A stretch of 64,000 bases of DNA from Candidatus Hodarchaeota archaeon (GTDB lineage Archaea; Asgardarchaeota; Lokiarchaeia; Sigyniarchaeales; SOKP01): assembly GCA_048886685.1 (NCBI GenBank), contig JBHLKM010000008.1, forward strand, positions 64,001 to 128,000. The letters run 5' to 3'. Position numbers and translations under genes: made by a program. Below are positions 1-64,000 of this stretch, one piece after another. The notes beneath the pieces were generated by a model. The model did not search any database. It was not told the DNA's origin and was given only the letters and a program-made list of their open reading frames with translations. Position 1 is the first letter of the stretch. Every line of letters starts with the position of its first letter.

Positions 1-79
1 TGCCCAAAAATTATAGATATACTCTATTTTTAATTAAAAGAAGTTAATTAAATAATAAAAAGAATTATTAAATAGCAAA

Positions 80-913
80 TTATTTTTTCATTGCGGCAAC
101 CTTGATACTTTCTATTTTTAGATTGGAAAAAATTGCTCCAGTAGAATCTTTTATTTCAACGTCTTTAAATCCAGCACTTTCTATTTTTTTAAGGTATTCA
201 TCCTTTAAGATTGCCCCCGAGACACACGCTACATATGCATCAATAGAATTCTTAATATCTTCGGGTAGCTCCTCCTTAAGAACTATGTCAGATACCATTA
301 ATTTACCACCTGGTTTCAATACACGGTAAGCTTCTTGAAAAACCTTATCTTTATCCGGTGAAAGATTAATAACACAGTTTGAAATTATAAGATCTGCGGT
401 ATTATCGGCTACAGGTAAATTTTCAATCTCACCTAGTCTGAATTCTACATTCTCATAATTGCCTTTGTATGCATTTTCTCGTGCTGTATCAATCATCTGT
501 GGCGTCATGTCTACACCAATTACTTTCCCTGTTTTTCCAACTTTATTTGCAGCTAAAAAACAGTCAAATCCTGCACCAGAACCTAGATCAACAACCGTTT
601 CACCCTCCTTTATTGAAGCAAATGCCGTTGGGTTTCCACAACCTAAACCTAAATTCGAACCTTCGGGTACACTTTTTTGTTCTTCTTCTGTATACCCTAT
701 TCTAGAGCTATAATTTTGTGATAAACTCGTATCCCCACAACAAGAGCTTGAAGAATTTATTTCAGGTGTTGTAGAAGGACCACAACAGCTTGAACAGCTC
801 GTTTCCGGGACCGTAGATGGGCTACAACAACTATAACCTTGTGAGCGTTCCGCAATTTTTGCATATCGTTCTCTCACGATCCCCCGTATTTTATCATCTT
901 GCATTTTTACCAT
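80..913 (-). CDS. arsM: Arsenite S-adenosylmethionine methyltransferase
   Basis: LGLGCGNP, VDLGSGAGFDCF, GVDMTPQM, IISNCVINL and YVACVSGA motifs typical of ArsM; Cys-pair-rich N-terminus. Confidence 0.93.
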   Translation of the reverse strand: MVKMQDDKIRGIVRERYAKIAERSQGYSCCSPSTVPETSCSSCCGPSTTPEINSSSSCCGDTSLSQNYSSRIGYTEEEQKSVPEGSNLGLGCGNPTAFASIKEGETVVDLGSGAGFDCFLAANKVGKTGKVIGVDMTPQMIDTARENAYKGNYENVEFRLGEIENLPVADNTADLIISNCVINLSPDKDKVFQEAYRVLKPGGKLMVSDIVLKEELPEDIKNSIDAYVACVSGAILKDEYLKKIESAGFKDVEIKDSTGAIFSNLKIESIKVAAMKK

Positions 914-954
914 TTTCTTCCCTCCATTTCTTTTATTTTTTATAATTTAATTTC

Positions 955-1758
955 TTATTTCTTAATACCTTTGAATAGACAATACCCTAATTTGCCATCC
1001 AAGACTACCTTCACGAATTTTTGTTGATTTTTAAGTGCGATTTTTAATCCTTCCTCTCCATACTTTTGAGTTATATTGTTCATTAGAATTGCTAATTCGG
1101 ACTGGGTATATATGTCTGAAAAATCTTTTACGTCTCGATCTTTTCGAATTTTCCAAAACATTTCTGGCTTTGACCATTCATCAAACTCAGTTTCAATCTC
1201 CTTCACGCCTGCTTTCTTTAACATATTAATCCATTCATCATATTCCAAGGGAGTAGTACCATACCTTTCAGAAATTTCGTCTTTTTCTTCATCTGAGAGT
1301 TTCTTACGCCAAGTTGATTCATGAATTACGATTATACCTCCTTTTTTGGTAACTCGCACCATCTCATCCAATACCTTCTGAGAGTCATCTGGTATACCTA
1401 CAGCACATTCATTAATAGCTACATCAAAAGAATTATCTTCAAATGGTAAATCTTGCGAATCACCTATTTTAAATTCAGTTAAATCTTCAATATTCTCCCT
1501 CTTCGCATTTTCCATTGCTGATCCAACCATTTCTTCAGCTATATCTAGGCCAGTTACCTTAACACCATATTCTTTAGCATAAAAAATAGATTGTGTGCCT
1601 CTACCACTTGAGACATCCAAAATTTTCATCCCAGGTTGTAATTCCGCAAGTTCACCCGTTCGTTGCGTTAATGCCATCCCGCCGGGATGTAATGCTTCAA
1701 TACCACTTATTTCGATTATATCTTCTATTGTTGGTTTATACAATCCTTTCCTTTTCAT
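955..1758 (-). CDS. Class I SAM-dependent methyltransferase
   Basis: LHPGG, ILDVSSGRG motif I, LPFEDNSFD and EMVRVTKKGG; 41 bp upstream of arsM on the same strand. Confidence 0.85.
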   Translation of the reverse strand: MKRKGLYKPTIEDIIEISGIEALHPGGMALTQRTGELAELQPGMKILDVSSGRGTQSIFYAKEYGVKVTGLDIAEEMVGSAMENAKRENIEDLTEFKIGDSQDLPFEDNSFDVAINECAVGIPDDSQKVLDEMVRVTKKGGIIVIHESTWRKKLSDEEKDEISERYGTTPLEYDEWINMLKKAGVKEIETEFDEWSKPEMFWKIRKDRDVKDFSDIYTQSELAILMNNITQKYGEEGLKIALKNQQKFVKVVLDGKLGYCLFKGIKK

Positions 1759-1837
1759 ACCGATCTTCTTTTAGCTTTTCTAAGGATAATTAAAAATATG
1801 TTGATTAAGTATAAAATATAAATTTTCAGAAAAAATC

Positions 1838-1895
1838 TTTTGATCCTAAATAATCAATATAAATATATAAAGGTTCCGGATATTTCGGATCCGAA
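1838..1895. promoter_or_regulatory. Candidate MarR operator sites upstream of the methyltransferase-arsM pair
   Basis: Perfect palindrome TTCGGATCCGAA (1884-1895) and TATTTAGGATCAAAA on the minus strand (1838-1852); related copy at 2446-2462. Confidence 0.5.
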
Positions 1896-1944
1896 CAATA
1901 ATACAAAAATTAAAATTTAAATTTTCTATTCAAAACGACTAAAA

Positions 1945-2430
1945 TTAATAGCATTTTTCCAATCCATCTAATTCAAACGAGTTTGAAAGTTTATTTAACA
2001 AACTGGTTAACTTTTCTAAATCTTCAGATGTGAAACCTTCACAACAATTCTTCAAAATGATCTTTAGTGGGGGTGTAGTGGATTTCATTTCCTTTCCTTT
2101 TTCAGTAAGCTTAACAAGAACACTTCGTCTATCTTCAGGATTATTCTCTCTATATACTAAATCATTCTTCTCCATGGTATCTATTATTCCTGTTATAGTT
2201 GAGGGGGAGCAGCAACATGCAGAAGCCAGCTCTTTAAACTGCTTCCCATCAGATTTCCATAATTCCAATAATATTGAGTATTGGGGAGGAGTAAGATTTT
2301 CACTTTTTACAACTCGACGTTGTAATTTCTCAAATTTTTTGTTTAAAAGATTAATCAATTGGAAGATTTCAGAAAAATTAAGAGTGTCCCGATTACTATT
2401 TTCCAATTTAGAATCACACATTTCAGACAT
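1945..2430 (-). CDS. MarR-family transcriptional regulator, Cys-rich
   Basis: LTPPQYSILLEL, wHTH ELASACCCSPSTITGIID, wing DRRSVLVKLTEKG. Confidence 0.92.
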   Translation of the reverse strand: MSEMCDSKLENSNRDTLNFSEIFQLINLLNKKFEKLQRRVVKSENLTPPQYSILLELWKSDGKQFKELASACCCSPSTITGIIDTMEKNDLVYRENNPEDRRSVLVKLTEKGKEMKSTTPPLKIILKNCCEGFTSEDLEKLTSLLNKLSNSFELDGLEKCY

Positions 2431-2445
2431 TTAAATTTAATAAAA

Positions 2446-2462
2446 TATTTAGGATCGAAATA
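2446..2462. promoter_or_regulatory. Candidate autoregulatory MarR operator
   Basis: TATTTAGGATCGAAATA 15 bp upstream of the marR ATG; matches the 1838 and 1881 motifs. Confidence 0.45.
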
Positions 2463-2641
2463 ATTTATATCCTTAATAAATAATTTTAAGTAATCATTAT
2501 TATTCTTTTTGTTGATTATTTTTATTTCATAAGTATAAATATGATAAATCTAGACTCTAAAGATTTATATGTATGAAAGACATTAGAATATTTATATAAG
2601 ACAGAATGTTGTATAATTTTAAAAAAATAACGACAAAAAAT

Positions 2642-2757
2642 GGCTCCTGTCAATCCCCTGGATTTTTGTCTTTTGGTAGTGTAATTCGTTACACTTAAAA
2701 ATTTACCTTCTCCTACTTAATGGATTTGACCTCGTATTGAGGTTCTTGGCAGGAGCC
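2642..2757 (+). ncRNA. Putative structured non-coding RNA of unknown family
   Basis: 12-bp closing stem GGCUCCUGUCAA/UUGGCAGGAGCC; hairpin AGUGUAA-UUCG-UUACACU; hairpin GACCUCG-UAU-UGAGGUU; the non-Watson-Crick pairs are G-U on the + strand; TATA-like sequence upstream and pyrimidine run downstream. Confidence 0.6.
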
Positions 2758-2817
2758 TCCCTTTATTATCAAACAATTTTAGTAATAGACTAATGTTTAA
2801 AAAGGCTCTTTAAAAAA

Positions 2818-3663
2818 TCATAATAATAGAAAGAGTTCTAACAAGTACATGTCTAAATTTAAATCTTTTAACAATTCCATGTTGTTAAAAATATAACTAT
2901 AAACGTTTTCTTCTCGAAAATATTTTAGGCATAAATTATCCCCTTTTACTTCTTTTAGTACATTAACAACTTGGGTAAGTAAATGTTTTAAACTATCGAT
3001 AACCAATTCTTTATCACATTTAATAAGATTAATATCTACTATATCAAACCAAGATTCTTTTGAGAAAGAAATATTTTTCAATTCTGGTTTTTCCTTACAT
3101 ACTTCTTGTTCTTGATAGGATTCGTAAACTAAATCTATGTGGTCCAATATTTCATTTTTTGATTTACTGTACATCTTATTTTCAATGACATTTCTCAGCA
3201 TAATGAAAATATTCTGAAATATTCCTAAGATATCAAAAAAATCTGCTGTTTGAGTTAGTGTTTCAACCTCCTCCCATTGCTTATAATAATCTTCAATTAG
3301 TTTTAGAAATGGGCGAAAAATGTTAATATCACCATCCCAATTATGTCCTTTCTTTTCCCAAACTGGATTAAATTCTTTTATAAACGCATTCTTAATGACT
3401 TCTAATCTAGTCTTTAAAGTATCTGTTTTCATCTCCTTTGTACCAGCTGCGACAAAGAGGAGATTGTATTTTGGTTCTACAATATATATCCATCTCAATC
3501 CACCCATTTCTATGGAATCAATGGATTGTTTGAATTCCATTATAGAAAATTGGTTAAATGCCGTAAGAAATCCAGAAACAATATCTTCATCGGCATCTGT
3601 TTTCAAAAATGATTTATATAACAGTTTTATCCCAGAGTCACTCTCAACGATCCAAATAATCAT
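2818..3663 (-). CDS. Longin-like domain protein (Asgard eukaryotic-signature type) with helical C-terminal region
   Basis: N-terminal pattern IWIV..SGIKLL...DEDIVSGFLTAFNQFS...IDSIEMGGLRWIY...LLFVA resembles longin/roadblock folds. Confidence 0.7.
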   Translation of the reverse strand: MIIWIVESDSGIKLLYKSFLKTDADEDIVSGFLTAFNQFSIMEFKQSIDSIEMGGLRWIYIVEPKYNLLFVAAGTKEMKTDTLKTRLEVIKNAFIKEFNPVWEKKGHNWDGDINIFRPFLKLIEDYYKQWEEVETLTQTADFFDILGIFQNIFIMLRNVIENKMYSKSKNEILDHIDLVYESYQEQEVCKEKPELKNISFSKESWFDIVDINLIKCDKELVIDSLKHLLTQVVNVLKEVKGDNLCLKYFREENVYSYIFNNMELLKDLNLDMYLLELFLLL

Positions 3664-3852
3664 GGTTTTATTTTGAGAAATATTAAACTTTAAGAAAATT
3701 ATTTTTTGTTTCTAAAAAATTATCTATAGTAATTTAATTTAACCTTTCAAGGGACTTTCTAACAAGATTTATAAAAACAATTAAAATCAGAGAGTTCTCA
3801 TTATAATAATTTATGAGTTTTATTAAGGATGATAAATATAATCATATAGATT

Positions 3853-4254
3853 ATGAATAATAAAAATCCTCTTCAAACTAAAGGCTTCCACCCCTATGGT
3901 GACTTAATTGGATTAATATTTGATAGGCTTGAAAAAGGCTTTTCTCAGTGTTCATTAAAAGTAGAAAGGAAATTAATGAACCCGCATGGATTTTTACATG
4001 GAGGCGTTTTGTATTCAATGGCAGATACAGGTATGGGAGCAGCATTATATTCATTATTGGAAGAAAATGAACTCTGTGCAACGGTTGAAGTTAAAATTGC
4101 TTATTTTAAGCCAGTTAAGGAAGGGACTTTAAAATGTGAAACAAAAGTAATTCATAAAGGAAAAAACATCAGCGTTCTTGAATCTGAAATTATGAATGGC
4201 GAAGATATTATTAGTAAAGCAATGGGGACTTTTTCTATATTCAAAATAAAATGA
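3853..4254 (+). CDS. PaaI-family hotdog thioesterase
   Basis: NPHGFLHGGVLYSMADTGMG motif; 133 aa. Confidence 0.92.
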   Translation: MNNKNPLQTKGFHPYGDLIGLIFDRLEKGFSQCSLKVERKLMNPHGFLHGGVLYSMADTGMGAALYSLLEENELCATVEVKIAYFKPVKEGTLKCETKVIHKGKNISVLESEIMNGEDIISKAMGTFSIFKIK

Positions 4255-4281
4255 TAAAATTTTGAATCCGAATAGAAAACA

Positions 4282-5334
4282 TCATTTAAGTAATTTTTCA
4301 ACAAATTCCCTCGCTTTAGAGAATGCTTCTTCTGATTCTGGTAAATCATATATTTGAAATTCATGTAAAGTATCATCCCAAGTTTGCAATGTAGCTTCTA
4401 TACCCGCGTTTTTTGCTTTTTCGAAAAATTTCCTCGCATCATCAAAAAGCATTTCACTTGTACTTGCTTGAATTAAAATTGGTGGAAGAATTTTTAAATC
4501 CGCATATAGAGGAGAGACTTCTGGGCTAAAAGGATTCGCTCCTGCTAAATAACATTCCACCCACCAATATATTCCTAAGTCGGCAAGAATAGGATCAGTT
4601 GAAGAATTCGTTTTAAAAGAATCACTGGTCATTGCTAAATCAGTTGCTGGAGAAAAGACTATAGCACCTGCTGGTAAGGGAAGACCTCTATTTCGGAGTG
4701 TTATAAGTGTCATTAATGTATAATAACCCCCACCAGAATCTCCAGATATAATAATATTTTTTGGATCTAAACCTTTCGATAAAAGCCATTTATAAGAGGT
4801 TATGCAATCTTCTAGACCTTTAGGATATGGATGCTCAGGCGCGAGACGATAATCAATACTTAAAACACATATTTTCGTTGTCATTCCTAGTCTAACAGAA
4901 ATCAATCGTGTAAAATTTGGAGATCCCATTATATAACCCCCACCATGAAAATATAAAATAACTTTATCCTCAGCAACTTCAGGGAAAATTTCCCATTCAG
5001 CAGGTACACCATTAGCATCTACAAGTTCAATATTTACTTCCTTCATAAATGATGCATGCTTTTGATGGTAGTTGGATCGGTATTCTACCACAAATCGATG
5101 TTGTTTTGCTATAAAGAGCATTTCCTCCATGGATAATAAACCTTGCGTATCTTCATCATTGAACCACCGAATGTTGCCCTCAGTAACTTTCTCCCAAAGG
5201 CTGGGAAAATTAATTACTTGATTTTTTTCATCATTGAAAAATTCAGTGGTTGCTTGATCACGTAATTTATCCCGTAATTGAAGAGCTTTTAAAATCTCAG
5301 GTCTTTGAATTTTTGATATGTCGAATATGGGCAT
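4282..5334 (-). CDS. HSL-family alpha/beta hydrolase (esterase/lipase)
   Basis: HGGGY, DYRLAPEHPYP and GDSGGG motifs. Confidence 0.92.
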   Translation of the reverse strand: MPIFDISKIQRPEILKALQLRDKLRDQATTEFFNDEKNQVINFPSLWEKVTEGNIRWFNDEDTQGLLSMEEMLFIAKQHRFVVEYRSNYHQKHASFMKEVNIELVDANGVPAEWEIFPEVAEDKVILYFHGGGYIMGSPNFTRLISVRLGMTTKICVLSIDYRLAPEHPYPKGLEDCITSYKWLLSKGLDPKNIIISGDSGGGYYTLMTLITLRNRGLPLPAGAIVFSPATDLAMTSDSFKTNSSTDPILADLGIYWWVECYLAGANPFSPEVSPLYADLKILPPILIQASTSEMLFDDARKFFEKAKNAGIEATLQTWDDTLHEFQIYDLPESEEAFSKAREFVEKLLK

Positions 5335-5358
5335 TTTACAATATAATACTTATTAATA

Positions 5359-7029
5359 TTAGTCTGTTGAATAGATATTTTTATATTCATTTCGCATTAC
5401 TTTTTTATCGAGTTTCCCTACACTTGTTCTTGGAAGCGATTCGATAAATAAAATCTCATCAGGGAGCTGCCATTTAGCGAAGGTATTGGAAAGATGTTTA
5501 CGGATCTCATCTTGGTCAACTGATTTATATCCTTCTCGTAATACAATTAATGCCAGAGGTCTCTCCTCCCATTTTGGGTGTGGAACTCCAACGACAGCAG
5601 CTTCAAGAACTCCTGGATGAGAGACCAATACGTTCTCCATATCGATTGAACTAATCCACTCACCACCACTTTTTATTACATCTTTTATCCTATCTGTTAT
5701 TTTTAAGTATCCTTCTGGATCAAGAGTACCTGCATCACCAGTTCTGAAATATCCATCTTCCGTAAAACTATCTTTAGTTGAAGGCGCATTGTGATAATCC
5801 GTTAAAATCCAAGGCCCTCGTAGAAGAATCTCACCAGAAAATTTCCCATCATGCGATAATTCATTCCCAACTTCATCCACAATTTTTATATCAAGCCCAG
5901 AAACAATTGTTCCTTGTTTTTTCTTAAGATTCCATATTTCTTCCTCAGATAGTTCACTTTTAAGCCAAGGTTTGAAAAAATTCAATGTCGTGATTGCCAT
6001 TGCCTCAGTGGAACCGTAAGAGTGAATTATTTCACCGCCAGTCTCATCCCATAAACCACGCATCAAAGCAATTGGAGGCTCTGAACCTCCACAAACTAAT
6101 CGAGTACTTGAAAAATTTGGTTTTTGATCCATCTTTCGTATAATTTCGAGCATAGCCATAAACACAGCAGGAACACCCCCAGAAAGCGTAACTTTTTCCT
6201 GAACCATTAAGTTTGTTAGCTCTTCAAGGTCATCCAAAGTCCATCTTCCAGAAAAAACTATTTTAGAACCTGCGTAAGCTGATGCTTGTGGTTTAGACCA
6301 TCCAAGAACATGAAACATTGGAACCAACTGAAAAACAACATCATTTACAGTCATCGATAATTGAGCCGTAAAAGCAAGTGATTGAAGATATACATAACGG
6401 TGTGAATAATAAACTCCTTTAGGCTTACCAGTTGTACCAGTTGTATAACAAGCAGCATACGCAGAATTTTCATCTAGATACGGCCATTCATAATAGGAAG
6501 AGGCATTGTTTAAAAGTTCTTCATAGCTGTAAATTGGTACCAATTTTGTTTCTATTTCACTTAAATCTTTATCAGTAATGATAATAAAACCTTTGAGCTT
6601 TTTACATGAGGGTAAAATTGATTCGGCCACATGTATTAGATCTTCATCAACAATTAAAAGTGAAGTATTTGAATGATTTACAACATATGATAAATCTTGA
6701 GGAGAAAGACGTAGATTTAGTGTGATCATTACTGCTCCCGTTCCAGGAAGCCCAAAATATATCTCAAAATGCTGATAATGGTTCCATGCTAAAACTCCTA
6801 TTCTGTCACCTACTTTAACTCCAATAGATTTCAAAGCATTAGCTAGCTGCTGCATTCTTGTATAAGAATCTTTATATGTATAGCGAAACAAACTCCCATC
6901 CATTTTTCTGCTAACAATTTCTTGTCTAGAAAAATTCCTTATTGCATGTTTCATGATATTTATAGTGTTTAATTGGTAATTTCCTCGCTGATTTGTCATA
7001 AATCCTTTCACAATCTTCATGAACTTCAC
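5359..7029 (-). CDS. Fatty-acid--CoA ligase (AlkK/DmdB-like; start may be a few codons downstream)
   Basis: YTTGTTGKPKGV P-loop, YGSTE, TGD, DRIKDVIKSGGEWISS, PRTSVGK. Confidence 0.93.
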   Translation of the reverse strand: MKFMKIVKGFMTNQRGNYQLNTINIMKHAIRNFSRQEIVSRKMDGSLFRYTYKDSYTRMQQLANALKSIGVKVGDRIGVLAWNHYQHFEIYFGLPGTGAVMITLNLRLSPQDLSYVVNHSNTSLLIVDEDLIHVAESILPSCKKLKGFIIITDKDLSEIETKLVPIYSYEELLNNASSYYEWPYLDENSAYAACYTTGTTGKPKGVYYSHRYVYLQSLAFTAQLSMTVNDVVFQLVPMFHVLGWSKPQASAYAGSKIVFSGRWTLDDLEELTNLMVQEKVTLSGGVPAVFMAMLEIIRKMDQKPNFSSTRLVCGGSEPPIALMRGLWDETGGEIIHSYGSTEAMAITTLNFFKPWLKSELSEEEIWNLKKKQGTIVSGLDIKIVDEVGNELSHDGKFSGEILLRGPWILTDYHNAPSTKDSFTEDGYFRTGDAGTLDPEGYLKITDRIKDVIKSGGEWISSIDMENVLVSHPGVLEAAVVGVPHPKWEERPLALIVLREGYKSVDQDEIRKHLSNTFAKWQLPDEILFIESLPRTSVGKLDKKVMRNEYKNIYSTD

Positions 7030-7296
7030 TTTATATTTTATTGTACTTTGAATCTTATTTGTATTAAAATTTATTATTTTTTAAATAGGTAATTTATACG
7101 TATATAAATTGCTACAGCAAATAAGTTAGGATTATTGGCTGAAAATCTGAAAAACAGTTTAATAGAATCTCAATCCGCTGAGTTTCCAGCCAAAAAACTG
7201 AAATCTAAAAAAAATAATCCCTTTTCATTTTAAATAAATTGAATTAATTTTAAGTACTAAATTAGAAGCAATAATTGCTAATATCGATAAGGTAAA

Positions 7297-8046
7297 TTAG
7301 AATAAATTAGACTTAAAATTTTGAAAATTATTTCTTTTTTTCCACCAATGTGGAATTTCCACAGGCTTTATTTCACCATAATCTAAAAGGAGAATATGAT
7401 CTTTTTCAATGGAAAATGCAAAACCCCCATTAAAGTTTACCCATCTCTCATCAGGAGGAAGAGCAAACCATCCAAATCTTAACGTCATTAAATGCCAATC
7501 ATGAGTGACATGTATATCAATGCCATTTTCAGGAGCATCTTTGAGTTGATTCCAAATAAGATGAGCAGCATTTTGAGTGTATTGTATAAACGGCGTCCAT
7601 TCTTTTGGAAGATAAAAACCTGATGCCCATCGGAGCAAAACTTCACTAAAGTGATATTTATTAATGTGTTCTAAAAAGGAATCATTATCTATTCCTATTT
7701 CATAGAGAGGTAAAAATTCTCCGATTAACTCACTCTTACCACCTATACTTTTAAATCCATTATGAATATTTTCGGCTGTTTCTTCGCATCGCCAGATAAT
7801 ACTATGAAATAATCTAATCGGTCTGCTTTTAGGTAAGCTTTCACCAAACTTCTTTGCAATTGCATGGCCTTTTGGTGTTAATCTTAATTTATGAACTTTT
7901 TCATTAATTCCCTGGGGTTCATTTCTATGAGAATGCCTTAAAACCAAAATTAACTTCGAATCTTCTGGAAATTTATTTAGGTTCTCTATAATAGCTCGAG
8001 CATGAGAAGTCCAGTTTTCTTCTTTCCAGATTTTTTCTACATCCAT
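7297..8046 (-). CDS. Histidine phosphatase superfamily protein
   Basis: VLRHSHR, LTPKG, RCEETA and VTHD motifs. Confidence 0.8.
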   Translation of the reverse strand: MDVEKIWKEENWTSHARAIIENLNKFPEDSKLILVLRHSHRNEPQGINEKVHKLRLTPKGHAIAKKFGESLPKSRPIRLFHSIIWRCEETAENIHNGFKSIGGKSELIGEFLPLYEIGIDNDSFLEHINKYHFSEVLLRWASGFYLPKEWTPFIQYTQNAAHLIWNQLKDAPENGIDIHVTHDWHLMTLRFGWFALPPDERWVNFNGGFAFSIEKDHILLLDYGEIKPVEIPHWWKKRNNFQNFKSNLF

Positions 8047-8180
8047 CGTAATTCTATCGAAAATGATTTGAATTAAAAAATTAAGAAATAGATTTGAATT
8101 TTTTTATTCTTAAATTAAATTTAAGAATTGAATATAGTAGGTAGAAATAAATTTTAGTTTTAATTAAATATTAATTTCAA

Positions 8181-9443
8181 TCAAGGATATGGATTAGTAG
8201 CTTTAGGTTTTGGTTTCCTCATTTTAAGAAATTCTCCTGATTTCATTAGATCGCATGGTTTAAAATAGTCCTTTCCTGAATTTTTTGCTAACTCTTCTAA
8301 CTTAACGCAGAGATTTCCATAAATCCTTTTACCTGTTATAAAAGGACCAGGCGATTGCTCTCTTGAACCAATATACATGATATCATCAATGGTTTGATAC
8401 CCTGATATAACGCCTTCTTGTAAAAGTTTACAGCCTTCATTTATTTCAATAGCAATAATGGTTTCTAAATCAAGTAATCCCGCTTTTTTCGAACGATCCG
8501 TTTTTGGACGCCATTCCTTATTCCATTCAAAGAAGTACCTTCTCCCTTTAGGCCATTCGTAAAAACCCTTACCTGTTTTTGCTCCAAGTTCTCCTTTCTT
8601 AACCTTTTCCAGAAAAACTCCGCTTGTTATTGCAAAGTCTGGAGAAAGATATTCTTTTAAATAATTCATGCTGTCATATGCTACGTCTAGTCCAATGTAA
8701 TCCCAAGTTTCACACAATCCCATAGAATCTTTATTTAAAACGATGTCAGCATCTAATTGTTCCCATGGAATATTTTTTTCAATTGCTTTATCGGCAACCC
8801 AACTAAAGTAAAGGCCCACTGCACAAAGTAATCTATTTAAAATGAAACCTGGACTCCATTTTTCAATACGTACTATAAAACGATCACCACTAACACAGGG
8901 TAGCTTTTCTCCTAAAGCAGAGCAAATACCCCACGTTTCATTTGAAGTTTTAAAACCTTTAGTTACTTCAATTACTCTACTAGAAATAATAGGAGGAATA
9001 AAATGCATTCCTACTACTTTTTCTGGTTTTCCCGAAGCCTCTCCTAATTTAGATATATCCATAAATGAGGTATTTGATGCTATAATTGTATTTTTTGGAG
9101 CATATTCACCTAATTTTCTATATATTTCCATTTTAAGATCCAATCTTTCTGGAACGGCTTCAATTATAAAATCTGCATTTTCTACAGCTTTTTTCAAATC
9201 TAATTCCTTAACCAATCTTGCCATCAGACTTTTTGTTGTAGTACCCTCAGGTAGTTTTCCCATTTCTTCACATTTTAAGAGTCCAATTTCAATTTGTTTT
9301 GCGGCATTATCTAGTGACTCTTTTTTAATATCATTTAGAATAATTTTATTAAAACCAGCTAGTAAAACAACATGAGCAATACCATATCCCATAAATCCAG
9401 TACCAACAACAGTAATATTTTTAATATTACTAATGTCTCTCAT
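8181..9443 (-). CDS. 3-hydroxyacyl-CoA dehydrogenase family protein
   Basis: GTGFMGYG Rossmann, EAVPERLDLK, ASNTS, GMHF, GFILNR, GAKTGKGFY. Confidence 0.9.
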   Translation of the reverse strand: MRDISNIKNITVVGTGFMGYGIAHVVLLAGFNKIILNDIKKESLDNAAKQIEIGLLKCEEMGKLPEGTTTKSLMARLVKELDLKKAVENADFIIEAVPERLDLKMEIYRKLGEYAPKNTIIASNTSFMDISKLGEASGKPEKVVGMHFIPPIISSRVIEVTKGFKTSNETWGICSALGEKLPCVSGDRFIVRIEKWSPGFILNRLLCAVGLYFSWVADKAIEKNIPWEQLDADIVLNKDSMGLCETWDYIGLDVAYDSMNYLKEYLSPDFAITSGVFLEKVKKGELGAKTGKGFYEWPKGRRYFFEWNKEWRPKTDRSKKAGLLDLETIIAIEINEGCKLLQEGVISGYQTIDDIMYIGSREQSPGPFITGKRIYGNLCVKLEELAKNSGKDYFKPCDLMKSGEFLKMRKPKPKATNPYP

Positions 9444-9555
9444 ATTTATTGACTCTCTTTAAATTTTGAAATTAAAAATTTGCATTATTTTGATTACCTT
9501 ATAAATTATTACCTAGTATTTAATTATTATTTTCGATTCTTGCTATAGAGGAATG

Positions 9556-10482
9556 TTAGGTAATAATAGAAATGCCAAGATCCTTTAACAACGGTGTTAG
9601 AAAGCTATTAAAGAAATCCTTAATCCCAAGTGTAGTGGCCAAATATAGGTCTAAAAAGCTCTGGATCTCATGATTAATTTTCTCGATCTCTATAAAATTA
9701 TAATCTGGTTCAATTTTAATGTTATGTAAATCTAAGGGCTTCAAATGTTTCATGACTAAATAAAACATAAAGCGAATATAAGAAGTTTCTATAATATTTT
9801 CTTCTTCTTCGGATAATTCATGAACCTCATGAACAATAGTATTTCTTAATGCTCTTATATTTTCAATTAGTCTTTCCAGATCTTGAGGTAAATTTAACTC
9901 TAAAATTTTCTCTGTCATATCTTTATTTTTATAATCCTCAATCTGAGCATTGCAATAATCTTCTAAATTTGAATAAAATTGAATTAAGAATTTAAAGGCA
10001 TCAAAATTTTTGTTATGCTTCCATTCTCGATACGGATTTCCCCAATTGAGAAAATTTATTTCATCTAACGCATTTTTAATTTTGTTTTTAATATTATCAA
10101 CCTTCTGAATGAAATAATCTAGATAATCCATGTAGGGTTTCTCTTGAGGAGCAAAATTATATTTATAAGTCCTCCCAAATTCCTTAAAAGCGCCCAATTT
10201 TTTTATTAGGGATGGATCTTCCAATATTTCCTTTTTTCCAACTTCAGCAGCAAATTTGAGCATAAACCTACATTCGGGACAATAAGTTACCCATGATCCT
10301 TTAAGTGAAGAATATGGCTTAACAACAATTTGGTGTTTTTTATTCTGGAATTGCATTAGTTCACCCTTAGATTCAATTACATCATAATGAGTCTTCTCAA
10401 TATGAAATGCTTCTGGGATGAATTCGAAATTACAAATAGGGCACTTAATTTTTTTATCTGAAGGAGCTTTATTCTTTACCAT
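9556..10482 (-). CDS. Hypothetical protein with Zn-ribbon (CPIC...CPEC) and HEPN-like RxxxxH motif
   Basis: 308-aa ORF; two CxxC pairs; LRNTIVH in a helical C-terminal half. Confidence 0.65.
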   Translation of the reverse strand: MVKNKAPSDKKIKCPICNFEFIPEAFHIEKTHYDVIESKGELMQFQNKKHQIVVKPYSSLKGSWVTYCPECRFMLKFAAEVGKKEILEDPSLIKKLGAFKEFGRTYKYNFAPQEKPYMDYLDYFIQKVDNIKNKIKNALDEINFLNWGNPYREWKHNKNFDAFKFLIQFYSNLEDYCNAQIEDYKNKDMTEKILELNLPQDLERLIENIRALRNTIVHEVHELSEEEENIIETSYIRFMFYLVMKHLKPLDLHNIKIEPDYNFIEIEKINHEIQSFLDLYLATTLGIKDFFNSFLTPLLKDLGISIIT

Positions 10483-10628
10483 GAAGTATTACACATTTTG
10501 TTGTGTGTAGGTACAAAATTAATTAATTAGATAAGATGAAATCTTCATATATTAGGTTTATCGAAAATTCATAATTTCTTTACTAAAAAAAGTAAAAAAA
10601 TATTAAAAAAAAGATATTAATGAAAATG

Positions 10629-11576
10629 TTAAATTAGAGCAAAAATCATACCCAGAATTGAGAGTACTGTAGCAATTACTAGAATTGGTATTGAAATTAT
10701 ATCAGGTTTTATCTCTTCCTTTCTGCCTTCTATCTCCTTAAGTATGGCAAATTCATGTTCCATCTTTTTATGATTAATACGTGTAATCATTGCACTTGCA
10801 AGAACCATGCTTATAGTGGTAAGAGAAACCCCTAATGAGATATAAGATGCCTTTGCTTCAAGGATGTTCGCTTTTTCTGACTTAAAATTTTTCTGATCTT
10901 GAATTTCCCTTATTTGGGTGTAAAGAAAATAGTCTAAGACGGACTCAATACCACCTCCTTCAAAAATAAAGATTTCTAGACTGGTATCGGGATCATGGGG
11001 TCGAAACTGAGGTGCTTTAAGTTGAATTAAAGGATAACTAAAATATAATCCGTAATAGTCATAAGCAGTCCAAATATAGACAGGGGACCCATATAAACTA
11101 TTATAAGTCTGCCACATCTCATAAGTAATAAAGTAGTCATAACCATCAGCTTCCTCGAACGCGATCATAAAATCATCAGTAGAGATATTAAAGTGGCGAT
11201 ATAAATGGATAATTAGGAGTGTATTTTGCATACCTTGAGCGTATATTAATAACTCAACTATTTTTCTAATATAAACTTCTCTTTCATTTGGATTTAAACT
11301 AGTATTTAGTAGATCCAACTCATTATCAACTAGTGTAGCTTCAAAACGAATATCAATTGACTTATATGTATTTGCGATATCTCTATTAGTTAAAAAGAGA
11401 GCTTTAGCTTCCATCCTTTCGAGCGTATCTTGTAGATCAGCGACTTCTTGCTTAGCTAAGTTTGCTTCAGAAGTAAGATTCTCTTGTAATAACCCTGCAA
11501 TAAAGGCAGTGCCAGAAATAAATAAAATTATTCCGTATGCTGCTAAATATTTTGTACGAAATTTCATAATTATCAA
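10629..11576 (-). CDS. Hypothetical membrane protein (1 N-terminal and 2 C-terminal TM helices, coiled-coil segments)
   Basis: Hydrophobic segments near aa 10-30, 245-265 and 295-315. Confidence 0.7.
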   Translation of the reverse strand: MIIMKFRTKYLAAYGIILFISGTAFIAGLLQENLTSEANLAKQEVADLQDTLERMEAKALFLTNRDIANTYKSIDIRFEATLVDNELDLLNTSLNPNEREVYIRKIVELLIYAQGMQNTLLIIHLYRHFNISTDDFMIAFEEADGYDYFITYEMWQTYNSLYGSPVYIWTAYDYYGLYFSYPLIQLKAPQFRPHDPDTSLEIFIFEGGGIESVLDYFLYTQIREIQDQKNFKSEKANILEAKASYISLGVSLTTISMVLASAMITRINHKKMEHEFAILKEIEGRKEEIKPDIISIPILVIATVLSILGMIFALI

Positions 11577-11733
11577 CCATGCTTTTTTCTAGATTATATT
11601 TGAAATTCACAAAAGATAATTATTCTTTTAATTATTTTGAATTTGAACTTCAGTGTTAAACGAAAAATGCACTCTTTTTATGAAAAAGAAGAGATAAAAT
11701 AGAGATTATTATATTTTTTAAAATTTCTTTATC

Positions 11734-13098
11734 TTAAAAATGTATATCCTTAAGCACCGTACTCTCGTCATTTGAACTTTTTTTCTTTTCAGCTTCTTTA
11801 GTTCTCAATAATTTCTCGTATGAATAGAGTCTAGGATGTTTTTTAACATCAATATATGCAAATATAAATAGTGTAATAGATAAAATCACATTTGTAGAGC
11901 CAATTAATTGATAAGAATTTAAGAATATAAAGCCAATGGTAAATCCACCAATCTGCAAAAACCAAGCTGCTATTAAGGGACTAAGAGTTTGAGAAATCGA
12001 TTGAATGTTCGTAGTCCATCCACTAATTGTTCCTTGTTTAGCTGGTCCTACTGCTTTGGTGATATTGCTTGATATTAGTGGGTATATTGATGACATACAT
12101 AAAGCATAAGGAACCATAAATACATACAACATCCAAAGCTCATTTAAATATGGATAAATCATAAAAACAATAATATATCCAATTATACTTGAAAAGAAAA
12201 TGCGTTTCTCTCCAATTTTTCGAATAATTCGTTTCATAAGAAATAATCCATAAACCAAAAGAACAGTACCCGTTATCGACATAATTGTTCCAATAATTAA
12301 GGGTGTTGCCTGAAATCTTTCATTTAGAATATATGCAAAACTTGACCCAAATATGATAGCTATTAAAGATTGTATGAAAACTTGAGTAAAACGAATACCA
12401 ACTTCTTTACTCCAAATCTTTTGATCAATATCAGAAGCGGATTTTCTCAACTGCCTTTTTTCTTTTAAATCCTTAATTCGTGCTTTTGGCATGCTCTCAA
12501 CTAATACTGTAAGAGTAAGGATCATAGAGAGAATTGTAAGAAAATATGCAAATAACATAGGGAACCACCATTCAATATTACCCAAAATTCCCCCTAATAA
12601 GGGTCCTATTATCATACCTCCTGTGAATCCGACCATAATCTTACCCATTTGGGATGCTCGAGTTTGCGGGGTGGTTACATCCGAAATATATGCTCTTATA
12701 ATAGGGAATTGCCCACTAAAAATTCCATCTAAAATACGCCCTGCAAAAATTATAGGAATCGAATTTGAAAATGCCAATAATAGAAATGCTGCCCCTGTAC
12801 CCGCTTGGGAAATAATTAAAATCGGTTTTCGACCATATCTATCACTTAATTTTCCCCAAAGGGGTCCAAATATTAATATCGCAACAGCATTTGAAGAAAT
12901 AATAAGGCCGTACGTTAGGGCAGTAGCACCAAGATTGGCTATGACTATTCTAGGTAATAATGGCATGACCATACTGAATCCAAACACATCAACAAGGATA
13001 CTGAGAATAATTGTGAATAAAGCACGACTAGGATTTATTTGAAATTGCCCTAAATATTCTTTATGTTCTTCAGGACTAGGATAACTTTGAGTATTCAT
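11734..13098 (-). CDS. MFS transporter, TetA/DHA1-like
   Basis: GKLSDRYGRKP motif A; GRILDGIFSG; about 12 TM segments. Confidence 0.92.
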   Translation of the reverse strand: MNTQSYPSPEEHKEYLGQFQINPSRALFTIILSILVDVFGFSMVMPLLPRIVIANLGATALTYGLIISSNAVAILIFGPLWGKLSDRYGRKPILIISQAGTGAAFLLLAFSNSIPIIFAGRILDGIFSGQFPIIRAYISDVTTPQTRASQMGKIMVGFTGGMIIGPLLGGILGNIEWWFPMLFAYFLTILSMILTLTVLVESMPKARIKDLKEKRQLRKSASDIDQKIWSKEVGIRFTQVFIQSLIAIIFGSSFAYILNERFQATPLIIGTIMSITGTVLLVYGLFLMKRIIRKIGEKRIFFSSIIGYIIVFMIYPYLNELWMLYVFMVPYALCMSSIYPLISSNITKAVGPAKQGTISGWTTNIQSISQTLSPLIAAWFLQIGGFTIGFIFLNSYQLIGSTNVILSITLFIFAYIDVKKHPRLYSYEKLLRTKEAEKKKSSNDESTVLKDIHF

Positions 13099-13219
13099 AA
13101 TATTGTCTTAAAAAAGTAGAAAATTATGGATTAAAAAATAAAGGAACACATATAAAATTCATTAAAGTTATTTTTTGCTTTATTCTTTTTTAAGGAACCC
13201 TTTGCCATAAATGTCTAAT

Positions 13220-15064
13220 TCAAAATTTTTTAATAATTGGCATATCGATAAATGAAGTATACTTCTTATTCATTTGAATGATATATGTTGGAGTACCTTC
13301 TGTGGGATATCCATCAAACGTATCTTTATCTGCTCCTGCGATAGCAACACGAATTTTATGACCTTTGCGAATCAAAACGGAAGTAGGTAAAAGGCCAAAT
13401 GAAATTTCTGTAATTTCACCTGGAACCATAGGCATAACATCTTTCTCTCTGAATGAATGATATGGAACCATAATTTTATAGGGTCCTTCTTCTTCCAAGA
13501 TTTTACGGTGAATTAAACGTAATTGTCCTTCGGTGATATATATTACTTTTCCTTTCTCATCCACATCTTCTAAGTAAGCAAAAATTGCACCATCTTCATG
13601 TGTAGAAGTTAAATACAAGGTAATTATTGCATGTCCTGTAATTTCAGTATCACATTCCAATGGTTCGGTTGTATATGTTAACAATTTCTTATCTATTTTT
13701 GCTCTATCTTTCATTTTCAACTTTTGATCATAGTGTACATGCCAACGATTTCCTTTTCCTGTTGAGACATTGAAATCTACAATATAATGGTCTTCACCTA
13801 TCTCATTTTGAGGATTTATTTGAGATAATGAATTATTCTCAGATAGATACCATCTTTGTAAAGTATGACCTGAAGGAGGCCAATAATCTGTTTTTTTCCA
13901 TTTTTCCTCTCCCATTGTGTAATAATACAAAACTTTTTCACTAAAATTGCCTTCTAAGCATAGATCAAAAAAATCTAAACGAGCATTCTGTTGAACCCTT
14001 TGACCAGGAAAGATTTTATATTTCTTATAAAAATATGGATTGGTTTTTCGATGGTTCTCATGATCCCAATCACCAATAATTGCTCTCATAGGATTTGAAT
14101 ATGTCATGAAACGTTTTATAATATGGTCGGCAACCGCAGCGTCTAACCAGCCTCCCCATAGACAGAACGGAACGTTAGATCTTTGAATCTTCTTTCTCTG
14201 AGTATAAACACTAGCTACATCAGCAACATCTCTATAATTAATATCAATATCACGTTCATTAGTTTCATGAACATATATATTGGATTTATGCTCGTTTAAA
14301 GCTTCTTTTAAAAGTTTCTTATCGCGATCTGACTCTACAGGTTTTACACCCTTTGTAAGGAAGAACATTACAGGTTGAAGAGTAAGAAAACTTTTGCTCC
14401 TATTTTGATCTAATTGCTTATCTAGTTCTCCCCAATCTCCCATGAAATAATAATTATATACGCCTCCTGGACAGGATACTTCTAAATAAACATCCCATTG
14501 ATTGCTTATTGGGAGAATTCCTTTAACAGCAGGATGCTTTAATGAAGCTAAATATTCAGCAGCAGTTCCTAAATATGAAACGCCCATGGTAACAACATTA
14601 CCATCTGACCATGATTGCTTGATTATCCAATCAACAATTTCACCTCCATCTTTAACCTCATTTGCCGACCAAGGCCATGGTCTAACCCCAAAAGAGGCTC
14701 CAGTACCTCTAACATCAACATATACGAACGCAAATCCACGATTTATGCCAATTTTATGTAAATACTTATTAAATCCAGTTGCATAATCTTTTATAAACCA
14801 TTTAAATGGAATTCTAAATTCATAATCTCTCCAATAACGTGTCTGCAACAAAATCGTTGGAAGTCTATGTTCAGGTAAGATATTTTTTGGTAAGAAAACT
14901 TCTACAGCAATCTTCACACCATCCCTCATTGTAAGATAATAGGAGCTTTTTTTAATCCCCTTAAATGAAGTATCGCGACGTTTTAAATCTTCAAAGTAAA
15001 AAGGATTTGCCTCTAAAATACCAATCCCATTCTTATCTTTATATTTCATGAATATATAGCCCAT
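13220..15064 (-). CDS. CocE/NonD family serine hydrolase
   Basis: MRDGVKIA, DVRGTGASFG, GVSYLG nucleophile elbow, ITEGQLR. Confidence 0.92.
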   Translation of the reverse strand: MGYIFMKYKDKNGIGILEANPFYFEDLKRRDTSFKGIKKSSYYLTMRDGVKIAVEVFLPKNILPEHRLPTILLQTRYWRDYEFRIPFKWFIKDYATGFNKYLHKIGINRGFAFVYVDVRGTGASFGVRPWPWSANEVKDGGEIVDWIIKQSWSDGNVVTMGVSYLGTAAEYLASLKHPAVKGILPISNQWDVYLEVSCPGGVYNYYFMGDWGELDKQLDQNRSKSFLTLQPVMFFLTKGVKPVESDRDKKLLKEALNEHKSNIYVHETNERDIDINYRDVADVASVYTQRKKIQRSNVPFCLWGGWLDAAVADHIIKRFMTYSNPMRAIIGDWDHENHRKTNPYFYKKYKIFPGQRVQQNARLDFFDLCLEGNFSEKVLYYYTMGEEKWKKTDYWPPSGHTLQRWYLSENNSLSQINPQNEIGEDHYIVDFNVSTGKGNRWHVHYDQKLKMKDRAKIDKKLLTYTTEPLECDTEITGHAIITLYLTSTHEDGAIFAYLEDVDEKGKVIYITEGQLRLIHRKILEEEGPYKIMVPYHSFREKDVMPMVPGEITEISFGLLPTSVLIRKGHKIRVAIAGADKDTFDGYPTEGTPTYIIQMNKKYTSFIDMPIIKKF

Positions 15065-15240
15065 TTTAACTTTTAGATAAATAGAATACAGAATAGTTAT
15101 TAATAAAGATAGTAATTTTTGGGCTGGTTTAAAACCTTTAAATTATATATTTTGATAATTTAAAATTGAGACCATATTTTCATCATATTCCACATTTCCC
15201 GTTCTTTATTTAATGGATCTTCCCAAATTTTTATAATTAA

Positions 15241-16614
15241 TTATTCTAGCAAATTATCTTCTTTTAATTCATCAGCCATTTGTTCAATTTGAGCTCTTTT
15301 TTTTCTTATAGCCTCTTTTTTTCTGCGTATTCTTTCATAAATATAAAGATTAGGATGATTTTTAATATCCAAATACCCAATTATTAAAAGGATAATAGCT
15401 AATATCACATTCAAAAATCCAATTAACTCATAAGAATCTAAATGTATGAAAGCGATAGTCAATCCTCCCATTTGTAAAAATGAAGTAGAGATTAATGGAG
15501 CGACCACTTGGGCAAAAGAACGAAGATTGAATGCTAGTCCACTTACTTCTCCTTGTCTGTTCGGAGAAACTGCTTTGGTGATATTAGTTGAGATTAGAGG
15601 TCTCATAAAGGATAACATGAAGGCAAATGCTAAAACGAAAGGAAAGACCATCCAAAAATCAAATAAATAAGGGTAAATTGCGAAAAGAACTATTGCTAAT
15701 ATAAAAGTAAGAATTAAAATACGTTTTTCTCCAAATTTTTTTAGCAAAGGTCTCATAATAATTAATCCATAAATTAAAAGACCTACTCCTGCAATGGCCA
15801 TAACATATCCCCTTACAGAAGCGTCTGCTCCGTATCGTTTATCGAGCACTAATGCATAACTTGACATAAACATTGAGGAAATCAATGAGACTAAAAGTGT
15901 TTGTCCAAACCGACTAACGATTTCTTTATTCCAAATACTATCTTGTTTTCTTGAAGGTCCAAGATTTTTTAGAAGTTCGGCTTTAATCTCCTCTCTTCTT
16001 TCCTTAGGCATACTTTCAACGATGATTTTTATTGTCATAAAAATTGTAAGGATTGTTAATATACTAGCTGCAAAAAATGGAAGACGCCAATTAATTACTC
16101 CTAAACTACCACCTATTATCGGTCCTGCGATCATACCACCAGTGTATCCTACCATTATTTTTCCCATATTTGAAGCTCTAGTTTCTGGGGTTGTTACATC
16201 AGTAATATATGCCCTAATAGCGGGCATTTGACCTCCAAACATACCATCCAAAATTCTCCCGAAAATTATAAAATAAAAAGAATTCGATAATCCTAACAAG
16301 AAAAATGAAAAAGCGGTACCCGCTTGCGAAATCAATAAAATTGGTTTACGTCCATATTTATCGCTTAGTTTTCCCCAAATGGGTATAAAAATTAATGCAG
16401 AAAATGAATTTGATGACATGAGAACCCCTATCATCAGATCTGATGCTTGAAAAGCTCCCGCAATATCCGGTAATAAAGGTAAAACCATAGAATAGCCAAA
16501 TGAGTCAAGAAGAATGCATAGAATTATAGTAAATAGAGCACGTTTCTGATTAATCTTAAAAGCTTCTAAATAATCAATATGCTCTTGTTTACTTCGAAAA
16601 TTTGGAGATGACAT
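15241..16614 (-). CDS. MFS transporter, TetA/DHA1-like (paralog of 11734-13098)
   Basis: GKLSDKYGRKP; shares RAYI.DVTTP.TRAS.MGKIMVG with the paralog. Confidence 0.92.
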   Translation of the reverse strand: MSSPNFRSKQEHIDYLEAFKINQKRALFTIILCILLDSFGYSMVLPLLPDIAGAFQASDLMIGVLMSSNSFSALIFIPIWGKLSDKYGRKPILLISQAGTAFSFFLLGLSNSFYFIIFGRILDGMFGGQMPAIRAYITDVTTPETRASNMGKIMVGYTGGMIAGPIIGGSLGVINWRLPFFAASILTILTIFMTIKIIVESMPKERREEIKAELLKNLGPSRKQDSIWNKEIVSRFGQTLLVSLISSMFMSSYALVLDKRYGADASVRGYVMAIAGVGLLIYGLIIMRPLLKKFGEKRILILTFILAIVLFAIYPYLFDFWMVFPFVLAFAFMLSFMRPLISTNITKAVSPNRQGEVSGLAFNLRSFAQVVAPLISTSFLQMGGLTIAFIHLDSYELIGFLNVILAIILLIIGYLDIKNHPNLYIYERIRRKKEAIRKKRAQIEQMADELKEDNLLE

Positions 16615-16798
16615 TTAATGGTTATTCCTAAAAACATAAGATATATAGAACTGAAAATTATTCAACCAATTTAAGATTTCATTTAATGGAAATTTCATAT
16701 AAATTATTACAATTTATATTCTCTCCATCCTAGAAAATAAATATCAAAATTATTCAAAAATAATAAAAATCTAATTTTCAATATAGACTGGTGAAATA

Positions 16799-17413
16799 AT
16801 GTCTGAAAGAATTAGTTGGCATACGAAAGGCACATGGTATGAGGCTTGTGCTTCTGAAGGTCATTGCTCATTTTATTTCGGAAGAGACAGAGAGGAATCT
16901 TGTAAATCCTTTCAATTATTTGAATTCGACGAGGGGAATTTTGGGGACGTAGATATCAGTGGAGTATTAGCAATTTGCGTAATTGATTTATACTCTAATA
17001 AAGTTGCTGATTTGATGTTAAAGGGGGGAGAAGGAGGAGTGTATATAAGCGATAAGACTACAGAAGAACAGAGAAAATATTTAGAACCTTATTTTGTTAA
17101 AAATATCCCCGGGAATTCTATTCTTAGAAAAGTTCTCGGAGTCAGATATGTTGATATTGACTTCAAAAAAGAAGATGGGTCTTTTCATGTGACTATGTCT
17201 CATGGGGAAATGAAATTATCTTATTCCGTAGGACTCGACGGAAAAAATCCACAGAGACTTGAAAATTCTCCTTTTGGTGTGTTTTTTTCTGATATAAAAA
17301 TCTGTAATACTCATTTCTGGAAATATAATGACTTTGGGAAAAACTGGGAATTTAAGAATCGAAGTGGAACCATCGCAAGTTTCGATGGAAAAGGAAGATC
17401 AAAAGATTTCTAA
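16799..17413 (+). CDS. DUF1326-like protein
   Basis: W..KG.WYEAC....C N-terminus, G.FGDVDISG, YISDKTTEEQR; GGTGA SD upstream. Confidence 0.7.
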   Translation: MSERISWHTKGTWYEACASEGHCSFYFGRDREESCKSFQLFEFDEGNFGDVDISGVLAICVIDLYSNKVADLMLKGGEGGVYISDKTTEEQRKYLEPYFVKNIPGNSILRKVLGVRYVDIDFKKEDGSFHVTMSHGEMKLSYSVGLDGKNPQRLENSPFGVFFSDIKICNTHFWKYNDFGKNWEFKNRSGTIASFDGKGRSKDF

Positions 17414-17564
17414 AAAGTAATTTTTTTTTTAAATTTTTACAATAATATGATGGATTTTTCTCTTACAAATTGGGGTCAAATTATAAATAAAATTCTGTCA
17501 TATTGATTATATGAAATCTAATTTAAGAATAAAAACTTAAATATATTTTAAAATGTGAAAAAGT

Positions 17565-19070
17565 ATGGAAATAATGGCAATAATTGATACAAAATCTGGA
17601 AAAGTCCAGGGTTATAGCGAAAAGGGCGTAGAAGTATACAAAGGTATTCCTTATGCTGAACCTCCGATTGGTGATTTAAGATTTCGTCCACCTATTGCGA
17701 AAGAACCTTGGGATGGGGTGCTTGATGCGACTAAATATGGCCATTTTGCATTTCAAGGATATATTCTATTTGAAGATTTGTTTGGAAAGCTTGGACCAGA
17801 GAGTGAAGATTGCTTGACTCTTAACATATGGACACCTGCAGCAGATGATAAAAAGCGTCCCGTAATGTTTTGGATACATGGAGGTGCTTTCATTAGTGGA
17901 GGAGGAACATGGGAACTTTATGATGGTTCAGCTTTAGCTAAACGAGGAAATGTTGTAGTAGTTACCATTAACTATAGGTTAGGGGCTTTGGGTTTTTCAT
18001 ACATTCCAGATATTACTATAAATGTAGGAATACTTGATCAGGCTCTCGCACTTAATTGGGTGCATGATAATATTGAAGAGTTTGGTGGAAACCCAGATAA
18101 TATTACATTATTTGGGGAGTCAGCGGGAGGATATTCTGTCTTAACGTTACCAGTTATGTCACAAACTAAAGGAATGATTCGACGCGTAATTGCTCAAAGT
18201 GCTCCTAATATTGAACCTGAGGTAAGTTATAGAAATACTAGGGGTTTCATGCGAAAGTTAAAATTAAGAAAGGGAGATTTTGAAGCATTACGTACAATTC
18301 CTCCTGAAAGAATTATTGAAGCTCAGAATGAATTTATAGGAGCTGATCCAACTAGTCTAATGTCTTTTAGACCACTAGTTGATGGAGATACAATCCCTAA
18401 ACATCCCTTAAAAGCATTCCGAGATGGAGATTTAAAAAATATTGATTTTATGATAGGAACCAATATGGACGAGTCAAAATTGTTTACTTATCAGGATCCA
18501 GGTATCAATGCAATGGTTAAAGCCCAAGGTGAAAATGCGATAATCGCTTTATTGGGTACAAGTGGGGTAGATGTTAACAAAAGCAGAGAAATTATAGAAA
18601 TTTATAAAAATGCGAGAAAACAGAAGTATTCTATAGAACCAATGGATTTATTGGATGCTGTTGTATCTGATGGCATGTTTCGTGTCCCCACCATACGATT
18701 GCTTGAAGCTCAATTTCAACATCAACCTAATACGTTTACCTACATGTTTACCTTTCAATCTCCCAAATTCAATGGTGCGTACGGGTGCCCTCATTTTATA
18801 GATATCCCATTTGTATTTAACACATTTCACACCCCTGGTTTTCCTGAATTCGTCGGGAAAGGTCCTGATGTTGATAATCTTTGTGAAAAAGTAATGGATG
18901 CTTGGATTGCTTTTGCGCATACTGGAAATCCTAATCACGATGGACTTCCTGAATGGTCTTCGTATGATAATAAGAATCGATCAACAATGTTCCTCGGAAG
19001 AAAGTGCAAAATTGTTAATGCTCCTTTTGACAAAGAGAGAGAAGTCTGGGAGGGAGTCAACGAAATCTAA
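17565..19070 (+). CDS. Type-B carboxylesterase (PnbA-like)
   Basis: GIPYAEPPIGDLRF, EDCLTLNIWTP, WIHGGAF, FGESAG. Confidence 0.95.
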   Translation: MEIMAIIDTKSGKVQGYSEKGVEVYKGIPYAEPPIGDLRFRPPIAKEPWDGVLDATKYGHFAFQGYILFEDLFGKLGPESEDCLTLNIWTPAADDKKRPVMFWIHGGAFISGGGTWELYDGSALAKRGNVVVVTINYRLGALGFSYIPDITINVGILDQALALNWVHDNIEEFGGNPDNITLFGESAGGYSVLTLPVMSQTKGMIRRVIAQSAPNIEPEVSYRNTRGFMRKLKLRKGDFEALRTIPPERIIEAQNEFIGADPTSLMSFRPLVDGDTIPKHPLKAFRDGDLKNIDFMIGTNMDESKLFTYQDPGINAMVKAQGENAIIALLGTSGVDVNKSREIIEIYKNARKQKYSIEPMDLLDAVVSDGMFRVPTIRLLEAQFQHQPNTFTYMFTFQSPKFNGAYGCPHFIDIPFVFNTFHTPGFPEFVGKGPDVDNLCEKVMDAWIAFAHTGNPNHDGLPEWSSYDNKNRSTMFLGRKCKIVNAPFDKEREVWEGVNEI

Positions 19071-19169
19071 GATTTCTACTTAGTTAATTTTTTTTATCTT
19101 TTTTATATCTTAACTGGATTTCCATATTGGGGTATTTTTTAGAAATAAAATAAAAAAAAGTTATAATTA

Positions 19170-20006
19170 TTATTTACCTTGAAATTTAGGAGTTCTCTTT
19201 TGTAAGAAGGCACTAACTCCTTCAATGACGTCTTTCGATGTAGTATTCAAAGCATACCCCCAGTGTTCAAATTGTAATCCTACATTTAGAGGAACTTGAG
19301 TTCCATATTGAACGCATTTTTTTATGACAAATAACGCATTTGTAGGGGCGTTTCCTAACCAAGAAGCTTTTTCATGGACAAATTCCTCAAATTTATCATC
19401 GTCTACCAAAAATGAAATGAAACCCCATTCATACATTTCACTGGCACTAAAATGCTCGCCAAAATACATCATCCTGTTAACTCTTGTTTTGCCTATTTGC
19501 CTAATCATGCGTTGAGTCCCCCCATTACCAGGAAAGATCCCTCTCTTAATTTCAGGAAATCCAAATTCTGATCTTTTTGATGCAATAACTATATCACAGA
19601 CTAATACTAATTCTAAACCTCCTCCTAAAGCATATCCATCAACAGCAGCTATTAATGGTTTTGGGAATTCTTCAATTAAATCATAGGATTTGTGTCTTAA
19701 ATACATTGCATGGCTACGATGCCTGATATTTTCAGGATCAAGTCGAGAATCTCCTCGAGCTGCAAGATCAGCACCAGCAGAGAATGCAGGTTTTTTAGTA
19801 TATTCTTTAACTCCACGTAAAACCACACAGCGAACACTTTGATCAATCTCTATCATCTCTAAAGCCTCAGCAATTTCTCTTAAGGTTTGGTTTTGAAGTG
19901 CATTTAATCTATCAGGTCGAATTATTGATATAACAGCATAATTGCCTTCTTCAACTTTTTCTATCTTTACATGTTCAAACTTTTTTTCTGACATATTTTT
20001 AACCAT
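19170..20006 (-). CDS. Enoyl-CoA hydratase/isomerase
   Basis: FSAGADL, GYALGGGLEL, FPEIKRGIFPGNGGTQR. Confidence 0.93.
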   Translation of the reverse strand: MVKNMSEKKFEHVKIEKVEEGNYAVISIIRPDRLNALQNQTLREIAEALEMIEIDQSVRCVVLRGVKEYTKKPAFSAGADLAARGDSRLDPENIRHRSHAMYLRHKSYDLIEEFPKPLIAAVDGYALGGGLELVLVCDIVIASKRSEFGFPEIKRGIFPGNGGTQRMIRQIGKTRVNRMMYFGEHFSASEMYEWGFISFLVDDDKFEEFVHEKASWLGNAPTNALFVIKKCVQYGTQVPLNVGLQFEHWGYALNTTSKDVIEGVSAFLQKRTPKFQGK

Positions 20007-20114
20007 TTATTCACGTAATTCATGATTGTTTAGTGTATTAATTAAGGAATTATTATGAAAAAGAGTTACTAAAAATAGAAAAAAAAAGAAGAAAATTATA
20101 AATTTTGGAGAGAT

Positions 20115-21608
20115 TTAAAGAATACCATCCCACACTACTCTTTCATTTCCGTATGGGTCTTTTTCAATTGTGACCTGCTTATCAAAGAGTATTGTAGCTC
20201 TATTTTCTTTATCATAAGGAAGCAATTCTGGAATATTCTCATGATTTGGGTTGCCTGAACGAGCAAATGCAATCCAAGCATCCATCATTTGTTCTGATAA
20301 TCTCTGGGTTTCTTCTGTTTTGCGGGGAAATATACCTACATCCCTATCGAGTAAAAGATTGAATACAAAAGGAAGATCAAGAGCATGCATTGCTCCATAT
20401 TTTCCTCCACCTAAAGGACTCTGCCAGGTGAAAAGATACATATATGTGTTCTTTTGATATTTGGACTGTTCTTCAGCAAGGCGAATAGAAGGGATCCGAA
20501 ACGTATAATCTGCTAATATCGCATCCACGATATCTCTTGGGGTTTTTCTTAATTCTCGATATCCTTCTATTATCTCCTTAGCTTTACTTTCCTTCTGTTT
20601 TGTGATTCGCATAATTTCATTTACAGTCTTATTTAATCGTTCTTCTGTAAGTTCGAAAGCCTTTGGGTTCTGCATTACAAATATTTTATTTTCATCCAAA
20701 TTCGATCCTATGAATACATCGATATCTTTTGCAAATCCCTTAGAAATAGCATTTAATGGGTGATCTGGTAAAGTTTTTTTATCTACAACTGGTCCCACTC
20801 TTAATCCACGTGCTCGAAATCCAGTTCTATCAATCGGTGGAGCAATAAATTTCTCGGCTGGAAGTTCACGTAAGGCCTTTATATCTCCTTTTTTAATACC
20901 TAATTCTTGAATTAATTCTTCATAAACTTCAATCGCAGAGACAGGATTAAAACCGTATTTATTTGCAGCTCCAGATTGGAGGATTGCTCTATGAAACAAA
21001 CCTTTAGCTGAAGGCATAGCAAGTAAGGCTGCAACTGCTACACTCCCCGCAGATTCCCCAAAAATAGTGACGTTTTTAGGATCTCCTCCAAACTTTGAGA
21101 TATTTTTTTTTACCCATTCAAGTGCTGCAATCATATCAAGTAGTCCCACATTAGCAGTCGTATCATGCATATCTGGCATATAGAAAAAACCTAGATATCC
21201 AAGACGATAATTAATACTAACTACAACCACGTTCCCCCTAAGAACTAACCGCGCTCCATCATAAATAACAGCACTTCCTGTGATGAATCCTCCTCCATGG
21301 ATCCAAAACATAACGGGTTTATTACCATTATCTAAGCCTTGGGTCCATATATTTAAAGTTAAACATTCAGCTTCACTCTGAGGCCTAGGTTCTCCGAATT
21401 CGAGGTTTGAGGGGGGCTGAATTGAAACAGGGCTATATTGGGTTGCATCAAGCACATCACTCCAAGGTTCAACTGGAGCTGGAGGTTTAAAACGTAGATT
21501 TCCGACAGGGGGTGCTGCATAAGGGATCCCTTTGAATTTAATGACCCCTCTTCTACTATATCCCCTTATCTTTCCATGTGTTGTTTCTACTATATTATTT
21601 TCTTCCAT
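20115..21608 (-). CDS. Type-B carboxylesterase
   Basis: GIPYAAPPVGNLRF, WIHGGGF, FGESAG, GAMHALD. Confidence 0.95.
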   Translation of the reverse strand: MEENNIVETTHGKIRGYSRRGVIKFKGIPYAAPPVGNLRFKPPAPVEPWSDVLDATQYSPVSIQPPSNLEFGEPRPQSEAECLTLNIWTQGLDNGNKPVMFWIHGGGFITGSAVIYDGARLVLRGNVVVVSINYRLGYLGFFYMPDMHDTTANVGLLDMIAALEWVKKNISKFGGDPKNVTIFGESAGSVAVAALLAMPSAKGLFHRAILQSGAANKYGFNPVSAIEVYEELIQELGIKKGDIKALRELPAEKFIAPPIDRTGFRARGLRVGPVVDKKTLPDHPLNAISKGFAKDIDVFIGSNLDENKIFVMQNPKAFELTEERLNKTVNEIMRITKQKESKAKEIIEGYRELRKTPRDIVDAILADYTFRIPSIRLAEEQSKYQKNTYMYLFTWQSPLGGGKYGAMHALDLPFVFNLLLDRDVGIFPRKTEETQRLSEQMMDAWIAFARSGNPNHENIPELLPYDKENRATILFDKQVTIEKDPYGNERVVWDGIL

Positions 21609-21661
21609 TTAAAACAACTTGATTTACTTTCTATTTTTTTTGCTTATTAAAATTAAGTATC

Positions 21662-23161
21662 CTATAAAATATCTTCCCAAACAATCCTCTCATCTCCATA
21701 AGGATCATTTTGAATAGTAACATTCTTGTCAAAAATTATTGTAGATCTTTTTTCTAAATCATAGGGAGGTAATTTAGGGATATTCTCATGATTTGGGTTC
21801 CCGGTACGGGCGAATGCAATCCAAGCGTCCATCATTTTTCTAGATAACTCTTGGGTTTCTTCAGTTTTGCGTGCAAATATTCCTACATCTCTATCTAATT
21901 GAATTCCAAACACAAATGAGAGATCAAGAGCGTGCATTGCACCGTATTTTCCTCCATCCAAAGGAGTTTTCCAAGAAAATAAATACATAAATGTATTCGG
22001 TTGGTGTTGGGATTGGGCTTCAGCAAGGCGAATACAGGGAATCCGAAAACTATAATCAGTATCAATAGCATCAAAAATGTCATTTGGATTTTGTCTTGTT
22101 TTGCTATATATTTCAATTAATTCTTTAGATTTGCTCTCAACCTGATTTACATTTCGCATTATAGCATTTACTCTTTTCCTTAATCCTTCCTCTGTAAGAT
22201 TACTTTCTTCAGGAGTAAGCAGCGACCATAATTTAGTTTCATCTAAGTTTGAACCAACAAATAAGTCTATATCCTTAGCAAAACCGTTTCTAACAGCTTC
22301 GAGAGGGTGTTCAGGCAACGTTTTACTATCAGCCACAGGGCTAAAATTCTCAGTTCTGCGTCGTACTCTATCAAAACTAGTTAATTCTTTAAGAATTCGT
22401 TCAAAAGGAATATTTCTCAATGATTTAATATCTCCCTTTTTCAATCCTAAGTTCTTAATTAAAACTTCGTAAGCCTTTATCCCGGTTGTGGGATTACAAT
22501 TATATTTGGTTACATAATCAGATTGTAAAATAGCTCTTTTAAACAATCCTTTTGCAGCTGGCATTGTAAGCAAACAAGCTACAGCGAACGCTCCTGCGGA
22601 TTCGCCAAAAATAGTAATATTTTCAGGATTCCCTCCAAAAAAAGCAATGTTATCTCGCACCCATTTGAGTGCAGTAACCATATCAAGCAAACCCACATTC
22701 GCAGTCGCATCTGCTACATCCGGCATATAAAGAAAACCAAAAGGTCCAAGACGGTAATTGATACTTACAACTACTACATCACCCCTAAGAACTAAACGTG
22801 AACCATCCAAAGCTCGTCCACTACCAGTTAAAAAGGCACCGCCATGAATAAAAAACATAACTGGACGTTTGCCATCGTTTAGTTTTTGTGTCCATACGTT
22901 CAAGGTTAAAGAATCAGCTTCACTCTGAGGTAATGGGTCTGCAAACATATTTTCAAGTCCAGATGGAGGTTGAGGAAAAACGGGACTATAATTTGTTGCA
23001 TCATATATATCATCCCAGGGGTCAACTGGGACTGGTGGTTTGAAACGCAAATTACCAATTGGTGGTTTAGCATATGGAATCCCCTTAAATTTTATTACAC
23101 CTCTATTTTCATATCCTTGAATTTTACCTTTTGTAGTATTTATAATATATTTTTCTTCCAT
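21662..23161 (-). CDS. Type-B carboxylesterase (tandem paralog)
   Basis: GIPYAKPPIGNLRF, FIHGGAF, FGESAG, GAMHALD. Confidence 0.95.
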   Translation of the reverse strand: MEEKYIINTTKGKIQGYENRGVIKFKGIPYAKPPIGNLRFKPPVPVDPWDDIYDATNYSPVFPQPPSGLENMFADPLPQSEADSLTLNVWTQKLNDGKRPVMFFIHGGAFLTGSGRALDGSRLVLRGDVVVVSINYRLGPFGFLYMPDVADATANVGLLDMVTALKWVRDNIAFFGGNPENITIFGESAGAFAVACLLTMPAAKGLFKRAILQSDYVTKYNCNPTTGIKAYEVLIKNLGLKKGDIKSLRNIPFERILKELTSFDRVRRRTENFSPVADSKTLPEHPLEAVRNGFAKDIDLFVGSNLDETKLWSLLTPEESNLTEEGLRKRVNAIMRNVNQVESKSKELIEIYSKTRQNPNDIFDAIDTDYSFRIPCIRLAEAQSQHQPNTFMYLFSWKTPLDGGKYGAMHALDLSFVFGIQLDRDVGIFARKTEETQELSRKMMDAWIAFARTGNPNHENIPKLPPYDLEKRSTIIFDKNVTIQNDPYGDERIVWEDIL

Positions 23162-23342
23162 TTAACACAGCTTTAAAAATGAATTTGTTTTACATATTCT
23201 ATTAACTTTAAATTTATTCCTTCCATAATAAAATCTTTTATTATTTTACTCAAATTTGTGTATTTTTCCTAATCTTACTTGTTCTAAACTCCTAGAAGAA
23301 ATAGCAATAGGTTTAATTCGAGCAATTGAATTAATTGACAAG

Positions 23343-24281
23343 TTACAATCCTATTAATTCTGCAATAGCTATTCCAGATTCACCCGCTATAGAATACAAT
23401 AAGAATGTTTTATCATTTTCTTCAAAAATTGCCGGATCACGTAATTGACAAACAGGTTCATTAATGGGTCCTCGAAAAGAGGGTTCGATTGGTAATTTTG
23501 CTCCTTCCCATTCTGTTTCTGGACGAAATATTTCAATTGGAGGACTTGCTTTCCATTTTAACCAATCATTTGAAAGATCAATTGTAGATAATAAAATTCT
23601 TTCAGGGGAATCACGCACTTGGGTCCAGAACACTTGTAGTTTATTTTTATACACTCTTAAAGCTGAATGACGCATATTTCTATTGAAAAGGATTGGACCT
23701 CTTTCAAAATTATCTAACCCGTTTAAGGACCTGTAGAATATTCCTGGCATACACATCCCATAATAATAATCATCGAACCTAAAAACTCGCAAATAAGAAT
23801 ATGAAATAATTTGTGGTTCTGCTTTAAAATGAATACCATCCTTAGAAAGTGCTATACGAGTCATTTGAGATCCATCTCTCTGCAAACCATGATAATACAT
23901 TCGGATCTCTTTTGTCTCATGATAAACATGGACATCGGGAGAAGCTATATGTGGTTTTGTTTCATCAGATCCATGCTTAACAGCACCTTTAGCATAATTA
24001 GGTACTTGAATTGAAGGTTTTGTAGGAAATAATGATTCTTCCAGTTGAAGTGTTCCATTTTTAAATATCTGCCAAGGACCTTCGATATTATCAGAATAAG
24101 CTAAATAAATGTAAGAACCTTTATGACTCGCAAAATAAAGGTAGTATCGTCCAAGCGGATTTTTAATCCATTCAGGTACGCGAATTAACGAAGGACCATT
24201 TATATTGCGATCTAGGCTGTCATCCATCTCAGGGTAAATAATTGGGTTATTTTTTAAACGAGTTACTTTAAAATTTGGCAC
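23343..24281 (-). CDS. Five-bladed beta-propeller glycoside-hydrolase-like protein
   Basis: NPII, NINGPSLI, YYLYFA.H.G, HIASPDV, LRDPAIF, LLYSIAGE. Confidence 0.7.
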   Translation of the reverse strand: MPNFKVTRLKNNPIIYPEMDDSLDRNINGPSLIRVPEWIKNPLGRYYLYFASHKGSYIYLAYSDNIEGPWQIFKNGTLQLEESLFPTKPSIQVPNYAKGAVKHGSDETKPHIASPDVHVYHETKEIRMYYHGLQRDGSQMTRIALSKDGIHFKAEPQIISYSYLRVFRFDDYYYGMCMPGIFYRSLNGLDNFERGPILFNRNMRHSALRVYKNKLQVFWTQVRDSPERILLSTIDLSNDWLKWKASPPIEIFRPETEWEGAKLPIEPSFRGPINEPVCQLRDPAIFEENDKTFLLYSIAGESGIAIAELIGL

Positions 24282-24422
24282 TAATAAGAATTTGTTTTAC
24301 ATTCAATATTAACTTTAGATTTATTCCCTCTATAATCGGATCTAAAATATTACTCTAATATATAAGAAATTAAAAAATAATAAATAAACTTGAAACGTAG
24401 AATTCATTAGAAACAAAAAAAT

Positions 24423-26390
24423 ATGAAAATTATGAAAAAAGATAAAAAAGTAATCGTTGTCGGTATGGACGCTCTTATGTTTCCACTTATGCGAACATTT
24501 GTCGATGAAGGTATTATGCCCAATTTCAAGAGAATGATCAAAGAGGGGTGTAGTTGTGAAGCACTTCCATGCATACCGGCATGGACACCAACTAATTGGG
24601 CTACTATAGCCACTGGGGCCTATGTTGGTACTAGTGGCACTTTTCTTTGGAGTAATAATCTCCCCATAGATCCCTTAGATAAACTTGCTCAATGGACATT
24701 CGACTCTCGTGGAGTAACAGCAGAATATATATGGGAAGCAGCTGACAGGGCCGGTAAAAAGACCATGTGTGTTTCCTATCCCGGTGCCTGGCCACCACGT
24801 GTAAAAGACAGTTATGTCATTGCACCATTAGATAGAGGTGTAATATCTAAGGCATTGGATCCTGGTAGAGAATATACAACCGACTCAACTAGACCTAATG
24901 TAGGTAAAGTACAATGGAGAGAAGCAAGCGGTTGGATCGGAATATCAGCTAACTGTCTCGAGACAGAGATATCCATAGGTTCAGGGATTACCCCGAGTGG
25001 GTTAGGTTGGGGGAAGGTTATCGACGGTATAGTGAAAGGTCCAAATGCTGTAGTCCCAGGTATATTTGAAGCAGCAGCAATAAAGCAAATAAGTCTCAAC
25101 ATGCTGGCAATTGACTCCAAAGGTCAAGGATGTGATCGTATTCTCATCTGTAATAGTAAGGATGCTTCTCAACCACTGGTTGATATTGGTGTTGGTGAGT
25201 GGAGCAACTGGATCTTTCTGGATTTTCCATATAATGGCGGGCAAATCACTGGTTCTCTACGATTTAAATTGCTTTCTCTTGGTCCGGATGGACAAAATTT
25301 CAGACTATTGCGCTCCATGGTTTATCCTGCTACTAATTGGGCATATCCAGAATCTCTAGAAAAGGAGCTTATCAAAGAAATAGGACCATACATTGAGTTC
25401 CCTTCCATCCCGATAAGAATTGCTTTTGGGGGTTTTGGTTTTGATGCAAGTGATAAGGGAAAGCTAGATACTTTGTTGTTAGATGCTTTTATAGATGAAC
25501 TGCGAGAACAGGCTTTATGGCTCCCCCGTGCAGCGAAATTTGTTCAGGATAAATACGGATGGGATATATATTACCAACACTGGCACTTTCCTGATGCCTT
25601 GAATCATGGTTTACTTTCCGATTTTGATCCTTCCTCACCTTTCTACAAAAAAGACACTGATGATTATTGGAATGTAGCAAGAAAAGTGTATATGATTGCT
25701 GACGAACAACTTGGTGCTTTCCTAGACATGGCTGATGAAAATACTTATGTTATTATGGTTACAGACCACGGAGCTACGCCAGATTCTAAAGGTGTAGTAA
25801 ATATGTTTCAATTCCTCAAGGATAGCGGTTTTGCCATTTCAAAAGATGGTCAACTTGACTGGTCAAAAACTAAAGCGTTTTCACATGGCCTTTTAGGGGT
25901 AGAGATAAACCTTAAGGGCAGGAATCCACATGGTATCGTACCTCAAGAAGATTATGAAAAATTACAAGAAGAAATCATTGATGCACTTTACTCATGGAAA
26001 GACCCTGATACAGGCAAACGCCCGGTTGCTTTTGCTTTGAAGAAGAAGGATACCCAACTTATTGATTTATGGGGCCCGACAGCCGCAGATGTGGTTGTTC
26101 TCTTCAACGATGGATTTGCAATTGCCCCTACACAAAAAGGCAAAAGTACTGGTCCACCAAGAAACTACTCCGAACATTGGTGTAAGCTTCCAACTGATAG
26201 AACTGAGGTTAGTTCTAACCTAGCAATGTTCATGATCAAAGGACCCGGTATAAAAGCAGGCTATGAGCGTGATCCTGAAAGGTTAGGTCTCGTGCGCTTA
26301 GTAGATGTGGTACCCACTATTTGCCATTTACTAGGATTTAGACCGCCAAAGCATTGCCAGGGTGCAGTTCTCTGGGATATGATCGAATAG
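24423..26390 (+). CDS. Alkaline-phosphatase superfamily, type I phosphodiesterase/nucleotide pyrophosphatase
   Basis: VGMDAL, WTPTNWATIATG (Thr nucleophile), D..NH, TDHG, DVVPTI. Confidence 0.88.
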   Translation: MKIMKKDKKVIVVGMDALMFPLMRTFVDEGIMPNFKRMIKEGCSCEALPCIPAWTPTNWATIATGAYVGTSGTFLWSNNLPIDPLDKLAQWTFDSRGVTAEYIWEAADRAGKKTMCVSYPGAWPPRVKDSYVIAPLDRGVISKALDPGREYTTDSTRPNVGKVQWREASGWIGISANCLETEISIGSGITPSGLGWGKVIDGIVKGPNAVVPGIFEAAAIKQISLNMLAIDSKGQGCDRILICNSKDASQPLVDIGVGEWSNWIFLDFPYNGGQITGSLRFKLLSLGPDGQNFRLLRSMVYPATNWAYPESLEKELIKEIGPYIEFPSIPIRIAFGGFGFDASDKGKLDTLLLDAFIDELREQALWLPRAAKFVQDKYGWDIYYQHWHFPDALNHGLLSDFDPSSPFYKKDTDDYWNVARKVYMIADEQLGAFLDMADENTYVIMVTDHGATPDSKGVVNMFQFLKDSGFAISKDGQLDWSKTKAFSHGLLGVEINLKGRNPHGIVPQEDYEKLQEEIIDALYSWKDPDTGKRPVAFALKKKDTQLIDLWGPTAADVVVLFNDGFAIAPTQKGKSTGPPRNYSEHWCKLPTDRTEVSSNLAMFMIKGPGIKAGYERDPERLGLVRLVDVVPTICHLLGFRPPKHCQGAVLWDMIE

Positions 26391-26448
26391 ATGTAGTTAA
26401 TGACAAACAAGATGGAATAATTATTTAAATACTTTTTATTTCTTTTGA

Positions 26449-27003
26449 TTATTTTGATTTAAAGATGATAGAAGGTTTATATTGTTCATTAAATTGAAAT
26501 CCCTCAGCCTTCACATTTTTACCATATTTTTGTTGTAATTCTTCCATCGGTCCTACGTCTAAAGCATACATCGGACAAGATTCAACACAAATAGTTTGTT
26601 TACCTCTCTCTAATCTCTCTAAACAGAGATTGCACTTTCTCATTTTTGCATTTTTATTATCTTTAAATTGAGGAGCGTCCCAAGGACACACTTTTAAACA
26701 TTTTGCCCCACATTCACGTTTGCCTAAGCATAATTTTTCATCCATTACAACTATACCATCTTTATCTCTTTTTGATATTGCATTAACTGGACATGCTTTA
26801 ATGCATGGTGGGTTACCACAATGATTGCAAGCCATCGCGAGATAACTAAGAGATAGGTTTGGAAACTTTCCTTTTTCAATTGGAATTATACGCATCCAAT
26901 TTTCTGGTCCTGCTTCAATATCGTACCAGTCTTTACAAGCAACCGAGCAGGTATAACAACCAGTACATCTTGTTTGATCGAAATAAAATCCCAATTGTTT
27001 CAT
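26449..27003 (-). CDS. DmsB-like 4Fe-4S electron-transfer subunit
   Basis: FDQTRCTGCYTCSVACK, CNHCGNPPCIKACP, KCNLC...CVESCP; ATGA overlap with the upstream gene. Confidence 0.93.
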   Translation of the reverse strand: MKQLGFYFDQTRCTGCYTCSVACKDWYDIEAGPENWMRIIPIEKGKFPNLSLSYLAMACNHCGNPPCIKACPVNAISKRDKDGIVVMDEKLCLGKRECGAKCLKVCPWDAPQFKDNKNAKMRKCNLCLERLERGKQTICVESCPMYALDVGPMEELQQKYGKNVKAEGFQFNEQYKPSIIFKSK

Positions 27004-29297
27004 GACGCCCCCTCCGATTCTTTTTTAGAAAATAATTCCACTTGTACCAGAGCACTATTCATAGGAAAAGCACCACCAGGAGACCGTGAATCTTTGGTTA
27101 AAACATTTCCACAGCCTCCGAGGTCAACTCCTTTTTCATCAGGATTATACCATGCACCTTGATAAATAACAACTGCTCCAGGTATAACTCTTTCTGTAAC
27201 TTTCGCAGGAATCCTTACCCGACCCCTGTCATTAAAAATATCAACTAAATCCCCATATTCAATGCTTCTTGATTCAGCATCTATGGGATTTATCCATACC
27301 ATATGTGGTTCCACTTCCTCTAACCATGGAATCATACTTAAACTTGAATGGGTTCTCCTCTTATTATGAGGAGTCAGTAGTTGCAAAGGATATTTTTTGG
27401 CTAAAAAAGCATCATAATGTTCCTCATGACTTAAGTATTTAGGAATAGGAGGCATATTAGGGATGTCTAATTCTGCTATATGTTCACAATATATCTCAAT
27501 TTTTCCCGATAAGGTAGGGAAGGGATTATTCTCTGGATCTACTATTTGCTCTCTAAATGCAACAAAAGGTTCCTCCACTTTTACTTTATAAAATCCATCT
27601 CTTTTCATCTCATCATAACTCTTTATATCCTTACGAGGGGAACTAAACATGCGTAAAATTTGATCTTCTGATAAATTTAATAAACCAGGATCAACACCCA
27701 ATTTTGGTGCCAAAGCCTTACATATCTCTAAATCCGATTTTGAATCATATAGAGAACCAATTGCTTTATTTAAATAGATATAATAAGGGGATCCGAGCCA
27801 AGGTACAGCTATGTCATTACGTTCCATAAATGTATTTACTGGTAATAAAATGTCTGCAAACTTAGCAGTCGGAGTCATAAATTGTTCCAGAACTACAATG
27901 AACTCAAGAGACTTTAATGCTTTTACACCTTTATTAACATTGCAATATTGATTTAAACGATTTTCAGCGACAATGTACGCCATTTTTAAATCAGCGGGAA
28001 ATCCACCTTTTTTCCCTTGCAATATTGCATCATAGTATTCATTAAAATGAATACGAGTACTTACAGGATTAGTTCCTCCTCTCAATTTATATAGCGCATC
28101 TTTACGAGGAGGTGCCCTGAAGTCTACTGGATTTCCTCTAGGAGTTTGTTTCTTCTCCATTTCATTCTTTTCTTCTTGTTTTATAGGTCCTGATTTTTTC
28201 CTACCCGCTGAACCCACACTCTCTCTACTATAATATGCACGCATGAAACCGGAAGCATATCCGCCATTAATACCGATATTTCCAGTAATAGCGCATAACA
28301 CATTAGCAGCTCTGGAATATTGTTCTCCCAATGCGGTTCTAGCGGGACCCCATCCCGCCATAAGTGCAGCTGCCTTATTTGTAGCATACTCTCTTGCTAA
28401 GTTTATTATCATTTCTGCTGGTACTTTGGTAATCTCCTCCGCCCACTCTGGTGTTTTAGGAATCCCATCCTCATCTCCCATTATATAAGCCTTATATTTA
28501 TCAAATCCGACTGTGTATTTGTCAATGAAGTCCTGATCTTGAAGATTCTTAGTGATAATTACATATGCCATTGCACTAAGCATTGCAGCGTCAGTACCTG
28601 GTCGAATTGGTATCCATTGTTCTGCTAGAACAGCAGCAGAATCAGTAAAGATTGGATCGATATTTATAATTTTTATACCTTTTTCTCTCGCTTTCGCTAA
28701 CATTAAAGGTGTGCCTGGATCCCAAATAGTGCTAGCTGGATTCCAGCCCCACATGATGATGAGTTTAGAATTGAGTAAATCTTCACGAGCATTTCCAGTC
28801 ATCATGGTTCCATAAGTTGCCATAGACGCAAAGAGGGCCCCTTCATAGGAGGGTGCGCCCCACATTCGAGTGTATCCTCCAAATTGATTAAGCATTAAAC
28901 CTGAAGGTGTCACCCCATGGAGCATACCTTGATTTCCGGCACCGGGAACTAATAATATAGAAGAATTTCCATATTTCTCTTTAATTTCTTTCATTTTATT
29001 TGCTACTATATCCAATGCTTCATCCCATGATATTCTTTCAAATCTACCCTCACCACGTTCTCCAATACGACGCATGGGATATTTTAACCTATCTGGGTGA
29101 TAAACTTTTTGTCTGTATGCCCTTCCACGTAGACAAGCTCGTAATTGGGGTTCTTCCCCATTATCTGTTTCAAAACGTATTATCTTGCCGTCCTTAACAT
29201 GGGCTTTAAGAGTACAGCGACCTCCACAATCATGACAACAACCAGTATTAATTATTTTGATCTCGCTATCTTCTGATTTGATATTATTCTCACTCAT
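27000..29297 (-). CDS. DmsA-like molybdopterin (Mo/W-bisPGD) oxidoreductase catalytic subunit, no Tat signal
   Basis: CCHDCGGRC, RACLRG, RLKYPMRR, ISWDEA, PIRPGTD, FADILLP; Ser at the DmsA ligand position (WGAPSYEG). Confidence 0.93.
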   Translation of the reverse strand: MSENNIKSEDSEIKIINTGCCHDCGGRCTLKAHVKDGKIIRFETDNGEEPQLRACLRGRAYRQKVYHPDRLKYPMRRIGERGEGRFERISWDEALDIVANKMKEIKEKYGNSSILLVPGAGNQGMLHGVTPSGLMLNQFGGYTRMWGAPSYEGALFASMATYGTMMTGNAREDLLNSKLIIMWGWNPASTIWDPGTPLMLAKAREKGIKIINIDPIFTDSAAVLAEQWIPIRPGTDAAMLSAMAYVIITKNLQDQDFIDKYTVGFDKYKAYIMGDEDGIPKTPEWAEEITKVPAEMIINLAREYATNKAAALMAGWGPARTALGEQYSRAANVLCAITGNIGINGGYASGFMRAYYSRESVGSAGRKKSGPIKQEEKNEMEKKQTPRGNPVDFRAPPRKDALYKLRGGTNPVSTRIHFNEYYDAILQGKKGGFPADLKMAYIVAENRLNQYCNVNKGVKALKSLEFIVVLEQFMTPTAKFADILLPVNTFMERNDIAVPWLGSPYYIYLNKAIGSLYDSKSDLEICKALAPKLGVDPGLLNLSEDQILRMFSSPRKDIKSYDEMKRDGFYKVKVEEPFVAFREQIVDPENNPFPTLSGKIEIYCEHIAELDIPNMPPIPKYLSHEEHYDAFLAKKYPLQLLTPHNKRRTHSSLSMIPWLEEVEPHMVWINPIDAESRSIEYGDLVDIFNDRGRVRIPAKVTERVIPGAVVIYQGAWYNPDEKGVDLGGCGNVLTKDSRSPGGAFPMNSALVQVELFSKKESEGAS

Positions 29298-29403
29298 ATC
29301 TATTTCATTCTCTATAAAATATTAATTACACAAAAATTTGGTATTACTTTAATTGTTATCGAGAAATTTTAAAAACAAATTTTATAATTACTTTATAACA
29401 TTT

Positions 29404-30717
29404 TTAAGACCCTATTAGATACATTAATCCTTCGGGGAGATGTTCTCGCCATGCAATATATTCATGTCCACCAGGATATTCTTCATAATAATGCTCATAT
29501 CCTTTTGTCAGGAGCATTTCACGAAATCTTTGGACCGAAGGCATAGTTCGAGTTTCAAGATTTCCCACGTTTACATAGAACTTTAACGGCAACTTTTCAC
29601 TTTTATAAAACTGCCTAATTATCCAATACGGTTCTTGTTCATCTTCCTTGTTCCACCATCGAACAAAATCATTTCCATAATAATAACGCATTCGCTGGAA
29701 AAATATATTTCCTGGAAACCAGCCATAAAATCCTGATTGTGATAAAATGTTTCTAAAAGTATTTGGGTATGAATATCCAATAAAAGCTGCTGCTAAGGCA
29801 CCAGAACTACTTCCCATTAATACTGCTTTGTTAGGATCAGAGGAAATATGATAATTTTGTCTAGCCCATGATACCAGTTCTTTAGCAATAAAATCTGCGA
29901 AGGGGGGATAGCAGTCTAAATCCTTTCCTCTTTGGAAACCACTGTAATTATGAATGAAAACAGCCACTAGGGGGGGAATTTTATTTTGAGCTATTAAATT
30001 ATCAAATATTATAGGGGATTGGGTAAAGTTAAGAAATGCCTTACCATCAAAAATTACTAAGAAATGATATTTTTCCTTAGTTTTTGTAAAATTAGGAGGA
30101 GTATATATCCAAATCTTACGAGTCATGTTTAATAATTTACTATAAATTTCAAGTTCCTCTACTCTTCCCGATGGTATATCATCGTTTTTTAACGTCCATA
30201 TACGAGGTTTTGTATCTGGCATTTCTAAAACAGAATATTCAATTTCAATCCGTTTTCCTTCTCTGTTATATCTTTGATAAAAATTTTTAGGGTTGAAAGG
30301 ATCAGGAGAACAGGTATGCCAATTAAGGATTATATTATCATAGAATCGATTATACCTTAGATTATTGTTCTTGCTGATACTATATATGGTACGAGTTCCA
30401 TTAAGCACTTTAAAAGTCTTATAGAAAAGATTAGTGTTTTCAATTTGTTCACAGACGTTATTTGTCAATACATCATCTTGATTTGCTAATGCTGTTATTA
30501 TTACTGCATTCTTAGTATCCTTTGATCCTTGAACAACAAAGGTTACAAGCTTGTAATTTTCATTATCTTCAAACGGCTCAATTATAGGTGTTCCCGTTTG
30601 TTTAATTTTTTCCCAAAATTCATTCAACGAGGATCTATTACCTTCAATTAAATCCTGTTCGAGTTTAGATATTATAGGGCTAGAAAAATAGTTTTTTCTT
30701 AACATTTTATCATACAA
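29404..30717 (-). CDS. Fes-like (enterochelin esterase family) alpha/beta hydrolase
   Basis: N-terminal GTPIIEP...VTF, RKIWIYTPP, GSSSGA, SQSG, GGHEYIAW. Confidence 0.87.
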   Translation of the reverse strand: MYDKMLRKNYFSSPIISKLEQDLIEGNRSSLNEFWEKIKQTGTPIIEPFEDNENYKLVTFVVQGSKDTKNAVIITALANQDDVLTNNVCEQIENTNLFYKTFKVLNGTRTIYSISKNNNLRYNRFYDNIILNWHTCSPDPFNPKNFYQRYNREGKRIEIEYSVLEMPDTKPRIWTLKNDDIPSGRVEELEIYSKLLNMTRKIWIYTPPNFTKTKEKYHFLVIFDGKAFLNFTQSPIIFDNLIAQNKIPPLVAVFIHNYSGFQRGKDLDCYPPFADFIAKELVSWARQNYHISSDPNKAVLMGSSSGALAAAFIGYSYPNTFRNILSQSGFYGWFPGNIFFQRMRYYYGNDFVRWWNKEDEQEPYWIIRQFYKSEKLPLKFYVNVGNLETRTMPSVQRFREMLLTKGYEHYYEEYPGGHEYIAWREHLPEGLMYLIGS

Positions 30718-31018
30718 TAAGAATTATAAAAACGAATAGTATAGAAATATAATTAGATTTCTTTAATTCAAGAAGAATGAAAAAGTTTTCTAATCGTAAG
30801 GTTAGATTTATGATGATATAAGAAGCTTTGATATAAAAATTAGATAATTATATCCAACTGAGGGTTTTTTTTTTTTTTTATTCTTTGAGCAAGAATTTTT
30901 TTGTTTAGTAAAATTTTTTTTCTTAATTTATTTTTGTATTCTAACTATTAATCAATCAATTTATTTCTAAGGAAAAGAAATTATAGAATTTCATACTTCT
31001 CAAATAATCCTACCAATT

Positions 31019-33199
31019 ATGATAAAAACAATTCCAGATAAAATTCCTGAGCCGATAGTGGCAAACTTAGAAAAAGGAATTTATGACAAGATTATTTTAT
31101 TCGCCCTAGCGGTTTTTGGATCTCATAAATTAAAGGAACTTATAAATGATCCTAGCAAATCTATAGAAAATAGGATGGATAATACAATCTTCTATCAGTG
31201 GGCAGAAAAATTAAAAGAGGAGCAGTTTATAGAAGAGTTTGACTTAGATGGCGAGTCAAATTTTCGAATCACTTCTAAAGGTGAAGATGAATTACTAAAC
31301 TATGTAGAAAAATTAGGGATTTTAAAAATACTTGAGGAGACTATTGGTCCAATTGAAAAAGATAAAGAATTGTCTTCTAAATCTATTTCTGGTTATAGAA
31401 TTACATATAAAGATTATATTTTTGGCTTACTATCATTATTTTGGCGTATAGATTCATTTTTTATTGAAAAGGAATTCGAAAAAATAGGACCAGATAAAAA
31501 AGTGTCTCTTGGAAAGTGTTTAGAGCGAAATGCAATAAAATTTCCAAATAACAAAGCTCTTCTCTATGAGGAACAAGAATATACATATAAAGAACTAAAT
31601 GAATGGATCAATCGATATGCGAACTATTTTCTCTCTTTAGGTGTAAAAAAAGGAGAAGTAATTAATATCTTCTTAGAAAATAGACCTGAATTGATGTTTT
31701 TAATGGCAGCAATGTCAAAAATAGGTACAATAGGTTCTTTAATAAATACAAGACAACGGGCAGTAACACTTCGGCATAGTTTGAAACTAAATCAAGTGAG
31801 AATTTATGTTATCGGAGAGGAACTTATAGATGCTTTTGAAGAAGTAAAGGGGGATCTGGAATTATCACCAGAAGATAAGCTTTATTATGTTATGGATAAA
31901 GGTCAAAGAGATATACCAGAAGGATATATTGACTTTAAAGCTCAAATAAAGAATCAAACCGTTTTAAATCCTCTAACCACAGCCAATATATTAGGAAAAG
32001 ATACTTATGTATTTATATTCACTTCAGGTACCACAGGTCTCCCGAAAGCAGCTCATATCCGAAATGTTCACACTGTTGGAGCAATATTGGGGTGGGGAAA
32101 AATGGCTTTAAACATGCAACCAGATGATATATACTATATTTCTCTTCCAATATACCATAGCAATGCTTTACATCTTGGATGGTCTGCTGCAATTGCTAAT
32201 GGTTCAGCAGTCGCATTAGCTCGAAGATTCAGTGTGCGTAATTTTTGGAAAGATATAAATAAATTTAAAGCCACATGCTTTAATTATATCGGGGAAATTT
32301 GCCGATACCTTTATAATCAACCACCTAGTTCTAATGATAGGAAGCATACAGTCTATAAAATTGCCGGAAATGGACTCAAACCGGAGATGTGGAAGGATTT
32401 TAAAGAGAGATTTGGAATAAAAGAAGTATACGAACACTATGGAATGACAGAAATGCGGGGGATGTTTTGCAATTATCTCAATTTGGACTGCACAATTGGA
32501 ATTTGTTTAAGTGAGCATGCTATTGTAAAATACGATATTGAAAATGATGAGCCAATTCGTGGAGAGGATGGATTTCTTCAAATGGTTGGGGAGGGTGAAG
32601 CGGGATTATTTCTTATGAAAATTCAAGATCCTTATACATTTGCGGGATATACTAGTAAATCAGCAAGTAAACAAAAGATAATTGAAAATGTTTTTGAAAA
32701 AGGTGATAAATGGATGTATTCCGGTGATTTAATAAGACCTATAGGATATGGTCATGCCCAATTTGTAGATCGGCTTGGTGATACCTTTCGTTGGAAAGGG
32801 GAGAATGTATCCACATCTGAAGTTGAAGATGTCATATCTTCTTTTGAAGAAGTTGAGCATTCATCAGTTTATGGCGTTCATGTACCTAACACCGAGGGTA
32901 GAGCCGGAATGGCATCAATTTTCACTAAGAATAAACATGAATTATTTAATTTTGAGGGATTTTCAAAATTATTAAATGAAAATTTACCTAAGTATGCAAT
33001 ACCTCTTTTTGTACGTTTCTTGTCAGCATTATCTACAACAAATACTTACAAAATCCCAAAATCAGATATGAAAAAAGTTGGTTTCGATATTAGTAAAACG
33101 GAAGACCCAATTTACGTTCTCTTGCCAGATACTTCAGATTATACTTTCCTAACTGAAGAAATTCATTCAAATATTATGAATGAGAAATATAGATTTTAA
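31019..33199 (+). CDS. FATP/FadD6-type long-chain acyl-CoA synthetase with an extra N-terminal wHTH-like domain
   Basis: IFTSGTTGLPKAA, YIGEICRYL, DRLGDTFRWKGENVST, EGRAGMA; about 130 extra N-terminal residues. Confidence 0.92.
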   Translation: MIKTIPDKIPEPIVANLEKGIYDKIILFALAVFGSHKLKELINDPSKSIENRMDNTIFYQWAEKLKEEQFIEEFDLDGESNFRITSKGEDELLNYVEKLGILKILEETIGPIEKDKELSSKSISGYRITYKDYIFGLLSLFWRIDSFFIEKEFEKIGPDKKVSLGKCLERNAIKFPNNKALLYEEQEYTYKELNEWINRYANYFLSLGVKKGEVINIFLENRPELMFLMAAMSKIGTIGSLINTRQRAVTLRHSLKLNQVRIYVIGEELIDAFEEVKGDLELSPEDKLYYVMDKGQRDIPEGYIDFKAQIKNQTVLNPLTTANILGKDTYVFIFTSGTTGLPKAAHIRNVHTVGAILGWGKMALNMQPDDIYYISLPIYHSNALHLGWSAAIANGSAVALARRFSVRNFWKDINKFKATCFNYIGEICRYLYNQPPSSNDRKHTVYKIAGNGLKPEMWKDFKERFGIKEVYEHYGMTEMRGMFCNYLNLDCTIGICLSEHAIVKYDIENDEPIRGEDGFLQMVGEGEAGLFLMKIQDPYTFAGYTSKSASKQKIIENVFEKGDKWMYSGDLIRPIGYGHAQFVDRLGDTFRWKGENVSTSEVEDVISSFEEVEHSSVYGVHVPNTEGRAGMASIFTKNKHELFNFEGFSKLLNENLPKYAIPLFVRFLSALSTTNTYKIPKSDMKKVGFDISKTEDPIYVLLPDTSDYTFLTEEIHSNIMNEKYRF

Positions 33200-33295
33200 G
33201 GAAGATATTAAATATCTTAACGAGAAATTTTAAAATTACAATTAGATTTTATTATATAACAAAATTGAAGTGAATTAATAAAATATTGATGAAAA

Positions 33296-34429
33296 ATGTC
33301 AAAAGCTATAGATGAAAAATATAGGAATGCTGTTCAAGTAATCAATACCGCAGGTGGTAGTCCAATTCCTGTAACTGACACTACTATTGCAATATTAAAG
33401 CATATTGTTTCGGAAGAGTATATAGACTTCATAATAGCATTTAAAGGTCGAAGATCTCAATCTATGGAACAATTAAAAGAGAGTACTGGGTTAACTGAGG
33501 AAGAAATCAATGAAAAAGTAAAATTGTTAGCCGCAAAAGGCTTAATAATGAACCAACCGAGTCGTACTGGTTTAATGGTCTTTCGATTAATGCCATTTAT
33601 CAATGTGGGGGTATTTGAATATACATTTATGAAAAAACTTGAATACAATGATTGGGAAAAAGAATTAGCGCAATTATTTGGGAAGCTTAATCAAGAGTCC
33701 AGAGGTAGAATGCTTGCTAATTATGACTATGTAGTTAAAAATATTCTTCCAAATATACGTCCAATTGACAGGACAGTACCTTATACTGAAAATTTTGAAA
33801 CTGGAAAAGAAATTAATATCACCATTGATAAAGAATTGGAAGCACCAGAAGAAAAAATAATTTCTACTCAAAAAGTTGAAGATATAATTCAAAAATTTGA
33901 TGATATTGCTGTAGGACATTGTTATTGCCGTCATCACCGTGATCTATTAGGAGAACCATGTAAACAAACTGATATGCGAGAAAATTGTTTTACATTTGGA
34001 AAATCTGCTCGCTATACTACTGAACAAGGCTTTGCTAGAATGATTTCTAAAGAAGAAGCACTTGAGATATTAAAAAAATCTGAAGAAGATGGATTGGTAC
34101 ATAAAGCATATCATCCCAATATGGATTTCAAGCGAGAAGAAGATAGTATATGCAATTGTTGCTCAGATTGTTGTGGTCAAGCAAGAGGTATAACAGTTAA
34201 TTTTACAGATCATATAGCGCGAGTAGATCATGACCTTTGTGCTGGATGTGGGACATGTGTCGAAAAATGCTATTCAGGTGCTAAAAGTTTAAACGATGAA
34301 GGAAAAGCTGAAACTGATGAAGAACTTTGTATAGGGTGTGGTATATGTGCCGCATTCTGCCCTGAAGGTGCTATCTCCTTAGTTGAAAAACAGAGAGTTG
34401 TAAGGTTTGCTCCTCCTCGTCCCAGCTAA
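33296..34429 (+). CDS. Multi-Cys 4Fe-4S protein with N-terminal wHTH-like region
   Basis: CYCR, GLVH, ICNCCSDCC, two C-terminal CxxCxxCxxxC motifs. Confidence 0.85.
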   Translation: MSKAIDEKYRNAVQVINTAGGSPIPVTDTTIAILKHIVSEEYIDFIIAFKGRRSQSMEQLKESTGLTEEEINEKVKLLAAKGLIMNQPSRTGLMVFRLMPFINVGVFEYTFMKKLEYNDWEKELAQLFGKLNQESRGRMLANYDYVVKNILPNIRPIDRTVPYTENFETGKEINITIDKELEAPEEKIISTQKVEDIIQKFDDIAVGHCYCRHHRDLLGEPCKQTDMRENCFTFGKSARYTTEQGFARMISKEEALEILKKSEEDGLVHKAYHPNMDFKREEDSICNCCSDCCGQARGITVNFTDHIARVDHDLCAGCGTCVEKCYSGAKSLNDEGKAETDEELCIGCGICAAFCPEGAISLVEKQRVVRFAPPRPS

Positions 34430-34533
34430 AATATCATTATTTTTTACTTTACAATCTTTATTTTTATTACCTTATAATGTACATTCTATCAACGTCATAA
34501 ATATTTAATACATATCAATTGAAAAATTATATT

Positions 34534-35439
34534 ATGAAAATCAAAAAAGTTGATCCAAATCTTAGTTGTATAAACTTGGATAATTTTTTAAATATATGGG
34601 TGTACTTCGATGAGGATATTTGTTTTTTGGTAGATCCAGGACCCACTGTAACTATCAATTTATTAAAGAAGTGCCTAGATCAATTAAATATTAAAAAAGA
34701 TGATCTAAATTATATTCTTATCACGCATCCTCATATTGATCACGCTGGCGGGGCAGGAAAATTACTCCGTTTTTTCCCTCAAGCTAAAATTATATGTCAC
34801 CCAAGAGGTATAAAACATCTCATAAATCCTAATAAACTTTGGGAAGCAAGTCTTAGGGTTTTGGGTAAAGCTGCAGAATTTTATGGAAAAATTGAACCTG
34901 TTCCTGAAGATCGTATAGAGTATCAAGAAAAATTGGAAAATGGTCTAATAAAAATAATAGAAACTTTAGGACATTCACCTCACCATCAATCTTACCTTTT
35001 TAAAAACATCTTATTTGTTGGAGAAGCATGTGGTCATCATTATCCAACAGATGAAATTATTTATATTCGTCCAGCGACACCACCTATCTTTGATTTTGAT
35101 ATTTATGTTTCTTCACTTCAAAAATTGATCAAATTAAAATTGGATAGTTTCAAAATATGTTTTCCTCACTGGGGACTGAGAGACAAAGCTGTTCTAATGA
35201 TACAGATCGCTCATGATCAAATTAATACTTGGTTTAAGGTAATCGAATCTCTTTACGACAAAAGAAAACAGCCCAATTTTATGGAAATCATTTTTATGGA
35301 ATTAAAGAAAGCTGATAATATTTTTGCGAATTTAGAATTACTAAGTAAAGAAATCCAATCTAGAGAGCCTTATACTATAAGACAGAGTGTTGCTGGAATC
35401 TTAGGGTATATTGAGAAAAAAAAGGAAGAAAAAATGTAA
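34534..35439 (+). CDS. MBL-fold metallo-hydrolase
   Basis: THPHIDHAGG, GHSPHH, PHWG; ATG at 34534 preferred over TTG at 34519. Confidence 0.9.
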   Translation: MKIKKVDPNLSCINLDNFLNIWVYFDEDICFLVDPGPTVTINLLKKCLDQLNIKKDDLNYILITHPHIDHAGGAGKLLRFFPQAKIICHPRGIKHLINPNKLWEASLRVLGKAAEFYGKIEPVPEDRIEYQEKLENGLIKIIETLGHSPHHQSYLFKNILFVGEACGHHYPTDEIIYIRPATPPIFDFDIYVSSLQKLIKLKLDSFKICFPHWGLRDKAVLMIQIAHDQINTWFKVIESLYDKRKQPNFMEIIFMELKKADNIFANLELLSKEIQSREPYTIRQSVAGILGYIEKKKEEKM

Positions 35440-35632
35440 TTCAATTCATATTTTTTAAGAGTATGGAATTTTTTTTTAGGGTTTTAAACCTAATTCAAAA
35501 GTGTTTTACATCTTTCTTTTTCGCTCTCTTACAATATTTTACGGTGGTGTTTTTACCCGAAAGTGAATATATTATTTCTTCTAATATTAATTATAATAAT
35601 TAGATTATAAAAAAAAAAGTAAATCAAAATCT

Positions 35633-36202
35633 TTATTTGATTTCAATTTTTTTCTTTTCTGGGACTACAGGTTCAACCTTGGGGATCGTTACTGTCAATA
35701 TCCCCTTATCGAGACTAGCGTCAATCTTATCCTCATCGATGTTATCAGGTAAGGAAAAAGCCCGATAATAACTTGAAGAACGATATTCTCTCCTGACTAA
35801 TTCTCCTTCCTTCTCTTCTTTCTTTTCTTCTTTTACTTCTCCTTTGATCTCTAAATTCCCGTCTTGGATAGTAATTTCAATATCACTCTTTTCTAATCCC
35901 GGTAATTCCGCACTAATAGAAAAGGCATCGTCTCCTTCGGTAATGTTTGCTAAAGGTGTTCTAAAAATTGGCTCATCTTCTCTTATAATCAATGAAAATG
36001 GTCGTCTCCGTTGCCTTCCAAACGGCCAAAACCAATCGTCAAAGAAATTTCGTTGCATATCATTAAACATTTTATCCATCTCTTGAAATAACGAAAATGG
36101 ACTTTCTCTTCTTACTGTTATTTCTCTTGATTTTTGATCTTCCCGTTTTTCTTCCTTACTCTTTTCTTTCTTTTTCACTTCAATTTTATTTTTTTCACTC
36201 AT
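35633..36202 (-). CDS. hsp20: Small heat-shock protein (Hsp20/alpha-crystallin)
   Basis: AELPGLEKSDI, LEIKGE, YRAFSLP, ASLDKGILTVTIPK; GAGGTGA SD. Confidence 0.95.
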   Translation of the reverse strand: MSEKNKIEVKKKEKSKEEKREDQKSREITVRRESPFSLFQEMDKMFNDMQRNFFDDWFWPFGRQRRRPFSLIIREDEPIFRTPLANITEGDDAFSISAELPGLEKSDIEITIQDGNLEIKGEVKEEKKEEKEGELVRREYRSSSYYRAFSLPDNIDEDKIDASLDKGILTVTIPKVEPVVPEKKKIEIK

Positions 36203-36430
36203 TTAATTCACCTCAATATTTTTTATTTTTATACTTATGTCAAGGAAAGGTTTACAACTCTTGATTACAATATATTAACTGACATATTTAAATATTTCGT
36301 TTTTTTTCCTTTGAAGAATCAGTGCTCGTCTTATGAAGACTTCATTCTATTAGACTTTATATAAAGAAGTATATGTCATAAAAATAAAAAATAAGCGTAT
36401 AAAATGGTCCTTTTTTTCCTAATTTGTAAT

Positions 36431-37285
36431 TTAGATTTTTTTCTCTAAATAACTTTGTAAGACATCAAAACCGCTTAGTATCCATTTATAACGATTTTCA
36501 ATTCCTTGTTTCATATCCATTTCTGTAAATATATAAAAAATATCGTTTTCAATCGCATTGAATGTCATATCTGCCACTAAATCTGGAGACATTGAACCAC
36601 GATATCTATTTCTTATCTCCTCTAATCTCTCATTTATTTTCTCCCGATTTGTTGAGCCTTTACTGGGATTTTTTAGATCTTTCGGTCGATTTCTGTTGCT
36701 ATCAACTATAGCTGTATCTACAATTCCAGGAACCAATAAAGAGACACTTACATTTGAATCTATTTTCTTTAATTCGATTCTCATTAACTCTGATAAGGCT
36801 GTTACTCCGTATTTCGTGATATCATAAGCTCCATTTCCAGGAGAGAAAGCACTTCCTGAAGATGTGTTTACAATATGAGATTCTTCATTTTGTTCAAACA
36901 TAATTGGTAGAAAAGTTATAACTCCGTAGATTACACCCCATAGATTAACAGCTATTACCCATTGAAAATCCTTTAAAGTATTTTGAAGAATATTTGTTCC
37001 AGGTATTACCCCTGCATTGTTAAAAAGTAAATTAACCTTTCCATATGCTTTTAAAGTCTGATCAGCAAGATTTTTTATATCTTCCAATGAAGAAACATCA
37101 CAAACAACTGCAAGCGCATCCCCACCAGTGTTCTTCAGTTCGTTTGTTACTTTTAAAAGTAAGTCTTCTTCAATATCTGATAAAACAGTTTTTATCCCTA
37201 GCTTTACGCAATGCTTCGCAATCCCTAATCCAATCCCACTGGCAGCTCCTGTAATTACTGCTACCTTATTTTTGAAATCTTTCAT
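36431..37285 (-). CDS. Short-chain dehydrogenase/reductase
   Basis: TGAASGIG, NNAG, YDITK (YxxxK). Confidence 0.93.
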   Translation of the reverse strand: MKDFKNKVAVITGAASGIGLGIAKHCVKLGIKTVLSDIEEDLLLKVTNELKNTGGDALAVVCDVSSLEDIKNLADQTLKAYGKVNLLFNNAGVIPGTNILQNTLKDFQWVIAVNLWGVIYGVITFLPIMFEQNEESHIVNTSSGSAFSPGNGAYDITKYGVTALSELMRIELKKIDSNVSVSLLVPGIVDTAIVDSNRNRPKDLKNPSKGSTNREKINERLEEIRNRYRGSMSPDLVADMTFNAIENDIFYIFTEMDMKQGIENRYKWILSGFDVLQSYLEKKI

Positions 37286-37382
37286 TATTGTTAAAAAAGA
37301 AAAGTAAATATTAATTTAGACATACAATCATATAAAATTATTCAAATATTTTAAAAATTAAGAAGATATGTATCGATTTAAA

Positions 37383-37615
37383 ATGGACTATAAATTCATA
37401 ACTCTTGACAATAAGGATCACTTAACAAATATTTGTCTTAACCGACCAAAAGTACTAAATGCTATTAATGCTCATGTAAGTTTTGAGCTTGAAAATGCTC
37501 AAAGGCAAATACTACAATATTCCCACTATATAGAAAATTTACTCAATCTCATGATTTTATTGAAGTTCCAAGAGCTTTCTCAGAAAAAAGAAAACCTATT
37601 TGGAAAGGAATCTAA
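37383..37615 (+). pseudogene. Internally deleted, frameshifted enoyl-CoA hydratase paralog
   Basis: About 39 N-terminal codons (MDYKFI...LNRPKVLNAINAHVSFELEN) joined out of frame near 37500 to the last ~37 codons (KANTTIFPLYRKFTQSHDFIEVPRAFSEKRKPIWKGI*), matching both ends of 37650-38447. Confidence 0.88.
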
Positions 37616-37649
37616 ATAAAAAGATATTAAAGATATAGGATGAATAAAA

Positions 37650-38447
37650 ATGGATTATAAATATATTATTGTTGAAAAGAAAGAACATCTTTTAATTATT
37701 CGTCTTAATAGACCAGAAGTAAGAAATGCTATCAATCCATATGTAAGCATCGAGTTAGAAGATGTGTTTAATGAATTTGAAAATGACCCAGATTCATGGA
37801 TTGCAATCGTGACAGGAGTAGGTGATAAAGCATTTTCGGCAGGATTTGATTTAAAATGGGGTGCCACTGCTAGTCCCGAAGAACAAAGAGAAGCTTTTAG
37901 CAAACTCAAATACAGAGCTGTTACTGGAGGATTAACCTTTAATCCCAATATTACTAAACCTGTTATTGCTGCGGTAAATGGTTTTGCTTTTGGTGGAGGA
38001 TTCGAACTTGCGTTAGGCAGTGATCTCATCATTGCGGCTGAAAATGCTGTTTTTTCTCTGCCTGAGCCATTAGTGGGACGAGTACCTACTGAAGGGGGAG
38101 TTCATAGATTAGTAAGATATCTCCCTTATCATCTAGCAATGGAAATACTCTTTACACACAAGCGTATTTCTGCTCAAGAAGGACTAGAACTTGGTTTTGT
38201 GAATAAAGTTGTCCCATTAGACCAATTAATGCCTGAAGCAGAAAAAATGGCAAATATCATAATGGAGGGTTCTCCTTTAGCAATCCGTGCAATTAAACAA
38301 ATGGCAAATGATGGACTCGAAATGACATTGAGAAAAGCAAATACTACAATATTCCCTCTATATAGACAATTTACCCAGTCTCATGATTTCATTGAAGGAC
38401 CAAGAGCCTTCTCTGAAAAAAGAAAACCTATTTGGAAAGGAGTTTAA
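37650..38447 (+). CDS. Enoyl-CoA hydratase (CaiD-like)
   Basis: LNRPEVRNA, FSAGFDL, GGGFELAL, LPEPLVG. Confidence 0.93.
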   Translation: MDYKYIIVEKKEHLLIIRLNRPEVRNAINPYVSIELEDVFNEFENDPDSWIAIVTGVGDKAFSAGFDLKWGATASPEEQREAFSKLKYRAVTGGLTFNPNITKPVIAAVNGFAFGGGFELALGSDLIIAAENAVFSLPEPLVGRVPTEGGVHRLVRYLPYHLAMEILFTHKRISAQEGLELGFVNKVVPLDQLMPEAEKMANIIMEGSPLAIRAIKQMANDGLEMTLRKANTTIFPLYRQFTQSHDFIEGPRAFSEKRKPIWKGV

Positions 38448-38483
38448 AATATTAAGAATTCAAAAATTTGGAAATGATATATT

Positions 38484-39275
38484 ATGAAATATGAATACAT
38501 AATTGTAGAAAAGAAAGAACATATAACAATTGTTACCCTAAATCGACCAGAAGTATTGAATGCGCTTCATCCTTATATACAATTAGAACTTGGACATGCA
38601 ATTAATGAATTTGAGGATGAACCTAATGCGTGGGTTGCAATTTTAACAGGTGTAGGAGAAAAAGCGTTTTCTGCTGGCGCCGATTTAAAGTGGGCAGCAA
38701 CAACGAGTGTTGAAGAACAGAGAAAAGCTTATGAAAAAGTAAGAAGTCAATCAGCTTCGCTTATAAGAAATTTTAGAATTACTAAACCATTAATTGCAGC
38801 AGTTAATGGTCTTGCCTTTGGAGGGGGCTTCGAACTTGCCTTAAGCTGTGATCTTATTATTGCTGCTGAACACGCTACATTTTGCCTACCAGAACCTGTT
38901 GTAGGGAGAATTCCTTCAGGAGGTGGAATTCATCGTTTAGTAAGATATCTTCCATATCATTTAGCAATGGACATTCTCCTTACCCGTAAACGCATAACTG
39001 CGCAAGAAGGGGTACAATATGGTTTTGTAAAAAAAGTAGTTCCATTCGATCAACTGTTAAATGAAGCAGAGAAAACAGCAAACATTATAATGGAAGGTTC
39101 ACCCCTTGCTATTCGAACAATAAAGCAAATGGCTATTGATGGACTTCAGATGACATTAAAAGAAGCCCTTTTTGCAAATTTTCCACTATATACGAAATTT
39201 CTCCGCTCTCATGATTTTAGAGAAGGTCCAAAAGCATTTAGTGAAAAAAGAAAACCTGTTTGGAAAGGAGAATAA
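38484..39275 (+). CDS. Enoyl-CoA hydratase (CaiD-like, tandem paralog)
   Basis: LNRPEVLNA, FSAGADL, GGGFELAL, LPEPVVG. Confidence 0.93.
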   Translation: MKYEYIIVEKKEHITIVTLNRPEVLNALHPYIQLELGHAINEFEDEPNAWVAILTGVGEKAFSAGADLKWAATTSVEEQRKAYEKVRSQSASLIRNFRITKPLIAAVNGLAFGGGFELALSCDLIIAAEHATFCLPEPVVGRIPSGGGIHRLVRYLPYHLAMDILLTRKRITAQEGVQYGFVKKVVPFDQLLNEAEKTANIIMEGSPLAIRTIKQMAIDGLQMTLKEALFANFPLYTKFLRSHDFREGPKAFSEKRKPVWKGE

Positions 39276-39311
39276 TTATTGCATTTAAGAAAGAAGAGAG
39301 TAAAAAAATTT

Positions 39312-39863
39312 TTAGTTCTTATTTTTTTGGGCTAGGAAAGTACACATCCCATCACGGGGCATTTCTTGAGTTTGACTTACCTCAACATCATCCATCTTAA
39401 GAATGTTAAAAATTGTTTTCCAAATAGTTAAACAACCATTTTTGCATGGTAATATTTTCAAATCTTCTTCAGGTAATGCTTCTTTTAGTTTGTTGTGAAC
39501 TGTACATGTATCCTCTACAATTGAAAAGCTCAATTCTTTATTATATGCAGTTTGGATTAACACAACACTCATCAAATGAATTGACAAACAGGTAATTTCA
39601 ATAAATCGTTGGGCTTCATGCGGAAATCTAATTTCTCCCGTCTTTTCAGCTGATAGTTTGATCATTTCGTACATGTGATCAATATTCTCGGGTTTAATTC
39701 CTAACTCATAAGTTCTTTCCATCAGATTTTTTCCCCATTCCTCAAAAACTGAAGCATCTTTCGATTCAAGGTATTTCTTGGCAATTTTGGCTCCACCAAA
39801 TTCCTCTTCAATAGTCTTGAAGAGTTCTTCTCTGATATTATAATCATATCGTGGTTGCATCAT
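39312..39863 (-). CDS. Hypothetical protein, possible V4R/ATC-hydrolase-like fold with 4 C-terminal Cys
   Basis: C-terminal TCTVH...PCKNGC...GMCTF; ATGA-type overlap with the ferredoxin gene. Confidence 0.6.
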   Translation of the reverse strand: MMQPRYDYNIREELFKTIEEEFGGAKIAKKYLESKDASVFEEWGKNLMERTYELGIKPENIDHMYEMIKLSAEKTGEIRFPHEAQRFIEITCLSIHLMSVVLIQTAYNKELSFSIVEDTCTVHNKLKEALPEEDLKILPCKNGCLTIWKTIFNILKMDDVEVSQTQEMPRDGMCTFLAQKNKN

Positions 39864-40267
39864 AATTTTTTCAACCCCTTATACGTAGAATCTAACTTTT
39901 CAATTCGTTTTTGATTTTCCATTGCAACTTCTAGTGATTCGAATGGATGTTTATATGGATTCTCTCCCTCTTTTACCTCAGGAAGTGTAATTTCAATAGT
40001 TATTGCATCTTCTGGACAATTATTGGTGCATTCCATACAGCCAATGCATTTTGGGGCGGCCGATCCTGCTACTAAATAATTCTTAGGTTTGTTAGGATCT
40101 GGTTTCATATAAGCACCTGAAACTTTTGGGTAGGAGTGGACATGAAAAACTCCTTGGGGGCATTTTGTATAACATTTATAGTTGCATATCATGGGTAATT
40201 GACATTTTTCTCTATCTACTTTAATTCTTATAACCGGTATATCCAAATTTTTTATTTGTATTGCCAT
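39860..40267 (-). CDS. Ferredoxin-like 4Fe-4S protein
   Basis: KCQ...C..KC..KCP and CIGCMECTNNCP; GAGGTGA SD supports ATG at 40267. Confidence 0.85.
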   Translation of the reverse strand: MAIQIKNLDIPVIRIKVDREKCQLPMICNYKCYTKCPQGVFHVHSYPKVSGAYMKPDPNKPKNYLVAGSAAPKCIGCMECTNNCPEDAITIEITLPEVKEGENPYKHPFESLEVAMENQKRIEKLDSTYKGLKKL

Positions 40268-40278
40268 ATAATCACCTC

Positions 40279-41142
40279 TTACCAATCATATCTTAGAATA
40301 GGGAAATCCCGCCTATTTTTCAGTTCAATCGCATCAAATTCGCAAACACTATCACAAAGACCGCATCCAAAACACATCTGAGCGTCAATTTGTACCCTTT
40401 TTTGTCTAATGTCAGCAGCTATAGCCCCAAATTGACATCTTTGAACACATTTAAAGCATCCAGTACATTTTTCCATATTATGGATTGCAACTCTTTCACC
40501 TTTTATTAGCTGTTTTTCACCATAACGCAACCTATTCTCGATCGATGCACAATCTGGTCGTGAACAATTACAAAGACCTCCGATATAGGGCCCTCCATTC
40601 CTCTCTCCAAAATTCATCAAATTTTGAACCAGTCCTTTCTTATTCCATTTAATTACCCACTCTCGTGCTTCATCGTGATCCACCCATTCTGCTCCTGCTA
40701 CATATCGTGCAGGAGTTCTTTCCCATCTATACATTCCAATCCCGAGACCTAAGCAAGTCATTTTGGAGCGATCTCTCTCCACATAGCCAAATTTGAATTT
40801 CCTACATTCGCAATGAATAAAACAGATTGGTGAACTTATATCTATAAGGTCTAATGCATCTTGAAGAGTAAGTACTTGAGCACCTTGAACCTTAGTATGC
40901 AACCGATTTGCAGCTCGCATAAGATCAGGAAATCTCTCATCTTTAAGATTATATGCATCTATTGCCTGAGCAACAAGCGGACCTGCAGCTGCCTCAATAG
41001 CCGCAGTTCCACCTTTTATACGTTTTATATTCTTTTTTGTTTGGTCTACACGATTCCGATGATACATGAATCGAGCGTATCGCTTTGCATCTTTAAACCA
41101 AATTTTTGCACTTTCATTATGGGTGAAACATATGTCGCACAT
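40279..41142 (-). CDS. Multi-Cys 4Fe-4S protein
   Basis: MCDIC..H N-terminus, CECR, GLVQ, LCNC, two CxxCxxCxxxC motifs; ATG at 41142. Confidence 0.85.
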   Translation of the reverse strand: MCDICFTHNESAKIWFKDAKRYARFMYHRNRVDQTKKNIKRIKGGTAAIEAAAGPLVAQAIDAYNLKDERFPDLMRAANRLHTKVQGAQVLTLQDALDLIDISSPICFIHCECRKFKFGYVERDRSKMTCLGLGIGMYRWERTPARYVAGAEWVDHDEAREWVIKWNKKGLVQNLMNFGERNGGPYIGGLCNCSRPDCASIENRLRYGEKQLIKGERVAIHNMEKCTGCFKCVQRCQFGAIAADIRQKRVQIDAQMCFGCGLCDSVCEFDAIELKNRRDFPILRYDW

Positions 41143-41376
41143 TTCTTTCTTCCCCTTTCTTTTCAATATAAAATTTTGCTAATTTTTATTAAATCATATT
41201 TAATTTTGGTAAAATATAATACTTTTGATTTACCTTAATATCAATTCCCTTTATATTATTCACGCGAAAAATCATCCTAATAATTTTAAGAAAATTTAGC
41301 ATTAAATGTTTAAATATTTTGGGAGATAAAATCAGTTAATAAAACAAAAAAAATACATAAAAAAGGTGAGAAGAAA

Positions 41377-42132
41377 ATTTCATTTGAAACAGTTCTTTAT
41401 GAAAGCAATAAGGAAACTAAAGTGGGGTATATAACTTTAAACAGACCTGAAAAACATAATGCATTAAGTTATCAACTACTTGACGATATAGATGCCGTTT
41501 TTGATCATGCGGAAGCAGATAACAATGTAAATGTTATCGTACTAAAAGGTGCAGGCAAAAGTTTTTGTTCTGGCTTTGATACAAAGGGGTCATATTATAT
41601 AACGCCTCCTGAAGGTGGTTGGAAATATAAGAATTCTTACGATATACTACGTAAAAAAATTTATGCGAAGTATCCGCGTATATTTAATTTCCCTAAGGTA
41701 ACAATCGCTCAAATTCATGGGCATTGTACTGATGCGGGATGTTATCTTCAACTTTGCTGTGATATTTCAGTTGCCGCTGAAGATGCTGTATTAGGACATC
41801 CTGCTCAATTATGGGGTGGTTCACAAAGCTTACCGCTATGGCAGTTTTACTTAGGCGTTAAAAAAGCACGATATCTTTTAATGAGTGGGAGAAGAATTTC
41901 AGGAAAGGAAGCTGCAGAAATGGGGCTTGTGAGTATAAGTGTCCCACGAGATAAACTCGATGAAGAAGTAAATAAATTAGCGGGAGAAATTGCCAAGATA
42001 CCACCTTGGGGAGCTTTGCACAATAAACTTGCGATGAATACTGATCTTAAAATTCGAGGTATTGATGCCTTATTTGAATACTATGGTCAGATGAATAGAT
42101 TCGGTAGATTTGTTCCGGGAAGATCACGTTGA
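41377..42132 (+). CDS. Crotonase-family protein lacking canonical catalytic Glu residues (probable ATT start; ORF track gives 41422)
   Basis: LNRPEKHNAL, FCSGFD, PKVTIAQIHG; in-frame SFETVLYE upstream of the GTG, behind an AGGTGA SD. Confidence 0.85.
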   Translation: MSFETVLYESNKETKVGYITLNRPEKHNALSYQLLDDIDAVFDHAEADNNVNVIVLKGAGKSFCSGFDTKGSYYITPPEGGWKYKNSYDILRKKIYAKYPRIFNFPKVTIAQIHGHCTDAGCYLQLCCDISVAAEDAVLGHPAQLWGGSQSLPLWQFYLGVKKARYLLMSGRRISGKEAAEMGLVSISVPRDKLDEEVNKLAGEIAKIPPWGALHNKLAMNTDLKIRGIDALFEYYGQMNRFGRFVPGRSR

Positions 42133-42238
42133 GACTAAATATCACCTGATAACTATAATAAAATTATTTTTAACCAATTTTTTTAAAAGATATTATAATT
42201 TAAATTATTATTAGTAGAAAAGGAGGTTTTTATAGAAA

Positions 42239-43072
42239 ATGGAATATGAACAAATAATTTTTGAAACTTCAGAGGAGATTGCTACGATTACTCTAAATAG
42301 ACCAGAACGTTTGAATGCATGGACGTGGCAGATGGGCATGGAGGTGTGGGATGCACTGATGAAAGTGGAAGATGACCCTAATCTACGTGTTACAATTCTA
42401 ACTGGAGCAGGGAGGGGTTTTTGTGCAGGTGCAGATTTATCAGGAGGTGGTTCTACCTTTGATCCCTCAAAGCGTTCACGTGAAGAGCAAGAACAAAGAG
42501 ATAGGCGTGGAATAGCAATAAGTAGGTATTTTTCATTAAAGAAACCTGTAATAGTTGCGATTAATGGCCCAACTGTCGGGGTAGGTGTCACATTTATTCT
42601 ACCTTTTGACATCAGAATCGCATCTGAGAGTGCTCGTATAGGAATTGTCTTTAATCGACGTGGTGTTATACCTGAAATCGCCTGTCCTTGGATATTACCT
42701 CGTATCGTTGGGCTAAGTCGTGCTGCTGAACTAATGTATACTGGGAGAATATTAAATGCTCAAGAATCTTTAGAATTTGGACTCGTTAGTCGAGTTGTAC
42801 CAGATGATAAATTAATGGAGACCGCCCAAGAAATCGCTGATGAAATATTATTAAATGCACCTGTGAGTGTTGCTCTTACAAAAGTGATGTTATATCAATT
42901 TCTTACTGAACCAGACGCAGAGAAGGCAGAGAGGATTAACCACCGATATTTTACATGGACGGGATTGCAGCCAGATGCGCGTGAAGGAGTGATGTCTTTC
43001 CTTCAAAAGAGAAGACCTGAATGGAAATTAAAAGTACCTGGAGACTTACCTGATTTTTTCCCATTAGAGTGA
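42239..43072 (+). CDS. Enoyl-CoA hydratase/isomerase family protein
   Basis: LNRPERLNA, FCAGADL, KPVIVAING, RRGVIPE. Confidence 0.93.
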   Translation: MEYEQIIFETSEEIATITLNRPERLNAWTWQMGMEVWDALMKVEDDPNLRVTILTGAGRGFCAGADLSGGGSTFDPSKRSREEQEQRDRRGIAISRYFSLKKPVIVAINGPTVGVGVTFILPFDIRIASESARIGIVFNRRGVIPEIACPWILPRIVGLSRAAELMYTGRILNAQESLEFGLVSRVVPDDKLMETAQEIADEILLNAPVSVALTKVMLYQFLTEPDAEKAERINHRYFTWTGLQPDAREGVMSFLQKRRPEWKLKVPGDLPDFFPLE

Positions 43073-43079
43073 AATTAAA

Positions 43080-43436
43080 ATGTGTGCAAAGTTTAGGGGT
43101 ATCCCCGCATTAATATATTCAGGACTATGGAGACGGCAAATATTTGGGAAATTAAAAAATGATTTTCCAGAACGAATTGAATTCGTGGTGTTTATAAAAG
43201 ATCAACCCCCTGCCGTTTTGATTAAAATTGACAATGGAAATTTCGAGATGGAAAAATTAGAGGGAGTTAAGGAGATTTCAGAGTTAGAAAAAATGGAATG
43301 TGATGGATACTTTGCCGCATCTCAGAAATATGTTTTTGGAGGTCCTATTGCTTTACAGAAAGGGATTGAGGAGGGAAAAGTTAAAATGAAAAATGAAGCA
43401 ATTATCTTTTCAATATTACTTAGAATTAGAACTTAG
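43080..43436 (+). CDS. Small SCP2 (sterol carrier protein-2)-like protein
   Basis: 118 aa; VLIKIDNGNFEM...D......PI.L..GIEEGKVKM pattern resembling SCP2. Confidence 0.5.
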   Translation: MCAKFRGIPALIYSGLWRRQIFGKLKNDFPERIEFVVFIKDQPPAVLIKIDNGNFEMEKLEGVKEISELEKMECDGYFAASQKYVFGGPIALQKGIEEGKVKMKNEAIIFSILLRIRT

Positions 43437-43452
43437 ATAGGGGTGTTAAATT

Positions 43453-44610
43453 GTGATTAAAGTTCAAAAAATGTCAGCTCTTGAAAGAATAACAACAGTT
43501 CTAGAGGGAAAAATACCAGATAGAGTTCCCAGCTTTATCTTAGGTGGTGATTGTGATTTTGTATACAGATTTATGAATTCACCTTATAAACTTACAGAAG
43601 AGGATATGAAACTATTAGATAATGATCGGATTTCTTTTATGATTCCTTTTATCCATTCAATAGTTGCTAAATTTTCTCCTCCTGATATTTTTCCTGGAGG
43701 TCTCGATGCTAAAATTGATATGTGTTGGAGTACGACTGGTGGGGGATTCATACAATTAAGCTTCACCGATCAAGTCTTAACTAATAATGGTGGCACGTTT
43801 GATGCGGTTGTAAAAGAAGATGGAATACCACACTTCTGGTTTACGGGACCGGCACTATTAAAAAAAGAATATATAGAAGAATATTGGGAAAGGGAAAAAA
43901 ATTTGAAACCAAATCCCGCAGCCTTTCAAAATTTATCTAGAATTAGGAAAACTATGTTAGAGAAATATGATATTGTAGTTTCTCAGGGAATAACTGGTCC
44001 ATTTGAGAACTGTGTGTTTGGGATAGGACATGCAAATTTCGCTCGTTTTGCGAGGAAAGATCCAAGTTTCCTTCAACAACATATGGATTTCCAATGGGAA
44101 ACGATTGAAGAACCCTCTTTGAAGTTGTTAATGAAGCAAAAACCTGATGTGGTAATGTGTGGAGATGACTATGGTTTTAATGCAGGATTACAAATGAATG
44201 TTAAAAACTGGCGTAAATTTATTAAACCAAAATTAGCAGAATATGTTAAATATGCTCATGATGGTGCTGCTAAGTTTGTTATACATAGTTGTGGTAATAT
44301 AGCTGAGATATTCCCTGATTTTGTTGAAATTGGAATTGATGGGGTAGAATCTTTAAAACCAAAAAATAACGATTTAAAAATGTATAGAGAAAAATATCCT
44401 GAAATTACATTGATTGGTACTGTTGATGATTCAGAAATGTTAAAATATGAATCACCTGGATTTATTAGAAATTCAATTCGAGATGATATTCAAACTTTAG
44501 GAAAGAAAGGTGGCTATATACCGGGTCCAACAAATTTCTTATTGGATCAACCCCCTGAAAACATAGTTGCTCTATTTAAAGCGATACAGGATTACGGAAA
44601 AATATATTAA
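43453..44610 (+). CDS. UroD/MtaA-CmuA family TIM-barrel protein
   Basis: ERI...LEG..PDRVP, GPFE, GDDYG, HSCGNI, GGYI. Confidence 0.85.
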   Translation: MIKVQKMSALERITTVLEGKIPDRVPSFILGGDCDFVYRFMNSPYKLTEEDMKLLDNDRISFMIPFIHSIVAKFSPPDIFPGGLDAKIDMCWSTTGGGFIQLSFTDQVLTNNGGTFDAVVKEDGIPHFWFTGPALLKKEYIEEYWEREKNLKPNPAAFQNLSRIRKTMLEKYDIVVSQGITGPFENCVFGIGHANFARFARKDPSFLQQHMDFQWETIEEPSLKLLMKQKPDVVMCGDDYGFNAGLQMNVKNWRKFIKPKLAEYVKYAHDGAAKFVIHSCGNIAEIFPDFVEIGIDGVESLKPKNNDLKMYREKYPEITLIGTVDDSEMLKYESPGFIRNSIRDDIQTLGKKGGYIPGPTNFLLDQPPENIVALFKAIQDYGKIY

Positions 44611-44680
44611 GTATAAGTTTTTTTTTAATAGAATATAATTATAATCACTTATAAGTATCAAAATAACTAGATGAATTTTA

Positions 44681-45733
44681 ATGGTTATTGAGACGAATAT
44701 AACTAAGATGCTTGGAATTAAGCATCCTATAATTTCAGCTCCAATGGGTCCATTTTTTACGACTGAACTAACTATAGCTGTTTCAGAAGCTGGAGGTCTT
44801 GGAGTATTGAGTCATACTGGTTTACTCAGCGAATTTCAAGCTCGTAGATTTCCTACAGAGATAATGAAAGAGAATATGCTTAATGTGATTGAACATACTG
44901 ATAAACCTTTTGGTTTTAATATCAGAACTTCCCGAACTGAGCAAAGTGGGGCGAGAATTTGTAAAGAAATTCCAAAATTCCTATTAGAAAATCAAAGGGT
45001 TCGAGAACAATGCGTATATGTTGTAACTAGTGCAGGGTCTTCAAGAATCTTGCCTGAATCAAAATCTTTCCAAAAATTGAGGGAAAACGGTTCAAGTATC
45101 AAACATTTTCATGTTGCCCCTGCACTTTGGCTTGCAGATAAATGTGTTGCTACAGGTGTGGATGGTTTGGTGATTACTGGTGGTGAAGGAGGGGGACATC
45201 AATCATATGAAAGAGTAAGTACTCTTGTTTTGTTGCAACAGGTTATACAGAAATATCCAGATTATCCTGTTGTGGCATGCGGTGGATTTGCAACGGGGCA
45301 AGGTCTTGCGTCTGCTTTAGCCATGGGTGCTGGGGCTGTTGCGATGGGCTCACGGTTTATTGCATCTAATGAAAGTGAATTTCATGATACCTATAAGAAT
45401 ATAGTTCCTCCCGCAAAAGCTCAAGATACAATACTAACTACTGGTGCATTAGGGCTTATTCGCTTATGGAAAAATGAATATTCACTCCATCATGAACTTG
45501 TTGCAAATAAAGAAGAAAAATTGGCTCAAGAAGCAGCAATTACTCCAGAAGAAGCAACTGAAATAGCAGAAAAATACGAATTAGCCTACCGAGGCAATAT
45601 CAACGACGGTGCGGTGCCTCTAGGACAAAGCATTGGAGCTATTGATAAAATTGAAGATGTATCTAGTATTATTGATAGGATAATTAAGCATGCGGAAAAA
45701 AACTTGAGAAAAGTCTATTCTTATTTAAAGTAA
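44681..45733 (+). CDS. FabK/nitronate monooxygenase-like FMN oxidoreductase
   Basis: LGIKHPII.APMG, AVSEAGGLGVL, GGEGGGH, GGFATG.GLA.AL.MGA..V.MGSRF. Confidence 0.9.
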   Translation: MVIETNITKMLGIKHPIISAPMGPFFTTELTIAVSEAGGLGVLSHTGLLSEFQARRFPTEIMKENMLNVIEHTDKPFGFNIRTSRTEQSGARICKEIPKFLLENQRVREQCVYVVTSAGSSRILPESKSFQKLRENGSSIKHFHVAPALWLADKCVATGVDGLVITGGEGGGHQSYERVSTLVLLQQVIQKYPDYPVVACGGFATGQGLASALAMGAGAVAMGSRFIASNESEFHDTYKNIVPPAKAQDTILTTGALGLIRLWKNEYSLHHELVANKEEKLAQEAAITPEEATEIAEKYELAYRGNINDGAVPLGQSIGAIDKIEDVSSIIDRIIKHAEKNLRKVYSYLK

Positions 45734-45900
45734 ATTTTATTTTTTCTTTTTTAGCTTTTTTTAAAGAACTACCTTGAAGTGAATACTTTAAAATTAATAA
45801 CTGAAGGATTCTAGAATAACTTTAATAAAACTATATATTTACAAAAAACAAAATAAATTCTAAAAAATCTAAAATTATCAATATTCTATTGGTAGATAAT

Positions 45901-48210
45901 ATGGTAAGTCAAGAAATAGATGATGAAGGAGTAAAAATTGTAAAAACTACTTCTGCCTTTGATTGCGGAGGTCGGTGTCTCTTAAGGTTTCATGTTAAGG
46001 ATGGAAAGGTTATAAGAGTAGAAGGTGATGATTTTCCTGATCCTGACCAACAGCTAAGAGCATGTTTAAGGTGTAGGTCAATCAGACAGTATATTTATCA
46101 TCCAGAAAGATTAAGATATCCCTTAAAAAGAGCTGGTCCAAAGGGTTCCGGCAAGTTTGAAAGGATTTCATGGGATGAAGCATTAGACACTATCGCAGAG
46201 AAATTAAAAGAAACTATAGAGAAATATGGAAATCAAAGCATCCTATATATTACTGGAGGAGGTTATTTAGGAGCTTTACATAGTGCCGGAGCGGCTTATG
46301 CAAGATTATTAAATGCACTTGGAGGATTTTCAAGCTCATACGGTAATATTTCTTCTCAAGGAGCTATTTTTGGAACTCAAGCGTCATACGGTTTTGGTCA
46401 GATTTTTGTTGGTAATAGTCGAGAAGACTGGTTGAATACCAAATTGATCATCTGTTGGGGCTGGGATCCCGCACGCCAGATTTCAGGGACAAATACGTTA
46501 TGGTGGCTAATTAAAGCTAAAGAAAATGGGGCTAAAGTTATTGTAATTGACCCACGTTATTCAGATACAGCTTTAGTGGTAGCAGATCAATGGATTCCTA
46601 TCATTCCTGGAACAGATACAGCTATGATGGCAGCCATGGCAAATGTTATGCTTCGAGAAAATTTATATGATCAGGAGTTTCTCGATAAATACACTCATGG
46701 TTTTGATAAATACAGAGATTATGTCTTGGGTGATGAAGATGGAATTCCAAAAACTCCCGAATGGGCTGAAAAAATTTGTGGCGTACCAGCTTCAACCATT
46801 GAGAATTTAGCTCGAGAATACGCCACAACTAAACCTGCAGCGTTAGAAGATTGCCAGGGCCCTGCTCGCTCAGCAATGGGTGGTCAATACACACGAGGAG
46901 CTATTACACTTTCTGCAATGACAGGAAATATCGGAAAACCTGGCGGAAGTGCTTGTGGTGGACTCCATGGGATTCCTTATGGTCATATGTTTAGGGGAAT
47001 TATAATTCCTCCAGGTGCTAATAAAGCATGGCCAAAAGGAAAATCCCTGAGAGGAAATATTAACCCAAGAGATCGTTTAGACACTCGAGTCCATGTAAAT
47101 AAGATCTTTGATGCCATTCTTAACGGTAAAGCAGGTGGATTTCCTATGGACGTTAAATTTGCTTGGTTCTGTGTATGTGATTTCTTAAACCAGATAGGAA
47201 ATGCGAATAAATCCGCAAAAGCTTTAAGTCGCGAAGATTTGTTTACTGTTGTTCCAGAATTATGGTTAACTCCTACTGCTCAATATGCTGATATCGTTCT
47301 TCCTGTAACTGGATTTCCGACAAGGAGTGAGCTTACAAGACCATGGCCCTCAGGACCTTATTTTGGTCATATGAATAAAGCTATTGAACCTATCGGTGAA
47401 TGTAAGGACGATATCGAAATAGCGGAATTATTAGCTGAGAGACTAGGTATTAAAAATTTTAAAAGAGAGGAACTTCTTGAACTATATTTAAAGAATCCCC
47501 AACTCGCTCCTGCGAAACCCCTTATAGATCAATATGTTGATATCAATGATAAATGGCTTCGCTTGCTCTCTCTCATGGCACAAGATGTTCGGGAAAATAT
47601 AAAAGATTATGATAAATATAAAAGAGAAGGAATCCATCGAGTCGAACTAAAAGAACCATATGTAGCATTTAAAAAGAATATAGATGATATTGAAAAAAAT
47701 CCATTCCCAACGCCTTCTGGGAAGATTGAGATATATTCCGATCAAATTGCAAGCTGGAATCGTCCTAATTGTCCACCTATTGCGAAATATGTACCAACAT
47801 GGGAAAATCGGGATGATCCCTTAGCAGAAAAATATCCACTTCAATTAATATCACCGCATCCAAGGCAACGGGTACATTCAGAACTCTATAAAATCGAATG
47901 GCTCATGGAAGCAATACCTCATCGTATGTGGATAAATCCTGCTGATGCAGAACCTAGAGGTATTAGAAATGGTGATATGTGTTTAGTCTTTAACGATAGA
48001 GGTACAGTAGCAATTGAAGCGTTTGTCACAAGAAGAATTATGACAGGTGTAGTTTGTATTTATGAAGGTGCCTGGTACAATCCTGATGAGAATGGAATAG
48101 ACAGGGGTGCTTGTGCAAATACCCTAACAAAGGATGAAATGGCTGAAGGTGGTGCGGCTGCGTTGAAAACATGTTTAGTTCAAGTAAAATTGGAGAAGGG
48201 AGGTGAATAA
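45901..48210 (+). CDS. DmsA-like molybdopterin oxidoreductase catalytic subunit, no Tat signal (paralog of 27000-29297)
   Basis: FDCGGRC, RLRYPLKR, ISWDEA, PGTD, YADIVLP; Ser ligand region YGNISSQG. Confidence 0.93.
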   Translation: MVSQEIDDEGVKIVKTTSAFDCGGRCLLRFHVKDGKVIRVEGDDFPDPDQQLRACLRCRSIRQYIYHPERLRYPLKRAGPKGSGKFERISWDEALDTIAEKLKETIEKYGNQSILYITGGGYLGALHSAGAAYARLLNALGGFSSSYGNISSQGAIFGTQASYGFGQIFVGNSREDWLNTKLIICWGWDPARQISGTNTLWWLIKAKENGAKVIVIDPRYSDTALVVADQWIPIIPGTDTAMMAAMANVMLRENLYDQEFLDKYTHGFDKYRDYVLGDEDGIPKTPEWAEKICGVPASTIENLAREYATTKPAALEDCQGPARSAMGGQYTRGAITLSAMTGNIGKPGGSACGGLHGIPYGHMFRGIIIPPGANKAWPKGKSLRGNINPRDRLDTRVHVNKIFDAILNGKAGGFPMDVKFAWFCVCDFLNQIGNANKSAKALSREDLFTVVPELWLTPTAQYADIVLPVTGFPTRSELTRPWPSGPYFGHMNKAIEPIGECKDDIEIAELLAERLGIKNFKREELLELYLKNPQLAPAKPLIDQYVDINDKWLRLLSLMAQDVRENIKDYDKYKREGIHRVELKEPYVAFKKNIDDIEKNPFPTPSGKIEIYSDQIASWNRPNCPPIAKYVPTWENRDDPLAEKYPLQLISPHPRQRVHSELYKIEWLMEAIPHRMWINPADAEPRGIRNGDMCLVFNDRGTVAIEAFVTRRIMTGVVCIYEGAWYNPDENGIDRGACANTLTKDEMAEGGAAALKTCLVQVKLEKGGE

Positions 48211-48212
48211 AG

Positions 48213-50219
48213 ATGCAGGTAGGATTTTATTTTGATCAAACAAGATGTGCAGGTTGTAATGCTTGCAGAGTGGCATGTAAAGATTGGCATGACCAACCAT
48301 CAGGTCCAGCATCATGGATGAGAATAAATTACTTTGAAGAAAGGCCATTTCCGAACGTTTTTGCTTGCTATCTTATATCGAATTGCTATCACTGTGAGGA
48401 ACCTGTTTGTTCTTATATTTGTCCGAATGAGGCAGTAAGTAAAAGAGAGGAAGATGGGATTGTTGTGGTAGACAAAGACAAATGTAGAGAAGAAGTTCCA
48501 TGTGGCATAATTTCAAAAGAAAAAATGGGTCCTAATTATTTATATGGTGAATCTCAAGCTCCTTGTCAAACCGCATGTCCAGTTCATCTCCATATTCCCG
48601 CTTATACTGCTTTAATAGCGAAAGGTAAGTTTAAAGAATCCTTGGATTTAATAAGACGAAGGATGCCATTACCTTCTGTATGTGGTCGCGTTTGTCTTCA
48701 TCCATGTGAAGAAGTTTGTGCTCGAAAAGAAGTGGATCAGGCAATCGCAATAGAAGCGTTAAAAGGATTCGTAGCAGATAATGTATCTGAAGAGCCACCA
48801 AAACGCATAGAGCAAACTCAAACAGAAAAAGTTGCGATAATTGGGTCCGGTCCTGCGGGTTTGGCAGCAGCGTATGACCTTATAAGATTAGGTTATGATG
48901 TTACAATCTTTGAAGCATTGTCCAATGCTGGAGGTATGCTGACCGTAGGAATTCCAGAACACAGGTTACCACGTGATATACTCAACAGGGATATTAACTA
49001 CATTAAAGCACTTGGGGTAGATATCAAGACTAATACTACAATAGATCTAAATCAAGGTTTAAGTGATCTTTTAAAACAAGGATATGGAGCGGTACTGGTT
49101 GCAATTGGGGCTCATAAAGGGAAGAAACTCGATATACCGGGAGCTGATTTAGATGGGGTATTAGTAGGAACCTCATTCATGCGAGATATTAATCTTGGTA
49201 AAGATGTTAATCTTGGTAATAAAGTAATAGTTATAGGTGGAGGAAATGTTGCTATGGATTGTGCGCGTGCTGCCCGTCGTCTTGGTGTTGAAAAGGTAGG
49301 TGTATCTTGTCTCGAATGTTGTGATGATATGCCAGCTGATGTATTAGAAGTGGAGCAAGCTCGTGAAGAAGGAATTGAGATCTATGATTCTCGTACATTC
49401 ACAAAAATTGTAAGTAACAATGGAAAAGTTTCTGGAGTAGGATGTCTTGAGATTACAGGATGTACTTTTGATGATGATGGAGAAGCCCATTTTGATGTGG
49501 TAAGTGATGAAGAACACACTTTAGAGGCTGATACAGTTATTTTTGCTATTGGTCAAGTTCCTGAAGTAAATAATTCTGGGATAATAAAAACCAGCAAGAT
49601 GGGTACTATCACCGCAGATCCTGAGACTTTAATGCTTGAAACTGAAGGAATATTTGTTGCTGGAGATTGTTTTAGCGGCGTGGCAAGTATTATTGATGCT
49701 ATAGCAAGTGGTCAAAAATCCGCATCGAAAATCCATCGTTATCTTCAGGGCGATATACTTAGAGTTAGACCCATTCCAGAAATTCCAGCAACCGATATAA
49801 AAGTTGATATTCCTTCAGACACAGAGAAAAAAGAGCGTCAACCGATGCCAGTTCTATCAGCATCCGAAAGAGTTAACAATTTCAAGGAGGTCACCTTAGG
49901 ATTCAGTGAAGAAGCTGCTATAGCTGAAGCCGAGAGATGTCTTAATTGTGCAGGCCACTTATGTAAAGATGCTTGTCCCTATTCTGCTCCTCAATTTGTT
50001 GAGGAAGAAAAAGCAAGGATGCAAAAATGTAATTATTGTGTTGATAGATTTGATATTGGAAAACAACCTATATGTGTTGAGGCTTGTTATGCACGTGCTT
50101 TAGATTCTGGTACATTAGAGGAATTAAGGTCAAAATATGGAGATATTAAAGAATCACCGGGTTTTTCTTATTCAACAAGTGCTAAACCAGCAATTATTTT
50201 TAAACCAAAAAAGAAATAA
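48213..50219 (+). CDS. DmsB-like Fe-S subunit with an inserted GltD/SudA/NfnB-type FAD/NAD(P)H oxidoreductase
   Basis: DmsB N-half (FDQTRCAGC...), GltD block (APCQTACP, CGRVCLHPCE, GSGPAG, GGGNVAMD, AGD, ERCLNC), DmsB C-half (CKDACPY...KCNYC...CVEAC). Confidence 0.9.
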   Translation: MQVGFYFDQTRCAGCNACRVACKDWHDQPSGPASWMRINYFEERPFPNVFACYLISNCYHCEEPVCSYICPNEAVSKREEDGIVVVDKDKCREEVPCGIISKEKMGPNYLYGESQAPCQTACPVHLHIPAYTALIAKGKFKESLDLIRRRMPLPSVCGRVCLHPCEEVCARKEVDQAIAIEALKGFVADNVSEEPPKRIEQTQTEKVAIIGSGPAGLAAAYDLIRLGYDVTIFEALSNAGGMLTVGIPEHRLPRDILNRDINYIKALGVDIKTNTTIDLNQGLSDLLKQGYGAVLVAIGAHKGKKLDIPGADLDGVLVGTSFMRDINLGKDVNLGNKVIVIGGGNVAMDCARAARRLGVEKVGVSCLECCDDMPADVLEVEQAREEGIEIYDSRTFTKIVSNNGKVSGVGCLEITGCTFDDDGEAHFDVVSDEEHTLEADTVIFAIGQVPEVNNSGIIKTSKMGTITADPETLMLETEGIFVAGDCFSGVASIIDAIASGQKSASKIHRYLQGDILRVRPIPEIPATDIKVDIPSDTEKKERQPMPVLSASERVNNFKEVTLGFSEEAAIAEAERCLNCAGHLCKDACPYSAPQFVEEEKARMQKCNYCVDRFDIGKQPICVEACYARALDSGTLEELRSKYGDIKESPGFSYSTSAKPAIIFKPKKK

Positions 50220-50295
50220 GCAAACCAATTCTTTTTATTTTTTTTTCTTTTTTATTAATTATTATATTTTTAATATTTTAGGGGACTATTTAGAT

Positions 50296-51453
50296 ATGGA
50301 TGAAGAAATCGAAATTCATGGTTTTTGTGATGAGAGGTTAACGGCTGTAAAAGAAGCCTTTACCAAAAATTTCAAAGTAGATGGAGATGTTGGAGCTAGT
50401 TTTGCAGCTACTCTAAATGGGAAGTTTATTATTGATATATGGGGTGGTTATACTGATGAGGCTAAATCGAGACCTTGGGAAGAAAACACCATAATAAATG
50501 TATATTCAACAACCAAAGTGATGACTATAATATGCGCACTCATGTTAGTCGATCGAGGATTACTCGATCTTGATGCTCCCGTAGCTACGTACTGGCCAGA
50601 ATTCGCGCGAAACGGAAAAGAGAAAATTTTAGTTAGACAAATTTTCAGTCATTCTTCTGGTTTAGCTGGATGGGAAGAAAAAATTAGTGTCGAAGATCTT
50701 TACAATTGGGATAAAGTTGTTAACTTACTAGCTGCTCAAAAACCATGGTGGGAACCAGGAACCAAGAGTGGGTATCATGGTATTACACATGGTTATCTTT
50801 TAGGGGAGTTAGTTAGGCGTATAACTGGTAAATCTTTAGGTACTTTTTTTAAAGAAGAAGTAGCTGATCCACTCAATGCGGATTTCCATATTGGTTTTGG
50901 CAAAGAACATGATAAAAGAGTAGCCGATTTAATACCTTTTAAAGCCCCTCAAGAGGGTGATCTAGGTTTTGGAGATACCGATCCTAATTCTATTTTTAAT
51001 CGTGTTTTTTCTAATCCTGAGTTAACGACAGAACATATAAAAACGAGAGAATGGCGTGCTGCTGAAATTCCTGCAGCAGGAGGACACGGAAACGCAAGAT
51101 CCATAGCAAGAATCGCATCAACTATTGCATGTGGTGGTGAAGTGGATGGTGTTCGAATTTTAAAAACGGAAACAATTAAAAAAGCAATGGAAGAGCAAAA
51201 TTATATGAAAGATCTTGTTTTGTTAATGCCAATTCGATGGGGTCTTGGTTTTGGAATTCCAAGTAAAGAGATACCTTACCCATCCCAAAATACAGTATGG
51301 TGGGGTGGAGCAGGAGGAAGTCTAGTCGTGATGGACTTGGATAATAAAATAAGTCTCTCTTATGTAATGAACCAAATGAAAATGACGACAATGGGAGACA
51401 GGCGAACTGCTAGATTAATAATGTCTCTGTATGCTGGCTTGAATAAAATATAA
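50296..51453 (+). CDS. Beta-lactamase-family serine hydrolase (family VIII esterase-like)
   Basis: YSTTK (SxxK), PWWEPGTKSGYH, WGGAGGS; ATG at 50296 (the ORF-track extension runs through a terminator). Confidence 0.92.
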   Translation: MDEEIEIHGFCDERLTAVKEAFTKNFKVDGDVGASFAATLNGKFIIDIWGGYTDEAKSRPWEENTIINVYSTTKVMTIICALMLVDRGLLDLDAPVATYWPEFARNGKEKILVRQIFSHSSGLAGWEEKISVEDLYNWDKVVNLLAAQKPWWEPGTKSGYHGITHGYLLGELVRRITGKSLGTFFKEEVADPLNADFHIGFGKEHDKRVADLIPFKAPQEGDLGFGDTDPNSIFNRVFSNPELTTEHIKTREWRAAEIPAAGGHGNARSIARIASTIACGGEVDGVRILKTETIKKAMEEQNYMKDLVLLMPIRWGLGFGIPSKEIPYPSQNTVWWGGAGGSLVVMDLDNKISLSYVMNQMKMTTMGDRRTARLIMSLYAGLNKI

Positions 51454-51463
51454 AATTTATTAT

Positions 51464-52645
51464 TTATATATTTGCTAATTGATTACTTAAATCTATAAGA
51501 CCCATAGCAATCTTAGCTGTTTTATTAATATCCACAGCATGGGGCCACCGATCATTAGGATGATGGAAGAATTGATGGTTTGTATCAATAATTGAAAAAT
51601 ATTCACCTCCTCCTTCAAAAATGTTTTGAGCTTCTCCCCATGGCCTCCTTTGTCCAGGGACGCTCCATTTTGGAATGATTCTAAATTTTTTCAACGCTTC
51701 AAGAGCCAAATTTTCAATTTCTGAATTAGAAGACTGAATTATAACAGTGGGGATAAGAACTCCGTCCTGATCTATTTGGGGTAAGGTTGATAAGTTCGCT
51801 CCTAGGTGTATCCAACATGAAACATTTTTTATCAAACTTGAATTTTTTTCCAGATAGTTATCAAGTCCCAGATGTCCTAATTCATGACCTGAAGTAGCCA
51901 AAAAAATAATATCTCTTTTTGGTAAATTAAAGTAGAAGTTACGCAATATTTCTAAAAAAATTGCTATTCCTCCAGCTCTTTCTGACGCACAATTCCACCA
52001 TCCGCTTCGTGGGGTCATTATTACCATTGGATTTAATTTAGAATCTTTTCCGTTCAATCGAGAGACTATATTGAATGCTTTTGTATTCGTTTTCTTAATT
52101 TTAAAATTTAAAATTGCTTCATTTCCTAAATTTGAGGTTATCCATTCCAAATACCTACCTGAAATCTGTAAAGTTGGTGGTCCAAAAGGTTCTTGGAAAT
52201 TTACAGCATTAATAAGCGAAAGTCCAGGAGTATTTCCCTCAGTTACAAGGACCAATCCTAAATGTCTATTAATCTTTCTTATCTTGTCTAACTTTCTTAT
52301 TGTGTTATTATTTACACGTGAAATGCCAATAGTATTCTCATTTTCAATTTTTCCTAATTTACCCTTGATAAACTCTTCATTTGGGACTATACAATCAAAA
52401 AGAGGTACACCATCTATTTTTTTATTATTAATCTCTAATGAAGCTTCATTAATATCAATTCTATTGAATATAAATTCCTCCATCTTAGGCTTAAGTCCTA
52501 TTTTTTTTATTTCATCACATAACCAATAAGCGCTATCAGAATCAACTTTGGTTCCTGTACGATGGATTCCTTGATTATCATAATCTTTAATAATTCTATT
52601 TATACGTTCTTTTAATTCTTGGATTTTATTAGATTTATTAGACAT
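51464..52645 (-). CDS. Zn-exopeptidase (M28-like) superfamily protein
   Basis: HRTGT..D, TPRSGWW.CASERAGG, TSGHELGH, FHHPND. Confidence 0.65.
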   Translation of the reverse strand: MSNKSNKIQELKERINRIIKDYDNQGIHRTGTKVDSDSAYWLCDEIKKIGLKPKMEEFIFNRIDINEASLEINNKKIDGVPLFDCIVPNEEFIKGKLGKIENENTIGISRVNNNTIRKLDKIRKINRHLGLVLVTEGNTPGLSLINAVNFQEPFGPPTLQISGRYLEWITSNLGNEAILNFKIKKTNTKAFNIVSRLNGKDSKLNPMVIMTPRSGWWNCASERAGGIAIFLEILRNFYFNLPKRDIIFLATSGHELGHLGLDNYLEKNSSLIKNVSCWIHLGANLSTLPQIDQDGVLIPTVIIQSSNSEIENLALEALKKFRIIPKWSVPGQRRPWGEAQNIFEGGGEYFSIIDTNHQFFHHPNDRWPHAVDINKTAKIAMGLIDLSNQLANI

Positions 52646-52731
52646 AATTAAAGACTTTACCTTTACTATTGGGTATTATTTCACAAAGAAATAAAAAAAT
52701 ATAAAAAAAAATTTAAGATATTTTCTATAAA

Positions 52732-54045
52732 TTAAAGAGCTTCAACTACAGAAGCAATGCCTACGCCGAAACCGCCACACATTAATTGTACGCCATATTT
52801 TTTATTGTAATTCTTCATGTAATGCACCATTTCAGTAAAGTAGATTACTCCACTTGCACCGATAGGATGGCCTATAGCAATTGCACCTCCAGTAGGATTA
52901 ACTCTCGGATCATCAAATTCATATCCAAAATTTTTTGCAAAAGCCAAACATGGGCTTGCGAAGGCTTCATTAGGTTCGATTACATCCATATCATCTACTG
53001 TTAGTTCTGCTCGATCCAATGCTTTTCTCATCGCAGGAATTGGTGCGAGCAACATGATGATTGGTTCTCCTCCAGCAACGGCAGTAGAAAGTATTCGTGC
53101 CATTGGTTTTAACCCAAGCTCATCTGCTTTCTCTCGGGACATTAGTAATGTTGCAGCTGCTCCATCAACTATTTGTGAAGAATTTCCTGCAGTGGTTTTA
53201 CCTCCTTTCTCAGCAGGTCTGAATACTGGTTTCAGCGATTTAATCATCTCCCATCCTTTTTCTGGATCATCTAAATAAATAGGTCGCACAGTCTGGTCTT
53301 CGGAAATCGTAACCTCCTCAACTTTTTGCTTCCCAGTGTTTTCATCCATAATTGGTTTCATATTTTCATCTATATATCTTCTCAGATAAGTTACTGGTAT
53401 CACACGGTTGAAATACTCTTCTTTATTGCGCATTGCCTTAGTAGCTTTCTGATGACTCCACATACCAAATTGATCTAATTCTTCCCTTGTAAAACCATAT
53501 CTATCATTAATCATCTCTGAAGAAACCCCTTGAGGGACGATACTTCTCATAGGTTCATTAGCCCATCTTGGAGACGTTATCATGGGATAGTTTGGGATCA
53601 TTCTAGTTATTTGCATATCTGAACCCATCGCATAATGCGTCATTGACTCAACACCCGCTGCTATACAAATATCACCATCACCCACTTTAATCGCGTTAGT
53701 TACAGTGTTAACAGCTTGAAGTCCCGCATTACAGTATCGATTGACAGTTGCTCCCGCTACTTCTTGTGGCAATCCTGCTAGCATTACTGCTATTCTAGCG
53801 ATATTTCCTCCTTGTTCACCTAATTGGGATAAACATCCTACATGGCAATCCTCAATTTCTTTTGGATCAAATTCTGGACACTTTTCTTTTGTTCTATCTA
53901 CAACTGCTCTTAAAACTGTTACCAATAAATCTTGAGCAGAACATTCCCGAAATGCTCCTCCGAGCTTTCTCATTTGGGCTCTACCCGATTTTCCAACCGG
54001 TGTTCGAACAGCATCAATAACTACACATTCTTTTAATTCTGTCAT
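52732..54045 (-). CDS. Thiolase (acetyl-CoA C-acyltransferase)
   Basis: DAVRTPVG, NRYCNAG, NEAFA, GGAIAIGHPIGASG, MCGGFG. Confidence 0.95.
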   Translation of the reverse strand: MTELKECVVIDAVRTPVGKSGRAQMRKLGGAFRECSAQDLLVTVLRAVVDRTKEKCPEFDPKEIEDCHVGCLSQLGEQGGNIARIAVMLAGLPQEVAGATVNRYCNAGLQAVNTVTNAIKVGDGDICIAAGVESMTHYAMGSDMQITRMIPNYPMITSPRWANEPMRSIVPQGVSSEMINDRYGFTREELDQFGMWSHQKATKAMRNKEEYFNRVIPVTYLRRYIDENMKPIMDENTGKQKVEEVTISEDQTVRPIYLDDPEKGWEMIKSLKPVFRPAEKGGKTTAGNSSQIVDGAAATLLMSREKADELGLKPMARILSTAVAGGEPIIMLLAPIPAMRKALDRAELTVDDMDVIEPNEAFASPCLAFAKNFGYEFDDPRVNPTGGAIAIGHPIGASGVIYFTEMVHYMKNYNKKYGVQLMCGGFGVGIASVVEAL

Positions 54046-54051
54046 TTTTAA

Positions 54052-55206
54052 TCACTCTATTATAATATTTTCTTCTTTTTTTACTTTATTTGGTAAATTT
54101 AAAATTATTTCTTCTGCTTCAGTCATTATACTTTGAATTAAATCATGAACCGTTGGTATTGAGTGAATTCTACCAGTAACAACACCTGCGTTCATAAGAC
54201 TTTCATTTTCATCCTCATCTACTAGTTTTCTGAAACCCTGCTCTTCTAAAATACGGATTTCATTAGTAGATGGGCAAGGTTTTCCACGATAAAGATCTGA
54301 AGCTCCCTTTATTGTTTCATCTACAACTTCGAGAGAGGCTTGGTTAATTAAGAACCTCATAGGACCAAATATTCCCCTCCCAACAATCGTGTCGAATTCT
54401 GTAGCTTTTACAAGCTGTTCTTTCCACATTTGCTCAAAATCTCCTTCTTGAGTAGCGATAAACCTCGTTCCCATTTGAATCCCTATAGCTCCTAAAGCTA
54501 GTGCTGCAGCTAAGGATGCTCCATCAGCAAAACCTCCGGCACCAACAACAGGTAAATTAACAGTTCTAACTACCTCTGGGAGTAGAACCATCGAAGACGT
54601 GTCTCTCCAAGCGCAATGAGCTCCGCCTTCCCTTCCTGATGCAATAATTATATCTACACCAGATCTTTCAGCCCTTTTTGCTCCCCGAACATTTGGGCAG
54701 ACTTGACACCATATTATTGAAGGTAATTCATTCTTAATTTCAAAGAATGCTCTTTTTGAACCCTTTTCTCTCGCATTTATAGCCCAAGGAAGGGGATCAC
54801 CAGCGGAAGTCACCATAACTTTTAATTTTTTCTTCACTTCAGGGTTTTCTTCAAATATTTCTTTAACTGCGAACATGAATTGTCTTGAGACCATAGTAAA
54901 TTCTTTAGCAATTGGGATGTTAACACCAAATACTGCCTCTGGATAATCTTGGAGTTTTTCATAAACGTATCTTATCGTCTGTTTGAGGACATTTTTAGCA
55001 CTTCCTCCTTCCCCAAAATTGAGTTTTCGGTCTTCTTCAGGTATAAAGTTCACATCTGGTCCCGCCATACCAATTGTTGAGATTAAACCTAATCCCCCTT
55101 CTTTAGCTACAGCGATACATAGTTTTGTTGTTGCGTAGGGCCCCATTCCTGCCTGTATAATAGGATATTTCGTCCCAATTATTTCTTGGAATTTTGTTAG
55201 TATCAT
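54052..55206 (-). CDS. FabK/nitronate monooxygenase-like FMN oxidoreductase
   Basis: KYPIIQAGMG, GREGGAH, AGGFADG..LAAALALGA.GIQMGTRF; 6 bp upstream of the thiolase. Confidence 0.9.
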   Translation of the reverse strand: MILTKFQEIIGTKYPIIQAGMGPYATTKLCIAVAKEGGLGLISTIGMAGPDVNFIPEEDRKLNFGEGGSAKNVLKQTIRYVYEKLQDYPEAVFGVNIPIAKEFTMVSRQFMFAVKEIFEENPEVKKKLKVMVTSAGDPLPWAINAREKGSKRAFFEIKNELPSIIWCQVCPNVRGAKRAERSGVDIIIASGREGGAHCAWRDTSSMVLLPEVVRTVNLPVVGAGGFADGASLAAALALGAIGIQMGTRFIATQEGDFEQMWKEQLVKATEFDTIVGRGIFGPMRFLINQASLEVVDETIKGASDLYRGKPCPSTNEIRILEEQGFRKLVDEDENESLMNAGVVTGRIHSIPTVHDLIQSIMTEAEEIILNLPNKVKKEENIIIE

Positions 55207-55477
55207 TTTTATTCATAAATTTAGTTTTTTCAAAAAATTATCAATTCAAAATGTATTTAATTAAATAAATTTTATACTGTTTCTGTATAAAAACTTTAAA
55301 CTTGTGATGACTATATTAATCCTAAAAATTTTTAATCTAGTCTCTTGAACTTTAACTCACTGTATAGAATTTCCATTTAAAAAAATAAGAAATTTAATAA
55401 AAAATACGATTCAAAATGTAATTATATAAATCTTGCTTATAAAAAAGCATAGTTTATACAAATAGTGACTAAATTTC

Positions 55478-56368
55478 ATGGTATTAGAATCTAAAAAATT
55501 AAAATTCTATGCTGATGTTTTTGCCTGGTTTCCTAATAGGCAAATCAAGAAAATCTCAACAGGAAATGGGATTTATTATCAACCTTGTATTCATCCTAAA
55601 GGAACACATGTGTTATATAGTGGAAATTCATCGGGAGTACCGCGAATATGGAAAGGAAATCTCATTACTGGAGAAGTTTCTCCTCTATCTCCAGCAAATT
55701 CGGGAGCACGTCATCCAGTTTTTTCATGGGACGGAAAAAAAATAGCCTTTGCATCAGATAGAGCTTCAGATCAAAATCCTGAGCAAGTGAAAGATATGGG
55801 TCCTGATGGAGCTCCACCTCGAGATTTAACTTTAAATATCTTCATAATGGATGCTGATGGTACAAATGTTACTCAATTAACTTCTGGCTCATATCAAGAT
55901 CAACGTCCATGTTTTAGTCCCGATGGTAAAAAAATTGCATTTGTGTCTACTCGTTCAGGCCCATATCCAGACCTTTGGGTGATTCCAAGTGATGGAAATA
56001 CAGAACCTCAAAAATTATTAAAGCAGGGATGGGGTTATCGTCCTTGGTATTCAATTAATGGAAAATTAATATATTTCTTCACAGGCATTAACAATAGGCA
56101 TCAAATCTGTCAAATATCTTCTGAAGGAGGAACTCCTATACCACTAGTCAATGACGACCAGGGAAAAAGTCATGGTCCTTTCTCAGATCCCGGTGGTGAA
56201 TATCTTTTGATGCATTCTACTCGCGGAGGAAGCTGGGGAATATGGGAATTACCCCTTGATGGAAGCCCACCTCGTTCTCTTCAACCTCCTGGATTTCAGA
56301 ACGCTACACACCCAACTAAAGCGAAGAATGGTAATATTACTTTTGATGTTGTGAGGTATAAGAAATAA
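55478..56368 (+). CDS. TolB-like beta-propeller (PD40 repeats), no signal peptide
   Basis: HPVFSWDGKKIAFASDR and RPCFSPDGKKIAFVSTR repeats. Confidence 0.87.
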   Translation: MVLESKKLKFYADVFAWFPNRQIKKISTGNGIYYQPCIHPKGTHVLYSGNSSGVPRIWKGNLITGEVSPLSPANSGARHPVFSWDGKKIAFASDRASDQNPEQVKDMGPDGAPPRDLTLNIFIMDADGTNVTQLTSGSYQDQRPCFSPDGKKIAFVSTRSGPYPDLWVIPSDGNTEPQKLLKQGWGYRPWYSINGKLIYFFTGINNRHQICQISSEGGTPIPLVNDDQGKSHGPFSDPGGEYLLMHSTRGGSWGIWELPLDGSPPRSLQPPGFQNATHPTKAKNGNITFDVVRYKK

Positions 56369-56387
56369 TAAAGTGGTTTAAAACCTA

Positions 56388-57512
56388 TTATTGTTTAATT
56401 ATGACTCTATTACTAGCTTTCTCTTGTACCACTTTTTCTCCAATGATAGCTATCCTCCTTGATAATTCAGAGATTTTCCATCTTTCATGGTCTTTCACAT
56501 ATGTACAAAAAGTGTCCTGCAAAGGATCTTTCCATTTTCCAGGAATTTTATCAGCTCCATATATGACACCCATAAGTGCTCCGATATTACCACAATTACA
56601 ATCAGTATCATAACCCATCATTGCTGCAATACAAATAGAGCGACCAAACGGATCCTCCTTATCTTGAGCCCCAAATAGAAGTGAAAGTATTATTATTCCG
56701 ATATTTGGTAATGTATGAATCATTGCTAAACCTGTATTTAGGATGATACGCCTTACTAAATCCCTTTGGAAAACTAAAGATGAATCAAGCGTTTTATTTA
56801 CCATTTCTTCAATCCAATATTCCTTAGTTAAAATCTGTCTTGCCGCCCTAAAATCGGTCTTATTATTCTCATAAATATCGATTGCCTTCATTACCATTTG
56901 AGTATATAAACTATCCTTTTCAGGAGGGATGTATTTAAGGGCATTATTGATGTTCTTCCTTATATCTGATTCAAAAAAAGCTTGAGATATCAAAACAGCA
57001 AGAAAGACCTCTCCTTCTATCCCAATTCCCGCGTGAGAAATACAGCCATCAATTTCAGCGTATTCTTTAGCTATTTCTGGGCATCCTGGAGTAATTTGTC
57101 CCCAAATATCGGCTCGCATCTGAGCTCCTATAAAATCATAATAGAAATTATTAAGGATTCCAGATTTAGGTGGCAAGATTCCAGCTTCAAGATTATCATA
57201 TGCAATTTTTTCGGCAGTAAAGATATTATCTCTTCTACTGAGAAGGTTTAACCATTCTTGACCAATTTGCTGCGAAGTAATATTAATGCCATACTTTTCC
57301 ATAGCGAGTAAAGCAACAATTTCATACATCTCGTCATCGTTTACATGATTTAAATCTATTGGTTCAGGATAATCTGTTATATCCCCATATTTACCCAAAA
57401 TTTCTTCGTAACCTTTTCCCTCTACTGGTGCACCAACAAAATCCCCAGTAACTCTACCAATCCAGGACCCTAAAACTCTATTATAATATTCATTCGAACT
57501 TAATTCCATCAT
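56388..57512 (-). CDS. ADP-ribosylglycohydrolase family protein
   Basis: G...GD..GAPVEG, NDD, IGAQMRAD, GYDTDCNCG. Confidence 0.9.
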   Translation of the reverse strand: MMELSSNEYYNRVLGSWIGRVTGDFVGAPVEGKGYEEILGKYGDITDYPEPIDLNHVNDDEMYEIVALLAMEKYGINITSQQIGQEWLNLLSRRDNIFTAEKIAYDNLEAGILPPKSGILNNFYYDFIGAQMRADIWGQITPGCPEIAKEYAEIDGCISHAGIGIEGEVFLAVLISQAFFESDIRKNINNALKYIPPEKDSLYTQMVMKAIDIYENNKTDFRAARQILTKEYWIEEMVNKTLDSSLVFQRDLVRRIILNTGLAMIHTLPNIGIIILSLLFGAQDKEDPFGRSICIAAMMGYDTDCNCGNIGALMGVIYGADKIPGKWKDPLQDTFCTYVKDHERWKISELSRRIAIIGEKVVQEKASNRVIIKQ

Positions 57513-57572
57513 AAAACAATCATCTATTCTTTTTATTCTTCATATCCTTCATTATTATTGTTTGTCATATAA

Positions 57573-58058
57573 TTAAGGCGCAAAGCTTGAGCGCATCTTT
57601 ATACCCCAATGCCCTTCTTGATTAGTAATAATCCAAAGGGAAGGAAAAACACCTATTTTACTACCATCATTTCTGTATCGTGAGAATTGAATTTGGAGAT
57701 GTACTTTATTTGGATCGCTTTGAATCACACGACGATAATCCCAACAACTGTGATTCCACCCATATTCATTTATGAACCATTCGAAAAAATTTTCGTTTGA
57801 GATTGGGGGTTTTTCAGTAACGATTAATTTTCCCCCTTTCCCGACACGAGCGTGAGGGAAATTGCACGCATCTGAACAGCCATTGTTATCTTGGTTATTA
57901 AAATTATTCATGAAAGATATAGCAGTTTCAACTGCCTTCTCTTCAAACTCATTGTTCACGACTGTTAAAACTTTTGTTGTTTCAAGACAATCCTCTGTTA
58001 TTTTTTCTATAGTGATTAGTTCTTTAGGATATTGATTATTATTCTTTTCATGGCTCAA
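57573..58058 (-). CDS. NTF2/SnoaL-like hypothetical protein
   Basis: FMNNFN..D, NFPH.R, GW.HS.W, KVH....FSRYR.DG, SLWIIT...GHWGI..RSS. Confidence 0.65.
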   Translation of the reverse strand: MSHEKNNNQYPKELITIEKITEDCLETTKVLTVVNNEFEEKAVETAISFMNNFNNQDNNGCSDACNFPHARVGKGGKLIVTEKPPISNENFFEWFINEYGWNHSCWDYRRVIQSDPNKVHLQIQFSRYRNDGSKIGVFPSLWIITNQEGHWGIKMRSSFAP

Positions 58059-58090
58059 TTTTATTCACTAATTTATTATATAAATATAAT

Positions 58091-59296
58091 CTATAGTTCC
58101 CCCTTGTTTTTGAGAAATTCCTTATCTTTATCAATGTAGTATACCCAAGCATTACGAGACATTAAACAGGAATCTTCAGCACCTAGATTTTTTAACAGTT
58201 CAATACGTAATTTCCGTGATTCAATATTTTCTGGAGATGCTTGTATTAACACATCTAAGACTTCTAGCGCTAATTGTACTTGATCTTGATCAAAGAGTTC
58301 TTGTGCTCTCTTTAAAATTTTATCTGAATCTCCTATAAGATTGTACAGTTCCCCCATGACCTCTTTCTCTGGTCTTGGAAGGAGATGCGCAGGGTTATCA
58401 TCAAAATAACCATGATACCAGCGATATACATTAAACACAAAAAACTCTACCCTTGAATAATATGGTCCCAAGTAGGGTGTTTTTGCGAGGTGATCTGGAA
58501 GCTTAATTTTATGGATCATTTCTGTTATATGTGTTCCCTTATTAATATGATCAACCACTTGGTCGTGGAGGGAGTGGATAGCTTCAATATTATAATCTAA
58601 AATTGTACGTGCTTTAGTTCCCTTATAGAAATAACCGGCGCCATTACAAAATATATATTTCGGATTCTCAGCTCGTACTGCTTCTAATGCTTTTGCCCAA
58701 TCTAATGCAAACCGGGTAGGTTTCCATGGATTGCCAATATTTGGTAGTCCATAGATAATAAGATCTCCTATAAACGCAGCTTTTAATTCTGGTACATATA
58801 CCCATACCGCATCATCTGTTTCAGCTCTAACAGCATGAAGTTCAAAGGTTTTATCCCCAAGTGTTATGGTCATATCTCCTAAAAAGGTTTTAGTGGGGTA
58901 CACAAATTCCCGAGGTCTAACAATTTCTGGAATATTGAATTGTACTGCTGATGTATGAGCTCTGTGGGGAGCAAGCATTTTATATTTCTCAAATCGATCT
59001 GGTAAATATTTGCTAGCGATAATTTCTGGATTATCTTTTAAATACGCTGCAGTCCCTCCAGTATGATCACCGTGTCCATGGGTATAAATGATATATTTAA
59101 TTGTTCCTTTAATTCTTTTGAAGACTTCCTTTGCGACATTAACTCTTGCTATTGTATCAATTAATACAACTCCTTCAGTAGTTTCTACCCACGCACAACC
59201 GGCTATTGGTAGTCGAGCAATATGAACATCCTTTATAGGATCCTCAAATTCAGCATTTGGGGCACCCAAAATCCGTCTAGGTTTAATTTCATTCAT
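58091..59296 (-). CDS. Alkyl-sulfatase (SdsA1)-like MBL-fold hydrolase
   Basis: YTHGHGDH, AETDD, PNIGNP, YRWYHGYFD.NPA.L.P dimerisation region. Confidence 0.85.
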   Translation of the reverse strand: MNEIKPRRILGAPNAEFEDPIKDVHIARLPIAGCAWVETTEGVVLIDTIARVNVAKEVFKRIKGTIKYIIYTHGHGDHTGGTAAYLKDNPEIIASKYLPDRFEKYKMLAPHRAHTSAVQFNIPEIVRPREFVYPTKTFLGDMTITLGDKTFELHAVRAETDDAVWVYVPELKAAFIGDLIIYGLPNIGNPWKPTRFALDWAKALEAVRAENPKYIFCNGAGYFYKGTKARTILDYNIEAIHSLHDQVVDHINKGTHITEMIHKIKLPDHLAKTPYLGPYYSRVEFFVFNVYRWYHGYFDDNPAHLLPRPEKEVMGELYNLIGDSDKILKRAQELFDQDQVQLALEVLDVLIQASPENIESRKLRIELLKNLGAEDSCLMSRNAWVYYIDKDKEFLKNKGEL

Positions 59297-59350
59297 TTTT
59301 AATATCCCCTTTAATAGAGTTTAATAATATATATTGGTCTAAATTTAATA

Positions 59351-60391
59351 TTATTTTTTATTTAGTCCTTCATTAATCCTTTCCCATACAACCTCAATTG
59401 GTAGTGGTTGATAAGGAACCTTTTTAAATTGCTCTTTACAAAGTTTATAGATCATTCTATTATAAGGAATCTCAATTTGTAATGAATCTGCCAATTTTAT
59501 CAAATATCCAGTTAAGGATTCAAGCTCAGATTGGTTTTTCTTTCGATGGATCATATCTTGAGCCATACTATTAAACCATGAGTATTTAAGGTTTCGACCA
59601 AAATTCTTAATTGCTGTTACTTTATCGAGATTTCTACCTAATTCCATTATGTTCCAAGAAGGTAGTCCCTTTAATTCAAACTCTTTATATCCGGCAGCTT
59701 TTACAACCTTCACTCCCTCAAGGTATACATTCATAAAAATTTTCCACAGCGTAAAAATCGCATCATCATCTTTAAGTTCTGAACTTATTAGTGTAAAAGT
59801 TGCATTTGAAAGGTTTATTATTAATTTTGAATGAGCTGCATCTTGAAATTGTTGTGTTGTTCTTGTTGGTATTCCAAGATTTAAAATTTGTGCAATTTTA
59901 TTTATAAGTTCCGGATTTTCATTTTCAGGAGTTCCAAGAGTGAGGTATCCTTTACCTCGAGTTCTAAATATCCCTGGTTCTTCCCGCCAACCAGACTGCA
60001 CGACAACAGCATAAACAATTTTCGTAAAGTATTTAGGTAAAACTCGTTGGTTCTCGAATCCATTTTGTAATCCCACGATAATTGGTTTATCTCCTAATTT
60101 TTCGAAAATATCTTTGGCTACTACCTCTAAATCATAGTTTTTAACTGTGATTACTACAATATCAATATTAGTAATTTCATTTAAATCTTCTATAACTTTA
60201 ACTTTTATGGGTTCGGGATTGTCCTTTCCCCTTTCATTAAGAATTAAACCATTAGTTTTAAGCGCTTTCGCATTGTCACCCCTCGCTAATAAGTAAATAT
60301 TTTCATATCCTTGCGTTAGCCATCCTCCAAGGGTCGCACCAATTCCACCAATTCCGTAAATAACTAATTTTAATGAATTAATTGTGTTCAC
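59351..60391 (-). CDS. Ketopantoate reductase (PanE/ApbA) family protein
   Basis: GIGGIG, VKNYD, LQNG, KLIIN, SMAQD, SELESLTG. Confidence 0.88.
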   Translation of the reverse strand: MNTINSLKLVIYGIGGIGATLGGWLTQGYENIYLLARGDNAKALKTNGLILNERGKDNPEPIKVKVIEDLNEITNIDIVVITVKNYDLEVVAKDIFEKLGDKPIIVGLQNGFENQRVLPKYFTKIVYAVVVQSGWREEPGIFRTRGKGYLTLGTPENENPELINKIAQILNLGIPTRTTQQFQDAAHSKLIINLSNATFTLISSELKDDDAIFTLWKIFMNVYLEGVKVVKAAGYKEFELKGLPSWNIMELGRNLDKVTAIKNFGRNLKYSWFNSMAQDMIHRKKNQSELESLTGYLIKLADSLQIEIPYNRMIYKLCKEQFKKVPYQPLPIEVVWERINEGLNKK

Positions 60392-60538
60392 TTCAGATAT
60401 TATTCCATTTATATAAAATTGAATAATGAAGAAATAGATTAAAACTTACGGAACTAAAGTATTAATTGAAAATCTCTAACTTTAATACATTTTCTTAATT
60501 ATTTTAATCAATATTAAATAGTTATTTGTGAGGTAAAA

Positions 60539-61588
60539 ATGGTATTAGAAACAAATATAACCAAAATGTTAGGGATTAAACACCCTATTATTGCCGCTCC
60601 AATGGGACCTTTCTATACAACTGAGCTGACAATTGCAATTTCAGAAGCAGGTGGACTTGGTGTCTTAAGTCATAGTGCTTTGTTAAGTGATTATCAGAAA
60701 GGAAGAAATCCCATCGAGATTATGAAAGAAAATATGTTACGGGTAGTTGAGCATACCGATAAGCCTTTTGGATTTAATGTAAGGACTTCACGTAGGGAAA
60801 TAGCTGCCCCACAATTAGTTACAGAAATTCCAAGATTTATTATGGAAAATCAGAGGGTAAAAGAACAATGTGTTTATGCCATTACTAGCGCAGGGTCTTC
60901 AAAAACATTACCAATGTCAAAAGATTACCAAAAATTAAAGGAAACTGGATCACAAATTAAACATTTTCATGTTGCTCCTGCATTATGGCTTGCTGAAAAG
61001 TGTGTTGCTTCAGGAGTAGATGGAATGGTAGTCACTGGGGGTGAAGGTGGAGGTCACCAATCGTATGAAAAAGTGAGTACCTTAGTCTTGTTGCAACAAA
61101 TTATGCAGAAGTATCCAGACTTTCCTGTAGTAGCATGTGGAGGATTTGCCACAGGTGAAGGACTAGCAGCTGCTCTAGCAATGGGAGCAGGCGCTATTGC
61201 AATGGGTTCACGTTTTATAGCTTCAGATGATAGTGAATTTAGTAATGAGTATAAAAATATTGTTCCTCCAGCAAAGGCTCAAGATACTATATTGGTAACA
61301 GGATCTTTAGGACCAATTCGTTTATGGAAAAACGAATATTCGTTGCATCACGGCCTAGTAGCTGATAAAGATGCGAAAATAGCTCAAGAACAAGCCATGT
61401 CACAAGCAGACTTAGTTGAAGAAATGAAGGCATACGAAGCAGCTTATAAGGGGGATACTACAGGAGCTGTTCTCTTAGGACAGAGTATTGGACTAATTCA
61501 TAGCGTGGAAAATGTCAAGAAAATTGTTGATGAAATAGTTGATGATGCAGAAAAACGTTTGAGAAATGCTTATGGATTTTTAAAATAA
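60539..61588 (+). CDS. FabK/nitronate monooxygenase-like FMN oxidoreductase (close paralog of 44681-45733)
   Basis: Same motifs as 44681-45733 with long identical peptide stretches. Confidence 0.9.
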   Translation: MVLETNITKMLGIKHPIIAAPMGPFYTTELTIAISEAGGLGVLSHSALLSDYQKGRNPIEIMKENMLRVVEHTDKPFGFNVRTSRREIAAPQLVTEIPRFIMENQRVKEQCVYAITSAGSSKTLPMSKDYQKLKETGSQIKHFHVAPALWLAEKCVASGVDGMVVTGGEGGGHQSYEKVSTLVLLQQIMQKYPDFPVVACGGFATGEGLAAALAMGAGAIAMGSRFIASDDSEFSNEYKNIVPPAKAQDTILVTGSLGPIRLWKNEYSLHHGLVADKDAKIAQEQAMSQADLVEEMKAYEAAYKGDTTGAVLLGQSIGLIHSVENVKKIVDEIVDDAEKRLRNAYGFLK

Positions 61589-61608
61589 GCAAAATACTAG
61601 TTCTATAA

Positions 61609-61623
61609 TTTTTTTTTTTTTTT
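61609..61623 (+). terminator. Oligo-T (T15) archaeal-type terminator
   Basis: 15 consecutive T about 20 nt after the stop codon. Confidence 0.5.
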
Positions 61624-61657
61624 AATTAAATTATGAAAATGAAGGTGTTAACTTAAG

Positions 61658-62824
61658 ATGGTAGATGTTAAAAATATTGTAGTAATCGGTGTCGGCTTAA
61701 TGGGTAATGGAATTGCCCAAATATCAATGATGGCAGGATACACCACAACACTTGTCGATATTTCTCAAGAAATCATTGATAAAGCTGTTGCTGGTATTGA
61801 AGGTGGACTAAATAAACTTGAATCTAAAGGAATATTAAAAGTTGCAGAAGTTTTGATACGAATGAAAACGAGTTTAGATCTAGCTTCAGCGGTAAAGGAT
61901 GCAGATTTAATTATAGAAGCAGTAGTAGAAGATATGGATGTGAAGAAAAAGATCTTTAAAACCTGTGATGATAATGCCCCTCCTCATGCAGTAATTGCTT
62001 CAAACACATCAACAATGTCTATAACTGAAATGGCAACTGCTACTAATAGACCAGATAAATGTATTGGTATGCATTTTTTCAATCCGGCACCATTAATGCG
62101 ATTAATAGAAGTTATTGCTGGTGAAAAATCTTCTGATGAAGCAATGGAAATTGGTATGAAGGTCAGCGAAAGTTTGCCATGCCTAAGAGGAGACCGATAC
62201 GTTGCAAAAGTTTTAAAGGACCGACCTGGTTTCATTGTCAATAGGTTGAATGCTCCAGGCGGGATCTATATGAATTATCTTCTTGACACTTGCTTAGAAA
62301 AAGGAATTCCTTTTGAATCTCTAGATGCTGATTTTGGAAGTCGCGGTCCAATGTCTCCACTGGTTCTTTCAGACTATACAGGTATTGATACAGGGTATCA
62401 TGTTCGTAATTATTATGCAGATACTTTACATGAAGACTTTAGACCTGGAAAAGTAATAACCAAAATGTTTAATGAAGCAAAATTTGGCAGAAAAACGGGG
62501 CAAGGATTTTATGATTGGACTAATGGAAGACCACAGCCAGATTTCTCTAAAATCGAAAAAGCTGGATTAGTAGATTCTAGAATTGGCCTTGCTATCCGTC
62601 TAAATGAAGGATGTAGAATATTAGAAGAAGGAATTGCTTCTGGTTGGAAAGTAATAGATGATGCAAATATGGCAGGTATGAATGCACCAGGACCTTTTGA
62701 ATACGGAATTAAAAATTGGCAAGAACTTGTTAAAGTTTTAGAAGAATTTGCTGAAGAAATTGGTAGTGAATATCTTAAACCATGTGAACTGTTTAAAAGC
62801 GGAAAATTTATAGATATGAAATAA
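61658..62824 (+). CDS. 3-hydroxyacyl-CoA dehydrogenase family protein
   Basis: GVGLMGNG, EAVVED...K, ASNTS, GMHFFNP, GFIVNR, GRKTGQGFY. Confidence 0.93.
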   Translation: MVDVKNIVVIGVGLMGNGIAQISMMAGYTTTLVDISQEIIDKAVAGIEGGLNKLESKGILKVAEVLIRMKTSLDLASAVKDADLIIEAVVEDMDVKKKIFKTCDDNAPPHAVIASNTSTMSITEMATATNRPDKCIGMHFFNPAPLMRLIEVIAGEKSSDEAMEIGMKVSESLPCLRGDRYVAKVLKDRPGFIVNRLNAPGGIYMNYLLDTCLEKGIPFESLDADFGSRGPMSPLVLSDYTGIDTGYHVRNYYADTLHEDFRPGKVITKMFNEAKFGRKTGQGFYDWTNGRPQPDFSKIEKAGLVDSRIGLAIRLNEGCRILEEGIASGWKVIDDANMAGMNAPGPFEYGIKNWQELVKVLEEFAEEIGSEYLKPCELFKSGKFIDMK

Positions 62825-62877
62825 TTTCCCCTTTTTATTTTTTTTTAACTTTTGATCTAAAAAATGGTGAGGAAATA

Positions 62878-64000
62878 ATGTCAGAAAATTTCAACAATCA
62901 GGAAGAGATAGTGAATCGAATTGATGTACTTGCACCCAATGTCGTTTATGAGAATCCTATTAAGGATGTTCATACAGTTAGGGCTCCATTATCAAGTTGT
63001 GGGTGGATTCAAACAACCGATGGGGTAGTGTTGATTGACACCTTACTATCTAGAACATGGTCTAAAATGGTTCGAGAACGAATTAAAGATAAAATTAAAT
63101 ATATAATTTATACACATGGACATCTTGATCACGTGCGTGGAACCAATGTTTTCATGGATGATCAACCTGAAATTATAGCAAGTAAATACTTACCTGATCG
63201 ATTGGATAAATATAAGATGTTAGCTCAATATAAATCTAGGAAGGATGCACAACAATTTGGTTTCCCGGAGGTTATTCCAAAACTAGATGTAATTTATCCA
63301 ACCAAAACATTTCTTGGGGACATGACAATTTTACTCGGTGATAAAACATTCGAACTTCATACAGCACGAGCAGAAACGGATGATGCGCTATGGGTGTATG
63401 TTCCTGAACTTAAGGCTGCATTTATAGGAGATTTAATTATTAGAAGCTTTCCAAATATTGGTAATCCATGGAAACCTACTAGATTTGCGTTAGATTGGGC
63501 AAAAGAATTAGAAAGGATAAAAGAATTAAAGCCTGAATACATTTTTTATGGTGGTGGGGGAATAATGGCTAAAGGTAAAACCGCTATGAAAGCAATAAAT
63601 GATAATATCGAGGTGATTCGTTCTTTACATGACCAAGTTGTTGATTATATAAATCAAGATGTTCATATAACCGAAATGATTCATAAAGTAAAAATTCCTG
63701 ATCACCTAAAAGAAAGCCCTTTTCTTCAGGCAAGCTATTCTAGATCTGAATTTTTTACTTTTAATGTATACCGTTGGTATCATGGTTACTTTGATGGTAA
63801 TCCGGCCCACCTTTTACCAAGACCAGAAAAAGAGGTTATGGGGGAACTGTACAATCTTATAGGAGATTCATACAAAATTTTAAAAAGAGCACAAGACCTT
63901 TTAGATAAAAATCGGGCCCAACTTGCATTAGAAGTTTTAGATGTCTTAATTCAAGCAGATCCAGAAAATCTTGATGCTAGAAAGATGAGAATTAAACTTT
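62878..64000 (+). CDS. Alkyl-sulfatase-like MBL hydrolase, runs off the window end (paralog of 58091-59296; missing from the ORF track)
   Basis: ATG at 62878 after GGTGAGG; reads MSENFNNQ...YTHGHLDH...AETDD...PNIGNPWKPTRF...YRWYHGYFDGNP. Confidence 0.88.
   Translation, partial: MSENFNNQEEIVNRIDVLAPNVVYENPIKDVHTVRAPLSSCGWIQTTDGVVLIDTLLSRTWSKMVRERIKDKIKYIIYTHGHLDHVRGTNVFMDDQPEIIASKYLPDRLDKYKMLAQYKSRKDAQQFGFPEVIPKLDVIYPTKTFLGDMTILLGDKTFELHTARAETDDALWVYVPELKAAFIGDLIIRSFPNIGNPWKPTRFALDWAKELERIKELKPEYIFYGGGGIMAKGKTAMKAINDNIEVIRSLHDQVVDYINQDVHITEMIHKVKIPDHLKESPFLQASYSRSEFFTFNVYRWYHGYFDGNPAHLLPRPEKEVMGELYNLIGDSYKILKRAQDLLDKNRAQLALEVLDVLIQADPENLDARKMRIKL

Follow-up and report, generated by a model that had tools for sequence, protein, structure and literature searches.

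The question raised by this locus is whether a short GC-enriched island, lying in an AT-rich spacer of the window (the whole 64,000-nucleotide stretch analysed), encodes an RNA and, if so, what kind of RNA it is. Checking against the sequence confirmed that the element extends from 2642 to 2757 on the plus strand (116 nt) and is closed by a helix, P1, of 12 bp including one G-U pair (2642-2653/2746-2757). Its GC content is 41%, compared with 17% across the remaining spacer. The folding z-score is -5.8 on the plus strand and -4.0 on the minus strand, and none of 200 shuffled sequences was equally stable. The two inner hairpins, the closing helix, the U-rich motif and a TATA-like box are located where the preliminary description of this DNA had placed them. 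The features of the locus are as follows:

1945-2430, minus strand: gene for a MarR regulator heading two methyltransferase genes (Pfam), the divergent neighbour
2564-2571, plus strand: TATA-like box about 30-36 nt upstream of the leader motif, probably the functional one of the two
2591-2598, plus strand: second, candidate TATA-like box TTTATATA, from which the leader would be about 20 nt
2598-2607, plus strand: leader motif AAGACAGAAU, complementary (G-U allowed) to the U-rich core and probably near the transcript start
2636-2642, plus strand: 5' boundary, AAnnAU followed by G1, conserved (148 copies)
2642-2653, plus strand: 5' strand of P1, a closing helix of about 8-17 bp across the family, with 10-35 double changes per pair and co-changes on the tree
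2657-2677, plus strand: invariant core CCUGGAUUUUUGUCUUUUGGU, 91-100% conserved per position (n=102 sequences)
2661-2669, plus strand: U-rich motif GAUUUUUGU, identified from sequence
2662-2676, plus strand: deepest part of the core, A-U5-GUC-U4-GG, retained in the sister family too
2663/2664, plus strand: intron site 1, between GGAU and UUUU, for bulge-helix-bulge (BHB) introns; empty in the window copy, with 29-40-nt introns in many homologues
2678-2695, plus strand: P3 hairpin of 7 bp with a variable loop; double changes at 7/7 pairs
2696-2727, plus strand: pyrimidine-rich, subtype-specific linker; location of BHB intron site 2 (subtype B) and of the additional hairpin seen in sister-family copies
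2728-2744, plus strand: P4 hairpin; double changes at 5/5 modelled pairs; lost in a few genera (absent from L247, L253 and L266)
2746-2757, plus strand: 3' strand of P1, from folding and covariation
2758-2769, plus strand: 3' tail N-C-C-Y-UUU, with C at +2/+3 in 76% and U at +5 to +7 in 74-84%
2818-3663, minus strand: 281-aa longin-like gene, the convergent neighbour, fixed beside the orthologous RNA copy (synteny only)

Position 2757 is followed by UCCCUUUAUU, and the tail is a probable terminator or processing signal. At the 5' boundary, A occupies -6 and -5 in 84% and 78% of the 148 copies, A occupies -2 in 88% and U occupies -1 in 74%.

The element is one member of a hitherto undescribed Lokiarchaeia gene family encoding small structured RNAs, and is very likely a real RNA. 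A covariance-model search detected 1-18 copies per genome in 121 of the 129 genomes of its own family (probably GTDB SOKP01), covering 12 of 13 genera. The source genome has four copies, the three others (C12:78085, C24:17210 and C7:79139 minus) sharing the identical 21-nt core. Refined models also found well-formed copies in 11 of 14 genomes of a sister family, after removal of one match within an ORF; 8 of these 11 genomes stood outside the input of the refined model. An earlier view, based on exact-core searches, that the RNA is confined to a single family was overturned by these better models. The sister-family RNA has lost CCCUGG and gained an extra hairpin, having three inner hairpins rather than two, and has kept UUUUGUCUUUU (invariant in both families), GG, P3, UGAUUU, P4 and P1. 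By inference, the cultured strain Loki-B35 (genome G054) probably carries the family; Ca. Lokiarchaeum ossiferum B35 was described in PMC9834061. Copies in G054 lie on the minus strand at C1:3151867-3151991, C1:2498070-2498197 and C1:2878167-2878295, and among other closed genomes copies lie at G043 C1:1198524-1198657 (minus) and G049 C1:1882154-1882274 (plus).

Beyond these two families, no credible copy was found, at the sensitivity used, in two further Asgard classes (83 and 61 genomes) or in three genomes from other Loki families, and an exact-pattern search of 398 genomes of the phylum gave nothing credible. Three weak matches in another Asgard class were dismissed as noise, as they overlap ORFs or lack the fold. 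Matches in records labelled Patescibacteria, Thor or Odin are probably mislabelled or mis-binned, except for L147, a chance match. A single one of the viral matches is a true, though diverged, family member: it sits on a viral contig of 225 kb (L214:5-136; IMGVR_UViG_3300029288_000001), and an HNH endonuclease gene lies upstream of it. Irregular arrangements were observed as well: tandem copies about 290 bp apart (G135:C14; L231 and L233/L237), a second partial core directly after one copy in G054 (L437), and hairpin inserts after P3 in L181, L251 and L277, which have no obvious BHB and resemble the additional hairpin that sister-family copies have gained. Fragments with the U-rich core and without the full fold, one of them repeated twice (L068 in G002:C7, L069 and L046:15632-15691), may be either decayed copies or separate binding sites.

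Comparison of 17 diverse copies with Rfam 15 by cmscan, the check proposed in the preliminary description, gave nothing credible at E-values up to 1-10. The core string occurs in no searchable paper (subscription papers being outside the coverage), and strings from the sister family occur in only two papers of the searchable literature, both unrelated. By structure and distribution, the family would represent a new RNA class of putative function.

The fold is well supported by comparison of homologues. Among 102 distinct own-family sequences, compensatory change was found at 23 of 23 modelled pairs in P1, P3 and P4. Paired cells account for 94.7% in the alignment, compared with 72% after shuffling and 30-46% when the register was slid, and the pair-type count was reached by none of 500 shuffles. 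The alignment had been fitted to the model, hence changes were additionally counted on a tree, giving 158 pair-keeping co-changes against about 26 expected, or 6.9 per pair in partners versus 0.65 in a non-partner control. Covarying stems together with a conserved U-rich motif in Asgard homologues, to which the preliminary description had looked for support, are thus both present. Two smaller pairings that it proposed did not hold up: AAUCC/GGAUU is possible in only 4 of 102 homologues, and the GGUA/UACC flank in only 20 of 102, counting any 4-bp partner for GGUN. Non-Watson-Crick stem cells read on the plus strand comprise 117 G-U and 26 A-C, and this excess indicates an RNA on the plus strand, as had been suggested, antisense to both neighbours; the plus strand also folds better than the minus strand in 83 of the 102 homologues.

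The paired regions conserve only shape, while the U-tract core conserves sequence identity. Across the family the core AUUUU(U)GUCUUUU(U)GG hardly varies, with a single case of U-to-C change over ten tract positions in 102 sequences, and its non-U bases are as invariant as the uridines. The AU5G string alone is weak evidence, as had been cautioned, since it occurs at chance level (3620 sites in the genome); in this RNA it sits within the 21-nt block conserved at 91-100% per position. The U-tract had been called unpaired. Its place is indeed between the helices P1 and P3, yet folding predicts a weak 4-bp hairpin, GGAU/GUCU, in the own-family core (-3 kcal/mol, z -0.3), so the core may be partly paired. 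In this hairpin a UUUU loop is closed by GUCU pairing with GGAU (window 2660-2671 versus L432 and L445); the GGAU precedes GUCU in own-family copies and follows it in those of the sister family. A palindromic operator, AAGACAA-N5-TTGTCTT, was considered and rejected, no perfect site being present in the genome.

Many copies carry inserts of 29-40 nt at two exact sites, one within the core between GGAU and UUUU (2663/2664) and the other in the subtype-B linker, and removal of the insert restores the family consensus base for base. The window copy itself has no intron; copies L356, L381 and L403 of the same subtype have site-1 introns, one copy has two introns, and the C12 copy of the source genome (subtype B) holds a site-2 intron at C12:78154-78182. 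All 12 inserts found in genomes at the two sites form a canonical BHB, against a null of 0.05-0.7%, with about half of the 12 coming from motif-biased patterns. A metagenome search whose pattern left the insert sequence free gave 23 distinct inserts of 29-40 nt in 13 sequence families. [quoted passage not shown] The features of a BHB substrate, with criteria modelled on 10.64898/2026.10.13.758758, are found in the homologues: a 4-bp central helix, two 3-nt bulges, a flanking helix and exact restoration. The source genome encodes EndA (2 genes) and RtcB. Inserts would have to be spliceable only where the sequence acts as RNA, and they are therefore the strongest argument for transcription and against an element acting only as DNA; likewise, restoration of the core by their removal indicates that the core matters as RNA. 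The known hosts of such introns are chiefly tRNA and rRNA, together with a small number of mRNAs. Many tRNA genes in genome G000 are interrupted, several non-canonically or repeatedly (e.g. C1:17820-17981, C1:218424-218598 and C7:6016-6116), and ARAGORN therefore miscalls their anticodons; a Sec tRNA lies at C1:221073-221165.

The genomic context points to an independent gene. The 281-aa longin-like gene (weak Fuz_longin_1 match, E=0.019) is found at 25 of 30 loci of the orthologous RNA copy and is syntenic across the genus. The gene on the other side changes, the MarR neighbour being present at only 3-5 loci and therefore not part of the RNA element. The region 80-2430 (minus) contains the Cys-rich MarR gene, then two methyltransferase genes, the last ArsM-like with N-terminal Cys clusters, and is possibly an arsenic-methylation unit variably present beside the RNA. 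Three RNA loci (the window locus and two others) are syntenic across many genomes and the remaining copies are scattered; 153 of 394 neighbours are singletons, all four flank orientations occur, and the median distance to the next ORF is about 280 nt. Recent duplicates mostly share 150-370 bp comprising the TATA box, leader and RNA, with ragged ends, the TATA box being kept 75-85 nt before G1 and no target duplication being visible. This sharing of promoter and RNA with ragged ends fits DNA-level copying together with the promoter, and does not fit a MITE.

A leader motif, GRCARRR(R)T, occurs upstream in 31 of 148 copies, about a fifth, against 2.6 in shuffles (maximum 10) and 1 downstream. 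It is found 75 times on the sense strand and 8 times on the antisense strand, A-to-G changes in it are enriched (ordinary transition bias could explain part of this excess), and it shows no peak before protein genes. In most motif-bearing copies a TATA-like run precedes the motif by 25-37 nt. The second TATA-like motif at this locus has a counterpart in subtype-A orthologues and in no others. In the predicted nascent fold the leader motif pairs with core positions 2664-2672. As to expression, one intron-less contig of 151 nt and depth 2 from a sediment RNA run spans just 2640-2767; it is the sole family contig in a single RNA run and cannot show strand or ends. RNA run X1 (share 0.05) gave no information on habitat. 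With covarying stems, all orientations relative to neighbours and no Rfam family, the proposal of a stand-alone structured small RNA in an Asgard archaeon is borne out, and the window RNA is very likely a real stand-alone RNA gene. Its multi-copy nature and the BHB introns go beyond that proposal.

Other explanations of the locus as something other than such a gene were weighed against these data. A non-autonomous mobile element (MITE), or a DNA site for a protein, could account for scattered copies, some of them near-identical and as many as 18 in one genome, and for the paired ends of the element. The preliminary description had named dispersed copies with target-site duplications and 12-bp terminal repeats as the signature of a MITE; dispersed copies were found, but no target-site duplications or fixed ends, since the ends differ between paralogues and covary. 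The G-U strand bias, the three syntenic loci, the promoter-sized ragged flanks and the core-splitting inserts, removable only at the RNA level, likewise make this explanation extremely improbable. Cis regulation of an adjacent gene, by a riboswitch or attenuator in its leader or 3' UTR, would fit subtypes B and C, which are followed by genes on their own strand (radical SAM, Hel308-like helicase), and the switch-like pairing of leader with core. However, at the window locus both adjoining genes run antisense to the RNA, the downstream gene is on the opposite strand in 45 of 116 fully classified copies, and the median gap of about 280 nt to the next ORF and the RNA's own U-rich tail also make cis regulation very improbable. 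Equally poor is the case for a micro-peptide (MAPVNPLDFCLLVV, or that of the PGFLSFG frame) translated from a leaderless mRNA. There is an AUG directly before G1 in 74% of copies, and the window copy has ORFs of 14 and 30 codons, but the AUG-led frame of the core varies (24, 35 and 12 of 71 over the three frames, with none in some copies), third codon positions are invariant, and A stands at -1 in 20% of copies.

The RNA was also compared with known RNA classes. The likeness to Sm-class snRNAs and U7 lies in a small, stand-alone, multi-copy RNA with a U-rich motif between helices. The Sm-site resemblance noted in the preliminary description holds insofar as the motif is conserved; the strict consensus R-A-U4-6-G-R is not matched, the core reading G-A-U5-G-U with U as the last base in 102/102 and thus no purine after AU5G. 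The core is closer to the Sm site of U7 snRNA, AUUUGUCUAG (PMC11417402), sharing UUUGUCU but not the 3' AG, in a comparison made after the fact. Unlike Sm-class snRNAs, the window RNA has a second U-tract, base-paired ends and no guide region with a target; it has no sequence homology to them (no Rfam match), and its family is confined to two Lokiarchaeia families. Archaeal tRNA genes resemble it in the G1-C terminal pair, the N-C-C tail, a probable 5' leader and, when intron-containing, in introns of 29-40 nt that occupy exact positions and form a canonical BHB. The family nevertheless lacks a cloverleaf, T-loop and anticodon arm and has no ARAGORN or RF00005 match, the window contains no tRNA gene, and no alignment to any tRNA was reproducible. 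Descent from tRNA (CU-GGA-U, intron at a 37/38-like place) was rejected: the one alignment in its favour, to the intron of an AT-rich tRNA gene, was borderline (family-wise p 0.047) and was not reproduced with two other subtypes, and a profile found nothing.

Y and vault RNAs are about 100-140 nt long, with paired ends, a pyrimidine-rich interior, a U-rich tail and several paralogues, and the window RNA is similar in all of these. In contrast to Y RNA, it has no conserved bulged Ro-binding helix, its P1 sequence varies freely, and the genome lacks TROVE/Ro60. With 5S rRNA it shares the length of about 120 nt, a terminal helix, dispersed copies and a similar pyrimidine tail, tails like N-C-C-Y-UUU also following the 5S genes of the sister family. 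However, there is no RF00001 match, the helix order is different, and helices I-V with loop C are not found; the sister family has canonical 5S (12/14) in addition to the window RNA family. A separate 5S rRNA gene, circularly permuted so that the 3' half leads, and with BHB-forming ends, was observed at G000:C12:45328-45510 (minus) and in L297 and L299-L301. This permuted gene accounts for a strong RF00001 match in only 2 of 129 own-family genomes, and with it the idea of a 5S replacement, raised by the missing canonical 5S, was rejected. SRP RNA and RNase P RNA are each encoded elsewhere in the source genome and the window RNA matches neither, in agreement with the preliminary description, which had set it apart from tRNA, 5S, SRP and RNase P RNA. 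The consensus has no conserved C/D boxes or ACA motif, and no significant guide target was found.

The best reading of these data, held with moderate confidence, is an independently transcribed, trans-acting RNA of a ribonucleoprotein, its U-tracts docking a protein that would most likely be of the Lsm/SmAP type. That the core is a protein-binding site is fairly likely. U-to-C change is all but absent from the core, the pattern to be expected where a protein contacts individual bases, and among the readings considered base-specific protein recognition fits the core best. The contrasting reading is an antisense guide or chaperone RNA, whose core pairs with a conserved RNA or with mRNAs. Its best target is 16S rRNA near helices 23/24, where pairing with positions ~712-730 is possible for 18 of the 19 core bases (-24.7 kcal/mol), the best or joint-best rRNA site. 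However, 51 of 718 dinucleotide shuffles do equally well (p=0.07), and CCCUGG has been lost in the sister family with the 16S site unchanged. Five of the pairs are U-G, where a guide should tolerate U-to-C change, and its rarity argues against a guide. Pairing with 23S, SRP, RNase P and 5S RNA is at chance level and the best genome-wide complement of the core is not unusual (14 nt, versus 11-17 in shuffles), leaving a guide function quite improbable.

For the protein-bound RNA favoured here, transcription from the TATA promoter would give a precursor with a leader of 20-60 nt, the 5' end of which may mask the U-tracts during RNA synthesis, perhaps against premature termination. Intron-bearing copies would be spliced by EndA and RtcB. 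The mature RNA would present two U-tracts (A-U4/5-GUC-U4/5-GG), read base by base by the protein; an Lsm/SmAP ring would be the likeliest partner, with the RNA as scaffold or titrating decoy for the ring. Four Lsm genes are present in the source genome, three with the D-x-[YH]-x-N and R-G motifs that act in U binding in SmAP structures. Lsm genes adjoin the RNA at none of the copies examined, and are widespread in archaea (control genomes), unlike the RNA. The assignment of Lsm as partner of the core is accordingly a tentative one. A non-Lsm, lineage-specific RNA-binding protein or enzyme, with the RNA as decoy, antitoxin or nuclease cofactor, would suit the confinement to two families, the invariance of the non-U core bases, the range of 1-18 copies and the copy on the viral contig; but no neighbour such as a toxin or nuclease recurs among copies and the source genome has no TROVE/Ro60 gene, and this partner is considered somewhat unlikely. 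A more specific form of the Lsm reading, in which the ring sits on the U7-like site and the snRNP-like particle passes through the tRNA-splicing pathway, would be unlikely; the ring would possibly be heteromeric, given the three motif-intact paralogues. Direct ancestry to snRNAs is scarcely credible, being made much less likely by the fact that searches of other Asgard classes did not recover the RNA.

The searchable literature yielded no class of structured small RNAs peculiar to Asgard archaea, and the present family is near-universal in the two largest Lokiarchaeia families searched and strongly constrained. It extends BHB introns to a small non-tRNA RNA, with many distinct introns at one site. 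The Asgard tRNA intron census does not mention non-coding or non-tRNA hosts and leaves open how BHB introns arrive (10.64898/2026.10.13.758758); the intron variety at one site offers a new handle on this arrival. Asgard archaea are close relatives of eukaryotes, and which RNAs their Lsm proteins bind is relevant to the origin of the snRNP. If the snRNP-like reading is true, the particle would be a prokaryotic analogue of, and a test bed for, snRNP assembly. The apparent presence of the family in cultured strains makes its expression, splicing and partner testable now.
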